Positions 1-64,000 of a DNA stretch of 64,000 nt are shown here, piece by piece (position 1 is the stretch's first letter; every line of letters begins with the position of its first letter). The stretch spans positions 95,757,239 to 95,821,238 of the forward strand of contig NC_068989.1 in assembly GCF_001194135.2 (NCBI RefSeq). Reading direction: 5' to 3'. Both the position numbers and the translations under genes were made by a program. The notes beneath the pieces are model-generated. The model worked only from the letters and a program-made list of their open reading frames with translations, did not search any database and was not told where the DNA came from. Source of the stretch: Octopus bimaculoides (Eukaryota).

Positions 1-102
1 GTGTCACCCGCACGAAAACGGCCACGCTCGAAATGGTGTCTTTTATGTGCCACCCGCACAAGCCAGTCCAGGGGCACTGGCAACGATCTCGCTCGAAAAT
101 CC
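1..102 (-). repeat. Partial copy of the hairpin-minisatellite region of the RTE-type 3' UTR repeat
   Basis: The reverse complement contains ttgccagtgcccctggactggc and ggtggcacataaaagacacc, the same unit seen at 2913-2990, 18150-18290 and 49010-49345. Confidence 0.6.

Positions 103-154
<52 letters not shown>
103..154. repeat. (TAA)n microsatellite, probably the tail of the adjacent minus-strand SINE
   Basis: Perfect (taa)n run directly abutting the SINE 3' end. Confidence 0.95.
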
Positions 155-346
155 CCTTTCTACTGGAGGCACAACGCCTCAAATTTGTGGGGAAGTGACT
201 ATTCGATTATATTAATTAATTTATTGAACCCTAAAGATGAAAGACAAAAGTGACCTCGGCAGAATTTGAACTTGAAACATAGCAATGGGTGAAATACTGC
301 TAAGCATTTCATCCAGCATGCTAATGATTCTGCCAGCTTGCTACCT
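155..346 (-). mobile_element. tRNA-derived SINE (degenerate)
   Basis: Colinear with the copies at 31313-31518 and 40725-40934 (gacctcggcagaatttgaac...taagcatttc...ctgccagct). Confidence 0.85.
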
Positions 347-1715
347 TAATAGGGTTAGGGTTGGGTCTATAAAATAAGTACTTGTTGAGCACAGGGGTCA
401 ATGTAATCAGCTTACCAACTTCTGCAAACTTGCTGGCCTTGTGCCAAAATTTAAAAGCATTATTACATAGATACTTTCCTACGGATTAGGTTCATGTATT
501 GAACTATAACACTAGAATTTCTTAGCTCTCAACAATCACAATTCCATGCTAACTACAAATCATTACTTTGCATGTAATAAATCAGCAACGAATCCCACTT
601 GATGCAAAAGTTAAAATATCTTAATAGACTGCTCTTACTGAAGGCAGTCTTATCCTGAAGTATTGTTGCATATCCATTTACACAGCTCAATGAGCTCAAA
701 CCCGTATTTTTAGCTTTTCTGCTCCATGTATTCTGCACTCTGAATATGGAGAAAAGTAGAAACCTCTTGCAAATCCAAGAATTATATTTATGCACTCATT
801 CAAAAGAAAACTATTTTGAGTGATGTAACTGCATATACAAAAATTTAAACCTTATCTAATTAAAGTTGGTGAACCTTTCAATTAAAATAACATGCTTCTT
901 TGTTTTTATTTTTGCATTTTCTTTTTTCAATTCAGCGAAGCAAAGGGTATCCTTGGATATCATATAAATAACGTTTCAAACTGATTTAAATGCAATTCTC
1001 TTTCCAAGTAAATCAAAGATAGAATACATCTTCAAAATTCATTTTATTTTTTAATGGAAACCCATTCAAGGGAGAAAAATGTAATAAAAATACTCATATG
1101 TTTTAACAATCATGAACGCATTTCTAAAATATTTTCTTCCATTAGTGCAACAAAATAATTCCTGGATTCATTTTTATCCTATTTTATGTTTCCAAATTTC
1201 ATCAATATTTTCTTCAAGTCTTTTCAACTTTGTATTTTATTTGGAATAAAGATTTAAAATTGCCTATTTTCAGTACAGTTCCCACCACCCAATCCCTTCT
1301 GCATTTTTCATTTTTTTTTTGTGTGTATTTGTTTACTTTGTTATATAGCCACTGATTTTCGTTTGAGTAATTTCATGATTTGTGTGACACTAGCTGCTAA
1401 TCAGACATACAAAAGCTCATATCATCAAGTAATTTGTGAAAGTAAACAATAAGAGAAAATACTCATACTTTCAAACAAATTGAAGTGCATCAGTTGTATG
1501 TAGTAGATTTCCTTATTTCATACAACTATGCACACACACACACAAAACAAACTGCACATATACATACATAGAAAAAACCCTGTTGTTGATGTTGAAATTC
1601 CAAAGAAGGAGCTTTGGATCAAGGTTAGAAACCAGCTCCTACACTGACAAGAAATCTTGAAATAAAACTGAATTCCATAAACAACACCATCTGAATGTGA
1701 TCGATGTGATCGATG

Positions 1716-2892
1716 ATTCCATGAACCAAGCCAGTTTGGAAAAGAAGGACCTAGAAGCTTAAGGATTCTCTGAATAGTCAGAGATTTAGAGATGTCCCTA
1801 ACTGAAGCATTTAAGGAGAAAGAGGAAGAATTAAAGAAATGTACCATAGAGGATAACTGAACGTTCCTACAAGACAACTTATTGAGAGCCACAGACAAAA
1901 TTTGTGGCTGGTGCAAAGTCCCAACCAGACCTAGGGTGACATGGTGGTGGAACAGAGTAGTTGACAGGGCCATTAGAGCAAAGAAGCAGGACTGGAAGAG
2001 TGGCAGTAGCAAGGAACTGTATCAGGTAACAAGAAGGGAAGCTAGTAGGCAGGTATACTCAGCCAGGAGGGAAGCAGAGAGGAAGAAGTTTGCCAATAGT
2101 CTGCAGCATGAGGACCAGCAGCTTGATGTGTTTAGGCTTGCAAGACAGTGTGCCAGGGAAAACTGTGATGTTATTAGAGAGAAGTGTATTCACATGGATG
2201 ATGGTTCACTTGCAGTTAGTGACTCTGTAAAGAAAGAGGTTTGGAAGTGCCATTATGAAAGGCTGCTGAATGCAGAGGACTCATGAGAGAAGGAGATTCT
2301 GCCTAAGGTGAATCTAACACAGGGACCTGCTACATGAATAGACAGTAGCTTAGTACATAAAGCCATGAAAGATATGAAGACAAGAAAAGTCCCTGGCCCA
2401 TCACTGCTGAGATGCTTAAAATATCTGGTGATGTGGGTTATGGTCCCATCACTTGCATAGTCAATCAGATTGTACACAAGGGAGTCATACTTAATGACTG
2501 ATGTAGCAGCACCATAATCAACTCCTACAAAGGCAAAGGTGATGCCTTAGACAGAAATACTTACAGAGGTATCAAGTTGCTGGATCAGGTGATGAAAGTT
2601 ACGGAGAAGATCATAGTCCAATTAATTAGGGAGAGAGTTAGGCTAGACGAGATGCAGTTTTGTTTTGTGCCAGGGAGATACACCACTGATGTTATATTCC
2701 TGGTAAGGCAGCTGCAGAAGTACTTAACCAAAAATAAACCTCTATGCTCAGCTTTTATTCACATGGTGATGGCCTTCGACAGAGTCCCCCACTCCCTTAT
2801 CTGGTAGTCATTGCAGAAACTAGGGATAGAGGGGTGGTTGGTGAGAGCTGTTGAAGCATGGAAAAGTGGACATTAAAATGATGATGATGATG
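1716..2892 (+). mobile_element. RTE-clade LINE fragment (linker plus N-terminal RT), internally deleted, with (GAT)n tail
   Basis: Translations include TWWWN...KKEVWKCHYERLLN and MQFCFVPGRYTTDVIFLVRQLQK...AFDRVP, typical RTE/BovB-like RT motifs, with stops and frameshifts. Near 2855 the sequence jumps to the 3' terminus agcatggaaaagtggacattaaaatgatgatg. Confidence 0.9.
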
Positions 2893-2912
2893 AAGAAGAA
2901 GGTATATCATAG

Positions 2913-3156
2913 ACAACACCATCCGAATGTGATCGATGCCAGTGCCGCCTAACTGGCTCCTGCGTCGGTGGCACATAAAAAGCACCCACTACATTCTCAG
3001 AGTGGTTGGTGTTAGGAAGGGCATCCAGCTGTAGAAACATTGCCAGATCAGACTGGAGCCTGGTGCAGCCCACTGGCTTGTCAGTCCTCACTCAAACCTT
3101 CCAACCCATGCCAGCATGGAAAGAGGACGTTAAACAATTGTGATGATGATGATGAT
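2913..3156 (+). mobile_element. RTE 3'-end repeat (LINE 3' UTR or RTE-tailed SINE)
   Basis: Contains ttaggaagggcatccagctgtagaaac...ccaacccatgccagcatggaa...gttaaac followed by (gat)n. The same terminus is attached to RTE ORF ends at 18037-18441 and 44170-45435. Confidence 0.85.
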
Positions 3157-3469
3157 ATATATCGTCTTCAGCAGCACATCTATTTCTGCCTTCCTCATTC
3201 TCAATCTCACACACACGCTCTCTCTTTCTCTCTTTCCTTTTCATGCTCTTCTTTCCAGCTATCTCCTTCTTTTAACCACCTATCTCCTTTACAGCAGTAC
3301 ACCTGTTCCTGTCCTCTTTCATGCTATCTCTCTCTCTCTCTCTCTGACCAGGCAACCATGTATCTCCTCTACAGCAAGACACCTGTTTCTGTCTCACTAC
3401 CACACTCTAACCAAGATCACCTCCTTCAAATCCCCCCTCCCCTCTCAAAGATTCCTTGTTTTGCAAAGT

Positions 3470-3680
3470 TACCAGGTGACCTTGCCAGTGCTGGTGCCAA
3501 TTAAAAAGCATCTAGTCCAAACCATAAAGTGGCTGGCATTAGGAAGGGCATTCAGCTGTAAAAACCATGCCAAAACAGACACAGAAGTATGGTGCAGGCT
3601 CTCAAAACCATCAAACCCATGCCAGCATGGAAGGAGTACATTAAACGACGACGACGACGATGATGATGATGATATATATA
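3470..3680 (+). mobile_element. RTE 3'-end repeat
   Basis: ggcattaggaagggcattcagctgta...aacccatgccagcatgga...(gac)n(gat)n. Confidence 0.85.
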
Positions 3681-3784
3681 TATATATCATCATCATCATC
3701 ATAGTTTAACGTCTGCTTTCCATGCTGGCATGGGTTGGACAGTTTGACTGGGGACTAGCAAGCCAGGAGGCTGCACCAGGCTCC
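3681..3784 (-). mobile_element. RTE 3'-end repeat, opposite orientation (tail-to-tail with the previous copy)
   Basis: (cat)n...gtttaacgtctgctttccatgctggcatgggttggac is the reverse complement of the same terminus. Confidence 0.85.
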
Positions 3785-6700
3785 AAAAAGTATTTACAAA
3801 TTTATGTGACCTTAGGAATTTTACAGTTTCTAGCTTTTTGTTTCTTCCAGGAAATGAAAGTGGGTAAGTAGTTTACTACATCATTGCTTTTGAATGAGTA
3901 TAGAGTCTGTCAACAAAAAAGCTCAAACAACGACTTCTGACGAACTGAACACTCATTTTCCTGATGTAATATACTTGGAACAGCGGCTAAAAGCTCATGT
4001 GATCATCTAAATAGTGTGCTGCATAGGTTTGCAGATTGACTTGGTTCAGACATATGCATGTTTTATAATTACTTTCAGTTAATCCCAGAGATTTATTTTA
4101 CTCTATCTCTAATAATCTGCCTTTATAGTCTACATTTACCTAGTATCATTCTTTGGATATGGACATTATACACTCTATAAGTAAAAGAGAAAAGTTTGAC
4201 ATCATATATAAGTAGGAATCCTCTAAACTTAGTCTTGAACTCCAGACTGTAGTATCATTAGCTTCCCATTTTCCTAATTAGATTACTCAATTAACTGAAC
4301 ATAGATTTCAACAAATTAGAATAGTAATCTATAATTGTCGGTTCTTTTCCATATTGTGTACTGATTGAATTTGAAAATGAAAGTAGGTCTACAAATAATT
4401 TTTATAGAACCTTGGTCCTACATTCCACCTAATTTGAATAATACTTTGCCCTTATCTTAAACACTTATGAGCTCACAATACACAAAAAGATGTCAAATTG
4501 CCAGCATGATTATTACATGGGAAACACTCAAACCCTCAGTCATTTTTTTTCTTTTTCTTTCTCCCCTTATCCCTCTTAAAATTCATTTGCTGCAATTTCT
4601 TTCACTTATTTTGCAGTATGATAGTAAATCTGAAATTTCAACAGTAAAAAAAAAGCTATCAATATGCAATTTTAAACAATCAGTAAATCATAGGGAAAAT
4701 GTCAAAACTTGGTTGCAAAATGGCTTTTTTAACAATAATATTAAATATATATTTCCATAGTACATAAACTATACAAGCAGGTTATTTTTATTTAAACATC
4801 TAAATGATTGCAAAATAATCCAATCTGAATATATTGTATAGATAAAACTGCCTTCACTGCATATGAATGAGCATAAGATTATATTATCAAGAAATATGCA
4901 ATAATTAATTCTGTGATCTCAACACTGAAAACATTTCCTTTACAGCTAAAGTAGTAAATCATATTTTCATGGATGTTTCTCACTGTAATGCAAATATAGT
5001 ACAAATCTTAGCTCAAATATATTTGCAGAAAGTAACATCCAATACGATGAGAATTAAAGCTTTATCATTATTTTAACATATTCAAGTCTCTGGTTCACTG
5101 CATGTTATATGATCATTATAAATTTAATTTTGTAATTCAATTAAGTTTTTATTTGAGTGTATTATGAGGCACATCAGTCTAACTTTATTGCTTTATTTCT
5201 AATTTTTTACAATTTTCTGTTTACAAATATAATTACTTTTTTAATAATTTTGTTAACACAAGAAATAACATTTTGATGTCTAATTTGTTACTGATAAGTA
5301 TCCACGACAAAGTCTATTAGGAGTCCTTCTTTGAAGTCCAGATAAGATTTTAAATAAAAACAAATATTGTCTATTTTATATGTCTGTATCTATAACTGTC
5401 TATGTTGTATATGTGTGTCTGTATGTATGTAAGTTATGTGTCTGTATGTAAGCATATATTGACGTGTGTATCAAGTTTATGAATTTTTATGTATAAAGGT
5501 TCCAGCTTAAACAGAAAATAACATAAGAAGTGGTGTGCAATGACTAAATCTTCCAGTTTTTTTTTAATAAGTTATGTGTAAAACTTCATCTACAACATAC
5601 AAGCCTTTAATTTATAAAAAATGTTTAAGAAGATACAATGTACCTGTTGCTATTTGATAACACAAAAGGTAACAGCAGTTTTAGATATATCAACTAATGT
5701 GCAAAGCAAGAGAAAATGGGAATGGAATTGAGTCACCTCTTGGATTTACCAGAAAAAAAGAAAGATAAAGGAAAAATCTATTAAAACAAGGTTAGTTACT
5801 TAAGATAAATTATTTATATTTACTGTAGAAAAAAAAACATTAAAATCTGAAGGGCAATATTCTTAATATAAGCTGTCTTTATAACACTCTTTATGAAAAA
5901 CAAAAGACAAAGTTAGGATGCAAAAATAGGCAAAATATTGATCCTGCATAGAAAGGTGAATTTGATGAGAAAGAGCAAATGAGAAAAAAGGGGAGATTTC
6001 AATAATCCTCTTGTATCAGCTGACGATTCCATCTTATCTACTTATCTAGAATTTTACAACATACTACCTTGTTTTAGCAATGCAGACATAAATACATTTC
6101 TATGGAATAGTATGGTTTTAAATTTTACAATTTTTATATCTGTTATTATGATACCTAACACAAGTAATATAATATTTTAGCAGTGTTTACATGTCATTTA
6201 AGTAGTCCTTAGTTGATACGTTGTGGCTTTCTTTGCTGGAAAGGCTGTAAAAGACTAGCCTTAAACACTTCGTTAAATGATAGGATTTGGTTAATTATTG
6301 CAATCTGTAGGGTTACATACAAATAATAAAAAGTTCTTGTAAGGTGGGGAAAAAAATTACCTATAATTTTGATTGAGTAATATTTTTCACCAGAAATTTA
6401 GCACAGCTTGTATAGTATTTCTAAGAGTTTCAGTACAGTCAACTAGGTGTGTACTTGCATTCTAGATAACTACAGAAAGCAAAAGTTTGCCTATTTATAT
6501 ATTAACTGAAAATTAATAGCAAGGACAGCATATGATATTTCAGTTTTATTGCTGACTACATTTAATTCTCTCAATCTATACTCAGAAAAATTGCAAGAGG
6601 TTTCATCTCTACCTTATACTATTTCTATTTTATCAAATATTTAAGCCAAATAAGCCAAATGTGGACTTTTAGAGTTAATAATATGTTTTACATGAACTTA

Positions 6701-7624
6701 ACCATTCTGCACAATTCAGTTTGCTGTGTAATATTTTAATGTCATTTTCACTGAAAGGTTGAATAGCATCATTTGCAAAACTTGTAACATTTTCCATGAT
6801 GCTTGTGTAAATCTTGAGTTGTGATTAAAGACCAACAAATAAGAGAAATGGGAGAAAAGGAAACCAGAGGTGAAACTAATAAAGAAAAAGCTGATGGAGA
6901 GAAAGAAAGGAAAAAGAAGAGAGTTATAACAAACCCAGGGTCTTCTGTGATAATCAGCTTACTTACCTAAAAATAAAGAGATAAAATTTTGTCAACATTT
7001 CTTTCAAAACTGGAAAGATTTAGAGATGAATGCAATTCAAATATGTAACTTAACATGAAAGCAAATTAATTTACATGGATGCTGACTAGCTAAGAAAATG
7101 TGAGTATTTTGTTCATTTAAGAAATAATTAATCAGGTATCATTATCAACAAATAAAGAGACATTTGTATTTTAATAATGTAAGCAACCTATTTGAAAAGA
7201 GGTAATAATGAATTATATAATTAACAGAAGTATAAAAGATAAAACAATTTCTTTTCCAGGAAATGGAATTAAGAAAATGAAGTGAAAATTAATATTTATT
7301 GAAAATTCATGTTGTAGTTTAAATTTAACATTCTTTATCTAAAAACATAATTCTATAGAAATATCTCAGAAACAAGACATTGATGCACACCATTATTTAT
7401 GGTATTCAAAAGTCACAATGATCTTAATTGAACATATTTTTCCATGCAACTTCATAGATTTTATTATTTTTTTTTTCAGTACAAATGCGAGAATATTATT
7501 TTGACACTAAATTATTGTCAATGTTTTAATTAATATGGTATTAAATTCAAGAACTCAAGTTAATTATTTAAATATTTGTGCAAAGAAATATTTTAGATAT
7601 ATAAATATAAAATAATAAGTAAAT

Positions 7625-7775
7625 ACATGGCCAAATGCTTAAGGAGCTTGCTTTGTAACCAGACGCTTTCAAGTTCAATTCTACAACACAGTATGTTGGG
7701 CAAATATTTCTATAGTATCAGGGTTGACCAATACCTTGTAAATGAAATCTGGGTAACAGAAACCACGCAGAAACT
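7625..7775 (+). mobile_element. Degenerate tRNA-derived SINE (CORE-like family of 12314-12620)
   Basis: Weakly colinear with 12314-12470 (gcttgct...ca(g)gttca...ttgggcaa...gacca...ccttgt). Confidence 0.55.
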
Positions 7776-8239
7776 TTTCATAATATATACATATGTATGT
7801 ATGCATATATATATAGGCAGGTAGGCAGGTGGGTGGGTAGATGGATGGATCGATGGATGGATAGATAGATATAGATATGTACTTATATAATCAACACTGT
7901 CATCATAATACATTTGTCTACTTTTCTATGCTTGCTTGGGACAAATGTACTTGCAGTGAGGCAGAGTTTTTCTAGTCAGCAGGTCTCTCTGGTGCCAATC
8001 CTTGCCTGTTTCTGAGCAAAAATATATCTGCCCGTGTGTGTGTGTGTGTACATACACATATATACATATGTATGTAGATACATGTGTATGCAAAAATATA
8101 TACATGTGTGCATATCTTTAAGTGTTTACATTTATGCAACCAACATTTTTTAGACTGGTGCATCTCTGCTGTCTTTATGTTGTACCCCTCTATATCCCAT
8201 GACTTAGAAGTTCAACAAATAAAGATCAATAAATACAAG

Positions 8240-8475
8240 ACTCCAAATGGTGTACCCAATGCAAGCTATGGATACAAGATGTGACAGATGCACAGGAAGG
8301 TTAAGAGAGAAAGTAGTATTTGTGTGACGCAGACATACTGGTACAGTAAACGCAAGGAATGTACAGAAAATAGACTCCCTCAAATGTCCAGTAGTAAGGT
8401 GGGGTACGTACTTAGAAGTAGTAGATAGCTTCAGTTATTCAGGTGACCAAGTTAGCAGTGGAGGAGGAAGCTGAT
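8240..8475 (+). mobile_element. RTE LINE RT-internal fragment
   Basis: Translates to WCTQCKLW, then after a frameshift RCTGRLREKVVFV*...QKIDSLKCP...LEVVDSFSYSGDQVSSGG. The last part resembles the RTE RT motif EVVDSFxYLG. Confidence 0.7.
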
Positions 8476-9206
8476 TCAGCTCATGAAGGCGGTGCTCCTA
8501 CATGGCCACAATTTACTGACTGATTGCAATAAAAGAATTTACTTTTCTAGATTTCCCAACAATAAGTTTTAAAAAACCATTTCTAATTGTATTTCTCACA
8601 AAACATCTTGAAATAACAGCTGATGTCCATAACAAACTTAAAAGGAATTTTCAAGCTGGATTGAAATTTTTTCTCTTCACTATTAACTAATTAGATTAAT
8701 TATATTTCCAACGATTAACAAGTAAAACCAAGTGATAACAGACTGATGAAATAAATTATTTCAAAACTGATATTGTAGCTACTACTAATGAAGTACATTT
8801 TTACATTTCCAGCTATTTTATTTTTCAATCCAGTTTCAATATAGACTATTTACAGGGGCTGAGATGTGTAAAATCTAAATGATATAACAAATATTAAAAA
8901 GGATTTTTAGTTTAAGATCAGCAATAATATAATCTAAGTCAAAATAAGATACAAATACAAAATGTAAAAGATAAGGGTTATCAAAAAAAAAAAAAAAGAT
9001 ATGAGGTAGCAATAGGCCTATAATGGAACACACAATGACATCCAAGACAGCATCTACAGAAAGCCCATTCAACTGAGTGGCATAAAACTACTAATATACA
9101 CCCTCCAGCCTCTTACCCATGGGCTTGCTCTCTCTCCTCCATCTATTTTACAGCAACTATAATGGCTTCTGCCCCTTACTGTTTGCTGGTTTTGTGCTCC
9201 CTCCTT

Positions 9207-9462
9207 TTATGAACTCTCAACCCATTCATCTCTCCTCTTCTTCTTTGTTGTGCTCAATCTTACAAGCCTGACACTAACCAGTACTTTCAAGTCCTTCTTC
9301 TGCAGAACATTAACCTCATGGAATCTCCTCTCTGCAGGTAATAACATACAAAAATCTAAATCATTAATAACATCAATCTCACTTTTAGAAGGCCATGGGC
9401 ACTGTCCCTTCCTCCAAATTCCTTTAGCAATTTCTTTTTTTAAATGTTTAACACAGCTTTCA
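9207..9462 (-). CDS. Candidate coding exon of an unidentified gene
   Basis: Acceptor ctttttctatattgatag is followed by the open frame ESCVKHLKKEIAKGIWRKGQCPWPSKSEIDVINDLDFCMLLPAERRFHEVNVLQKKDLKVL..., ending at a stop (9207) or at a possible donor CTG|gttagt (9279). No family recognised. Confidence 0.3.
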
Positions 9463-11288
9463 CTATCAATATAGAAAAAGTAAAGCACTAGGATGATCAT
9501 ATGTTCTTACTTCTCATTGTTGTTCATAGTTAGTATTATGCTACATATTAAAGTTCTACTCTTAAGTAAAAACTATCACTTAATCAGAACAATTTAAAAA
9601 AATTTCACTCAAATTACTTTTCTCTATAATCATAGCAGCACAATCAAAATGAATGCAATGCCTTCATATCGTAGTAACTTCGGTGAAGGAATTACTTTCA
9701 TTTACAAGAAAACATGCTTACATAGCACCAGAAGTCTTATTATTATTGGTTTGTGCTTTATACATTTAGACAACTGAAAAAAATGTTTGACTAGTGTTTT
9801 ACTTTATCAACTTGGAATTATGTAAAGTAAAATTATAGAGCAAGAAGATTTGAGCTAAAAAAAAACATGAAATATATTGTAATCCATCAAGTTCTCAAAT
9901 CTACAGTTTGCACAAACTGTGCAGTACGCTATAACATGAAAACAATAAGCACAGAACTAAACTATAATAAATGATTCTTGAGATTCCAAAATAATTATCA
10001 AAGGAACATTGATCCAGTATCAGCTTGGATGACCAAATAAAATCAATGCCCATACAATAGAAAAAGAAAAATATACTGAACAAATGAAAGAAGCTTCTAA
10101 ACTTGGAATCTATTGCTGACCTAAATCAGAAAATAGTTTACAAACTTAACTCATCAAAAAAAAAAAAAAAAAAAAAAAAAAGAAAAAAATATTCCTTTCC
10201 TTATATCCATCCATCAAAGCAAGAATTTTTTCTTAAGTGACAAACTCATATGATGGTATATTTTTCTTTATTTGAGAGAGAGATACAGAGAGAGAGAGAG
10301 AGAAAGAGAAAGAGAGAGAGAGAGGGAGAGAGCAAGTTTATACAAAAGTTGGTTGCATTTCTTTCCAGCCTTTTTGTCAAAGACAGTGGTCCAGGAAGGC
10401 ACTGTCAACTTTTCATGACATAAACACCGTCAGCTTTGAAAGTATGACTGATGCTAATATGATTAATGCAGCAGAGAGAAAAACAAAGCGAAATAAAATG
10501 CACAATGAGTTTAAACATGAATACTTATGGATGTTTACACAAAACTACACACACACACGTGAATGTGTGCATGCAAATACATATATATAATATATATATA
10601 TATACATGCATGTATATTTACACACACAACCACGAGAAATAAAAAAATATATTCTTAATTCTACTCTTCAATAAGTAAAATGCAGAAATAAAAGAACAAA
10701 ATGTATATAAATGAATTTAATTAAGTAAAAGCAAATAAATATGATACTTGTTGAGACTAAATAAAAATCTTGCTCAACTTCAAAGATAGAAAGCAGATAA
10801 CATTTATTATTTCGATAGTTGCATTCCACAATCAGATTCTTTTTATTTATTAATTTACTTTTTTGGTGAAAACTGTATTTTTATTATATCAGCAATCTTC
10901 AGTATTTAGTGAGCCAAATTTACCACCAACATTTTAAAAAAAGAGGACATATTAGATAATATAGTGAAGATACTGAATAGGGTGATAATGCACCAAATTC
11001 AGCCAATGCAACAACAACAAAAATATTGGAGAATATTTCAATATTGAATGAACAACAATCTTTGCAGAAAGAATTATATACAGTTGACTCTCAAAAGATT
11101 TGGCCACTTATGTAGAAAAGTATTTGATTTTCAAGTCCTTTTTCACCATTATAGTAAAACTTGCATTATTCTACAAATTTGTTATTTTCTACTTTTTGTC
11201 TTTTAACTTTTTACGGCTTTAAAATGATATTTCAATGAGACAGAACTGTTGTAGTCAGTTGACCATTCTCAAATGATACAAATTTTAA

Positions 11289-11471
11289 CCTTCTAACATT
11301 CATATTACTTGGTCAAACATAATGCTTATTTATTCATAAGATTTTAATGATATAATTGCTTATTTTTACAATGACATTGTAAGGTAAGTGTGAGAGGCTA
11401 GATCTGGTAAGTTCAAACATAAAACAGGCAGAATATCTGAGCCAGATAAAGTTGGTTTAAACGCTAAAGGG
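11289..11471. mobile_element. piggyBac-type MITE (TTAA-flanked)
   Basis: TTAA at 11285-11288 and 11472-11475. The right end is acgctaaaggg and the left end is degenerate. The interior matches 52976-53196 (gtgtgagag..agatctgg...aacataaaacaggcagaata). Confidence 0.75.
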
Positions 11472-12313
11472 TTAAACAAGTATGACCTGTTTCGACTGCC
11501 AAACTGAGGCAAGAAAACTTACATGCCTATATATCAGAGCCACAACAAAATGGCTGTTAAAAGGACAGCACTCATGTCTAGGAGATTAATAATGAAACAT
11601 TGCAATTCAACAGCAATTGCTGCTCCATATGTATACATATATATAATTCTCTATTTCTATATTTACATGAATATCAGTTAATAAAAGATTATACTTTCAA
11701 ATGGCTTATAGCAAAATATGATCTTACATGGCATATTTACACATACTTTAAACATAGTTCATAGCACAATCATAATTTCATATCAAAATAAACAAATTTC
11801 AAAGAGAGCTAGATTAGTATAATTCCATCATATAGCTAAAAATTTTAAAAGGAACACATCATTTTTCATAGTTGGCAAAATGATCTGAGAATAAATTAAC
11901 CATAAGAAATATTATTACTTGTTCATGTATATTATATCAAATAGGTTTAAGGCAGATAAGAAATTGCATCTACTTATCCAAATGAAAATCATACAACTGT
12001 CTTCTTTTTTGGTGCTAATAAAAGAGGTCAAAATAGGGATGCGCTGATAAGCAAAGTGGTCAATTACCATTTAAGTGGCTTTGCCTTATCAGCTGATATT
12101 AAGTAGCTGCCAATTATTTTTAATGTAATTATGTATTGTGATGAAAATGTGTATTGTAATTAATTATAGGTAATATATTATAATATTTCATAATTAATCA
12201 TAATTATGGAGGTACTATCTGAGCATATAAATTAGCCTGATTTGTCTGTAGTTTCCACTTTTTATTTTTATAGTCACTGAACTGTGTAAGTCTATGGCAC
12301 AACCTTCTGTATA

Positions 12314-12620
12314 CACAGGAGTGGCTGTGTGGTAAGTAGCTTGCTTACCAGTCACACGGTCCCGGGTTCAGACCCACTGCGTGGCACCTTGGGCAAGTGT
12401 CTTCTACTATAGCCTCGGGTCGACCAAAGCCTTGTGAGTGGATTTGGTAGACGGAAACTGGAAGAAGTTCGTCGTTTACTTATATATATACATGTTTGTG
12501 TGTCTGTTTGTCCCCCAAGTATCATATATATGTGTATGTTTGTGGGCCTGTTTGTCCCTCCAGCATTGCTTGACAACCGATGCTGATGTGTTTCTGTCCC
12601 CGTAACTTAGCGGTTCGGCA
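12314..12620 (+). mobile_element. tRNA-derived SINE (CORE-like) with TA/TG-rich middle and 3' body
   Basis: tRNA-like head gtggctgtgtggtaag...gggttcagaccc, then accttgggcaagtg (resembling the CORE/MIR domain) and body cttgacaaccgatgctg...cttagcggttcggca. Confidence 0.85.
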
Positions 12621-13094
12621 TACATGCATATCAAAAAAACAAAAACAAAACACACACACACACACAAACAAGAATGGTTGATTACCAAAACTGGATAATC
12701 AACCGAAAACTCCGACACTGATTAATTGGCAAAATGGCAGCTAAGGCCAATTACCAATTATCTGCTGATTAATCAGTTCAACCTTAGATCAAAACCAATT
12801 AAAACTAGAATCTGGAAATCCTAAGGATTATCTATAAAAGCAAAAAATAAATTTCCAAAAATTCTCAGTTCTCTGAAATAAAGCCCTACCTGAATTGATA
12901 GAGCATAAAGTAGACACATCTGTCAAATGGCACTAGTTTGAATCCACATGAATTTATCATCCTGCCATTTCAGTTGCATTTTCTTGTAAATATGGATTGT
13001 GTAGTCATCAATGCAGTAGCCTTCTACAAACCAAATGAACACACTATCACTAGTACATTAGTTTAGTTTTCCATTGTCACTATCGTCATTTTAA

Positions 13095-13560
13095 TGTTTA
13101 TTTTTCCATACTAGCATGGGTTGGATAGAGTTTATTGAGGTTGATTTTCTTTGTCTGAATGCCCTTCATGTTGCCAACATTGCTTACTTCCAATGGAAGG
13201 TAATATTTCCCCATGGCCAGACATGTTTTTGGAGAGTATTGAAAATGAATGGCATAACTTGTATAACAGTGATAGTCATTTAGCACTATCATGTGATATA
13301 AATAGGAGACACTCACACTCAACTTACATAGATACATATATCATCCCCATCATCATCAACAACATTTAAATGTTAGTTTTTAAGTAGGCATCGGTTGGAC
13401 AGCTTGACAGGAAATGCAAAGCCAGAATCTGCATCATAGTCTGTTTTGGTTTGGTTTCAATAGCTGGATGCTGTTCTTAATGCTAATCACTTTACAGGCT
13501 GTGCTGGGTACTTTTTAGATGGCATCAGTACCCACACCAATGCTTTTTATGTGGCACCTT
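13095..13560 (-). mobile_element. Two degenerate RTE-tailed repeats in tandem
   Basis: tttccatactagcatgggttgga (13102) and catcatcaac...ggttggacagcttgac...gctggatg (13350-13470) are reverse complements of the RTE terminus. The first matches 32040-32230. Confidence 0.65.
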
Positions 13561-13789
13561 GGTTTTAGGACATAAATTCTGTTGCAGTGGATGTGGTTTC
13601 ATGAGTACAGCAATGTGCTAAATATCTCAGAAGACTCATACCCAAGTACACCAGCTTGTTCTTCACTAAATACTTTTCTTGCAGTTGCCTGACTCTGTAA
13701 ATAGCATCCATGTTGCTTCTCCCCAGGACAAAGCCAAACTGTATTTCATCTAATCTAATTCTGTTCCTAATTAACTGGGCTGTCTACTA

Positions 13790-13900
13790 AATCCACTTAT
13801 AAGGCGTTGGTGATCCTGGAAAGTACTTCATAGTGGGACTGAACCTGAAACCATGTGGCTGGGAAGTAAACTTCTTAACCATAAAGCCATACCTGTGCCT
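13790..13900 (-). mobile_element. SINE head fragment
   Basis: gtgggactgaacctgaaaccatgtggctgggaagtaaacttcttaacc is the reverse complement of the SINE head at 12314 and 30012. Confidence 0.7.
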
Positions 13901-14067
13901 CTAATTTATACATTTTGGTTACAGGGCTTGCAAAAACTTTTGCCTAATTTTATTTACATTTTTGCTCTTGGATACCTCTCTTTTAAGTTTTATTATATTT
14001 AACTGACATATAAAAATAGGATTTCATCATCATCATCATCATCATCGTTTAACGTCCGCTTTCCATG

Positions 14068-14644
14068 NNNNNNNNNNNNNNNNNNNNNNNNNNNNNNNNN
14101 NNNNNNNNNNNNNNNNNNNNNNNNNNNNNNNNNNNNNNNNNNNNNNNNNNNNNNNNNNNNNNNNNNNNNNNNNNNNNNNNNNNNNNNNNNNNNNNNNNNN
14201 NNNNNNNNNNNNNNNNNNNNNNNNNNNNNNNNNNNNNNNNNNNNNNNNNNNNNNNNNNNNNNNNNNNNNNNNNNNNNNNNNNNNNNNNNNNNNNNNNNNN
14301 NNNNNNNNNNNNNNNNNNNNNNNNNNNNNNNNNNNNNNNNNNNNNNNNNNNNNNNNNNNNNNNNNNNNNNNNNNNNNNNNNNNNNNNNNNNNNNNNNNNN
14401 NNNNNNNNNNNNNNNNNNNNNNNNNNNNNNNNNNNNNNNNNNNNNNNNNNNNNNNNNNNNNNNNNNNNNNNNNNNNNNNNNNNNNNNNNNNNNNNNNNNN
14501 NNNNNNNNNNNNNNNNNNNNNNNNNNNNNNNNNNNNNNNNNNNNNNNNNNNNNNNNNNNNNNNNNNNNNNNNNNNNNNNNNNNNNNNNNNNNNNNNNNNN
14601 NNNNNNNNNNNNNNNNNNNNNNNNNNNNNNNNNNNNNNNNNNNN
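14068..14644. other. Assembly gap (other gaps: 14787-14796, 18694-19069, 39789-39910, 41162-41706, 47820-48330, 61822-61922)
   Basis: Runs of N. Confidence 1.
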
Positions 14645-14700
14645 TTATCTATATTAAGTAACTCATTATTGATATAGCTATGTGATTTTAACAAAGAAAA

Positions 14701-14883
14701 TACAAGAGTGTCGAAGATACAAGAGTGTCGAAGATACAAGAGTGTCGAAGATACAAGAGTGTCGAAGATACAAGAGTGTCGAAGATNNNNNNNNNNTCGA
14801 AGATACAAGAGTGTCGAAGATACAAGAGTGTCGAAGATACAAGAGTGTCGAAGATACAAGAGTGTCGAAGATACAAGAGTGTC
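14701..14883. repeat. Perfect 17-bp tandem minisatellite (TACAAGAGTGTCGAAGA)n
   Basis: About 5 identical copies on each side of a 10-N gap. Confidence 0.97.
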
Positions 14884-17557
14884 TTCAAAAGTTTGTAAAA
14901 TTGATTAAGCCTGTGTATGAATTCTAAAACTGTGGCTAGTGATCAACTTTGGAAGAGAAACTTAATGAATTTTATTAACAGTTACATTGTTAACACAAAC
15001 CAATAGCATGTCCAGATTTTCATCCTATTTTTCTCAATGAATTATTATAATTTTTAACAGCTGTGTAACATTGATTTCTAAATTTAAGTAAAAGTCCACA
15101 CCATTTCTGGAGACAGTAAATTCCAATATTTGACTGGTATTGCTTCCCCACCACGTACTATGGATGAAAAGTAGGGAATCGAACTCAGAACATAAGGGGA
15201 TGTAACTAAATATTGCATGGTATTTTGTCAATCACTTTATTGATTTTGTCAATGTAATATTATTTTGCCTTGGGCCCTTCTCATGAAGCTGAGACACTGC
15301 TGTGAAATTCCAAATCTGACCACAGCCAATTTCCTCCATAAAGAGAGAGAAAGAAATAGAGAGAGAGAGAAAGAGTGGTAAAAGAATTGACTCCTGTCAA
15401 GGACTGACTGATACTTTATCGGTCAGTCTCCAGAAGAAAGGCAAGGTTGACCTCAGAGTGCAGAGAGCCAGAATGAATAACACAAGACAAGCTAGCCGAT
15501 GCTCTAACAACTCAGCCATTTAATGTAATAATATCAAGCATCAGTGTGTCTAAGAATATTGTTCTGAACTAGCTGGTTTAGTGCAATATTGTTTAAGATA
15601 TAACTGCAAATAGTTGAAATTTAAAGTACATTTATCAGTACTAATTGGAAGGTTTAGATCCAATATCCATTTATAAGAAATCGAATTAAATAATGAAACA
15701 ATAAAAAAAAATCTCATATACCCTCCAATGAGAAATGTATTTGATATTTCTGAGAAAAAAACCATCAAAACATATATTTTCGTCTTTATTGATTGCAATA
15801 GATTTTAATAACTTGACTTCTTTATTTAGAAACAGTTTTATAACTATGAGATACAAAAAGAGAATAGAATAATGAAAAGTATGCTCAACAAGAGATTTAT
15901 AAAAGGGAGAGACAGAATAACAGAATGAGAGAGAAAGGAGACAGTAAGAGAGAGAGAGAGAGAGCGATAGAGTGATAAGATAGTGACAGAGAGTGCTATG
16001 AGAAGGACAAATTTATGGGTAAGAGCAAGTGCTGAGAAAGTGACAGAAAGAAGTTGGGGGGGGGGAGAAAAAGAGTTGCCACTGATATTAGATTCAGATA
16101 TAGCACATTAACCAGAATGAGGCATATAAATAGTTTTGGTTATCTTAAATGTACCACATTTACTTTTGGGGCAGTTTAGGTTTTTCTGAATATGAAATAA
16201 ACTGATACAGTTTATTTCATACTTAGACTATGACAAGACTATAAATGGCCAAGTTAAGAAGGTATTATGCAATCAGCCCAGAGTTCAATAGATTGAACCT
16301 GTCCCCTAGTACATTTCTTGAGCAAGACACATAGGTGTCAATAATGAGAGGCTATCTAGTAGTAAATAGGCACAACAAGAAACAAGTAGCTGCAGTAAGT
16401 GATTTTGTTTATCTTGAAATATTGATATCAATTGTTGCTTTTTATGTTGTAACTTAGAAAGGGATGAACTCTGCAAAACTATCAACCCCTAGATTCATTA
16501 CATGTATTCTTCAGTGTCAGTCACTAAAAGCCTGATGGGTTGGATCCACCAAATACCCTTTCACTGGATAACACTACACAGGACCTTGGGCAATTGTATC
16601 TTACCATAGACTCAGATTAACCAAAGCATTCTTAGTAAAATCTAGGAAACAAACTGTATGGAATTTGTCAGAGGAGCTGTTCTTGTTCCTGGGTGGTAGG
16701 ACTTAATTTTCCACCCTAAAAAATCAATATGGTGGCCAACGTGCACCTTAAGTAGAGTCCACTCTGTTCCCTGCTGCAAGTATTCAGACCAAGTCTCTAG
16801 TTTGTGGATGAATTGGTCTTCATCCACCTACCACTCTAAGAGGCTTTGAAAAGGTTGACACAGAAAGCTCTTCCAACTCTGACTAAATGATAAGAGGAAA
16901 GAGTACGAGGTGTCATCCATCTTAATGAAGCACAGAAATACTATTATTTACAGGCTTGTAATTTGACCATCATTTTCTCTTGTAAAAAAAAAAGTCTATT
17001 GCAACAGTAGTTAGCTTTGACATTTAGAATATTGCTAGCAGTATTTATAAAGGAACAAAAAGTATTGCATTTCATTCAGATAGCAGAGGTTTTTGTTCAG
17101 AGAGCATATAGACAATTCTCACATTTTAGGTTTTTAACTTCTCTTACAAGTATTTTATATATTTAAATTACTATTTACTTCTTAGCAAACATTAACAAAA
17201 TAGAGCAGTCATTATTATAGCAACAATTCATGGAAACAGCAATTTTTCAAAATGTTAAAAATCAAATTACAGAAGTGATAATTTAAAAGACTAATTTTCG
17301 CAAGCAAAACATGAATACTAAATATGATATTGTTCTTTTTAACAGAAAAATTAAAATAAAATACTTTCGTGGTAATTTAGCTATGTATTATTACTTCATA
17401 GTGCCAAAGTTGATCTTTCAAGGGATATAACTGGTGTGAAAAGGAGTATCTATATAAGCAAAGCTGTCTAGTTTAGAGCATAATCAATCTCCAAGTAAAT
17501 CCAGGGAACATTTTTATTTATTACCACATACCTTTTTCTTTTCTTTTTTTTGTTGTT

Positions 17558-17579
17558 GTACTTATTTGCGGTACATATT

Positions 17580-17612
<33 letters not shown>

Positions 17613-17662
17613 GGCCCCTACGCAAGGATGAAATGCAAATTCATGAAGCATTCCATATTTTT
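17558..17662 (+). pseudogene. U6: U6 snRNA copy (probable retro-pseudogene)
   Basis: From 17573 the sequence matches canonical U6 at 83/89 positions by my alignment. ACAGAGA and AGC are intact and the copy ends in TTTTT. Three of the six changes are CpG transitions, and the 5' stem-loop is damaged. Confidence 0.95.
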
Positions 17663-17664
17663 CT

Positions 17665-17724
17665 GCTTATGGCCATATCACATTGAAAGCAATGGTTCTC
17701 GTTTGATCACCTAAGTTAAGCAAC
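17665..17724 (+). pseudogene. 5S: 5S rRNA fragment, nt 1-60
   Basis: gcttatggccatatcacattgaaagcaatggttctcgtttgatcacctaagttaagcaac aligns without gaps to the 5' half of metazoan 5S (41/58 to the human sequence from memory, plus protostome-type GGTTCTCGT..GATCACC and AGTTAAGCAAC). It ends within box A; the IE and box C are absent. Confidence 0.85.
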
Positions 17725-18441
17725 AATGTCAGTGTGCATACACAACAGAGTGTAAGCGCTCGGAGAGAAAAGTTGGACATAAGAAGCATCAGATGTGGTG
17801 TGAAACAGAGATGACTGCACTGGTATGATCATGTATTGCGTATGGATGAGGACAGCTGTGTGAAGAAGTGTCACACCCTAACAGTGGAGGGAACCTGTGG
17901 AAGAGGTAGACCCAGGAAGACCTAAAATGAGGTGGTGAAGCATGACCATCGAAAGTTGGGCCTCACAGAGGCAATGACAAGCGACCAAGACCTTTGGAGA
18001 TATGCTGTGCTTGAGAAGACCCGGCAAGTCAAGTGAGACTGTAGCCATGGCCAATGCCAGGGTGGCATAACTGGCTTGTTTAAAAGTATCCTTCAATTGT
18101 TGGGCTATATGTCATGCTTGAGAAAACCTATTGAATCAAGTGAAATCTTTATCATGGCCGATGCCAGTGCTGCCTGACTGCTCCCATGCTGGTGGCACAT
18201 AAAAAGCACCATTCGAGCATGATCAATTCCAGTGCCGCCTAACTGGCTCCCGTGCCGGTGGCACGTAAAATATACCACGCTACACTTTCGGAGTGGCTGG
18301 CAAGGGCATCCAGCTGTAGAAATCTTGTGAGATCAGATTGGAGTCTGGTGCAGCCTCCTGGCTTGCCGGTCCTCAGTCAAATCGTCAAACCTGTGCCAGC
18401 ATGGAAAGCGGATGTTAAACAATGATGATGATGATGATGAT
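17725..18441 (+). mobile_element. RTE LINE 3' end: C-terminal ORF, 3' UTR and (GAT)n tail
   Basis: A single frame at 17725-18036 gives NVSVHTQQSVSARREKLDIRSIRCGVKQR*LHWYDHVLRM...GTCGRGRPRKT*...LWRYAVLEKTRQVK* (RTE LRWxGHVxRM and GxRxRGRP motifs). Hairpin units and the conserved terminus follow. Confidence 0.92.
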
Positions 18442-18450
18442 ATATATATA

Positions 18451-18650
18451 CTCAATCCAAACATGAACAAGCAAGAAAAAACAACGCGAGGCCGTGGAAT
18501 AAGTACAGTGTTATTGGACGCTCAGGAAAGGAAAGAAAAGAAAGAGGATTTCATGTTTTGAGTGGAGCTCTTCATCAGAAATATAGAAAAAGTCCTAAAA
18601 AGGGAAGATGGAGAAAGAAAAACGCCAACGATACACACATTATATATGTG
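18451..18650 (-). mobile_element. Non-autonomous repeat with a Penelope-like terminal motif
   Basis: The minus strand reads ctgatgaagagctccactcaaaacatg, resembling PLE terminal and hammerhead-type motifs. It is truncated by the N gap. Confidence 0.45.
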
Positions 18651-19069
18651 ATGATGAAAATTATATATATATAAATATATATATGTATGTATANNNNNNN
18701 NNNNNNNNNNNNNNNNNNNNNNNNNNNNNNNNNNNNNNNNNNNNNNNNNNNNNNNNNNNNNNNNNNNNNNNNNNNNNNNNNNNNNNNNNNNNNNNNNNNN
18801 NNNNNNNNNNNNNNNNNNNNNNNNNNNNNNNNNNNNNNNNNNNNNNNNNNNNNNNNNNNNNNNNNNNNNNNNNNNNNNNNNNNNNNNNNNNNNNNNNNNN
18901 NNNNNNNNNNNNNNNNNNNNNNNNNNNNNNNNNNNNNNNNNNNNNNNNNNNNNNNNNNNNNNNNNNNNNNNNNNNNNNNNNNNNNNNNNNNNNNNNNNNN
19001 NNNNNNNNNNNNNNNNNNNNNNNNNNNNNNNNNNNNNNNNNNNNNNNNNNNNNNNNNNNNNNNNNNNNN

Positions 19070-19203
19070 CAAAACTGTACAAATCCAAATATATGGTACC
19101 CTAGGCATAACACCTACATGAACTTCTAACTTGTTGTCTCTTGAGGTCTCTGGGTGAGACTTGGATCCAACTTGTACAAATGCAAAACAAAAGTCAAACA
19201 TAA

Positions 19204-19234
<31 letters not shown>
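19070..19234 (+). mobile_element. Probable non-LTR element 3' end with (AAT)n tail
   Basis: GC-richer segment ending directly in an (aat)n run; family not determined. Confidence 0.4.
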
Positions 19235-19236
<2 letters not shown>

Positions 19237-19599
19237 GAGTCTGACAATGAGTACATCCACAAAATTTATTTTGTAGTCATATACAGCACATTATAATGGC
19301 TTACATATATTTACTCTCTACTATTATTGATATTAATATGCACTCCAGACAATTTTTACTGTCCCGTGAAGAGAACATGGAATTACCCATTGGAAGAATC
19401 CATGGAGTAACGAACAACTACAGGTAGCCACAGACATTAGATAGTGATTGTCATGGTTAGCTGTTAACTGGAGCTTAACTGGAAGCTAATACAGTATCCC
19501 TCTAAACACACACACACACACACAGTAAGCAGATAATATTTTCAACCAAGATATTACAACCATATCTGATTGCTTAATTGCTTCAATTCTGTATAAGTA

Positions 19600-19646
<47 letters not shown>

Positions 19647-21694
19647 ACACTAGATTGCTGACATTTATCAATGGTTTCTCCTACGGTGATGTGCCATTTT
19701 TTACCATTAATAAAACTGCTGGAAATTTTGATGACACGTGTGTGCCAGTATGTCGATAAATATTTAATAGTCTATACAGCTATTCATATAATCATTGATT
19801 TCATTTAATACATGTTTTTTTTTTAAATCTTGAACTTATCAATTTTTGAAATAAGTTTTCGTCACATATTCAATTACAATTTCATACAACTTAGTGTAGT
19901 ACATTATTTGAACTATCAGTTGAATACCTTTATCACTGAAAACAAATTTTGTAATTGCTTAATTAATACAAGCTAAATTTTGATAAGTTTTATTATTTAT
20001 AACAGGAAAATCTTGAGATCTATGGTTGTTATTGGGATCCTGAAGAAACCTTCTTAGCTGTGAGTGCAACAAAAAGGCAACTTATCAAAATATAATAAAA
20101 AAATAAATCTTCAATATTAAAATATGATTCACTTCGCATGTTTATTCGTATTCTTTACATACTTGTACATTTTTAAGAATTAATGAAAAATAATGATAAA
20201 AAAACCAATTAACTCAAATAACTCATAAATAAGGAAATAATGCTAAATAAGTGACTAACACAAAATTAAGAGTTATTTATTTATTTAATCAATTTAGATG
20301 TCTGCTGGTAAGACTAAGGAAGGTATATAGTAACTTTATGCAAAAGAATAAACTACAAAACATAAAAACTAAGAAAAAGAAAACAAAGGGAGAAAGAAGT
20401 ACAGATGATGAGTTAGATATTTCTATTGTTATATATTTTTGTAGTCTCCATGAATTAGAGAACTTATTTGTGACTGGCAGATATTTCAAAATAAATTATC
20501 CTTCTTGCTTTGGTTTTTATGAATATACATACTATGATATATCAATGTGTAATTTATATATGTGAAACAAGAAAATGGTTTCATTCCATTATTATCTTTT
20601 GACAAATGGAGAAAGAAATTCAAATATATTTAACCTTTGTTTAGCATCATGAAGTATTAAATATGACTTATGACCACTACAAGGATACCTTTTAATAATT
20701 CATGGCATGTTATTGCTTCACCGTTCAAACTAATGGATAAGCTGGAAATAGCTTTGAAAAAGTTGAACACAATCAATCACTTAATAATAAATGGATGATT
20801 AATAATAAGCATAATGCTGAATATAGCTCAGCCACAAGCGATGTTTAGCCTATGAATTATAGCTCGTCTAATGACAACTTGAAAATAGAGAGATAATATT
20901 TGGTAGCAATACGACGAAGTAGAAACCCAAGTTAATTCAGAATCTCAATTGGAGTGAGCTAAAATAAAAAAATTGTTGCGATACATTTTTTGCTTTTATT
21001 TTCTATCACCACCACTGTTTCAACATCCACTTTACTATATTAGCATGGGTCAGATGATAACTTTACTAAAACATTTTCTGCAGCTGGATACTCTTCTTAT
21101 AACCAAACTCCACCTGTTTCATTTAAACTAACAAAGAACAAATATCCCAGACATGCTTACACAGAGGACTATAAACAAATAACACTTTTTGTATGAACAT
21201 TGACTTTCTATGCACAATCACAGCACACAAGTCAAGACATGGGGAAAACATAGTCATTCACACACACTGGGGTTTCACCAGTTTCTATCAACTAGGTTTC
21301 ACTCACAAGGCATTGGTAAACCCACAGCAATAATAGATAATCAGTTGACAGTGTCTCTGCAGTAAGAATGAACTATCAACCATATGATTCTGAATCAAAC
21401 TTCTTAAACACATGGTCATGCTGCAGCTTTTAAGTAGTGACAAGTTGTATTCAATATTCACACCAGTTCAAACATAACTAAACCAACACACACAATCAGT
21501 TGTAAACATACCAAGCACATGGATTTGACTAGGGCAGGGAAACAGGGGTGCTATTTAGAAGAAATAACATTATAAAAAAAAGATTATCAACATCGATACT
21601 CTGACTGCCCGTTTAAAGACTGAAATCAAGTTAACCAGTAGGAACTATCCGAAGAGGAAAAGTAATTTGTTTTATCAGTTTGAATTGGGACAAT

Positions 21695-21727
<33 letters not shown>

Positions 21728-22403
21728 TGCACATAAGTCTTAGCACTACAAGTCTTTATACCAAACAAAAAAGTTATCTTAACCAATCAAGAAGCAGAGA
21801 TCAATAAACAAAGTAGCAGGCAAAGTATTGAGGTTGATACAATCAACTAAAACCCTTGAAGGCAGAGGCCCCAGCAGAGCCACAGTCCAAAGACTGAAAC
21901 CGGTAAAAGAATACATAAATAAAATAATAAATCACAGAATGTATAAAATAAGAACATTGATTAGAGTAAATTTTGAATCATAAAAGAAATAGAAACTTTT
22001 TGAAATAAATGTTAACTGGTTATCTGTAAGGTCCTAAACTGTAAAATTTTCACTAAAGACTAGCTGGTGGCTTTTATCTCTTAACTACAAAATTATTTGC
22101 TCATTTTTAGAATTTTACTCCTAGCTATAGCATTCTTCTAATGGAGCATAATGGATGAATACATATTTCAAAGTTAAAATAAGAATAGCACATGTAATTA
22201 CATCTGTAGGAATTGAAATGGTGTATGAACAGCAAGAGAAGGAAAAGAGAAAAACCAGGAAAAATTAAACGAGAGAAAACTGAAGAAATATAAGAGACTA
22301 AGAAAGCAAGGAGGATAAGTTGAAAGAAATAGAAAAGGAAGTGAATGATGCAATCATGTAATAACTCTAATATGAGTTTTGATATTTCCATTATAAACCT
22401 CAA

Positions 22404-22440
<37 letters not shown>

Positions 22441-25400
22441 TAAGCTGTTAAAACAGGAATGGGATAAAGTGAGATAAAATCTATGTAAGAAACGTGGGAA
22501 CAACAGCTTTATATAATGCATTCTGAGGAAGGGACAAGACCCATGGTTTTTAACAGATACAAGTAAAGCTATGCTAAGAGTTTATTTACTGTACATTTTC
22601 TTTACTCTGGTAGTAAAGAAAATATACAAAAATTTTGAACCACAGAAGCAACCAGAAAAATTCTTGGAATATGACAGTAATCTGCTGTAAAAAAAAAAAA
22701 AAAAGACTGTTTAAAAACATTACTCTAAAATTTACATGTAAAATAAAGCTAATATAGAGTATTTAATAAAAAAAGGAATAGAAACTTGAGAAGAAGAATG
22801 TGGTTAAATTATAAGAGACTAAATAATGGTAGAAAATATGAGTTAATGGAATGGAATTTTTGTTTTTAATTGTAATATCAGAAAGGTATTTCATAAATAC
22901 ACAGTCAATTGATTTTTCAAAAATTGTATCCCAATTTTCTTATAGATTATTCAAGTTTTGAAGCAAGCTAAAATAAAGTTAAGTTTGCACAAAGATTTTG
23001 GTGAACTTTTCATAGATTTTTCATAGATTCTTTCACAAATTTAATTAAAATGCCATCTGAGACAAAAGACACAGCTCAAATTATTTGTTAACTCCTATAA
23101 TTTAACATTTTAGAAAGCTGAATTCTTTATGTTATTTAGTCTTGTTTTGTAATCTTCAACTACATTCACAAACATCTTTTAAAAAACATAAAGCTGTAGG
23201 AAGCTGAAGATCAAAACATTTGATTAGAAAGGTCCTATTGTATATTGCTAAAGTAAAATATTGTGTTTCTAGATAATTGAATATATAAAATAAAGACTGT
23301 AAACAATGCATATAAAACTGTTGATCTATTTAAAGAGTATTAAAATGAATATTAAATTTTGTACTGACAGTAATTCTAATAAGAAAATGTAAAAGTTTAT
23401 TGTCTTGAATATAAATAAAGCAATAGCTATTCTTTAACAATATAATTTCTTCTGAAAACAGCTTCAACAAACACAAAATATACAATTCTCCACTCCAACA
23501 TTTAAATGTCATACTAAAGTCAAAACCTGCATGAATTTAAAACTAATTCAATGTGCTACTCTCCTCCCCACACCACCACCACCACCACTACCACCATACT
23601 CATTAAAAGATGATGAATAAAACACCATAATTCAATCAATATTTATTACAAAATTTTATGAGTAACTTAGCTTTGAAGTAAACCAATAGCACTCTATTTA
23701 AAACTGTTGGTCTGGCATGGATGATATCAAAAATTCAACTTTTCTTTTGTTGTTGAACAAATGAGTAAACTATCCTAGAATTTCTAATTACAGCATCTTT
23801 TTGGAATTCCATTTATTTCTGTTAATAAGTATTCAATTGCTAGAAATAACAGCTGTAACAATTATAATACTTTATTGAATATGTGATTAGTGAGGGACTG
23901 CAAAGAATACACTAATTCATCAGAAAGTGGTCTCTAGAGATAAGCAAGTTCAATGTAAATAAAAGCTTTATGAGGTTTGTCCATTGCTATGTGGAGTGCT
24001 TATGTGTAGCTAATAATCAATAACAAGTAATTTTATATCAAGTATCAAATACTTCCTAATTGTTTGATAAAAATTGAAATTTAGACGATGAAATGAAGAC
24101 AAGCCATTAAGTAAACATTTAAATGAAGTCAACAAATAAATAAAATATCAATAAGTAAACAAACATGAAAAACAAGACAATTCTATATTCATTTTTGCAT
24201 CATTAGAAAGATTTTTTTCTTTTCATTTGTTTCGACTTCAATGAGCTTCATTTACTTTTCTAGTGGAATCAGTAAGAACAATATTTAAAGAATATAAAGA
24301 TATACAAAAATTAAATGTACTCATTCACAAGATTCTATTTACATAATAATTAATGATTTCTTACCATGACACAAAGCCAGGAATTTAATGGGAAAGGGAA
24401 CAGCTAATCATATCAGTCCTGATGCATGACTACTTATTTTATGAACCTCGGATAGATGAGAGGAAAAGTCCACCTTGTTGGGATATAAATTCCTGGACAG
24501 AAAGTACTAACACTACATATCATAAGCCATTTGACTATTGCTCCAACAGTTTTGCTAATCCACTGTCCTAATTTACATAATAATTCATAGAAGAGAAGAG
24601 TGCAAAATACAAAATTTGTTTGAATTTTAAGAAATCTCTGCACAGAGATAGTACTGTTTTGATTAGCCATTTCTTTACATAAAAAATTCCTTTGAAGCCT
24701 ATCTAACCTGGCCTATCAGTCTATCTGTTTAACACACATATTTTTACAATATTACTGTTTCTATAAACCTTTCTTAGCAATCTTCAATACTTATATATGT
24801 ATATCTTTCTGCAATAACCCCTGCTGAAATACATTTCTGAAATACTCATTCCACAGAAAATACACTCTTTCACCATATCCTTGACAAAGAAACTTAGGTT
24901 GTGCTCATGTTGTTCAATAACGCTTCCCCCATATTTTTCTATCTGCTTTATTCTTATTCATCTTTCTTCTCAAATGAATTCTATAAAGCAGATACGCAAG
25001 CTCTTTACAACTTAGTGAAAGCAATTCAACTAGGAGAGAGAATCTTCCAGAATAAAATTGATATAGATAGCACAGAGCAGCAGCATCTTTATAAGTGATA
25101 TCAAAATAAAACTTATTCTGTCCCCGTTTTCACAGCAATTGATAATAAAAGATACTTCCTGCAATAAAACTACAGTATTATGAGATTCACCTACATACAA
25201 AATACTGCCAAGAGCATTAAGGGGGAAAATAGGCATTGTAAATATTGTGCATGTTGGTAACAAGTGTAGGCAACCCTAACCATCATCAAATAGTTTCACT
25301 ATCAATTATCATTTCATCAAATTGGTTATTGATCCGTTGATATTTAAGTAGATACAATGAGATATTGAGCAAAACAAGTAATAGAAATACTGATGTAGCT

Positions 25401-25633
25401 GAAGTGTGTTATATGTAGGAAATACAATGGAAAGAGTCTTTCAGTTAAATAGATCACAGAGAAAGAGCATAACTTGAGTAATAATCAATCCTTGTAATAA
25501 AATTTCAGCCTAGTGCTTAAAAGCAGAAGATTTTTAAAACTACATTTGATAAGATACAGGTCTACAACAGGTAAAATTCCCTGGAGATGTGTTGCTTATT
25601 ATTGATGATAGGTGAAACTGAGACATGTCTTAC

Positions 25634-25687
25634 CATTCTGTTACCAAGTACAGAAAGAAAATGTTTTAGTAGATTCTTTATATGAAT
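25634..25687 (-). CDS. Candidate 54-nt exon (phase 0-0)
   Basis: ctaaatgctctgcag|IHIKNLLKHFLSVLGNRM|gtaaga. The splice signals are good, but the exon is short and could arise by chance. Confidence 0.25.
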
Positions 25688-26315
25688 CTGCAGAGCATTT
25701 AGCCTGATTACTTTATTTTGGCTGTTTTGTTTTAACGTGTATAAATTGCTTTAGTAGGATTTGAACTTTGAAGCTAAATGCTATTTGCACACACCTCACT
25801 GGTATCAGGCCATAATAATATTTCAAAAGAGTGAAGAAAGTTATCTGCATCAACACAGATACATGGTCACCAACACTCAGACATGTTCTTTCATCTGAAT
25901 TCAATCCATACAAATATATGCAGTGTCAATTAGTTCAAAAAGACCAGCTTTGTGGAGCTGTCAAGCGTTTGTAGTAATACCAATATGACATGAAAACATT
26001 CAAAATCTAAAGATGCTAATGAGTTTTACATATCACATTTAGTATAGGAATACTAATAAATAGTTAGGCACCGTATGGACAAATGTTTCACTTAATAATA
26101 AGGTCCTGCCTGCAGTCTTGTACAAATGTGATGATTCCTATAGCTCAGCTTGACCCATAACATTTGAGTACAACCAGGTAGATGGAAACTGAATAGAAAC
26201 TCATTATTTGGATTAACCTGTAATTGAAAAGGTAGCTATGTCACACACTTGTAGCGAGACAGGAAAGATCTGTTTTGTTGCTGTGGCATAGTCCAGTTGG
26301 GCTGTGGAAGATTCC

Positions 26316-26345
26316 AGCCAATCAGAGCTGGGGGCATATGAATAA
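26316..26345 (+). promoter_or_regulatory. CCAAT (NF-Y consensus) box plus an octamer-like word in a GC/CpG-richer island
   Basis: AGCCAATCAG at 26316-26325 and catatgaataa at 26335-26345. Motif match only. Confidence 0.2.
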
Positions 26346-28320
26346 AATGGCAGTGATCTGCCTTAGCTAAAGAAACTCACTACAGCAGTGAAGCGACAAT
26401 TTCAAACCAGTTGCAGATTTGACAACATAGAAACAACATCGCTTTCTTCGACAGGTCGCATTTGCTGTGTCAACCACCAACAACACACAACTCATTTGAT
26501 TAATATCAGCCTCCACTTTGCTGCATATAAACCTCAGTGTATATAGTAAGCCATGTGATTTTCCCTGTCTCACATACACATATATTTGGTTCCCATTCAT
26601 ATGCAAGATCAATCCTCATTACCACTTGCTAGCACTCATTACACTACTGAATAAATTTCAATGTTTTTGTTTTATAAACTTGCCTTCTGAATATTCTTTA
26701 TTCATGCCTCTTTAAGAAATCACTGAAAATGGATTCTTTGCATGAACTGTCTTTAAAAAATGCTGACTATGCACATTATGTTACAACCCGAATGCATTAC
26801 ATATTAGGAGACATTCCTTCAAACTTCCATTACTGACTCACTCTGTTACATTGGTGACCCCCCATGTTGGAATATTTCTTCGCCCCAAAAAATAATTTTA
26901 TAAAACAGTGCTCTGTTACACACTGTATCACACTGATACTGCCTGGGGATTATGTTAAAGATGTGCCTGTGGAATACTCAGCCACTTACAATTTAATTCA
27001 GGAGTATGAAATTCAGTTAGATCAAACAACTGAATCCTCATCATCATCATCAAACGGCAGAGATCCACCACTAATAAATAGACCTCTATAGTTATAAAAG
27101 AAAAGGTTATTTTTATCTGAGCACACATAAAACTTGCTACTGAAATCTCAGTAACATGTTTGAACCTGATGACACCAAATGAAAGACAAAAAGCTCAAGG
27201 AAACACATAACATAAATAGGTACATATAAATAGCTAGACACATTGCTTCTGCTATAAATTTGATAGACTTCCTTTCATGTCTGCAAACAAAGTCATATTT
27301 TTCTTTTATTATTATTATTTTTAACCATACCTATTATCCTACTTCACTTTCTTCTTTTTTCCTCATTCCTAACCTTTTCTTTATCTATCCTCTAGCAAGT
27401 GATGTGTTATTTACATAACAAAGTGAATTTGTAAAGTTTATCAGCCATTTAAATGAAGAGTTTCATAAACATTTTGAATTTAGAACTTATGAAAACAACA
27501 TTTTTTGAATTAGCTAACACCATTTCAAGGTCATTTTCTTTTCGTCTCTTTGTTTTTAACCGACTTAACTTCAGATTTTAATGCACTTAAGCTGCGCTTA
27601 GAAACTACCTTCTCAGCATTCTACCATAGTGTTTGTAGTCTCATTTTACAGTTCACTTTCGTATCTCAAGTTACAAATTTAGTCCAGGACTTTATAAAAA
27701 TTTTTGTTCACAATTCTTCACATAATGTCTAACATACATTCGTAAAATTTTCTCAGAAGCATGGCATCACACTAGTTCTTTCTTCTACAAAAGCACCAGT
27801 TATTCACATGATTCTTAGATATTTTCTTGAAATGTCAAAAATATCCACACACACCTCCTGATGATATGTGTTAAATGAGATCAGAATATTTAAGAAAGTA
27901 ATATGGTGCAATCGAAATAAATTTTTTGCTTTAAATAATAACTTGATGTACTGCATACACAAAACAGGTAAGATATTTGCAAAGAAATAATTTATCAGAT
28001 AACATTTAATAACGCACAGTTAAAAAGAATGATTGTACTTGTGATTTTACAATTGCTGTTGACTCTCCTGTTAAGGTTTGTGACATGAAGATGCTGTATG
28101 TCAGAAAACAGCAAACAAGTCTTATGCTCCAGCATATGGTATGGTTTAGAGAGTTTTAGATGCAATCCACAAACTATTTAGTTGTAATTAGCTGTGAAGA
28201 ATGTTATACTGCAATTAAGTCATGATATTTTCTTTTTGTTGTCCAATCTCTTGACATATAGAGTATTTCAAAGATAATTACTTCTAAAATATTAAGGACA
28301 AGTGTATATACAACAATATA

Positions 28321-28350
28321 TTGGGTTGGCAACTAAGTTCCCGCTGTTTT
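28321..28350 (+). mobile_element. Solo mariner-type inverted terminal repeat
   Basis: TA|TTGGGTTGGCAACTAAGTTCCCGCTGTTT resembles mellifera-subfamily mariner ITRs. No partner ITR was found. Confidence 0.55.
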
Positions 28351-28404
28351 TTTAAATTTTGGAATTTATTGCGTTTTTAAATTTTGGAATCTATTTTTTT
28401 CTTT

Positions 28405-28605
28405 TACTCTTTTACTTGTTTCAGTCATTTGACTGTGGCCATGCTGGAGCACTGCCTTTAGTCGAGCAAATCGACCCCAGGACTTATCCTTTGTAAGCCT
28501 AGTACTTATTCTATCAGTCACTTTTGCCGAACTGCTAAGTTATGGGGGCGTAAACACACCAGCATCAGTTGTCAAGCGATGTTGGGGGGACAAACACAGA
28601 CACTA
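28405..28605 (-). mobile_element. SINE 3' body
   Basis: ttttgccgaactgctaagtta...agcatcagttgtcaagcgatg...ggacaaacacagacac is the reverse complement of the 12540-12620 body. Confidence 0.85.
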
Positions 28606-29302
28606 CCTAATTGGTAATGTATGGTAATTCTTTGCTATAATGTACAAAGATTAATTAATTAAAATTTTTACATGAATACTTTTTTGTAAATATTCCTAAA
28701 ATATAACCAAACCTGTCATAGTTGACTATATCTTTCACTGAGATTGATGTTTGAACACTTAATCTGATGTCTGATTATTACTAGCAAATTGTACAGTGCT
28801 CTTGAGCAAAGAACTTAATTTACTGTTGTTCTACTCCATTCAGTTGTGATGAGTACCAGATGGATGCTGGTGCAACCATCTTCCCTACCAGACGCTACAT
28901 CCTGGACATTCTTTTCAGATGAGGGTTAAGGAGTCCCATGGGTATTTGTCTGTTGGCAACTGCATTGGCACATAAAACAATCAGTGGAATCTTGGTACTT
29001 TACCCAAGCCACATTAACTCAGAACTGGTGGCTAGCTGCACTTGTTGGTATGCATTAAAGTTAATTTCAATTGAAGGAAAACAAAAAAAAGGAATAAGCT
29101 GTTGGCAAAATATTAGACTAAATAAAACAAAATAAAACAGAAACAAGAAGATAAACTTGTATGGTACAGGTATATATGTATCTGTAGTTATGCCTGTATT
29201 AAAAGTTTCAAAGTTTGCCATGACTAAAAGGAAATTACTCTTAAAACAAACAATAATGTATTTATCGGCATATGTGTAGATTTATCAGTCATTATGCTAG
29301 TG

Positions 29303-29359
<57 letters not shown>

Positions 29360-30011
29360 TGCGTGTGTGTTCATACAGGCACACTAGTAAAAGCTAAACA
29401 TTTAACAGAAATCCATAATATTGTGATGATTAAAAAAGGGAAATAGAGTTCAAATGTTAATCTAATATTTAAGTTCAAATTATGCAGTAGAAGCAGCTCA
29501 ATAATATATACATTATTAATATCACATACTAAACGTAAATGTGTTGTCAAAATACCAAGAACAGCAGTTTTTCATCCTAGAAAAATCCTGAAAATCCTTT
29601 CAAAGACATATAGTGTTGAAAAACACAATATACTTCAAAGCTAGGCAAAATGAAATCACCCCAAAGTGAGGTGCACAATAGAAGGAAAACAGATGACATA
29701 CAAGTAGTATAAGAATTAACACTGGTAAGCAATGAGCAAGGCATTGAAAGGAACAAGAATGCATGTGGATTTTATGAAATAAATCATTTTTCCATTATTA
29801 ATAAATTCAATCATTCAAATAATTATTACTTCATTTTTAAAAATGATGAGTTTATTTTCAAACATATTGCCTAAAAATATCATTGAATATTAATAAAAGA
29901 AACATTTAATGCGACCTAACCTGCAATGAGGATCTAAAAATTAACAGGAAATACTGATTTGATATTTGCTGACTTCTTTTATCCTTAATAATATATATAT
30001 ATTAGATATAT

Positions 30012-30180
30012 CAGATGTGACTGTGTGGTTAAGAAGTTTGCTTCCCAACCATATGACTTCAGGTTCAGTCCCACTGCATAACACTTTGGACAAGTGTCAT
30101 TTACTACAGGCCCAGATAGACCAAAGCCTTATAAATGGATCTGGTAGACAGAAACTAGAAACCCTATAGCCCATCACATA
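30012..30180 (+). mobile_element. tRNA-derived SINE head (family of 12314)
   Basis: gtgactgtgtggttaagaagtttgcttcccaacca...ggttcagtcccactg...gaccaaagcctt...ggtagacagaaact. Confidence 0.8.
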
Positions 30181-30234
30181 TATACATACACTTATATCAT
30201 TCAATATACACGATATAAAGATAAGAGCTACTAA

Positions 30235-31218
30235 TAGTTCCTTGCTATGAAGACGTGTGTCGAGGCAGGTTTTTATAACGTGCCTTGTGTCTCCAAACAA
30301 TCTTCAGGCTCTGAGCACACAGTCTGTTCTATTTGAAAATCAGGACGCTGGTACATGAGAAATCACGAGAAAAAATGAGAAGGTTGATGCATAAAAGAAA
30401 AGAAAGAAAATTAGAATTACGTCCCCTTTGTCTGCAGAACCCATAATTAAACAAGTTGTAGAATATTTCAACAAAGAAGGGTCCAGAGTCTGCATGACAG
30501 CTGCTCAATCTGGGGAGGGTGGTGTCCACCAGTTTGCCAAAAGAAATTTGTCTATATGCTTGCATTCACTGAAAATTTCAGATCTGGAATTAAGTAGTGC
30601 AGTGGAATTCTTTTGTCTAAAAGTAATGTGCGATCTTTCAGCTATGCATAAGTTGCATGTCTTAGATCGATTTACATACGGTATGGATTTCTTAACAATT
30701 CTCCTCTTGACTGTATGTGGTGTGTAGTTGGCCTTCAAACTCCATACATGGTTAGCCAATTTAGTGGCTTCACTTTCATGAATGTGCTGGAAAGATTACT
30801 GGTAGTTTGTATATGTCTTTTGAAATCACCTTCGCATAAACCGAAGCATTGCTGTGACTTCTGCTTCATGAATGACAAAGTTTATCAAACACGCCTGGTC
30901 AAATGAACAAGATTCAGGGTCTTGACAGTGACAACTAGGAGTGGGTTCTTGGTGATGCTTACATGTGACACTTTTCTTCATAATGGGGCAGCAGTTGCAT
31001 ATTTTAACCAAGCATCTATTGAAAATTTTCCTGTATTTGTGATCTACTGTAAAATGCTTATCTAAAAGAAACAAGAATTTCTTGCCTACATTAGTTTTAA
31101 CATTTAGGGAGAAAGATGGATTGGGGTCAACTATATTATTTTCCTGGATCTATTTTTAGGATTCTTATTTCTATTTGAAGGATTGTAATTCATGAAGCAG
31201 AAGTCACAGCAATACTTC
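30235..31218 (-). mobile_element. Penelope-like element, GIY-YIG-region remnant, 5'-truncated
   Basis: Minus-strand translations RSRKII...NVKTNVGKKFLFLLDKHF...KIFNR...CHCQDPESC...CLINFVIHEAEV and ANHVWSLK...CNLCIAE...LLNSRSEIFSECKHIDKFLL match the C-terminal pattern of Penelope-like ORFs, with frameshifts and stops. Confidence 0.85.
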
Positions 31219-31312
31219 AAGCTAGTGCATTAGTTTTTGCAAAGGTGACGTCATCTATGAGTGCATCAATAAAATTCCATGGAAACAACTGTAGTAAATT
31301 TTAAACCCCATT

Positions 31313-31518
31313 TCTTATTTCTTTATTGCCCACAAGGGGCCAAACAAGGGGATTAAGTCAATCACATCGACCCCAGTGCGCAACTTAATTTATCGACCCC
31401 GAAAGGATGAAAGGCAAAGTCGACCTCGGCGGAATTTGAACTCAGAACGTAGCGGCAGACAAAATACCACTAAGCATTTCGCCCTGAGTGCTAACGTTTC
31501 TGCCAGCTCGCCACCTTA
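31313..31518 (-). mobile_element. Young tRNA-derived SINE with an 18-bp TSD
   Basis: taaattttaaaccccatt at 31295-31312 and 31519-31536. CpGs are retained. Confidence 0.93.
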
Positions 31519-32039
31519 TAAATTTTAAACCCCATTCAACTCAGGGTTGATTTCAGGTGTGACCTACGTATAAAAAGAATGACAGAAATAGAAGTAAGTT
31601 TCCTCCAAAGATAATAAATAATGAATTTTTCTTAACTCTGTGTTCAGCACATTTGGGGGCTGCTGCTGCTGCTGCTGCTGCCTTTCCTCCCCCCTCCCCA
31701 CCACCACCACCACTTTACACATACTTTTCCATGCCAGCATGGATTGAATAGGTTTTCTCAGGTAGTGTTTTATGGTTGGATGCCCTTACTTTCAATAAAG
31801 TTAAATCCCAGCCATAATCTAGTTGATGTCTGATTTTTAAAAAATCCTTTCACTTTTTTGGACGGAACATTGTGTTTTCTTTTCCTTTTATGCAAACTGT
31901 GAAATTTAACCCAAACACCCTATACGTGTGTGTGCGTGCATGCAAACACACACACATGTGTGTGTGAGTGTTTAAGTATGAGCATGTGAATATGTGTACA
32001 TTTGCATGTCTTTGTCTTGGCATAACATGTTTGATGTAA

Positions 32040-32230
32040 ATGACTGTCATCTATATCCAATATTCCATGGAAACATGTCTGGCCATGGGGAAATATTACC
32101 TTACTTGGAAACACGTAAGGGTTGGCAATGGGAAAAAACATTCAGCCATAGAAAATCTGCCTCATTAAACTCTGTCTGACCCAAGCAAGCATGGAAAAGT
32201 AGATGTTAAATGATGAAGATGATGATTGAT
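32040..32230 (+). mobile_element. RTE-tailed repeat
   Basis: acatgtctggccatggggaaatattacctt...gcatggaaaagtagatgttaaatgatgaagatgatg; matches 13095-13260 in reverse. Confidence 0.7.
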
Positions 32231-33559
32231 CTTTTAATTCATTACATCAAAAGGTATGTTCTTCAGGTCTCCATCTACTCTGCTTATTTCTAGATATGCT
32301 ATACTGAGCCATCACAGCATTCCCTCCCTCTCTCCATTCCCTTATTATGCACACATACTCACTGTTCTCTTGTTAAAGGCATTTTTTTATTTTCTCTGAT
32401 CATGAACACAAAGGAAATTATATGGGCCCATTAAATACCTTTCATCATTGAAGTGGACAATAATCTTTAGTAGTGTTGAGAATAAGCAATTCATAAGAAG
32501 GTCACTGGATTCAGTTTGGTCAAGAAATCTTATGTTGTTCAAATGACAGGAAAGCAAAATGTAGTCCAAAGAGAATGAAGAAACATAAGATTCATGGTAT
32601 TTTGTTGTCAATGGAATGTTCGATAAAAATGTATTTAATAGCCACATATTAACATACAGGTATAGGATCTTACATCTGAAGATAATGTTGAATGTTTAAG
32701 TCATAAGTTAAATGAAGACTAACGAATGTGTTTAATGAAAACATGAAGGTGAATGAATAGTATTTTAAACAATACTTGAATGATAAAAACGCTGCATAGC
32801 TGCTGATACAACTAAAGGAAGAATAAATTAAGTCTTTAGCTATCAAAATTATTATTGATTTCATACATAAATATAAATTCCAGATTATTAATCAAAATTG
32901 GTTTAAATTAATTAAAAATATAACAGTAAAATAACAAAGGGCTAAAAATATGGTAATTATGTCATTTTTTAGAATATCATTTATTTGATTACTTAAATCT
33001 TCAAAAGTTACAAAATTTCAGTGGTAAATTAAATGCAACTTACTGTCTAAATACATGAAAGCAACTCTAGTAATGATTAAATATTTATTACTGAAATCGA
33101 AGAAAGATAAGATGATGGCTATGATGCAGAATCTTTTCAGTATAGCTTTAGAAACTTGAGATGAAGCAACTGAGCTACTTGAACTACCAGCAAATAATTT
33201 GTAGTAATATCTACTTAATGTTAACTCTTCCCTGACTCACACCAACTACGCCCACTTTCTACCACCCCAATCTGATGTTCATCTCTCACCATGCTTTCAT
33301 CCGTATCCCTCATTCATTGCATTCACCTGTATAGCCCATCTGTCACTCTCTTTTCAGACTTTAATGAACTGGTCTACTCATCCACACTTTCCAATTCTTT
33401 GTTCCTATGGTGTCACCTCTTTGTCATTCCAAGCTATGCTTTTCTCTCTTCCCAGGTGGGACAGGTAGTCTCTACTCACTAGCATAATACCCTAACCCAA
33501 TCCCAACATTTGGCATAAAGCCATCTCCTTCAAGACCACATCTCTCCACTCGGTTGAGG

Positions 33560-33690
33560 GGTCTTGTCTTGTGAGTTGCCTGGTGATCTCACTTGTGCCA
33601 GTGCCATTAAAAAAAAAGGCACTCAGTACTGTCTGTAAAGTGGTTAGCATTAGAAAGGGCCCATAGTTATAGAAGACCTGCCAAAGTTAA
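33560..33690 (+). mobile_element. Degenerate RTE 3' UTR remnant following a pyrimidine-rich tract
   Basis: ggtgatctcacttgtgccagtgccatta...gtggttagcattagaaagggc; similar to 3470-3560. Confidence 0.5.
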
Positions 33691-34341
33691 TGTTGGAGCT
33701 CAATGCAGTTGTTCTAGTTTGTCAGATCCTATCAAACCACTCATGTCGAGGCTGTGCTTAAAATAAGGATAATCTGTCAACATATCCTTAAAAAAATCCA
33801 TAAATAGTGAATGGGTTGAGAATTTACAATTGGAAAAACAATACAAAACATAAGGTTTGCTCTGTTTTTATACATTATGTAAAATCAGAGCAAACCTTAT
33901 ATTTTTAAATATTTCTTATATAATTTACATTTATCTGAAATATATCATTATTTAAATTATACAACAAACATATTGTACCTAATGTATACACTCTCCTTAA
34001 TGTCAAACATTTTTACTATCAGATATTTCAGGATTGGTAAATATACAACTGCTGAAAATAGCAGTTAAAACTTTGCTAAATCACATTCTTAAGTAAAGGT
34101 TATATTAAAGAAAATAGTTTCTGATATACAAACATGGTTGTCATAGTTTTTCAACAACATTTTCAACTACAATTAATCTGGAAGTACACTACAGCATCTA
34201 GGTTTACTTCTTACTAATGGCAGAGGGCAGCCAAATTTTTCTCAAATCACACCTTACCTTCTTTATTTATGAAATATGCATTGTAAAGGGTAAACCTTCT
34301 TGTTCCTACACCTGTCTTCATCTTTGTTTTCCATAAATGTG

Positions 34342-34383
<42 letters not shown>

Positions 34384-35804
34384 ACACACACATGTATATA
34401 CATTTTCATCAACACAGAGACATGTACACATACACGAATTGTATATTCTTCTTGAAATAGTACAGAAAACTCTTTGTTAGGTTTTCTTTTCCTTTTAACT
34501 AATAACTTCTGTGCAGCAAAGTTTTAAAACACTACCAATTTAGCATTTACCATTATGAATTTTATGATAGAGTTGTATCCTTTCAAATAAGTTTGTAGGG
34601 CGTGTTTCTTTTAACTTAGCCAAAGAAGAGTGTTTTTAGTATAAATTTTAATAAATTTCACAAAATTAATTTATTGTAAAACAAAATTTAGTAGATTTAG
34701 GGGGAAACAGGAAAAAAAAAATCAACTGCTTCATAAATGATACTAACTCAAGTTTATTAATCTTCATAAATCTTGAAGAATTTAACTCAAGTTTAAAAAT
34801 TAGAATGCAATATACATTAAACAAATTCATGTATTAAAATAGCTAGACAAAAATTGATTACTTTTTAGTTTTATACTTTAGACAAAACACATTTAAAATT
34901 AATGAATTATTCATTACAAAAATCTTAATATGTATTTTTAGTGCTTTCAATTAAACCTATTCAAAAATATCAGAAAAACAACAATATGTTGAATTTTAGA
35001 TTTTAACTGAATAAATAAATAAAATTTCATTTATATTATAAATGCTGCAAATGTTTCTTTGTTTGCCCAATAAATATTGAAAATCGTTTTCTAATAATAA
35101 TCAAGCAAACATAAATAAAGTAAATTCACTTTAAGATATTTCAAAATTCATCACTATTGCACTGTTGCCACAAAAGAGGTTTTGTTAACTACAAAAGATT
35201 GCAAAGAACATGACTTAAAACTATTAAGAGGATTAGAAATGATGAAGTATATATTTTAAGACATTGCACACACACATGTACGCGATGCATGCACACACAC
35301 ACGCGCACACGCACACTGTGGTTCTTCACATTTCTGCTTATGAAAAATGCAACAATTTGAACTGAAATTTTAAATTTCTTAGAGGAGGAAGTGCAGTAAC
35401 CTTGATCGTTTACAAGACCTCTGAGACAGGTGAGAAGCTATGTTGGTTTCAATGCTTGCAACAAAGTGGACTATATCAAATATGCCAAAAGATGAGATGG
35501 ATGGCGGTGTTCAAGTCGGAAATGTGATGAAAAGCATGTTGTTTCAGAAATTTCCATCATGATACACTATACTTACAAGAAAAGTATTGATTTTGTGTGT
35601 GTGTGCATGAGAGAAATGTAATGACTTGAAATAACTATGAAATGGTAGGCAATAGGCAGAGTTTAAAACTCTAGTTTAGGATAGAGCAATACCTGCAGTT
35701 GATTATAAATTAATGATCAAGGAGCCTAGTGGATAGTACAACATCTAGACAGCCATTGCACCTTTCATTACAAATATATGTACATGCACATGAGTGTGCA
35801 TGCT

Positions 35805-35858
<54 letters not shown>

Positions 35859-38059
35859 AGAGAGAGAAAGCATTTAAATGTATGAAACATATCATGTTTA
35901 TTTTTATTGTGTATTTCTAACTTTAGCTTCATACCAAAATGACAAAATTAATGAGCACCAGTACTTGACTTGTAGTATCTGTCAAACCTAAAAAGAAGAT
36001 GAACAATGAAGACTAAAAGTCAACAGTGGTAGGATTTGAACTAAGAATGTAATGAAATATAAATGAATACTACAACCATTTCTGCCATTCCACCATTCTA
36101 CTAGTTTTAGTATTCATAGTTGAGAAGTTGAAGACAGCAGAGACTAGATCAAATTTAAATGCAGGATGTTATTTAGCTTCATATCTCAGGAATGAGTTCA
36201 AATCATGAAATGAAAGACTTGGTTAATAATTCCTGTAAGTGTTCATAGCAGTGTTTTTTATAGTGGATGTAATTGTATCAGCTCATGTGAAAATACTTAT
36301 GCATGCAAACTTTCTTTTACTAAGAAAAACTACTAGATGGTAAATTAAGCTCTCAGAAACATTAATCTACAATACGTTTTCAAATCAAAGATGCTGACAA
36401 AGGAATAACTGCAACAAGTCAGTTTTATTTTTCTATAGAGATACTTGAGCAAATAGATGAATACTTCTGAATACAAAAAGTGAAACAATTATATATTATG
36501 CACAAATAAGTAACTGCTGATTGATGAATAAAAGGACACTTCTATTTGATAATACAAGAGTTTTAAATTACACAACTTTTAATTTGTTCATTCTTTAGTC
36601 ATTCAAAGAAAGTAACAATTTGCAATAAGCCTAGCAGGATAGAAATGAGGAACAAAGAAACCAAATAATTTGATAAGATTTTTATTATTGTCGTGTTGCC
36701 TTGAATAAACAAACTATGCAATAAATGAGTTATGGACTGAACTTTGCTGCTCAATCCACAAATATAGGGATCCAGATATACTAGGGTCTATATTTCTATA
36801 CCTTGTTTAATCTGTTCTAGTAAGAGTCGTTGCTGTTGGTGTTCAATTTGAACTTTTGAAAATGAGCTCTGGAAAGAGTATTTTGAACAAAATGAATTAT
36901 TTGGAGGTCTGGAATACGGAAGAATACAGAAAGAAGGAAAATCACATGCACTGAGAAAATTTTAAATGGGATAAAAACTGGAAATTTAGACTAACAGAAT
37001 GTAGTGAGGAAAGAAACATTATATCTTATAAGCTAATGGCTACAATCCAATGAGTAAAATAAAAGAAAATACAAAACAAAACTGAATAGCTTGTCTATTT
37101 GTGTGAATGCATATCTCTGACAGGTGCATAATTCTATTAGTGTCGTTAGTATATCTTAGAGTGAGAGGTTATGAAACTGTTCATAATTTCCCGACCCTTG
37201 ACATTTAGACTGTGATGCAATTGTTATAAATTTATGGCTGCCATGGAAATTCTTATTATCAACCTAAAATAAAAGACCAAAAATGATTTTGCATGTAGTA
37301 TCTCTGCAAGCAGATACTACATGTATGTCTGTTTATGCACTTCTCTTGAACATGCAAAGTCAAACTAGGGAATCAAACTGAAGGTAATATAGTTGCATTT
37401 TCTGCATAACTACAGCTTTCAGGAATTACATCTGAATACTTTCTAGTTTGTGATGGCAAGTCATATTTATCTTTTCCATTGCCCTTGGAGTTGTGTTTGT
37501 GAACTACTCGCTTATAAGGTTTGTTTACACAAGGGCTATGCTAGAATATAGTGTCATTCTGTTAGCTTTCTTAGAACAGCCATAAATGAAGCACATTACC
37601 AACTGGTAGAGAGCATTTAGCAACAATTCAAGAAGTCATTTTTCTTACTGATGAAGCTAAATTACAATTCATCAAAAGAGTTGTTACTCTTGTTTTGGTT
37701 TTGTTAAGCATTGTTTATCTCCTCAAAATGAATAGTCTCAGTTAATTAAAGTTAACACACTCGTTACATTAAACAGGACTTGATTTTGAAATTATCATTT
37801 TCTTAGTAAGGCAAGGGAATTCTGCTATTACATGTGACCTATAGAAAAAGATCAAAGCTCAAACAGTACGATGAACTGGTTAAAATTGACATTTCCTATA
37901 TAAGAAGTAACTGACTTAGTCTACACCTCTCCTACAAATATTTAGCTTTTTATCAAAGCAAAAACAGAAATCGCAATCAACAGTTGCTAAGTTCTAGTTC
38001 TGGACCTTATGCTTATTGTTCACCAGAGTTGAGACTGTTTTCTATTTCCTTTGGAATTA

Positions 38060-38366
38060 TTAAAAGCACCATCAAACGTGGCCGGTGCCAGCGCTGCCTT
38101 GACTGGCTTACATGCCAGTGGCATGTAAACAGCACCAACCGATCGTGGTCATTGCCAGCCTCCTCTGGCTCTCATGCCAGTGGCATGTAAAAAGCACTCA
38201 CTACACTCACGGAGTGGTTGGCTTTAGGAAGGGCATCCAGCTGTAGAAACACTGCTAGATAAGACTGGAGCCTGGTGCAGCCCTCTGGTTTCCCAAACCC
38301 CAATCGAACTGTCCAGCCCATTCTAGCATGGAAAACGGATGTTAAACGATGATGATGATGATGATA
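38060..38366 (+). mobile_element. RTE 3'-end repeat with two hairpin units and a (GAT)n tail
   Basis: aaaagcaccatc...gccagcgctgccttgactggc...ggaagggcatccagctgtagaaac...gttaaacgatgatgatg. Confidence 0.88.
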
Positions 38367-39429
38367 TTCTAGGTTTGAGTAAGTCTAGTTTACTACAACT
38401 CTTCACAAAAAATGTCTTATATCAAGCTAAATAGAAATTGATATTTTTTTTTAATCAAAATTAAGAGACTAAAATGACCTGAAATTACAAAATTTTTTTT
38501 TTTTTAATAAATGAATTTCATTATAAGAATTCAGAGCAAATAATTAATATGAAAAATTAACATAGAAAAAAACCCAATAAACTAACATAAAATTTTCAGA
38601 AACAAATCTATTTTCTTTTAGCCTCAAAATAGATAAATGACACGGAAACATAAATATTTTAAAGAGATAAATAGTTATTTCAATGGCTTATATACCTAAA
38701 GAGAAGCATTTTTGTATTCTCCAAGACAGAGTTTCTTTATGAATATTCTACATAATGACTATATTCTGAGATTAGATTATTTTCCACTAAATTAGTTAAA
38801 ATACAAAAACTAAGAAAATAATGGTCAAAATAATTTAAAACCATAATTGAAAGAAATTGTCATAATTATAAGAAATAAATTTCAATTGGAATTATTTCAA
38901 ATTCTAATTAAATCTGGAAGTATTAAAGAAAAACAATTGCAAAGTAAATGCTGATCAAGGAAAGAAGTGGCTAAGGTAATTCTCATTAAGAGAAAAGATG
39001 ACACCCAGTAAACAAGAAATATAGACACAGCATACAAACAAGATAATATGAAGGGAAGTCGACAAAAATATACAAGGAGATATGCTAAAATGTAAAGGCT
39101 GAAAATATAAAAATATTGAGTACTAATCAAATCATTCCATTAAAATAAATATCAATATAACTTTCAGTTCTTTTAATTCTTTTTATTACTATTATTATTA
39201 TATGATTTCTTTGTACACAGTACATGAAGACTAAATTCAAAACATGACAGTTTTTCATTATCTTTATCTTTTGGATACAAATATAAGAAAAAATAATTGC
39301 TAACTACTATTACTGAAAGGGAAAATTAAATATATTCGGTTATTTAATTAATGTTTACAATCAAATACAAACATCAGATGTCTTTCTTAATATTTTAACC
39401 TGAAAAAGAACAAGTCTTTCAAGCACAAA

Positions 39430-39469
<40 letters not shown>

Positions 39470-39492
39470 CATACATACATACATACACATAT

Positions 39493-39630
39493 ATCATCAT
39501 CATTTAACGTCCGTTGTCCATGCTGGCATGGGTCGGACAGTTTGACCGGGGCTGGCCAGCTGGAAGGCTGCACCAGACTCCAATCTGATCTGACATGGTT
39601 TCTATAGCTACATGCCCTTCCTAACGCCAA
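39493..39630 (-). mobile_element. RTE 3'-end repeat
   Basis: catcatcatttaacgtccgttgtccatgctggcatggg...gcccttcctaacgccaa. Confidence 0.85.
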
Positions 39631-40724
39631 TGCACATGCACACACACACACACACACACAACATGTATATGCACTTTCATTTTAATTCTATGCTGATCCA
39701 TATTAGCTTAAATTTGGTCAATGTAGTCACAAGTTCCTTCAAACATTATCTTAAGTTAGATTACAAACATTTTACTTTTGGCTCTGAGNNNNNNNNNNNN
39801 NNNNNNNNNNNNNNNNNNNNNNNNNNNNNNNNNNNNNNNNNNNNNNNNNNNNNNNNNNNNNNNNNNNNNNNNNNNNNNNNNNNNNNNNNNNNNNNNNNNN
39901 NNNNNNNNNNTATCAGAATAAGCACCAGTCAAAACCTTTGTTGAAACAATTCAACGGGAAATAAATACATAAAAATAAAAACCTAAGTTTCAATGTAATT
40001 TCTCTTAAAACGAGTGTAAAGTTATAGTGTCATTAGTACAAACAAAAATCTGTAACAGTTCATAACAGCTTTTTTTTTTTTTGTAATTCGGTATAAAAAT
40101 ACTAGTCTTGCTGTAGGTAACATAAATCCATATTTCAAAATTTATCAAATAAATATGTATTTATGGAATTCATCTACATGCAAGCTCTGTTCATCAGCAA
40201 CTAATCAGATAGCACAGAATTTCTTTGATGATCTACTTTAAATTTGCAATTCATGCATTATATTTGTTTCTGCTGGATAAATTAACATGTTAAAATTAAC
40301 ATATTTCATAATGATTTTAGATAACACATAAAATTTCCGCACAATATACACTTTACAATAAATTCCCAAATGAGTACAGAAGAAACAAGTTAATCTTGGT
40401 TAAGGAATGTAAAAGGGACTGTGAACAAAAGACTACTTCTATGAAATATTATTTAGGACAGACATCAAAGAGGTTGTGAAGTCCAGAATCCATCCACTTG
40501 TGCACATACAAATGTTGTATACCTCTAACACTAATATCTTGCCTACCAGGTGAATGTAAAATCAGCACTGGCTTAAATTGAAAGCCAGGATAACAAAACA
40601 GTGAATGTTGGATACGTCTTTTAACAAAGATTAATTGGAAAGGAACTGTATTATTAATGACAATAAACGATAGAAATTTCCTGGTCAATGACAGGAGAGT
40701 TCTTATGTAAACATCAGGTGTATT

Positions 40725-40934
40725 CTTTTCTACTAGGCACAAGGCCTGAAATTTTTGGGGAGGTGGGGCCAGTCAATTAGGTTGACCCCAGTATGCAACT
40801 GGTACTTAATTTATTGACCCCGAAAGGATGAAAGGCAAAGTCGATCTCAGTGGAATTTGAACTCAGAACATAAAGACAGACGAAATACCGCTAAGCATTT
40901 TGCCCGGCGTGCCGACGTTTCTGCCAGCTTGCTG
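40725..40934 (-). mobile_element. tRNA-derived SINE with probable TSD
   Basis: Colinear with 31313-31518. atcaggtgtatt occurs at 40713-40724 and 40959-40970, with a 16-bp tandem duplication at 40935-40966. Confidence 0.9.
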
Positions 40935-41778
40935 TCTTAAATATCAGGTGTCTTAAATATCAGGTGTATTGAAGAAAATAAGACAAGCAAAAGAAATAAA
41001 AAAATTAAAATGTTGAAGGTATGTTTTCTACTGCATTTGGTAATATCAAAAAATAGCTTACAGGAAGAAGTATGATATATTTTGAGAAGTGAATCCTAAA
41101 TTATGGTGGCTCTACTTGCATTAAATAACAATGAAAGGAAACTGAAAAGGTTTATTATAAGNNNNNNNNNNNNNNNNNNNNNNNNNNNNNNNNNNNNNNN
41201 NNNNNNNNNNNNNNNNNNNNNNNNNNNNNNNNNNNNNNNNNNNNNNNNNNNNNNNNNNNNNNNNNNNNNNNNNNNNNNNNNNNNNNNNNNNNNNNNNNNN
41301 NNNNNNNNNNNNNNNNNNNNNNNNNNNNNNNNNNNNNNNNNNNNNNNNNNNNNNNNNNNNNNNNNNNNNNNNNNNNNNNNNNNNNNNNNNNNNNNNNNNN
41401 NNNNNNNNNNNNNNNNNNNNNNNNNNNNNNNNNNNNNNNNNNNNNNNNNNNNNNNNNNNNNNNNNNNNNNNNNNNNNNNNNNNNNNNNNNNNNNNNNNNN
41501 NNNNNNNNNNNNNNNNNNNNNNNNNNNNNNNNNNNNNNNNNNNNNNNNNNNNNNNNNNNNNNNNNNNNNNNNNNNNNNNNNNNNNNNNNNNNNNNNNNNN
41601 NNNNNNNNNNNNNNNNNNNNNNNNNNNNNNNNNNNNNNNNNNNNNNNNNNNNNNNNNNNNNNNNNNNNNNNNNNNNNNNNNNNNNNNNNNNNNNNNNNNN
41701 NNNNNNAAAGATTTGCATGTGAATTCAAAAGTTTTTCTAGGCTTCAAATATCTAAGTTTTCTATTATTAAGTTTCCTA

Positions 41779-41809
<31 letters not shown>

Positions 41810-41856
41810 AGAGAGAGAAAGGGAGAGAGAGAAAGAGAGAGAGTGTGTGTGTGTGT

Positions 41857-41892
<36 letters not shown>

Positions 41893-43352
41893 ACATGCGA
41901 TGTGGTTAACTTTTACAGTGCACAAGGTAATCTGAATAATAATTGCATATTTTGCAAAGTTGTAACTGCCAGCTTGGCAGACATTGTCAAACATTAGTTT
42001 TGTTCTAATACATACAAGGAACTGAAATTTTTAACATGTCATTCTGTGAAATGTGACTAGCAAAATTATTTATATGAAAATAAAGGTGAGCTATTTAATT
42101 GGCCAACAAATCATTATTAATAAAACAAACTACCTATAACGGTACAATGCAATACCTGTGACAATAGATTTATAAGTCAATAATTTTGCATCGACATTTG
42201 ATACTAAAACTCAATGGGTTGCACATTTTATCAAACTACCAATGGATTCATGATCTAATCATTGGACAAACTGAAGAAAAAAATCAGATATGAATATATA
42301 GCAAACACCTTTATAAATATAAAATTCATATGAAAAATAGTGTCAAGGAAATTATTTTTCTCTTTGAAATGTTCTTTAAATATGACTGAAAGTTAGCTCT
42401 TAAATGTTTAATTCCTATGACAACAGGTATTTTTTTTTATGGCAGATCTATCCCATAATTAATGACAAATGACACAAACTACACAATGTTCTAAGAAATA
42501 TTTTGCAACATACATATTGGCAACAAATTGGAAAAAAACAAACAAACAAAAACTCAATACCAGCTCATAATGAAATTTTGAGCATTATATTAATGGAGCT
42601 ATATAAAATGCAAGTTTAATCATCCTAATTATTGATTCACAAAATCAATACAGATGCATAAAATTTTAAAATATATTCAAGACTGACGAGATTAATTCTA
42701 GCAACAAGATCACTAATACTATTAATCAGACAAGATATTAGCATGCCTGTACACAAATTAGGAGATTATTACATGCTTTTCACCCTAGTAAAATTAGACA
42801 GCTTATTAAATAGTGCAACTCATGAGTCAAGTAAACAATTTTATTTCTAAATACACAGAACTAAACATAAAGTAAAGTTCATAATCTACCATTCTGCCGT
42901 GGGCTTCACGTGTTTATAGAGAAAAATATTTATGTAGGCTTGTATGTATTGTCAGGATTGCAACCATAAAACATATGTATATTGCTGTGTATGAGTGGTA
43001 TAAACTAGAATTCATATCATTAAACTCACAATCACTCTCCCACTTTCTTTTAGTCAAGTTTATCTGTTGTATTTTCACATGTAAAATTCCATGCTAGCAT
43101 AGGTTGGACAAAGGCTTATCATTGAGGTGTTATATACACCTATATACCCTCCTCAATGACTCACACCTGTTTTTCAAATAAGGGACTTTTAAGCCACTTG
43201 TCCTTGGAATTGTAGATGTTTCAGAATGATCTGCTAATAATAGGGAGGTCAACATATCATCATCATTTTGCTCAAACAATCTAAGTGAATGGTTACATTC
43301 ACAGAGATATGCACAGAAAAACACACACACACACATGAACACAGTTACAAAG

Positions 43353-43397
<45 letters not shown>

Positions 43398-43732
43398 GTT
43401 ACAAAGATACATGTATACAAGTAGTTTCCATAGTTTCCATTCAGTTCACAAGGCACTGATCAACTCAAGACAATAGTAGATGACACATGCACAAAAAACC
43501 ATACAATGAGATAAATTCACATGGTGATGAGGCACACTCCATATCTATATAGCTATGCCTCAGCCTATAGCATATTCTCAACTGAGATACTTTTAGGGAA
43601 TGATGTAATTGAAATATACTATCACCACTGGCTGGTGTTATGAATACTCTCTTTGTTTTGTTTTCTACTACAGCTATGGGCCAACCAAACATTTGTGGGT
43701 GGATTAGACGCAAACTGTAAAAGAAACATGTC

Positions 43733-43763
<31 letters not shown>

Positions 43764-43793
43764 TATATATATATATACATATATATATATACA

Positions 43794-43898
43794 TACATAC
43801 AAAATTAAGAGGAAAGACCACTAAAGTGGACACTTAATATACTATATTAGCATATTAGGTGTCCACTTTAGTGATCATTCCTCTTAATTTTGTATGTA
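43794..43898. repeat. Near-perfect inverted repeat (46-bp arms, 11-nt loop), MITE-like
   Basis: 43795-43840 against the reverse complement of 43852-43897 shows 3 mismatches. It lies next to a (TA)n run. Confidence 0.9.
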
Positions 43899-43989
43899 AT
43901 ATAAGTTTTAATCTTCGGATTTTTTAAATATGCTAAGCCACTGGTTTTAATTGATTAATATCAATTTCTACCCTTATTATTTAATTTTA

Positions 43990-44036
<47 letters not shown>

Positions 44037-44169
44037 CGTTGACCATATATATATATATATATACGTGTGTGTGTGTGTGTGTTTGTGCATGCACATTTTT
44101 GTGTCTGTGTATTTATATATCTCTGCCATTCACTTATTTGAAAGTCACATAGTTCACATGAAGCTGGTA

Positions 44170-45435
44170 CGCTCCACTAGATGCACAATGTCAGTGTATG
44201 TGTGCAACAGAGAGCTAGTATACTAAGAGAGAAGTTAGGCATAAAAGGAATTAGATGCAGAATGCAAGAAAGAAGACTGCACTGGTTTGGTCATATGGTG
44301 TGTACAGTTGCATAAAGAAATGACAAGCTCTTAAAGTGGATGGAACTTGTAAAAGAAGGAGACTCAAGAAGTCATGGTATAAAGAAGGCCAATCTCAAAA
44401 TGCTGCACCTTATGAAGGAGTTGACAACGGACCAAGTTGCCTGGCACCTTGCTAAACTCAAGAAAACCTGTCCACCACAGAATTGATACCCTAAAACCAC
44501 CTTGGTAATGCTTACCTCCATCCTCTCTGCCCCATCAACCTTCCCCCACCACTCACATTTCATCCCTTAACACCCATCACTTTCTCTATCACCTGAGAGC
44601 AGAGTAGGCACATACTACACCTCCTGGCTTTCTCAGTTACCTTACTCCCCTCTTCCACTTACCTCTCCCCCACACCTACTGTCTTCACCAATCACCTCCT
44701 TTCTGTGCCTTCTCTCTCCTCCCTGTGCTGCTCTCCATCATTAGCTCTTTGCTTACATGCTAACAGCTACAATGCCTTCACAGATCTGCTGCAACACCCC
44801 CACCCCTGTGCCTCTCCTAGATCTCCATCCTTTGCTAGTCACCTCATCCCGCCCATTCACACAGCCCAAGCCTCTATATATCACCTCACCTATTCTCACC
44901 ACCCCCAATGTTCCTCAAGGGCATGTCCTGACACATCTCCATCACATCATTTCTCTGACTATCACTCTCTTTATCATACTCTCTAACTCAGTCTCATTTG
45001 TTTCCCAACTAGGGTGTCTATGTATCTACTCTACAGTGAGACACCTATCTATATCTGTCCCTTCTATACTTTAAATCTCTCAACTGGCTCAAAGCCACAC
45101 TCCATCAGTTCTACTCTCCCCTCCCAGTTAAGGAGTTTTTGTCATACAACCTACTTGGTGCCACATAAAAAGCACTGGTACTGGTGCCATGTTAAAAGTA
45201 CCTGCAATGGTGCCACATAATAAAGCATTGGTGAAGGTACCATGTAAAAAGCACTGGTGATGGTACCATGTAAAGAGCACCTGGTACACTATGTAAAGCG
45301 AGGTGGCATTAAGAAGGACGTCCAGCTGTAGAAACTATGCCAAAATAGACAATTAGAACCTGGTGCAACTCCTGTCAAACGCAGCCCATGCCAGCATGGA
45401 AAATGGATGTTAAAAGATGATGATGATGATGCTGA
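44170..45435 (+). mobile_element. Older RTE LINE 3' end with long pyrimidine-rich UTR, 26-bp hairpin array and (GAT)n tail
   Basis: NVSVCVQQRASILREKLGIKGIRCRMQERRLHWFGHM is homologous to 17725-17850. The terminus ccatgccagcatggaaaatggatgttaaaagatgatgatg lies near 45385-45430. Confidence 0.8.
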
Positions 45436-48400
45436 TGTGTATGTGTGTGTATGCATGTATGTGCATCAGACTACTTCTACTTTCCAACTGTTTTGGTTAT
45501 TGCAGTAAATAATAATTGCAAACAAAATAGTAAACCCAACAAACTGTAGTATCTAACTTTTGATAGTTTATAGCAAAACAGCTGAAATTTTTTTTTATCG
45601 TTTTGCTTTTCCTTTTTTGTTTGTTTTTTTTTTCATATACTTACCATTTTAGTCAATTTACCCAAATTCTATAACACTATTTGTTCAAAGTGATCAATGT
45701 TAAAAAAATGTCTATCAAATTCACTTTCAAACTTCTAAGTAGAGACACTAATCCTAATGTTTTAATTTTTAATTTTTTTTTTCTCCAAAATTAATTAACG
45801 AGAATCAACTTGCAAATTTTATAAGTACCTACATTTCTAACAATTTTACAAAGTGGCAAAACACCATAATGGTTTTCTGTCTGAAGTAAAAATGTTGGTC
45901 ATGTATATTGACTTATTTTCATAGACCCAGTTAGTATGAGAGAAAACAAAATTAAATAAACAAATTTTACTGTACTCAGAAACAAATAAATAAATAATGA
46001 TTAAACTGACTTGATGTAAATTAGGATGATTTCTAAGCTGAACCTAAGAAAAATTGTTTTTAGTAAAATTAACAAATGATGAATAACAAACCATTTTGTC
46101 TTATCATTTATGAAGATACTAGAAACAATACCAAATTAACACATGCAAACTAAACAATCAAATTCAAAATGTAACACAATATCGGGTCATGTTCATTAAG
46201 TATTAGCCAATTGTAATTATGATATGATGACAAATGTTGCCTATGAAATCATCACTAGCTGAAATGAACATGTATTAATGAAACAAAAAAGTGATTGAAA
46301 ATTATTGATTGAAATTTCAATTAGTATATAAACTGAAAGTGTGTGCGTGTTTGTGTATATATATACATATGTATAAGGTAGTAATGTAGGTAAGAAACTC
46401 TGACAGTTTCTGTAAAATATTTCCGCTGAATATAATCTATAATTATCATATATATATGATCAATACATTATTGCAAAGATATCTGTCACATTATACATAA
46501 TGAGTATTAAAACTAAGTATAGATGCAGACACAAAGAACATATAAAGAAGGATGAAATCCAACAACTAATGTGATTCCTCCTAACATTTTATCCATGTCT
46601 GTATTACATTCATTCTAAATACATAAAATATATTCTATGCTTAACTTTTATATTTGCTTTCCAAGGTCCTTGATGTTGAAATCAGGCACTGAAATCAATG
46701 ATGTCGTATCTTGAGAGAACCAGGTTGCACTGCTTTTATTGTACTATTTTATCATTATTATTATTAGTTAACTAGTTCACTAATTTACCAATAAACAAAT
46801 TGATTGTTTGACTAATCATTTGATCAATCAATCAATAAGTTGGTTTGTCAGAGTTCTTTAATTGTTGCTTGCATCCTCATCAATGATGTACTTAAGTTAA
46901 TATAGATCTGCCACACTATATCTAAACTATTCTATGTTCAAACCAAGAATTTTCTTAAATGTGTCTAAATATAATTGTGACAGATGATATGTGCACAGGT
47001 AACATCAGCTAACATAGAGAAACACAAATGCTACCCCAAAGATACACCTATCAAATGTGAACATGAGTCAAGCACAACAGGGTCTTCTTCTTTAGTATAG
47101 GTTAAGAAGATCACTTCACAACCATGAGAGGTTCTGGGCTTGATCATTCAGTATGACATCTTGGGCAAATGTCATTTTTTTCAAAAACTCAGGTTGACCC
47201 GTAACTTGCAAATGAAAAATGGGAGTTCAGTAGCAGGTTACCCAGTTGATGGAATAAATGAACTTTATCACCAAAGGACAGACATCCACCACTACTACCA
47301 TATAGTCTTAAAGTTTTCAGTAACCCTTCTCACAACTATCTTATAAAGAAAAGCCAGCCTGATGGAGTCCACCACTGTACAGGCTGTTGCATGTAGTTAA
47401 AAAGCACAGGTGTGAGGAGTACGTCTCTTGATATACCTTAACTGAGAACTTACCACTCCACTGAGAGCACACATTCATCCACCTGCACACCACAGAACAC
47501 AACACACAAATAATTTACAGTACATGTTACACACAAACACTTGAGCCTAAAAAGATTTTAATTGGAGTTAAAATCATTATGGAATATCAATGCAAGGCAA
47601 TTAATAAACAGAAGCAGAGAAAAAAATAATACTCATATCAATGTCATTAAATAATGGATTTTAGATGGAAATTAACTTTTGTTTAACTTTTCATTTCTTC
47701 AAACTTTTCAAATTACACATTATTCTCAATTCAAAATGTGTTCACATAATTTAAATTCAATATTCGGTAATGAATGGAAAGCAGCAGTTTTTATTTACAG
47801 CTAATTAAATTCCTATTCTNNNNNNNNNNNNNNNNNNNNNNNNNNNNNNNNNNNNNNNNNNNNNNNNNNNNNNNNNNNNNNNNNNNNNNNNNNNNNNNNN
47901 NNNNNNNNNNNNNNNNNNNNNNNNNNNNNNNNNNNNNNNNNNNNNNNNNNNNNNNNNNNNNNNNNNNNNNNNNNNNNNNNNNNNNNNNNNNNNNNNNNNN
48001 NNNNNNNNNNNNNNNNNNNNNNNNNNNNNNNNNNNNNNNNNNNNNNNNNNNNNNNNNNNNNNNNNNNNNNNNNNNNNNNNNNNNNNNNNNNNNNNNNNNN
48101 NNNNNNNNNNNNNNNNNNNNNNNNNNNNNNNNNNNNNNNNNNNNNNNNNNNNNNNNNNNNNNNNNNNNNNNNNNNNNNNNNNNNNNNNNNNNNNNNNNNN
48201 NNNNNNNNNNNNNNNNNNNNNNNNNNNNNNNNNNNNNNNNNNNNNNNNNNNNNNNNNNNNNNNNNNNNNNNNNNNNNNNNNNNNNNNNNNNNNNNNNNNN
48301 NNNNNNNNNNNNNNNNNNNNNNNNNNNNNNTATATATTTATTGTTAACACTGAGGGTGACAAAAAGGGCTTTCTGTGAATATCACATACATTTTAGATTG

Positions 48401-48692
48401 ATGTAACAAAGTGATACTATAAAAGGCAAAGCCACCATTGAAGCAAGGACATGAAGTTAAACAGTTGTTAAATAAGTTTTCCAAGTAGTGGTTTGTTTAT
48501 AAAATGGATCTGCTTGTGGATCTACAATTGTCTTATTTTAGTCAGCAAAAACAGAAACCAAAATTGTTTTACATATGTTTGGTTAAGTGGAGGCTGAAAT
48601 AAGTTTGAAATGAGTCTGTCTTATAATATATGTATGTACATGTAGGTATGTACATACATTAAGCGCTAAATATTCTTAAATTATTTATATGA

Positions 48693-49003
48693 AGAGGGAA
48701 CAAGGCTCCTGGAGTTCTGCGATGTAAATAACCTATTGATCTGCAACACCAACTTCAAGAAGCCTGCTAGCCACCTGATAACCAATCAACCAGGTGACTC
48801 TGCTAGCCAGATCAATTTCATTTTCACCAGACTGCAGGATGCACGGCTGCTCTTAAATACAAAGACATTCCCTGGTGAAGAATGTACCCCCCAGCATAGA
48901 CTAGTTATTAGTGACTTTAGACTTAAGGCCAGAAGGATACCAAAAAGCAGACCAATGTGGAAAAGAAGGACTTGGAGGCTTAAGAACCCTTCACATGGTC
49001 AAT
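48693..49003 (+). mobile_element. RTE LINE AP-endonuclease C-terminal fragment
   Basis: EGTRLLEFCDVNNLLICNTNFKKPASHLIT...SQINFIFTR...PGEECTPQHRLVISDF (APE IDY- and SDH-equivalent motifs of the RTE clade). Confidence 0.88.
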
Positions 49004-49009
49004 GGTATA

Positions 49010-49510
49010 TAAAAAGCACTATCCGAATGTGATCGATGCCAGGACAACCTGATTGTCCCCATACCAGTGGCACATAAAAAGCACCATCCGCATGTGGCCT
49101 ATGCCAGTACCCCCTAACTGGCTTCCATGCCAGTAACATGTAAAAAGCACCATCCGAATGTGGTTGGTGCCAGGACCCCCTGACTGGCTCCCATGCCAGT
49201 GGAACGTAAAAAGCACTATTTGAAAGTGATTTATGCCAGGACCGCCTTACTGGCCCCTGTGCCGGTGACATGTAAAAAGTTCCATCTGAACATGGCCAAT
49301 GCCAGCACCCCCTGACTGGCTCCTGTGCTGGTGGCATGTAAAAAGCACTCACTACAACTCTCAGAGTGGTTGGCGTTAGGAAGGGCATCCAGCTGTAGAA
49401 ACATTGTCAGATCAGATTGGAGCCTGTTGCAGCTGCTGGCTCTACAGACCTCAGTCAAACCGTCCAACCCATGCCAGCATGGAAAACGGACATTAAACGA
49501 TGATGATGAT
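49010..49510 (+). repeat. Five 66-bp tandem units plus RTE 3' terminus and (GAT)n
   Basis: AAAAAG anchors at 49011, 49076, 49142, 49208, 49274 and 49340. Confidence 0.92.
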
Positions 49511-50048
49511 ATAATGGAGACTGCAAACATTTATAGATATTTTTACTGTTAATTTTACCCATAGTGTTATGAATTGAGACAAAGTGTGTCTCTCATTCAG
49601 TCTACCTTACTGACAAACAGAGTACTATCATTGACATACAGCAGAGGCAAGAAATGTCATCAAAATGTGTGGCTAGCTGCGAGTACACCTCATTGAAAAA
49701 AATCTCATCCAGCCATTTGGCTGGCTGTGAGCAAATATTACTGACAAGCTCCAAAAGTACCAAAGTACATTTGGTTTTCTTGCTAGCCACTGGCAGGATG
49801 ATTAGTCATTTCAATCCAATTATATTATTTTTAAACACACCATGTACATAGGAAATTTTTTTTTATTTTAAACAAGACTGCAGTAATTTGCCTGTCAACG
49901 ATGTATATACATTAAGTATGATAGATAGCTGACTATATTATAAATCTATCCAACTATCTATATACACATGTGAGTATGTGTGTGTGTGTGTGTGTGTGTG
50001 TGCATGTGTGTGTGTGCACGTGTGTGTGTGCATGTGTGTGCGTGTGTA

Positions 50049-50335
50049 TGTGAAGGTGCATGGATTAGTGGTTAGGGAATTTGGCTCATGATTGTAAGGT
50101 CATAATGCTGATTCTTGGTGGTGTGTTGTATTCTTCAGCAAGACACTTTATTTCACATTGCTCCAGTCTACTCAGTTGGCCGCCATTCTGGGTCATGCCG
50201 AATCTCCCTGAGAACTATATAAAACGTACATATGCTTGTGGGGTGCTCAGCCAGTTGCTCATTAATTTCATGAGCTGGCTGTTCCGTTGATCAGATCAAC
50301 TAGAACACTTGCCATTACTGATGGAGTGACAGTTA
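50049..50335 (+). mobile_element. tRNA-derived SINE (second family)
   Basis: gtgaaggtgcatgg...agcaagacacttta...gctccagtctactcag. The head is shared with 59683 and the 3' body with 53370-53570. Confidence 0.75.
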
Positions 50336-51006
50336 ATATATATATGAAAGTACACTTATATGTTTACATTAAATATGGTTGACAATTGTGAATGTGATGT
50401 TCAAATCATTTATAACAAAAGTTTTGTAAATGATATGAATTCACATTTAAAATCTAAAAATAGCTTTTCTTCTTATCTAATTACAAATGAATGACTACTA
50501 CTTTTAATATATTTGCTTTAAAATATAAAAGACTCTCAAAAGTGTTCTATTTCTTCATTCTATAACAATGATAATAATATCTCATGTAACACTATTTATG
50601 ATAAACAGCATCAGATAAAAACTGATTGTGACAATCAAGAAACACTAGCCGTGATGTACAAATTAAATAAACTTAAGAATGACAAAATAGGAAATAGATC
50701 CTAATTATTGAAAAATAAATAATGAATTTTATAAATATCAAAGTATTGGTATAAATATATAAAAATATTTCATATGTATATACATACACAAGTATACATA
50801 TATATATTGATATAAATGTACAAATACTTTATATAAAGTATTTGTATATTTATTTTTCTCTTTTGCAACTGCAATTTGCTGAAAATGTGAAAATATAGAT
50901 TTAAAAAATGAAAATAAGATTCCCAAGTAAATGGCTTTTAAATTGAAAATTTAGAAAATGTTTGAAAACTTTTAAAAGTGTATGTCATATATAGGGCTTC
51001 AATGAC

Positions 51007-51010
<4 letters not shown>

Positions 51011-51065
<55 letters not shown>
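51011..51065. repeat. (AAT)n microsatellite
   Basis: Perfect run. Confidence 0.95.
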
Positions 51066-51068
<3 letters not shown>

Positions 51069-52975
51069 TTAGAATTATCTATATAACAGTTTTTCAGCAG
51101 CTTTTTGTAAATTTCTGACCTACTGAAAACTGAGAAGTTAATCCATATGAATCTCAATAGTAAAAAAAGAACATTTCTTTTATATCAAGTAATAAACTTA
51201 AGGATTGGAAATGTTAATCAATGAAAATTGAATGAAAGCATATGAAATGATAGCAAATAGATTTCCCTGGAGGTAGAACGAAGCTAATGCAATTTTAATA
51301 AGGTAACCAGACTGCAAACACATAATTGAACCGGATTATAGAAGCAAATAAGAAAGAGGAAAAATCTTATTCATTCAACAGGTCAATATAAAGTTAAAAA
51401 AGAAAAATAAATTGATTTCATAAAAATTGTATAGAAATTCATAACCTCGAAAGTAAATAGTCAACACACTGCTGATGTTTAAGGAAGTTTTTCCATTTTG
51501 AAATATCTTGAGATTTTTAGTTTAACAATTCAAGCTGAAGATTAGTTCTTCATCCAATCTTCAGAGTAACAATATTTTATTTATTATTTTTTATACATTT
51601 TTATTTCATTTTATATATTCAACAAGGTATCAATTCTTATTGACTCTGCTGTTAAAATAATGCTCTACCATATGTTTTTATTTTGTCCAATGCAATAAGA
51701 CAAGCTAAAAATCTGATTAAATCAAGAAATATATTGCTAGGTCTACTTTAATTTTTGACAATTCCCAATGGTCAAGAAGTTTACACCTAAATTATTAGAA
51801 TTACTACTAAAGACTAGTTCTTGCTTCTGTTAGGCTGATTATAATACATACTACTCTAATCTTCCAATTTAAGTGTTTATGAATAGATGTGGTATCTAAC
51901 AATAAAAAAAAAAATCTCACAAATATGGTTAAAGCAATTGACAATTTGCCTTTCAGTTCAAATTCTATGAAGGTCAACTTGGCTTTTCATCCTTTCAGTT
52001 TTGATGAAAAAATGCCTTGCAGTATATATTCCAGCTCCTAGCATTCTGTATTAAAAATCTCAACAAGACCTACTTTTGTGGATGACTTAATCTGTTGTTG
52101 TCAGGTTTTAACAACACTACCTGGCACCTTAGATACCTTTCGCAGGGTCCACTTCTTTTTGCAAGCATTTGGGTTTAGTATCCAGTTGAGGATGCTTTCT
52201 TCACCCTTCCCACAATCTCAGAGGCTCTATAAAGGAAAAGGTCATGATAACTGCCTTCCTTTCTGATTAATAGGGGAAAGGAATAAATGCAAAACATACA
52301 AACACCTGAATTTGCATGTATCTCTACTCAAAAATATCTATTGTGCCAATCTTGTCTCCTGCAACAGAGTAAAAATATGAATCACTACACATACCATGAA
52401 AATCTCACTGTACCCCACCAATCCTAAACATAAACACTTTGCAACTAGATCCTCAAGGTTGCCTCAGATACTAGACCATTAAAGATCTCTCCTGGTAAAA
52501 ATACACAACCCTGAATATAGCTGAAGATCAGCTTTCCTCTTCAGTGCCCCCCAAAAAACACTTCAATCCACAACTAAACTCTTTTTTGGTCTCCAAATTC
52601 TAAACCCTATTTCAGCCCCACCAACAACTAAATTCTACAAAACTCAAGTGAGGCCTTCAGGGAGTACCACTCCAACCTCTAACACAGGGCATTTGTTACA
52701 CACATCGATCACCCAGACTGTATTCCCCAAAAAGTTGCTCAGGTGATGGGCACACAGCTACATCAAACTATGACTCAACGACATGCCTACTCTCTGCCTT
52801 TTCTACTGCTACTATAGTGACCCCAATTCCTCCATTCTGATAGTCTTAACACACTTGTCTCTCCTTATTTCATTATCCATTTTGTTTCCACACCCTCACC
52901 CTAAACCCATACACACCTTCAGACTGAGTCCTTCCTGAACAAAGTGTCAACTTTCTATTTAAGGAGGAACATTAA

Positions 52976-53196
52976 CCCTTTAGTGTTTGCATTATTCTAC
53001 CAAAATTAATGCTTTTTTATCCACAATGTTTTGAACTAATCATGCATTATCTTGTAGCTATGAGATTTTGATGAGGTAGCTGTTAATTTTTAAAACGATA
53101 TTGTAGGGTTGGTGTGAGAGACCAGATCTGGCCAGTGTGAACATAAAACAGGCAGAATACTTTTGGCCGGATATGGCCGGTTTAAATGCTAAAGGG
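52976..53196. mobile_element. piggyBac-type MITE with TTAA TSD
   Basis: TTAA|CCCTTTAGTGTTT ... AAATGCTAAAGGG|TTAA, with 11/13 TIR identity. Confidence 0.85.
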
Positions 53197-53369
53197 TTAA
53201 CCATAATTTCACCAGTCACTGTACATTCCTGAATGTTCTAGATACAGAAGCCCTTCATTCTGACTAAACTAAAAAAATAAGAATAAAACACTTCATTTTC
53301 TTTACTCGTTACCGATTCGAAAAGACAGAGAAAAAAATATTGTCTCTAGGTGATATTGACATTAATTCT

Positions 53370-53570
53370 GCAGCTAGCAAAAATGAGTAGTACTTGTATT
53401 TCAAAGGGTCAGCCTTGTTACATGCAGTGTCATGCTCAGAATCCCTGAGAACTATATTAGGGATACATGTGTCTGTGGAGTGCTCATCCACTTGCGCATT
53501 AATTCCACAAGCAGGCTGTTCCATTGATCGGATCAACTGGAGCCCTCATCGTTATAACCTATAGAATGCC
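53370..53570 (+). mobile_element. SINE 3' body (family of 50049)
   Basis: aatccctgagaactata...gtgctca...ggctgttcc.ttgatc.gatcaact matches 50205-50300. Confidence 0.7.
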
Positions 53571-54150
53571 AGTGAAAGCTAGTTTCAGTCTACCTGGCTC
53601 ACAAACAGGTTCTTAATCTATATTTAGCCATCAGTAGAAAGGCTATTCAGATACGAAAATAATTACTCCAAATATGCATCCCATCTATCAACTCTGGTAG
53701 CATGAAACATGAGGAAGGAACATGGTTCTAAATTCCTAAATGTCTATTTTTTAATAATACTACAAGCAATTTATCCAAATGTATAACATTTTTATTCAGT
53801 TTGTCAGCATGGTAAAGCAAATGAGTAAATATATGTATGTATACATACACTGAATGTTCCATGCATTAACAAGTACCGCCTTGCGGCAATGTAAACTTCT
53901 ATTTGATCGAGGTATCCTTGGCCTGAAGAATAGCCTGCAGTATACACTGCGCCTGGATATTTACAACTTCTGAGGTTCTGCTCACTATAAAACATATGTA
54001 GCCTGGAGCTTATCTACTCCATTCCGTAACTCTTGTATTCTTATTCGCACACCCAGCAACCCCAGTCACCTAAAGTTGTTTTTTCATATTTACTACCGAT
54101 TGCTTGATGCTAACTTTCTTCCTACACCTCAATTCCTGGATCTTATTATA

Positions 54151-54153
<3 letters not shown>

Positions 54154-54202
<49 letters not shown>

Positions 54203-54240
54203 TGTGTGTGTGTGTGTGTGTGTGTGAGTGTGTGTGTGTG
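54154..54240. repeat. (TG)n microsatellite; one of many (also 19605 TA, 21696 TG/CG, 22407 TA, 29306 TG/GCGT, 35807 TG/AG, 41779 AG/TG, 43320 AC)
   Basis: Direct inspection. Confidence 0.95.
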
Positions 54241-56448
54241 TTCTACATATTTTTCTCTGCATTCTCCAATTTCAGTGAACATTGAGTCATTCCTTGACAA
54301 ATCAATGTTTTATGTTATTTGTGGCTTTCTAGGGAAGAACAATTATACATCAGTGAAGGCTTTCAAGTCATTAACAGAATTTAACTGCAAACCCATTGCA
54401 AATCATAGGCCTGGGGATAAGACATGAGCTATTAAGTATGAATTAACTAACAGCTGCTAATGGAACCAAATTCACAACTACCATTAGAATCAAAATACCA
54501 TCTTGGATTCATGTACTCTTTTTTTTGACTCACAAGTTAACAGAATTCATGCATTAACAAATTTTAAAACATGATTACAAATCCATCAAAACAGAAAATT
54601 TGAATCCAGTAAAATCAATTAATCCAGAAAAGTTGGTATTTCATTTCATTTCAAAGCATCTGCTTAAGTGGATTGCTTGCCCATCACTCTTTTAGGAAAT
54701 GAAGAATAAGAAGCAAAACAAACATTTTGATGATTGGGAAATTAATTTCTCTTCAGTCCAAATTCTGTTGATGCACTTTCTACCATCAGAATAAATTGAT
54801 GTCAGAGTCTTAAACTTGTCTGTACCAATCTATGAAAGACCAAGGGAAAGAGCCTTCATTAGATATGGATGCAGTTTACAGGTCACTGTGAATAATACTA
54901 TTGGTAAATAGGTACTGAAAGATGAGTTAAGAACCACACAAACTCATTGCGTTAAAGTAAAAGGGTTCAACACCATTCTTACCTCATTATTTATGTGGAT
55001 TATTATCAATTTTTAATCAATCTTCAATTTCAAATTAGTATGATGAAAATGATTCCCACATAGGTGCAAGCATGGACATATTTTTAACAAATTCACTTCA
55101 CAATTGCATAGTTCCAAGTTTCTGCCTTGTTAGTGGAATTTGACCAACAGAATTTTGTTTTGGAAATGTGTGTGTGTATGTGTTATGTTTCAAGCCACAT
55201 GCTTTTGTGTCAATGGGTAACTTAGCCATTCAACAAATGGGGTCTGACCGAATAAGTTCCAAGCTAAAATAAGAACCTGGGATCTATACTATCAACTAAA
55301 ACTTATGAACATAGTACTCCAGCAGGGTTGCAACCAATTGGCTGAAACCAATTTTAAAAAGAATTTCAACTGTTAAATACAATAACACAGCAACTTTTTT
55401 AAAATTATATTTTGAAAGCCTTTCACTATTTCATTTTATTATTACGTTTCTGAAATGACTTGACTCAGACCAAAAACATATCCGCAATATACATTTTCTC
55501 CTTAGTCTGTATTACCTTGGATACTATTCAGATAACTGAAATGAAACTTTGCATAATTTTTACATTAAAATTATGAAATGTTTTATCAAAAGAGCTTTTT
55601 TTAAATTTACTAATCAATTCTTTTGCATGTTTTCTTAGATATGCATCAAAGCAGTATCCCTAGAGTTTCAAATTCAAGCATGAAAAACAATCTTTTTTTT
55701 CTTTTCTTTTTTGTAAAGACATGTTTTTGTCATCGACTAGTAACCAAATTAACTCACAGTAGAATTCAAATATTATAACAGTATAAAACTAGAAATATGA
55801 TCAACAGTTTACACAGATGCCATACTTCTAAGACAACAGAAATAACTAACTGGCATAAAATTACTCACAGATACATTCCAGCCTCTGACCTGCAAATATG
55901 CCTTCTTGTCTCTTTACCTTTTCTACAGCTATTATAATAACCCTGGTTCCCTGGAGTTAGTGAGTTCATGCCACTTCCACTAAACTTTCCTTTGTCATTG
56001 TTCTAGTTGCATCCAATCTCTAAGTTCCTCACTATATGCCTAGTCCTTATATTCCATTTTGTTAGCCAGGCAGTTATCCACCCCTCCCAATTCATACCTT
56101 TCCCTGCAGCTGTTGATTATAAAGGTTTCAAGAAAAACATCTATAGCATCAATCTCATTGGTCTAGGAAAGCCTGTAATAACCATGAGCGCTGCTCTTTC
56201 CTCCAGACCCAGTAAGTATATAACAAAAAGAGAAAAAAATACTGAGAATCACTTCAAACTGTCATTTTAAAGTAATTATAACTTTACACTCAAAAGAATG
56301 GTAAGTTTATTGAGTGGAAGCTGTCTTCATTGGAATAGGGTCAGATTAGAAATACCTTTATTTTCATATTTACCTTAGTAATAAAATGTAATTCACTTTA
56401 GTTCACTTATTTTTCAGGATCTCTCTAAATAATGCAGCATTAACTTAC

Positions 56449-56509
56449 CTGTTTGTGCAATTCGTTCTAGTTTGGTGCCATCTTTCAAATGATCCTGTAC
56501 ACCACAGTT
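56449..56509 (-). CDS. Candidate 61-nt exon (phase 0-1)
   Basis: gctaactttag|NCGVQDHLKDGTKLERIAQT-G|gtaagt, with a branch-like CTAAC, a CAG|GTAAGT donor and an open frame. Confidence 0.35.
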
Positions 56510-59500
56510 CTAAAGTTAGCAATATGAGAGATAATTTCATTTTGACTTTGTAAATCAGCCCCATCAGACTTTTTTCTATGGTATGAATTTTTTTTTATTT
56601 GTGATTAAAATTTGAATAGAAATTCACCAATTAAGTAGTACATGATGTATAATGAGTTTGGCAGCACTTCTTCAACTGTTTTAGGAGTGGAGTCTAGAAA
56701 GCAAGAGTAATGATCACAGGTGGACATGATATGATAGTTTGGTTGCTATGATACATTTAAGCTAATATAGACCATAATGTAACTTAAAACATTTTTGTTC
56801 TTACTATAAAGTGTTTACCCAAGCAAAGCTACAGCTGGAAAAGGTCTTTAAGCTCCAGAAGCTTTTTCATTTGAATAAGTAAGTACCTAAAATAGTAAAT
56901 AACTTAAATAGCATTGATCATCTAACCATTACATTGAATGATAAAGTATACTAAAAATTTTAAGTGTGTGAAGCATGTAATGCTACCAAATGAATGTTCT
57001 AGTGAGAAAACTAATTTATTCAGGTGTGATCATGTCAAAGCTGTTCATAGGTGCTACTTGGGTATTATGATCATTTGTCTTACATTTCATTTTTTTTCAT
57101 GTCAGCAAGGGTTAGTGAATGAGCACATGCTGTTGAAGCTTTGTTTATGGTCACATTTTCAACTTGAGATTTTTTTCTTTTTGTTCCACACATCTTTGAA
57201 AGTGGAGAGATTCAGACAATTTACAAAGTTCACCATTTGTAGCTCATGAGAGCATAGTATATAAACATTCACACAGACATGCACACATATATACAATGGC
57301 CTTTGTACAGTTTCTGTCTACCAAATTTACCCTCAAGGCATTGGTTAGTACCAGGCTACAGAGGAAGGTACCTGCACAAGGTACATACAGTGGGACTGAC
57401 CTTCTCGACTATACTGCTATGCCTTTGTGTAATGACAATATATCCATCGATATATTTCTCAAATCATTTGTATCACAAAACAATTTGCTTTTTGGGGATT
57501 AAACTAATTTTATTAGCTGGAAAGACATACTGATTAGCTGTATTAGAATCACTGTTCATACATAATAAAACATCATAATCTGATTTCTGTTCTTTTATTT
57601 TTTGGACAGTTGTATTACTGTTGTAATATGCCACTAAAAATTGTATATTTTGAGATAGGATGAAGCTCTCATTAGATAGAATTGGTTTTGCATGGGTAAA
57701 GAAATCATTGCAGTTTTTAAGTTATTTTTACATAGTTTAATAAAAAGGCTATTCAAAGTGTAGTATTTTATGGAAATGTAAGCATTACTTAATCAGATGT
57801 AATTTTAATAAATTGTTTTCTGACTTTTTTAAAATCAATTTTGAATCAAAAAAATTCAATATAATACTTGGAAGAACAACTACTTGGTCGTTATATAACT
57901 ACAGCAAATTGACTACTCTTTTACAAAATCATTTTGAAAATTTTAAGTTATTCAAGGTACAATATACATACACATATATCATATTGCACTAATTCTACCA
58001 AATCTAAGTAATACACATATTTTCAATCATTAAATGTTTCAAACACTTTGTTTTGTAAAAACTGTGAGTGCAAAGGTGATGAGAACTACTTCAACATAAA
58101 TGAAAACAAGTTAATATTTATTCATTTTGGACTGATATACTTCATCTTTACAAACAACTTTGCAAAGTCCAAAACAAACACTACTTATATCTTCTGGAAA
58201 CAGAATTTATTCACTCATTCCATACACACCACAAAACCATTTATCTTCTGAAATGCTTTACTTCCATTACCAGCTTATGCTACCCATACATTTGAAGTGT
58301 GTTAGTATATAAAATTATTGGATTACAAAAAAATACACACATACTCCACTTTTTACACTGTATAAGCAATATTGAATTTTACTAACTCTTCTTCATTGAT
58401 ACTAAAGCTTTGTCAAGAATTATCCATTTGGAAAGATTATTTATTGTATGTCTTTTATACAAGTCACAGCTTCTATGCATTTACTTTTTTTTTTTTGCCT
58501 TTCCTTCATTTGGCTTTATTATTACATACAAGCATGTAATATTTTCTTCACCCAGTGGATTTCCTGACTCTTCAAAAGACCCCAGTTAGATATTCGTAAA
58601 ACCATGAATCGTACCCAGTACAAAACAACTTTATCCAATATAGCAAATACTAATAAATGTATTTGAAGAAAAAAAAAAAATCATTTACAAAAGCTATTAT
58701 CTTTAACACAGTCCACAAAGTAGAACAGTTGCTAATGTGATTTCCTCAACATTTATATTTCATGCACATATCTCTGTAAAAAATGATTATTCCAAGTACC
58801 TTTGAAAACTATTCTAAAAGCACTTCATGAAAAATGTAACAGTGGGGGAGAATCACTTTATCAATGAAACAGTTTTACATGCGATTGGTTTTTCAGACAT
58901 ATAATACTTATCAATATACTTTGCTGAAGAAGAAAAAGAAAAGCTAGAAGGAGGGAGAGATGAACACCAGAAAAAGAAAAAAAAAATCAGTGGGGTGGTG
59001 TTAATAACTCAATTAAAACCATCATTAGAGAAACAAATAAAGCTTTCTTGATTAGTATTTAAAGCTTTAGAGTTATGAGGAAGAGAAATAGAAAATGACA
59101 GTTATGTCATTCATCAAGGGCATTACCAGAATAAATTGAACAATTCCTGCTTCCAGTCAAAATCAGTTGCAGACTTGACAGAATGTTTATGAGCTACATA
59201 CAATATTTATTGTGCACAATGAAGGATTGACATTACCTAGTAGTGTGATTAGGACTAAATCAATAGTTTTATGGAGGAGGGTTTAATCTTAGTTCTTACC
59301 ATACCCAGCATTCTCATTTCCAAATATTTTCTATAAAATGGGGAGAAAAAAACCCAAAACAAACAAAAATGCAACTTAACAGATATTTATATTAAATAGT
59401 AATCATACAATTTGAATAACTTTTCTAGGTGGACACAGCACTGTTATAAGGTCACTGAAAAACCACTAATTTTTGAAACACAAACTGAGAAATATTAAGA

Positions 59501-59597
59501 GAAAGAAAAGCAAAAAAAAGATAGGACCTCACACTTTATCAATCCTCTACTGTAATATGATATTCTGTTTAGTATATGGAGTACTGCAAATTATGTA

Positions 59598-59671
59598 GGC
59601 TGGTTAGCTCAGTTAGTTAGAGCATCATGCTGATAACATGAATGTCATGGGACCGAGCCCCATACTGGCCA
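59598..59671 (+). pseudogene. tRNA-Ile-derived pseudogene, anticodon GAT
   Basis: Full cloverleaf: GGCTGGT/ACTGGCC, GCTC/GAGC, TCATG/CATGA with loop CTGATAA, and ATGGG/CCCAT. It is colinear with eukaryotic tRNA-Ile(AAU). The T-loop/B box is damaged (ACCGAGC) and nearly all CpGs have decayed. Confidence 0.88.
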
Positions 59672-59682
59672 ACACATTCTGT

Positions 59683-60015
59683 GTGAAGGTGCATGGCACA
59701 GTGTTTAGAGCATTGGGCTCACAATCACAAGGTAGTGAGTTAGATTCTTGGACCAGGCTGTGTTGTGTTCTTGAGCAAGACACTTTAAATCATGCTGCTC
59801 CACTTCATTCAGCTGTAGAGATGAGTTATGACGTCACTGGTGCCAAGCTGTATTGGCTTTGCCTCTCCCTTGGATAACATCAGTGACATGGGGAGGGGAG
59901 GCTGGTATGCATGGGCGACTGCTGGTCTTCCATAAACAGCCTCCCCTGGACTTGTGTTTCAGAGAGTTACTTTCTAGTGCAATCCCATGATCATTCATGT
60001 CCGAAGGGGGTCTTT
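59683..60015 (+). mobile_element. tRNA-derived SINE (head shared with 50049)
   Basis: gtgaaggtgcatggc...ttgagcaagacacttta...gctgctccacttcattcagctg. Confidence 0.75.
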
Positions 60016-60116
60016 TATGTGGAGTACTGTAGCAGGTCAAGATAAGAAAGTGAAATTATATTAGCTGAAAGGTAACAGGTTATGTCTCATCTCTGTTATT
60101 CCCATTAAAACATTAC

Positions 60117-60177
60117 CTTTAATGAGTCCATCAAGTTATAAACAAGCATTACAAGGACACCATAGATTTGGCTTTTG
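60117..60177 (-). CDS. Candidate 61-nt exon (phase 2-0)
   Basis: Weak acceptor atatgtag, open frame KSQIYGVLVMLVYNLMDSLK and donor AAG|gtaatg. Confidence 0.2.
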
Positions 60178-61500
60178 CTACATATTTCATACTTACTGAC
60201 TACCATTCCAACTCTTAGAGAAACAAAAAATTTCATTCTATTCACAGTTCATTGCATATGTTTGAGAACAATTGCTGAATAATTCAAGCTTTTCCAAACG
60301 GAAAAGTTAGGGAATAAACATTCAACACCCTTCAAAATCTAAAAACAAGATAACAGCAAATCAATTTTAGAAACTTGGAGCATGATTAAATCTATCACAA
60401 AGTTGCTCATTTTCATAACTTTGGGCAGTTTTCACAAAGTCTTCTTCAACAACTTACTTCTTCACAACCCATTTGATTCACTAAAAACACAAGCAGATTA
60501 AACAATGGGTTGAATGATTCATCAACTAATTCACACCTGTCAGCCATCTTACACATCCTCTCCCAAAAGCTTCATAAATACACTGTACTTTGTATACTCC
60601 AAGGTTAAGTGGAATTCTCACTCCTCCTCACATTAACTAGTTGAACCTTTAACCTCAATAATTCAATATCTCTACAGCATTTTTTTTTTTTTGTGTGTGT
60701 GTTCCTTTTCAAGCATTTGACAGCACCGTTTTCATATAACATTAGCATAATCAAATCCTGTTTTACATCCTTCTGAAATCAATAAAATATGTACCAATCA
60801 ATATTGAGTGGGGGTGGAATATAATCAACTGTTCTTTTCCCAAAATTTGTGGCCTTGTGCCTAATTTAGAAATCAATACTCATTAATCAATAGTGGTACT
60901 CTAGTATGGTCACACAACCCACTAAAAGAGTAACTCAGTTAAACGGTTGTGAAACTTGCATCATTTTCAGACTTATGATAGAATAAACCAATCTTTTATA
61001 TTCATATTTTTATAACAGCTCTAATTTAATCTGCTTCTTATGATACCTCACTGTGTTTTGTGTGTATGAGGTCCAACCTCCCATATTCATTTCAGGCAAC
61101 TACTGTGACCTTTGCTGGAAGGCTAAATGCTTGCTATCACATGTCCAAAGCAAAACATCCAGATTAGCTTAGAGAAAGTGTATAATCCAGCTTATAGTAA
61201 TGATAAATTGCTTAAAAAAATCAATGTTAATGAAATACTGTGTGCAAATTGGACTACATATTTCTAGACAACATTCCATTCTTTTTTACTTTTAACATAA
61301 AATTGCTTGTAGTCATTTTATAGAATCTGTTCAATTAAAACTTGTAAAGACATTAAAATCAATATTCATACATAGTATTGTTTATAGTTATGAAGCAACC
61401 ACAACAACAATCAATCAATCAAGCTCAAGCAAAGCTAATTAGATATTGATCAATGGTTAAGGTAACAAAATATAGTTGTTTCTACTAATTAACAACTAAC

Positions 61501-61595
61501 CAGTTCTTGTCAGGGACGTTTTCTGAAAATACCAGACGTTCTGTTTGCAATTTGAAATTTTTGTTCAAATAGTCACTATATGCTACATTAATAAC
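61501..61595 (-). CDS. Candidate 95-nt exon (phase 0-2)
   Basis: ttataacag|VINVAYSDYLNKNFKLQTERLVFSENVPDKN-TG|gttagt. The frame is open and retains CpG codons. Confidence 0.35.
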
Positions 61596-63109
61596 CTGTT
61601 ATAACATTTTCATATTAATGAAAAATAAAAAAATTTAAAAAAAAAAACAATATTTTTGTTTTAAATTTCAATCAGTTATTAAATGAACCATTTGACATCT
61701 AAAATTTCAGATATATTTCAAATTATTTTCATATTTATAGCAAATTATCCAAAATCAGATTTAATATATTTTAAAGAGCTACAAGTTGATTGCTGTACAA
61801 GAACTAAAAATTATACAATATNNNNNNNNNNNNNNNNNNNNNNNNNNNNNNNNNNNNNNNNNNNNNNNNNNNNNNNNNNNNNNNNNNNNNNNNNNNNNNN
61901 NNNNNNNNNNNNNNNNNNNNNNATATATAATTCTCTTTAATCATGAAATTAAATGAAAACAAAAAACTTTAATGTTTTTACTAGAAAAACAACAAAAACT
62001 TGTAAACCTCATGTTGACTTTCTCAGTAGTACATATTCGTTACATTTTAACAAGAATAATTTGGCAGGCAATAAAATATATACTTACATAAAATAAAATT
62101 TAACATCAGTTTATCTCAAAATAAATGATGTTTAATGTTATAATTATATACATGAACTGCCATCCAGACCTTTCTGAAAGCACATCAGATAACCTTGATT
62201 TGTTTGGGTTTTTTTCATGAAATTCAATGACTTACTACCAATTTTCAAAATAGCAACAATTATTAATTAAATTTCTCAATAAAGTTAGCCTAAGTTAATA
62301 ACCATCTCAGACAACAAATATTTTGCCACCATTAAGAAAATACAATAATTTTTCTTGTTTTTATTCAGTAGCAATATTGAGCACATGGTGAATATATTTA
62401 ATATCTTACAGATAGGCATATTCTATAAAATACAAAATCAGTTAATAAAATAAAAATAGTTGGATATTTTCAATATTCTGTGAAATCATTTAAATAAGTC
62501 TATGTAAATTTTTGGTCCTAGATCTAATATTAGACATAAGCATCATCTTCTGTCAAATACAGAGCAACTGGCCCCCTAAAACCACATATCTATAACCTAT
62601 GGAGCATGAGTACTTTTAAATATGCTTGTACAGTTTCATTTTCTATTCTATATGAACTGTGAATACTGTGCATAAATTATTCCTAGTTTTCTTTATGTTT
62701 GATTGTGATGTGCTAGTTATATTTTACGTTCTTGAATATTGCTTATAAAAAGAACATTAGTTACATGCTACTTTTAATATATGGAACTAGTTCATGTCAG
62801 GCAGAAATAGTCAAAAAACAACAGTTAGAGAGAGCAGTGTATGAGTCTTGGTATGATAAAAAGTAAAGCGTATGTAAGTATAATTTTAACAAAAAGGTGG
62901 ATGAGGCATGTGGACACTTACAGCCAGAACCACGCTAATAGCTTAAGAGCGAAATTTAGGATTTCTCGGTTTTCTGTGAATTGGTTTTGATAAAACTTTT
63001 CCCAGCTGGTTTGCAAACTATGGCAACACCATTGTTATGTTTTCTCTATTCTGTGTAACATCCTTTCTTTTTTATTTCAGATTCTTCAGTTTTTCGGTGA
63101 ACCATGCTA

Positions 63110-64000
63110 ATAGCATCTCTCCTCTCTAAGAACAATGTGACATGGAAAAGGCTTTAACAATGGAGAAAAGTCTGTCATCATCAAGGAAAGTGCTAAAGGC
63201 ACCTCTCTTCATGTCATTGCTGAAAAGTTAGGTCATCATGTGGACATGGTTAGACAATTCCTGAAGGACCATTTGCCAACGAAGGAATGATCCAATTGTG
63301 GGACGCTGGCTGCAAGTTACATGGGAAACCTGGACAAACAAGCAAAGCCATTTTCACTGCTTCTGGACTTCCTCGTGTACCAAAAGCCACCAGAAACTGC
63401 ATCCTCGGAACCATGGCATCTGTGCGAGGACCCCTGAAACTGCCTCCTTTAACACCCTGTCACAGAAGTTTGAGGCTTCAATGTGCCCAAAAGTATATGA
63501 CATTAGACATGAGTAGTGTTCTGTTCACTGACAAAACTAGGACAACCCTTGATGGACTTAAGAGTTGAGCAAATGGTTGGGTCTATTTGGGAGATGAGTG
63601 TCACCAACGTTTATGACATCAAAAACAGGGAGGAGGAGTCATGTTGTAGGCTGGTATCATTGGAGACAAACTTGTTGGCTTAGTCAGGGTGAGCCTGAAG
63701 GGGTTAAAGTGACTGCAATCTCCTGAAGGAGGTCTTGGATCCCTGGCTAGATGACATATCACTGTCACTTCTAAGGAATCTCATATTCATGCATGACAAC
63801 ACTCTCTCCCACTCTGCTAGGACCACCCAAACATTACTAGGGTCTTATGGCATACAAGGTAAAAGGTTGATGGTGTGGCTGCTAGCATCTCCAGATCTCA
63901 TCCATAACAAAAAAATCTTTGATCCATCATTAATCAAGATGTTTATGTCGATAGATGCAAATTTACATCGAAAGATGTCTTATGGGCAACCATCAAAGCT
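63110..64000 (+). mobile_element. Tc1-family transposase pseudogene (continues beyond the window)
   Basis: HTH-like IAEKLGHHVDMVRQFL, then VLFTDKTRTTLDG (first D region), QGGGVML*AGII, IFMHDN and MVWLLASPDL (WPxxSPDLNPIE equivalent), with multiple stops and frameshifts. Confidence 0.88.

What the first reader, a model, noticed from the sequence alone, without database searches (positions are those of the whole stretch)
17558..18441. Tripartite U6 snRNA - 5S rRNA - RTE LINE chimera
Seen: full-length U6 ending in its TTTTT, a 2-nt spacer (CT), 5S rRNA starting at its first nucleotide and stopping at nt 60, then immediately the last 104 codons of an RTE ORF (AATGTCAGTGTG; the same ACAATGTCAGTGT occurs in the RTE copy near 44185), its 3' UTR and (GAT)n tail. 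All parts are on one strand and show CpG decay. Known: U6/L1 and other small RNA/LINE chimeras arise in mammals by template switching or by RtcB ligation to the U6 3' end. 5S-headed (SINE3) and snRNA-headed SINEs exist. Inference: this is a double template-switch or ligation product made by an RTE RT in a mollusc, which I do not know to have been described. The U6 T-run would stop Pol III read-through, and the 5S piece lacks the IE and box C, so it is probably dead on arrival. If it is multi-copy, it would be a new U6-5S-headed RTE-dependent SINE. No TSD could be seen because the 3' flank is occupied by another repeat and a gap.
Basis: partly seen in the sequence, partly recalled or inferred. 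Interest (0 to 1): 0.85.

Follow-up and report, generated by a model that had tools for sequence, protein, structure and literature searches.

The report
U6-5S-LINE chimeric retrocopy in octopus
An old, dead retrocopy in an octopus genome joins a whole U6 snRNA, the first 60 bases of 5S rRNA and the 3' end of an RTE-like LINE, most likely because the LINE's reverse transcriptase jumped templates twice; this kind of product is already known from vertebrates and a fungus.

Summary
Window 17558-18441, all on the + strand, holds:
- a full-length U6 (Rfam 109 bits);
- a CT spacer;
- 5S rRNA nt 1-60 (36 of the 38.5 bits come from these 60 nt);
- the last 103 codons plus stop of a LINE ORF, then a 3' UTR and a (GAT)6 tail.

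Homology to six other copies of this LINE starts at 17725-17727 for four of them. Every copy that reaches the junction carries LINE ORF upstream (...RWMC|NVSVH), not 5S. So the 5S/LINE junction is private to this copy in about 105 kb of octopus DNA sampled.

Both small-RNA joints sit at RNA ends, which points to joining at the RNA or cDNA level. All three parts are decayed to a similar degree. The best reading is a tripartite chimeric retropseudogene made by two template jumps of an RTE-like reverse transcriptase. It has no usable Pol III promoter.

Three things are not settled. No target-site duplication was found. Copy number and the orthologous empty site could not be tested, because no cephalopod genome search was available. 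The RTE clade assignment was not tested by phylogeny.

U6 chimeras with RTE-like LINEs (Anolis) and tripartite chimeras (human, mouse, Magnaporthe) are already published. This is a new member of a known kind, of modest interest.

The parts
17531..17557 (+). 5' flank: a T-rich stretch (CTTTTTCTTTTCTTTTTTTT) followed by GTTGTT, directly upstream of U6. It may be part of the LINE endonuclease target.
   Evidence: Sequence read. A T-stretch just upstream of the insertion is the published signature of RTE-related insertions (PMC6007223). This is suggestive only.
17558..17662 (+). Full-length U6 snRNA retrocopy, model positions 1-105, ending in T5. It is decayed at conserved positions.
   Evidence: Rfam RF00026, 109.1 bits, E 1.5e-27. 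Three former CpG sites in the 3' third read TG or CA. CCCUGCGCAAGG reads CCCUACGCAAGG (alignment).
17663..17664 (+). 2-nt spacer CT between the U6 3' end and 5S nt 1. It is probably non-templated addition at a template jump.
   Evidence: The origin is inferred.
17665..17724 (+). 5S rRNA nt 1-60. It is 3'-truncated within helix II and box A, and has no intermediate element and no box C.
   Evidence: Rfam RF00001, 36.2 bits for this stretch alone, model 1-61, flagged as truncated at the 3' end.
17725..18036 (+). C-terminal 103 codons plus stop of an RTE-like LINE ORF, with two in-frame stops at 17812 and 17923.
   Evidence: Translation. It is 80-82% identical to L002 481-792 and L004 10956-11268, with alignments starting at 17725. 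Protein relatives P0001 and P0002.
18037..18421 (+). LINE 3' UTR, with degenerate repeats of GGTGGCACATAAAAAGCACC type and the conserved end CCAGCATGGAAAGCGGATGTTAAAC.
   Evidence: Matches to at least six other tails in the window and to L001, L002 and L004.
18422..18441 (+). Microsatellite tail, (GAT)6. This is the normal 3' end of this LINE/SINE tail family.
   Evidence: TRF gives period 3, 6.7 copies, 100% matches. The same tail occurs at 12 or more places in the window.
18442..18451 (.). (AT)5 run directly after the tail. It could be target sequence or a tail extension; this is undecided.
   Evidence: Several other tails are also followed by (AT)n: 3156, 3673, 39493 and L002.
18553..18621 (+). 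Repeat in the 3' flank. It is not part of the chimera. The same repeat lies downstream of the tail in L002.
   Evidence: 81% identity over 75 nt to L002 1466-1540, E 1e-15.

Best explanation
This is a single, old, non-functional tripartite chimeric retrocopy made by the reverse transcriptase of an RTE-like octopus LINE.

Inferred pathway:
1. Reverse transcription started, target-primed, on the (GAT)n tail of a LINE RNA.
2. It copied the 3' UTR and the last 103 codons.
3. It then left that template, which was a broken RNA end or an aborted copy.
4. It continued on a 5S rRNA 5' fragment ending at nt 60 and ran to 5S nt 1.
5. It added two untemplated bases.
6. It jumped to the 3' oligo-U end of a mature U6 snRNA and copied it to its 5' end.
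7. The cDNA was then integrated.

The product cannot be transcribed by Pol III as a unit. The U6 promoter is external, and U6 ends in its own T5 terminator. The 5S piece lacks the intermediate element and box C. The unit has simply decayed in place.

Shown here: the anatomy, the exact junctions, and that the 5S junction is private to this copy among sampled copies. Inferred: the order of events, template jumping as the joining mechanism, and a single integration event.
For: - U6 is complete, from model position 1 to 105, and ends in T5.
- 5S begins at its nt 1, two bases after U6, and only nt 1-60 are present. Joints that coincide with RNA termini are expected from RNA or cDNA-level joining, not from DNA rearrangement.
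- All parts are on the same strand, in the 5'-small RNA to 3'-LINE order that defines published chimeras (PMC2104539; PMC4476161).
- LINE homology to L002 and L004 begins at 17725-17727. The informative copies continue upstream as ORF ...NEASMLRWMC|NVSVH. The break is therefore a true junction inside the LINE ORF, with 0-2 nt of microhomology.
- The unit ends in the family's normal (GAT)n tail, which occurs 12 or more times in the window.
- No second U6 or 5S head was found in the window, L001, L002 or L004.
- None of the database ORFs that cover this region carries 5S-encoded residues.
- Decay is of one order across the parts. The LINE ORF has 5.5% private substitutions. By hand count against the Rfam consensus, the conserved part of U6 has about 7% changes. 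CpG observed/expected is 0.36-0.47 in the 5S and LINE parts.
- The U6 and 5S copies are mutated rather than canonical, which argues against a false assembly join to live gene reads.
- The only run of T4 or longer in the unit is the U6 terminator.
Against: - No direct repeat of 8 nt or more flanks the unit, so a single integration event is not demonstrated.
- The 3' flank is an (AT)n run, then a repeat, then a gap.
- 5S is truncated at nt 60, inside a helix. Classical end-to-end jumping needs a pre-existing 5S fragment, for which there is no direct evidence.
- Copy number in the genome is unknown. A published O. vulgaris repeat library lists SINE/5S (4 families, 9.8 Mb) and SINE/U (1 family, 369 kb) classes whose sequences I could not see.
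- The reference used to count 5S changes was recalled from memory, so the apparent higher divergence of the 5S piece (about 10 of 60) is soft.
- The clade of the LINE was not tested by phylogeny.
Confidence: 0.68

Rival explanations
1. Two-step origin. A bipartite 5S(1-60)/LINE chimera, or a 5S-headed LINE-tailed element or SINE, already existed and was transcribed. U6 was added to its 5' end by one template jump in a later round of retrotransposition. Alternatively, the middle piece comes from the head of a 5S-derived SINE rather than from 5S rRNA itself.
For: SINE/5S families cover 9.8 Mb of the O. vulgaris genome. 5' additions of small-RNA copies onto existing SINEs by template switch are documented (PMC4494074). 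The 5S part begins at nt 1, as a Pol III transcript of a 5S-headed element would.
Against: No other copy with the 5S/LINE junction was found among about 9 copies or ORFs that cover this region. A 5S piece ending at nt 60 lacks box C, so it could not drive its own transcription. The two extra bases upstream of 5S nt 1 are explained equally well by a jump within one event.
Confidence: 0.12
2. The unit is one member of a multi-copy, U6-5S-headed family mobilised through the RTE-like tail. That would make it a new SINE-like family, perhaps the one labelled SINE/U or SINE/5S in octopus repeat libraries.
For: The tail is the one recognised by a very successful LINE/SINE system, with 12 or more tails in 64 kb. 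The O. vulgaris library has one SINE/U family, with 19 recent insertions totalling 13,954 bp, about 730 bp each. No T4 run interrupts the 780 nt after U6.
Against: There is no usable promoter: the U6 promoter is external, U6 ends in T5, and 5S lacks the IE and box C. No second copy was found in about 105 kb of octopus DNA. Junction patterns were absent from the metagenome and viral collections, though these collections are uninformative for cephalopods. The coding-region remnant and the 884-bp length are atypical for a SINE.
Confidence: 0.07
3. RNA ligation rather than template jumping made one or both joints. For example, RtcB joined an RNA end carrying a 2',3'-cyclic phosphate to a 5'-OH fragment, and the ligated RNA was then copied in one pass.
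For: RtcB ligation of U6 to L1 RNA has been shown experimentally (PMC6789731). A 5S fragment cut after nt 60 and a broken LINE RNA would be suitable partners. That joint has no filler bases and 0-2 nt of microhomology.
Against: At the U6 joint there are two extra bases. The partner also begins at 5S nt 1, which by established knowledge carries a 5' triphosphate and is not a 5'-OH substrate. U6 chimeras of stringent LINEs (L2, RTE-like) have been attributed to template switching (PMC4476161).
Confidence: 0.12
4. The parts arrived independently. A resident U6 gene or pseudogene was hit just after its T5 terminator by a separate 5S/LINE insertion, or a DNA-level rearrangement joined the pieces.
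For: No TSD brackets the whole unit. RTE-type endonucleases favour sites near T-stretches (PMC6007223), and the U6 terminator is a T-stretch.
Against: An independent hit within 2 nt of a U6 3' end, on the same strand, is very improbable. There is no TATA-like sequence at -24 to -31 of U6; the sequence there is CATACCTT. Both inner boundaries coincide with RNA termini. All parts show similar decay.
Confidence: 0.05
5. Assembly artefact. The scaffold joins unrelated repeats.
For: The scaffold comes from a gapped assembly, with N runs at 14068, 18694 and elsewhere. All three components are repetitive in the genome.
Against: The 884 bp are gap-free. 5S and the LINE share no k-mer long enough to fuse assembly graph paths; the shared sequence is at most 2-4 nt. 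The U6 and 5S copies are mutated pseudogene versions, not the canonical sequences that reads from live genes would give.
Confidence: 0.03

Closest known systems
U6/LINE chimeric retropseudogenes: U6-L1 in mammals, U6-L2 in platypus, U6-RTEX-2 in Anolis (Buzdin 2002; Doucet et al. 2015, PMC4476161)
   Same: A full-length U6 ending in its U-tract is fused in sense orientation to a 5'-truncated LINE that keeps its own 3' end. The junction lies at an arbitrary internal LINE position. For 'stringent' LINEs such as L2 and RTE, the only U6 pseudogene type seen is the chimera.
   Different: Here a 5S fragment sits between U6 and the LINE. The host is a cephalopod mollusc. No TSD was found. Two filler bases follow U6.
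Tripartite chimeric retroelements: WEIRD-MgSINE-MGL in Magnaporthe, B2-U6-L1 in mouse, and two human cases (Gogvadze et al. 2007, PMC2104539)
   Same: Three different transcripts are fused head to tail with the LINE at the 3' end. These cases are interpreted as two successive template switches in one retrotransposition event.
   Different: The fungal and mouse cases have 14-16 bp TSDs that prove a single integration. Here, as in the two human cases, the flanks are low-complexity and no TSD is seen. The middle part here is a small-RNA fragment truncated at its 3' side, not a 5'-truncated SINE.
5S rRNA/L1 chimeric insertions in mammals (PMC11838501)
   Same: A truncated 5S piece whose nt 1 lies at a junction is joined to the 3' part of a LINE. 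Those authors suggest that such pieces may be pre-existing fragments.
   Different: The mammalian 5S pieces are mostly antisense and break at about nt 46 and about nt 90, in loops C and D. Here the piece is in sense orientation and breaks at nt 60.
SINE3 / 5S-RTE SINEs and SINEU, the snRNA-headed SINEs (Kapitonov and Jurka 2003; Kojima 2015, PMC4494074; Kojima 2018, PMC5786205)
   Same: A small-RNA head is combined with a LINE-derived 3' tail. Template switching is the proposed birth mechanism, so this locus looks like a still-born example of that process.
   Different: SINE3 keeps the whole 5S internal promoter. SINEU heads are U1 or U2, and those elements are multi-copy. This unit has no working promoter, carries 309 nt of LINE coding sequence, and is not known to be multi-copy.

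Membership tests
LINE-mediated chimeric retrocopy (U6/LINE type) | The 5' part is a full-length copy of a small cellular RNA. | tested here: met
   U6 covers model positions 1-105 of 105 at 109 bits.
LINE-mediated chimeric retrocopy (U6/LINE type) | The 3' part is a 5'-truncated LINE that ends in the LINE's normal 3' end. | tested here: met
   LINE homology runs from 17725 to the (GAT)n tail. Other copies continue upstream as ORF.
LINE-mediated chimeric retrocopy (U6/LINE type) | The parts are directly fused in the same transcriptional orientation. | tested here: met
   All parts are on the + strand. There are 2 nt between U6 and 5S and 0 nt between 5S and the LINE.
LINE-mediated chimeric retrocopy (U6/LINE type) | The whole unit is flanked by a target-site duplication. 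| tested here: inconclusive
   No shared k-mer of 8 nt or more between 120 nt upstream and 250 nt downstream. The 3' flank is (AT)n, then a repeat, then a gap.
Tripartite chimera by double template switch | Three distinct transcripts are fused in one insertion event. | tested here: inconclusive
   Three parts are shown. A single event is inferred only from RNA-end joints and similar decay. There is no TSD and no empty site.
SINE (SINE3/5S-headed or snRNA-headed) | The head contains an internal Pol III promoter. For 5S this is box A, the IE and box C. | tested here: not met
   5S stops at nt 60. The IE (about 67-72) and box C (about 80-97) are absent. U6 ends in T5 upstream of the 5S piece.
SINE (SINE3/5S-headed or snRNA-headed) | Many dispersed copies share the same head/body junctions. 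| not testable with these tools
   No cephalopod genome search was available. There were 0 further copies in about 105 kb sampled and 0 junction hits in other collections.
SINE (SINE3/5S-headed or snRNA-headed) | The 3' tail is shared with a partner LINE. | tested here: met
   The 3' UTR and (GAT)n tail are shared with LINE copies L002 and L004 and with many short elements.
RTE clade of non-LTR retrotransposons | A single ORF with an AP-endonuclease followed by the RT, and no ORF1. | tested here: inconclusive
   L004 8982-11240 shows an endonuclease-end/linker, RVT_1, a PHD finger and a C-terminal domain in order, but the copy is 5'-truncated and frameshifted. The 5' end was not seen.
RTE clade of non-LTR retrotransposons | The 3' end is made of short A/T-rich microsatellite repeats rather than poly(A). 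| tested here: met
   A (GAT)n tail is found on all copies. This feature is described for RTE in PMC9115989.
RTE clade of non-LTR retrotransposons | The RT domain falls inside the RTE clade in a phylogeny. | not tested
   No reference set was at hand. Relatives returned carry no clade names.
RtcB-ligated U6/LINE chimeric RNA | The U6 3' end is joined directly to a 5'-OH RNA fragment. | tested here: not met
   Two extra bases follow U6, and the partner starts at 5S nt 1. That this end is a triphosphate rests on established knowledge, not on a test here.
Functional U6 snRNA gene | Upstream type-3 promoter (TATA at about -30, PSE) and intact conserved positions. | tested here: not met
   Positions -24 to -31 read CATACCTT. 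Several conserved positions are changed (alignment). No octopus U6 gene was available for comparison.

The most novel reading that the evidence does not exclude
The locus is one copy of an amplifying U6-5S-headed, RTE-tailed family, possibly the unexamined 'SINE/U' or 'SINE/5S' entries of octopus repeat libraries. Such a family would be a SINE-like element that spreads without a canonical internal Pol III promoter.
Probability: 0.07. Interest if true: 0.6.

Novelty: new member of a known kind. Interest (0 to 1): 0.35.

Why it matters
The locus extends the record of LINE-made small-RNA chimeras. It adds a tripartite case to a mollusc and to an RTE-like 'stringent' LINE. That supports the view that template jumping onto U6 and other abundant small RNAs is a general property of non-LTR reverse transcriptases.

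It also shows, in one locus, the raw material from which 5S- or snRNA-headed SINEs could arise. This particular product is promoter-less and dead.

It has no bearing on host gene function. Its practical value is as a clean marker locus for octopus phylogeny and as a pointer for a genome-wide survey of such chimeras in cephalopods.

Tried and rejected
1. A second 5S head in front of the LINE copy at 44125 was considered, because MAFFT aligned TTGAAAG and similar motifs. Rejected: translation shows EAGTLH*MHNVSV, which matches EASMLRWMCNVSV of intact relatives, so this is LINE ORF.

2. A common 5' end for three LINE copies, which would imply a discrete short element, was considered. Rejected for copy44k and for all three L004 copies, which extend upstream. 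L001 is simply truncated about 20 nt further in.

3. I looked up window ORFs that span the junctions in public assemblies, hoping for independent assembly support. They are not on record.

4. I searched for junction patterns in the metagenome and viral contig collections. There were no true hits. The one hit, L003, has no U6 or 5S and is a chance match.

5. I searched for proteins carrying the 5S-encoded residues in front of the LINE C-terminus. None was found.

6. I tried to name the LINE clade from relatives. The 285 hits carry only RVT_1 and PHD domains and no clade names.

7. A hammerhead-ribozyme reading of the 3'-flank repeat was considered, because the minus strand of L002 reads CTGATGA...CGAAAC. 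No Rfam hammerhead model matched.

8. A TSD search found nothing of 8 nt or more.

Full report
**What is there**

Rfam finds a complete U6 snRNA at 17558-17662 on the + strand. It scores 109.1 bits, E 1.5e-27, covers model positions 1-105 of 105, and ends in TTTTT.

Two bases (CT) follow. Then a 5S rRNA match starts at 17665. In the whole-window scan this match just reaches the gathering score (38.5 against 38 bits), with a forced full-length alignment. When 17663-17724 is scanned alone, it scores 36.2 bits, E 8e-7, model positions 1-61, and is flagged as cut at the 3' end. So the 5S homology is real but covers only nt 1-60.

From 17725 the frame reads NVSVHTQQSVSARREKLDIRSIRC...GRGRPRKT*NEVV...LEKTRQVK*. 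That is 103 codons plus the stop at 18034-18036, with two internal stops. A 385-nt 3' UTR follows, then a trinucleotide tail, (GAT)6, at 18422-18441.

**The LINE part and the junction**

The closest proteins are an Octopus vulgaris hypothetical protein (P0001) and ORFs from short ENA contigs. Intact relatives read ...RNEASMLRWMCNVSVHNRQSVS... (P0002, P0004, P0006, P0007). The LINE ORF therefore normally continues upstream of the point where the chimera switches to 5S.

At the DNA level, BLAST alignments begin at:
- 17725 for L002 and for L004 copy a;
- 17727 for L004 copy b;
- 17723 for the window copy at 44125-45430;
- 17763 for L004 copy c, which is on the minus strand;
- 17745 for L001.

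In the multiple alignment, every copy that reaches this region carries ...GATGGATGTGT|AATGTCAGTG upstream, not 5S.

The apparent resemblance of the sequence upstream of 44185 to 5S is LINE coding sequence: EAGTLH*MHNVSV there matches EASMLRWMCNVSV.

The 5S/LINE joint is therefore a genuine, copy-specific breakpoint. Microhomology is 0-2 nt, because 5S reads ...GCAAC and the LINE reads ...TGT or CAC before AATGTC.

The LINE family has, in order:
- an endonuclease-end/linker region (VTWWWN...);
- RVT_1;
- an inserted PHD finger;
- the RLRWYGHV...GRPRKTW C-terminal domain.

This order is seen in L004 8982-11240. Together with the microsatellite tail and the dominance of RTE among octopus LINEs, this fits the RTE group. 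I did not place the RT in a phylogeny, so 'RTE-like' is the honest label.

**Is it a family?**

The tail CCAGCATGGAAA.CGGA.GTTAAAC(GAT)n occurs at least 12 times in the 64-kb window, so the tail system is extremely successful.

The heads are a different matter. There is no further U6 or 5S sequence in the window at E up to 1, in L001, or by sensitive BLAST in L001, L002 and L004. None of the database ORFs that cover the junction region carries the 5S-encoded residues. Junction patterns gave nothing real in the metagenome or viral collections.

These negatives are weak, because no cephalopod genome could be searched. A recent O. vulgaris repeat library lists SINE/5S (4 families, 9.8 Mb) and SINE/U (1 family, 369 kb) classes that I could not inspect. 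Copy number is therefore open.

The element's own anatomy argues against amplification:
- The U6 promoter is external.
- U6 ends in the only T4-or-longer run of the unit.
- The 5S piece lacks the intermediate element and box C.

**How it most likely arose**

Three features fit the published definition of LINE-made chimeric retrocopies:
- The two small-RNA joints coincide with RNA termini: the U6 3' oligo-U end and 5S nt 1.
- All parts share one orientation.
- The order is small RNA at the 5' end and truncated LINE, with its own tail, at the 3' end.

I infer the following pathway:
1. Target-primed reverse transcription started on the LINE tail.
2. The RT jumped to a 5S 5' fragment ending at nt 60.
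3. It ran to 5S nt 1.
4. It added two untemplated bases.
5. It jumped end-to-end onto mature U6.

Untemplated addition and end-to-end jumping are established properties of non-LTR reverse transcriptases. That statement rests on my own knowledge of the R2 and L1 literature.

RtcB-type ligation (PMC6789731) fits the U6 joint poorly. There are filler bases, and the partner should carry a 5' triphosphate. Ligation remains possible for the 5S/LINE joint.

**Age and integrity**

- The LINE ORF part has 14 private substitutions in 255 well-conserved columns, or 5.5%. This is in the range of other copies, 4-10%.
- By hand count against the Rfam consensus printed, the conserved 85 nt of U6 differ at about 6 positions, three of them CpG transitions.
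- The 5S piece differs at about 10 of 60 positions from a metazoan 5S sequence that I recalled from memory. This is a soft figure.
- CpG observed/expected is 0.36-0.47 in the 5S, ORF and UTR parts, against 0.67-0.73 in L002.

Nothing indicates different ages for the parts. The mutated state of U6 and 5S also argues against a false assembly join.

**What is missing**

No direct repeat of 8 nt or more flanks the unit.

The 5' flank is a T-rich stretch. This resembles the reported target signature of RTE-related elements, but such stretches are common in this AT-rich DNA.

The 3' flank is an (AT)5 run, then a repeat that also lies downstream of the tail in L002, then a gap. A single integration event is therefore inferred, not shown.

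**Comparison with what is known**

- U6 chimeras with L2 (platypus) and RTE-like RTEX-2 (Anolis) LINEs are published. They were used to argue that template switching to U6 is general among LINEs (PMC4476161).
- Tripartite chimeras are published for Magnaporthe, mouse and human (PMC2104539).
- 5S/L1 chimeras with truncated 5S are published for mammals (PMC11838501).
- snRNA- and 5S-headed SINEs are known (PMC4494074, PMC5786205).

I found no report of such a chimera in a mollusc, but the library searched is incomplete.

**Verdict**

It is a new member of a known kind and of modest interest. A genome-wide search could still show it to be multi-copy, which would raise its interest.

Noticed in passing
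window 18553-18621; L002 1466-1540: A roughly 70-nt repeat (ATGTTTYGAGTGGAGCTCTTCATCAGAAAYATAGAAAAAG...GGAGAAAGAAAA) lies 56-112 nt downstream of the (GAT)n(AT)n tail in both the window and the unrelated contig L002. It occurs nowhere else in about 105 kb sampled. On the minus strand, the L002 copy reads CTGATGA...CGAAAC, like a hammerhead core, but no Rfam hammerhead model matches. It may be a preferred target, a 3' transduction, or a Penelope-like terminal piece.
   Followed up: partly
window 3659-3700: Two tails of the same family face each other across a shared (AT)7 run: (GAT)5 (AT)7 (ATC)5. Several other tails are also followed by (AT)n. This suggests insertion into, or generation of, AT microsatellites.
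   Followed up: no
window 48736-49510: An ORF resembling the end of the LINE endonuclease domain (QINFIFTRLQDARLLLNTKTFPGEECTPQHRLVISDFRL) runs straight into the 3' UTR repeats and the (GAT)4 tail. This looks like an internally deleted, bipartite non-autonomous LINE derivative of the type discussed by Kojima 2018.
   Followed up: no
window 59598-59671 and downstream to about 59900: A tRNA-Ile(GAT)-like sequence (Rfam 57 bits; also found by ARAGORN) is followed by a second tRNA-like stretch and a CTTGAGCAAGACACTT motif. This is probably the head and body of a tRNA-derived SINE rather than a tRNA gene.
   Followed up: partly
L004 9977-10880; P0013, P0086; window-related LINE family: The LINE family carries a PHD-type zinc finger inserted between the RT core (YADD) and the F.YLG motif. 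At least 285 relatives, at 40-53% identity, occur in other invertebrates, including Hydractinia and Elysia.
   Followed up: partly
window 1882-2286 with tails at 2880 and 3142: Another fragment of the same LINE family, covering the linker region (VTWWWNRVVDRAIRAKK...), lies near two tails. The window is a patchwork of this family.
   Followed up: no
window 63287-63568: This ORF reads like a Tc1/mariner transposase fragment (...VLFTDKTRTTLDG...). This is a judgement from reading only and was not tested.
   Followed up: no
L003 (Ga0137405_1421146) 184-211: This is the only metagenome hit to a generic pattern for a U6 3' end followed by a 5S 5' end. It has no U6 or 5S by Rfam and is a chance match.
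   Followed up: yes
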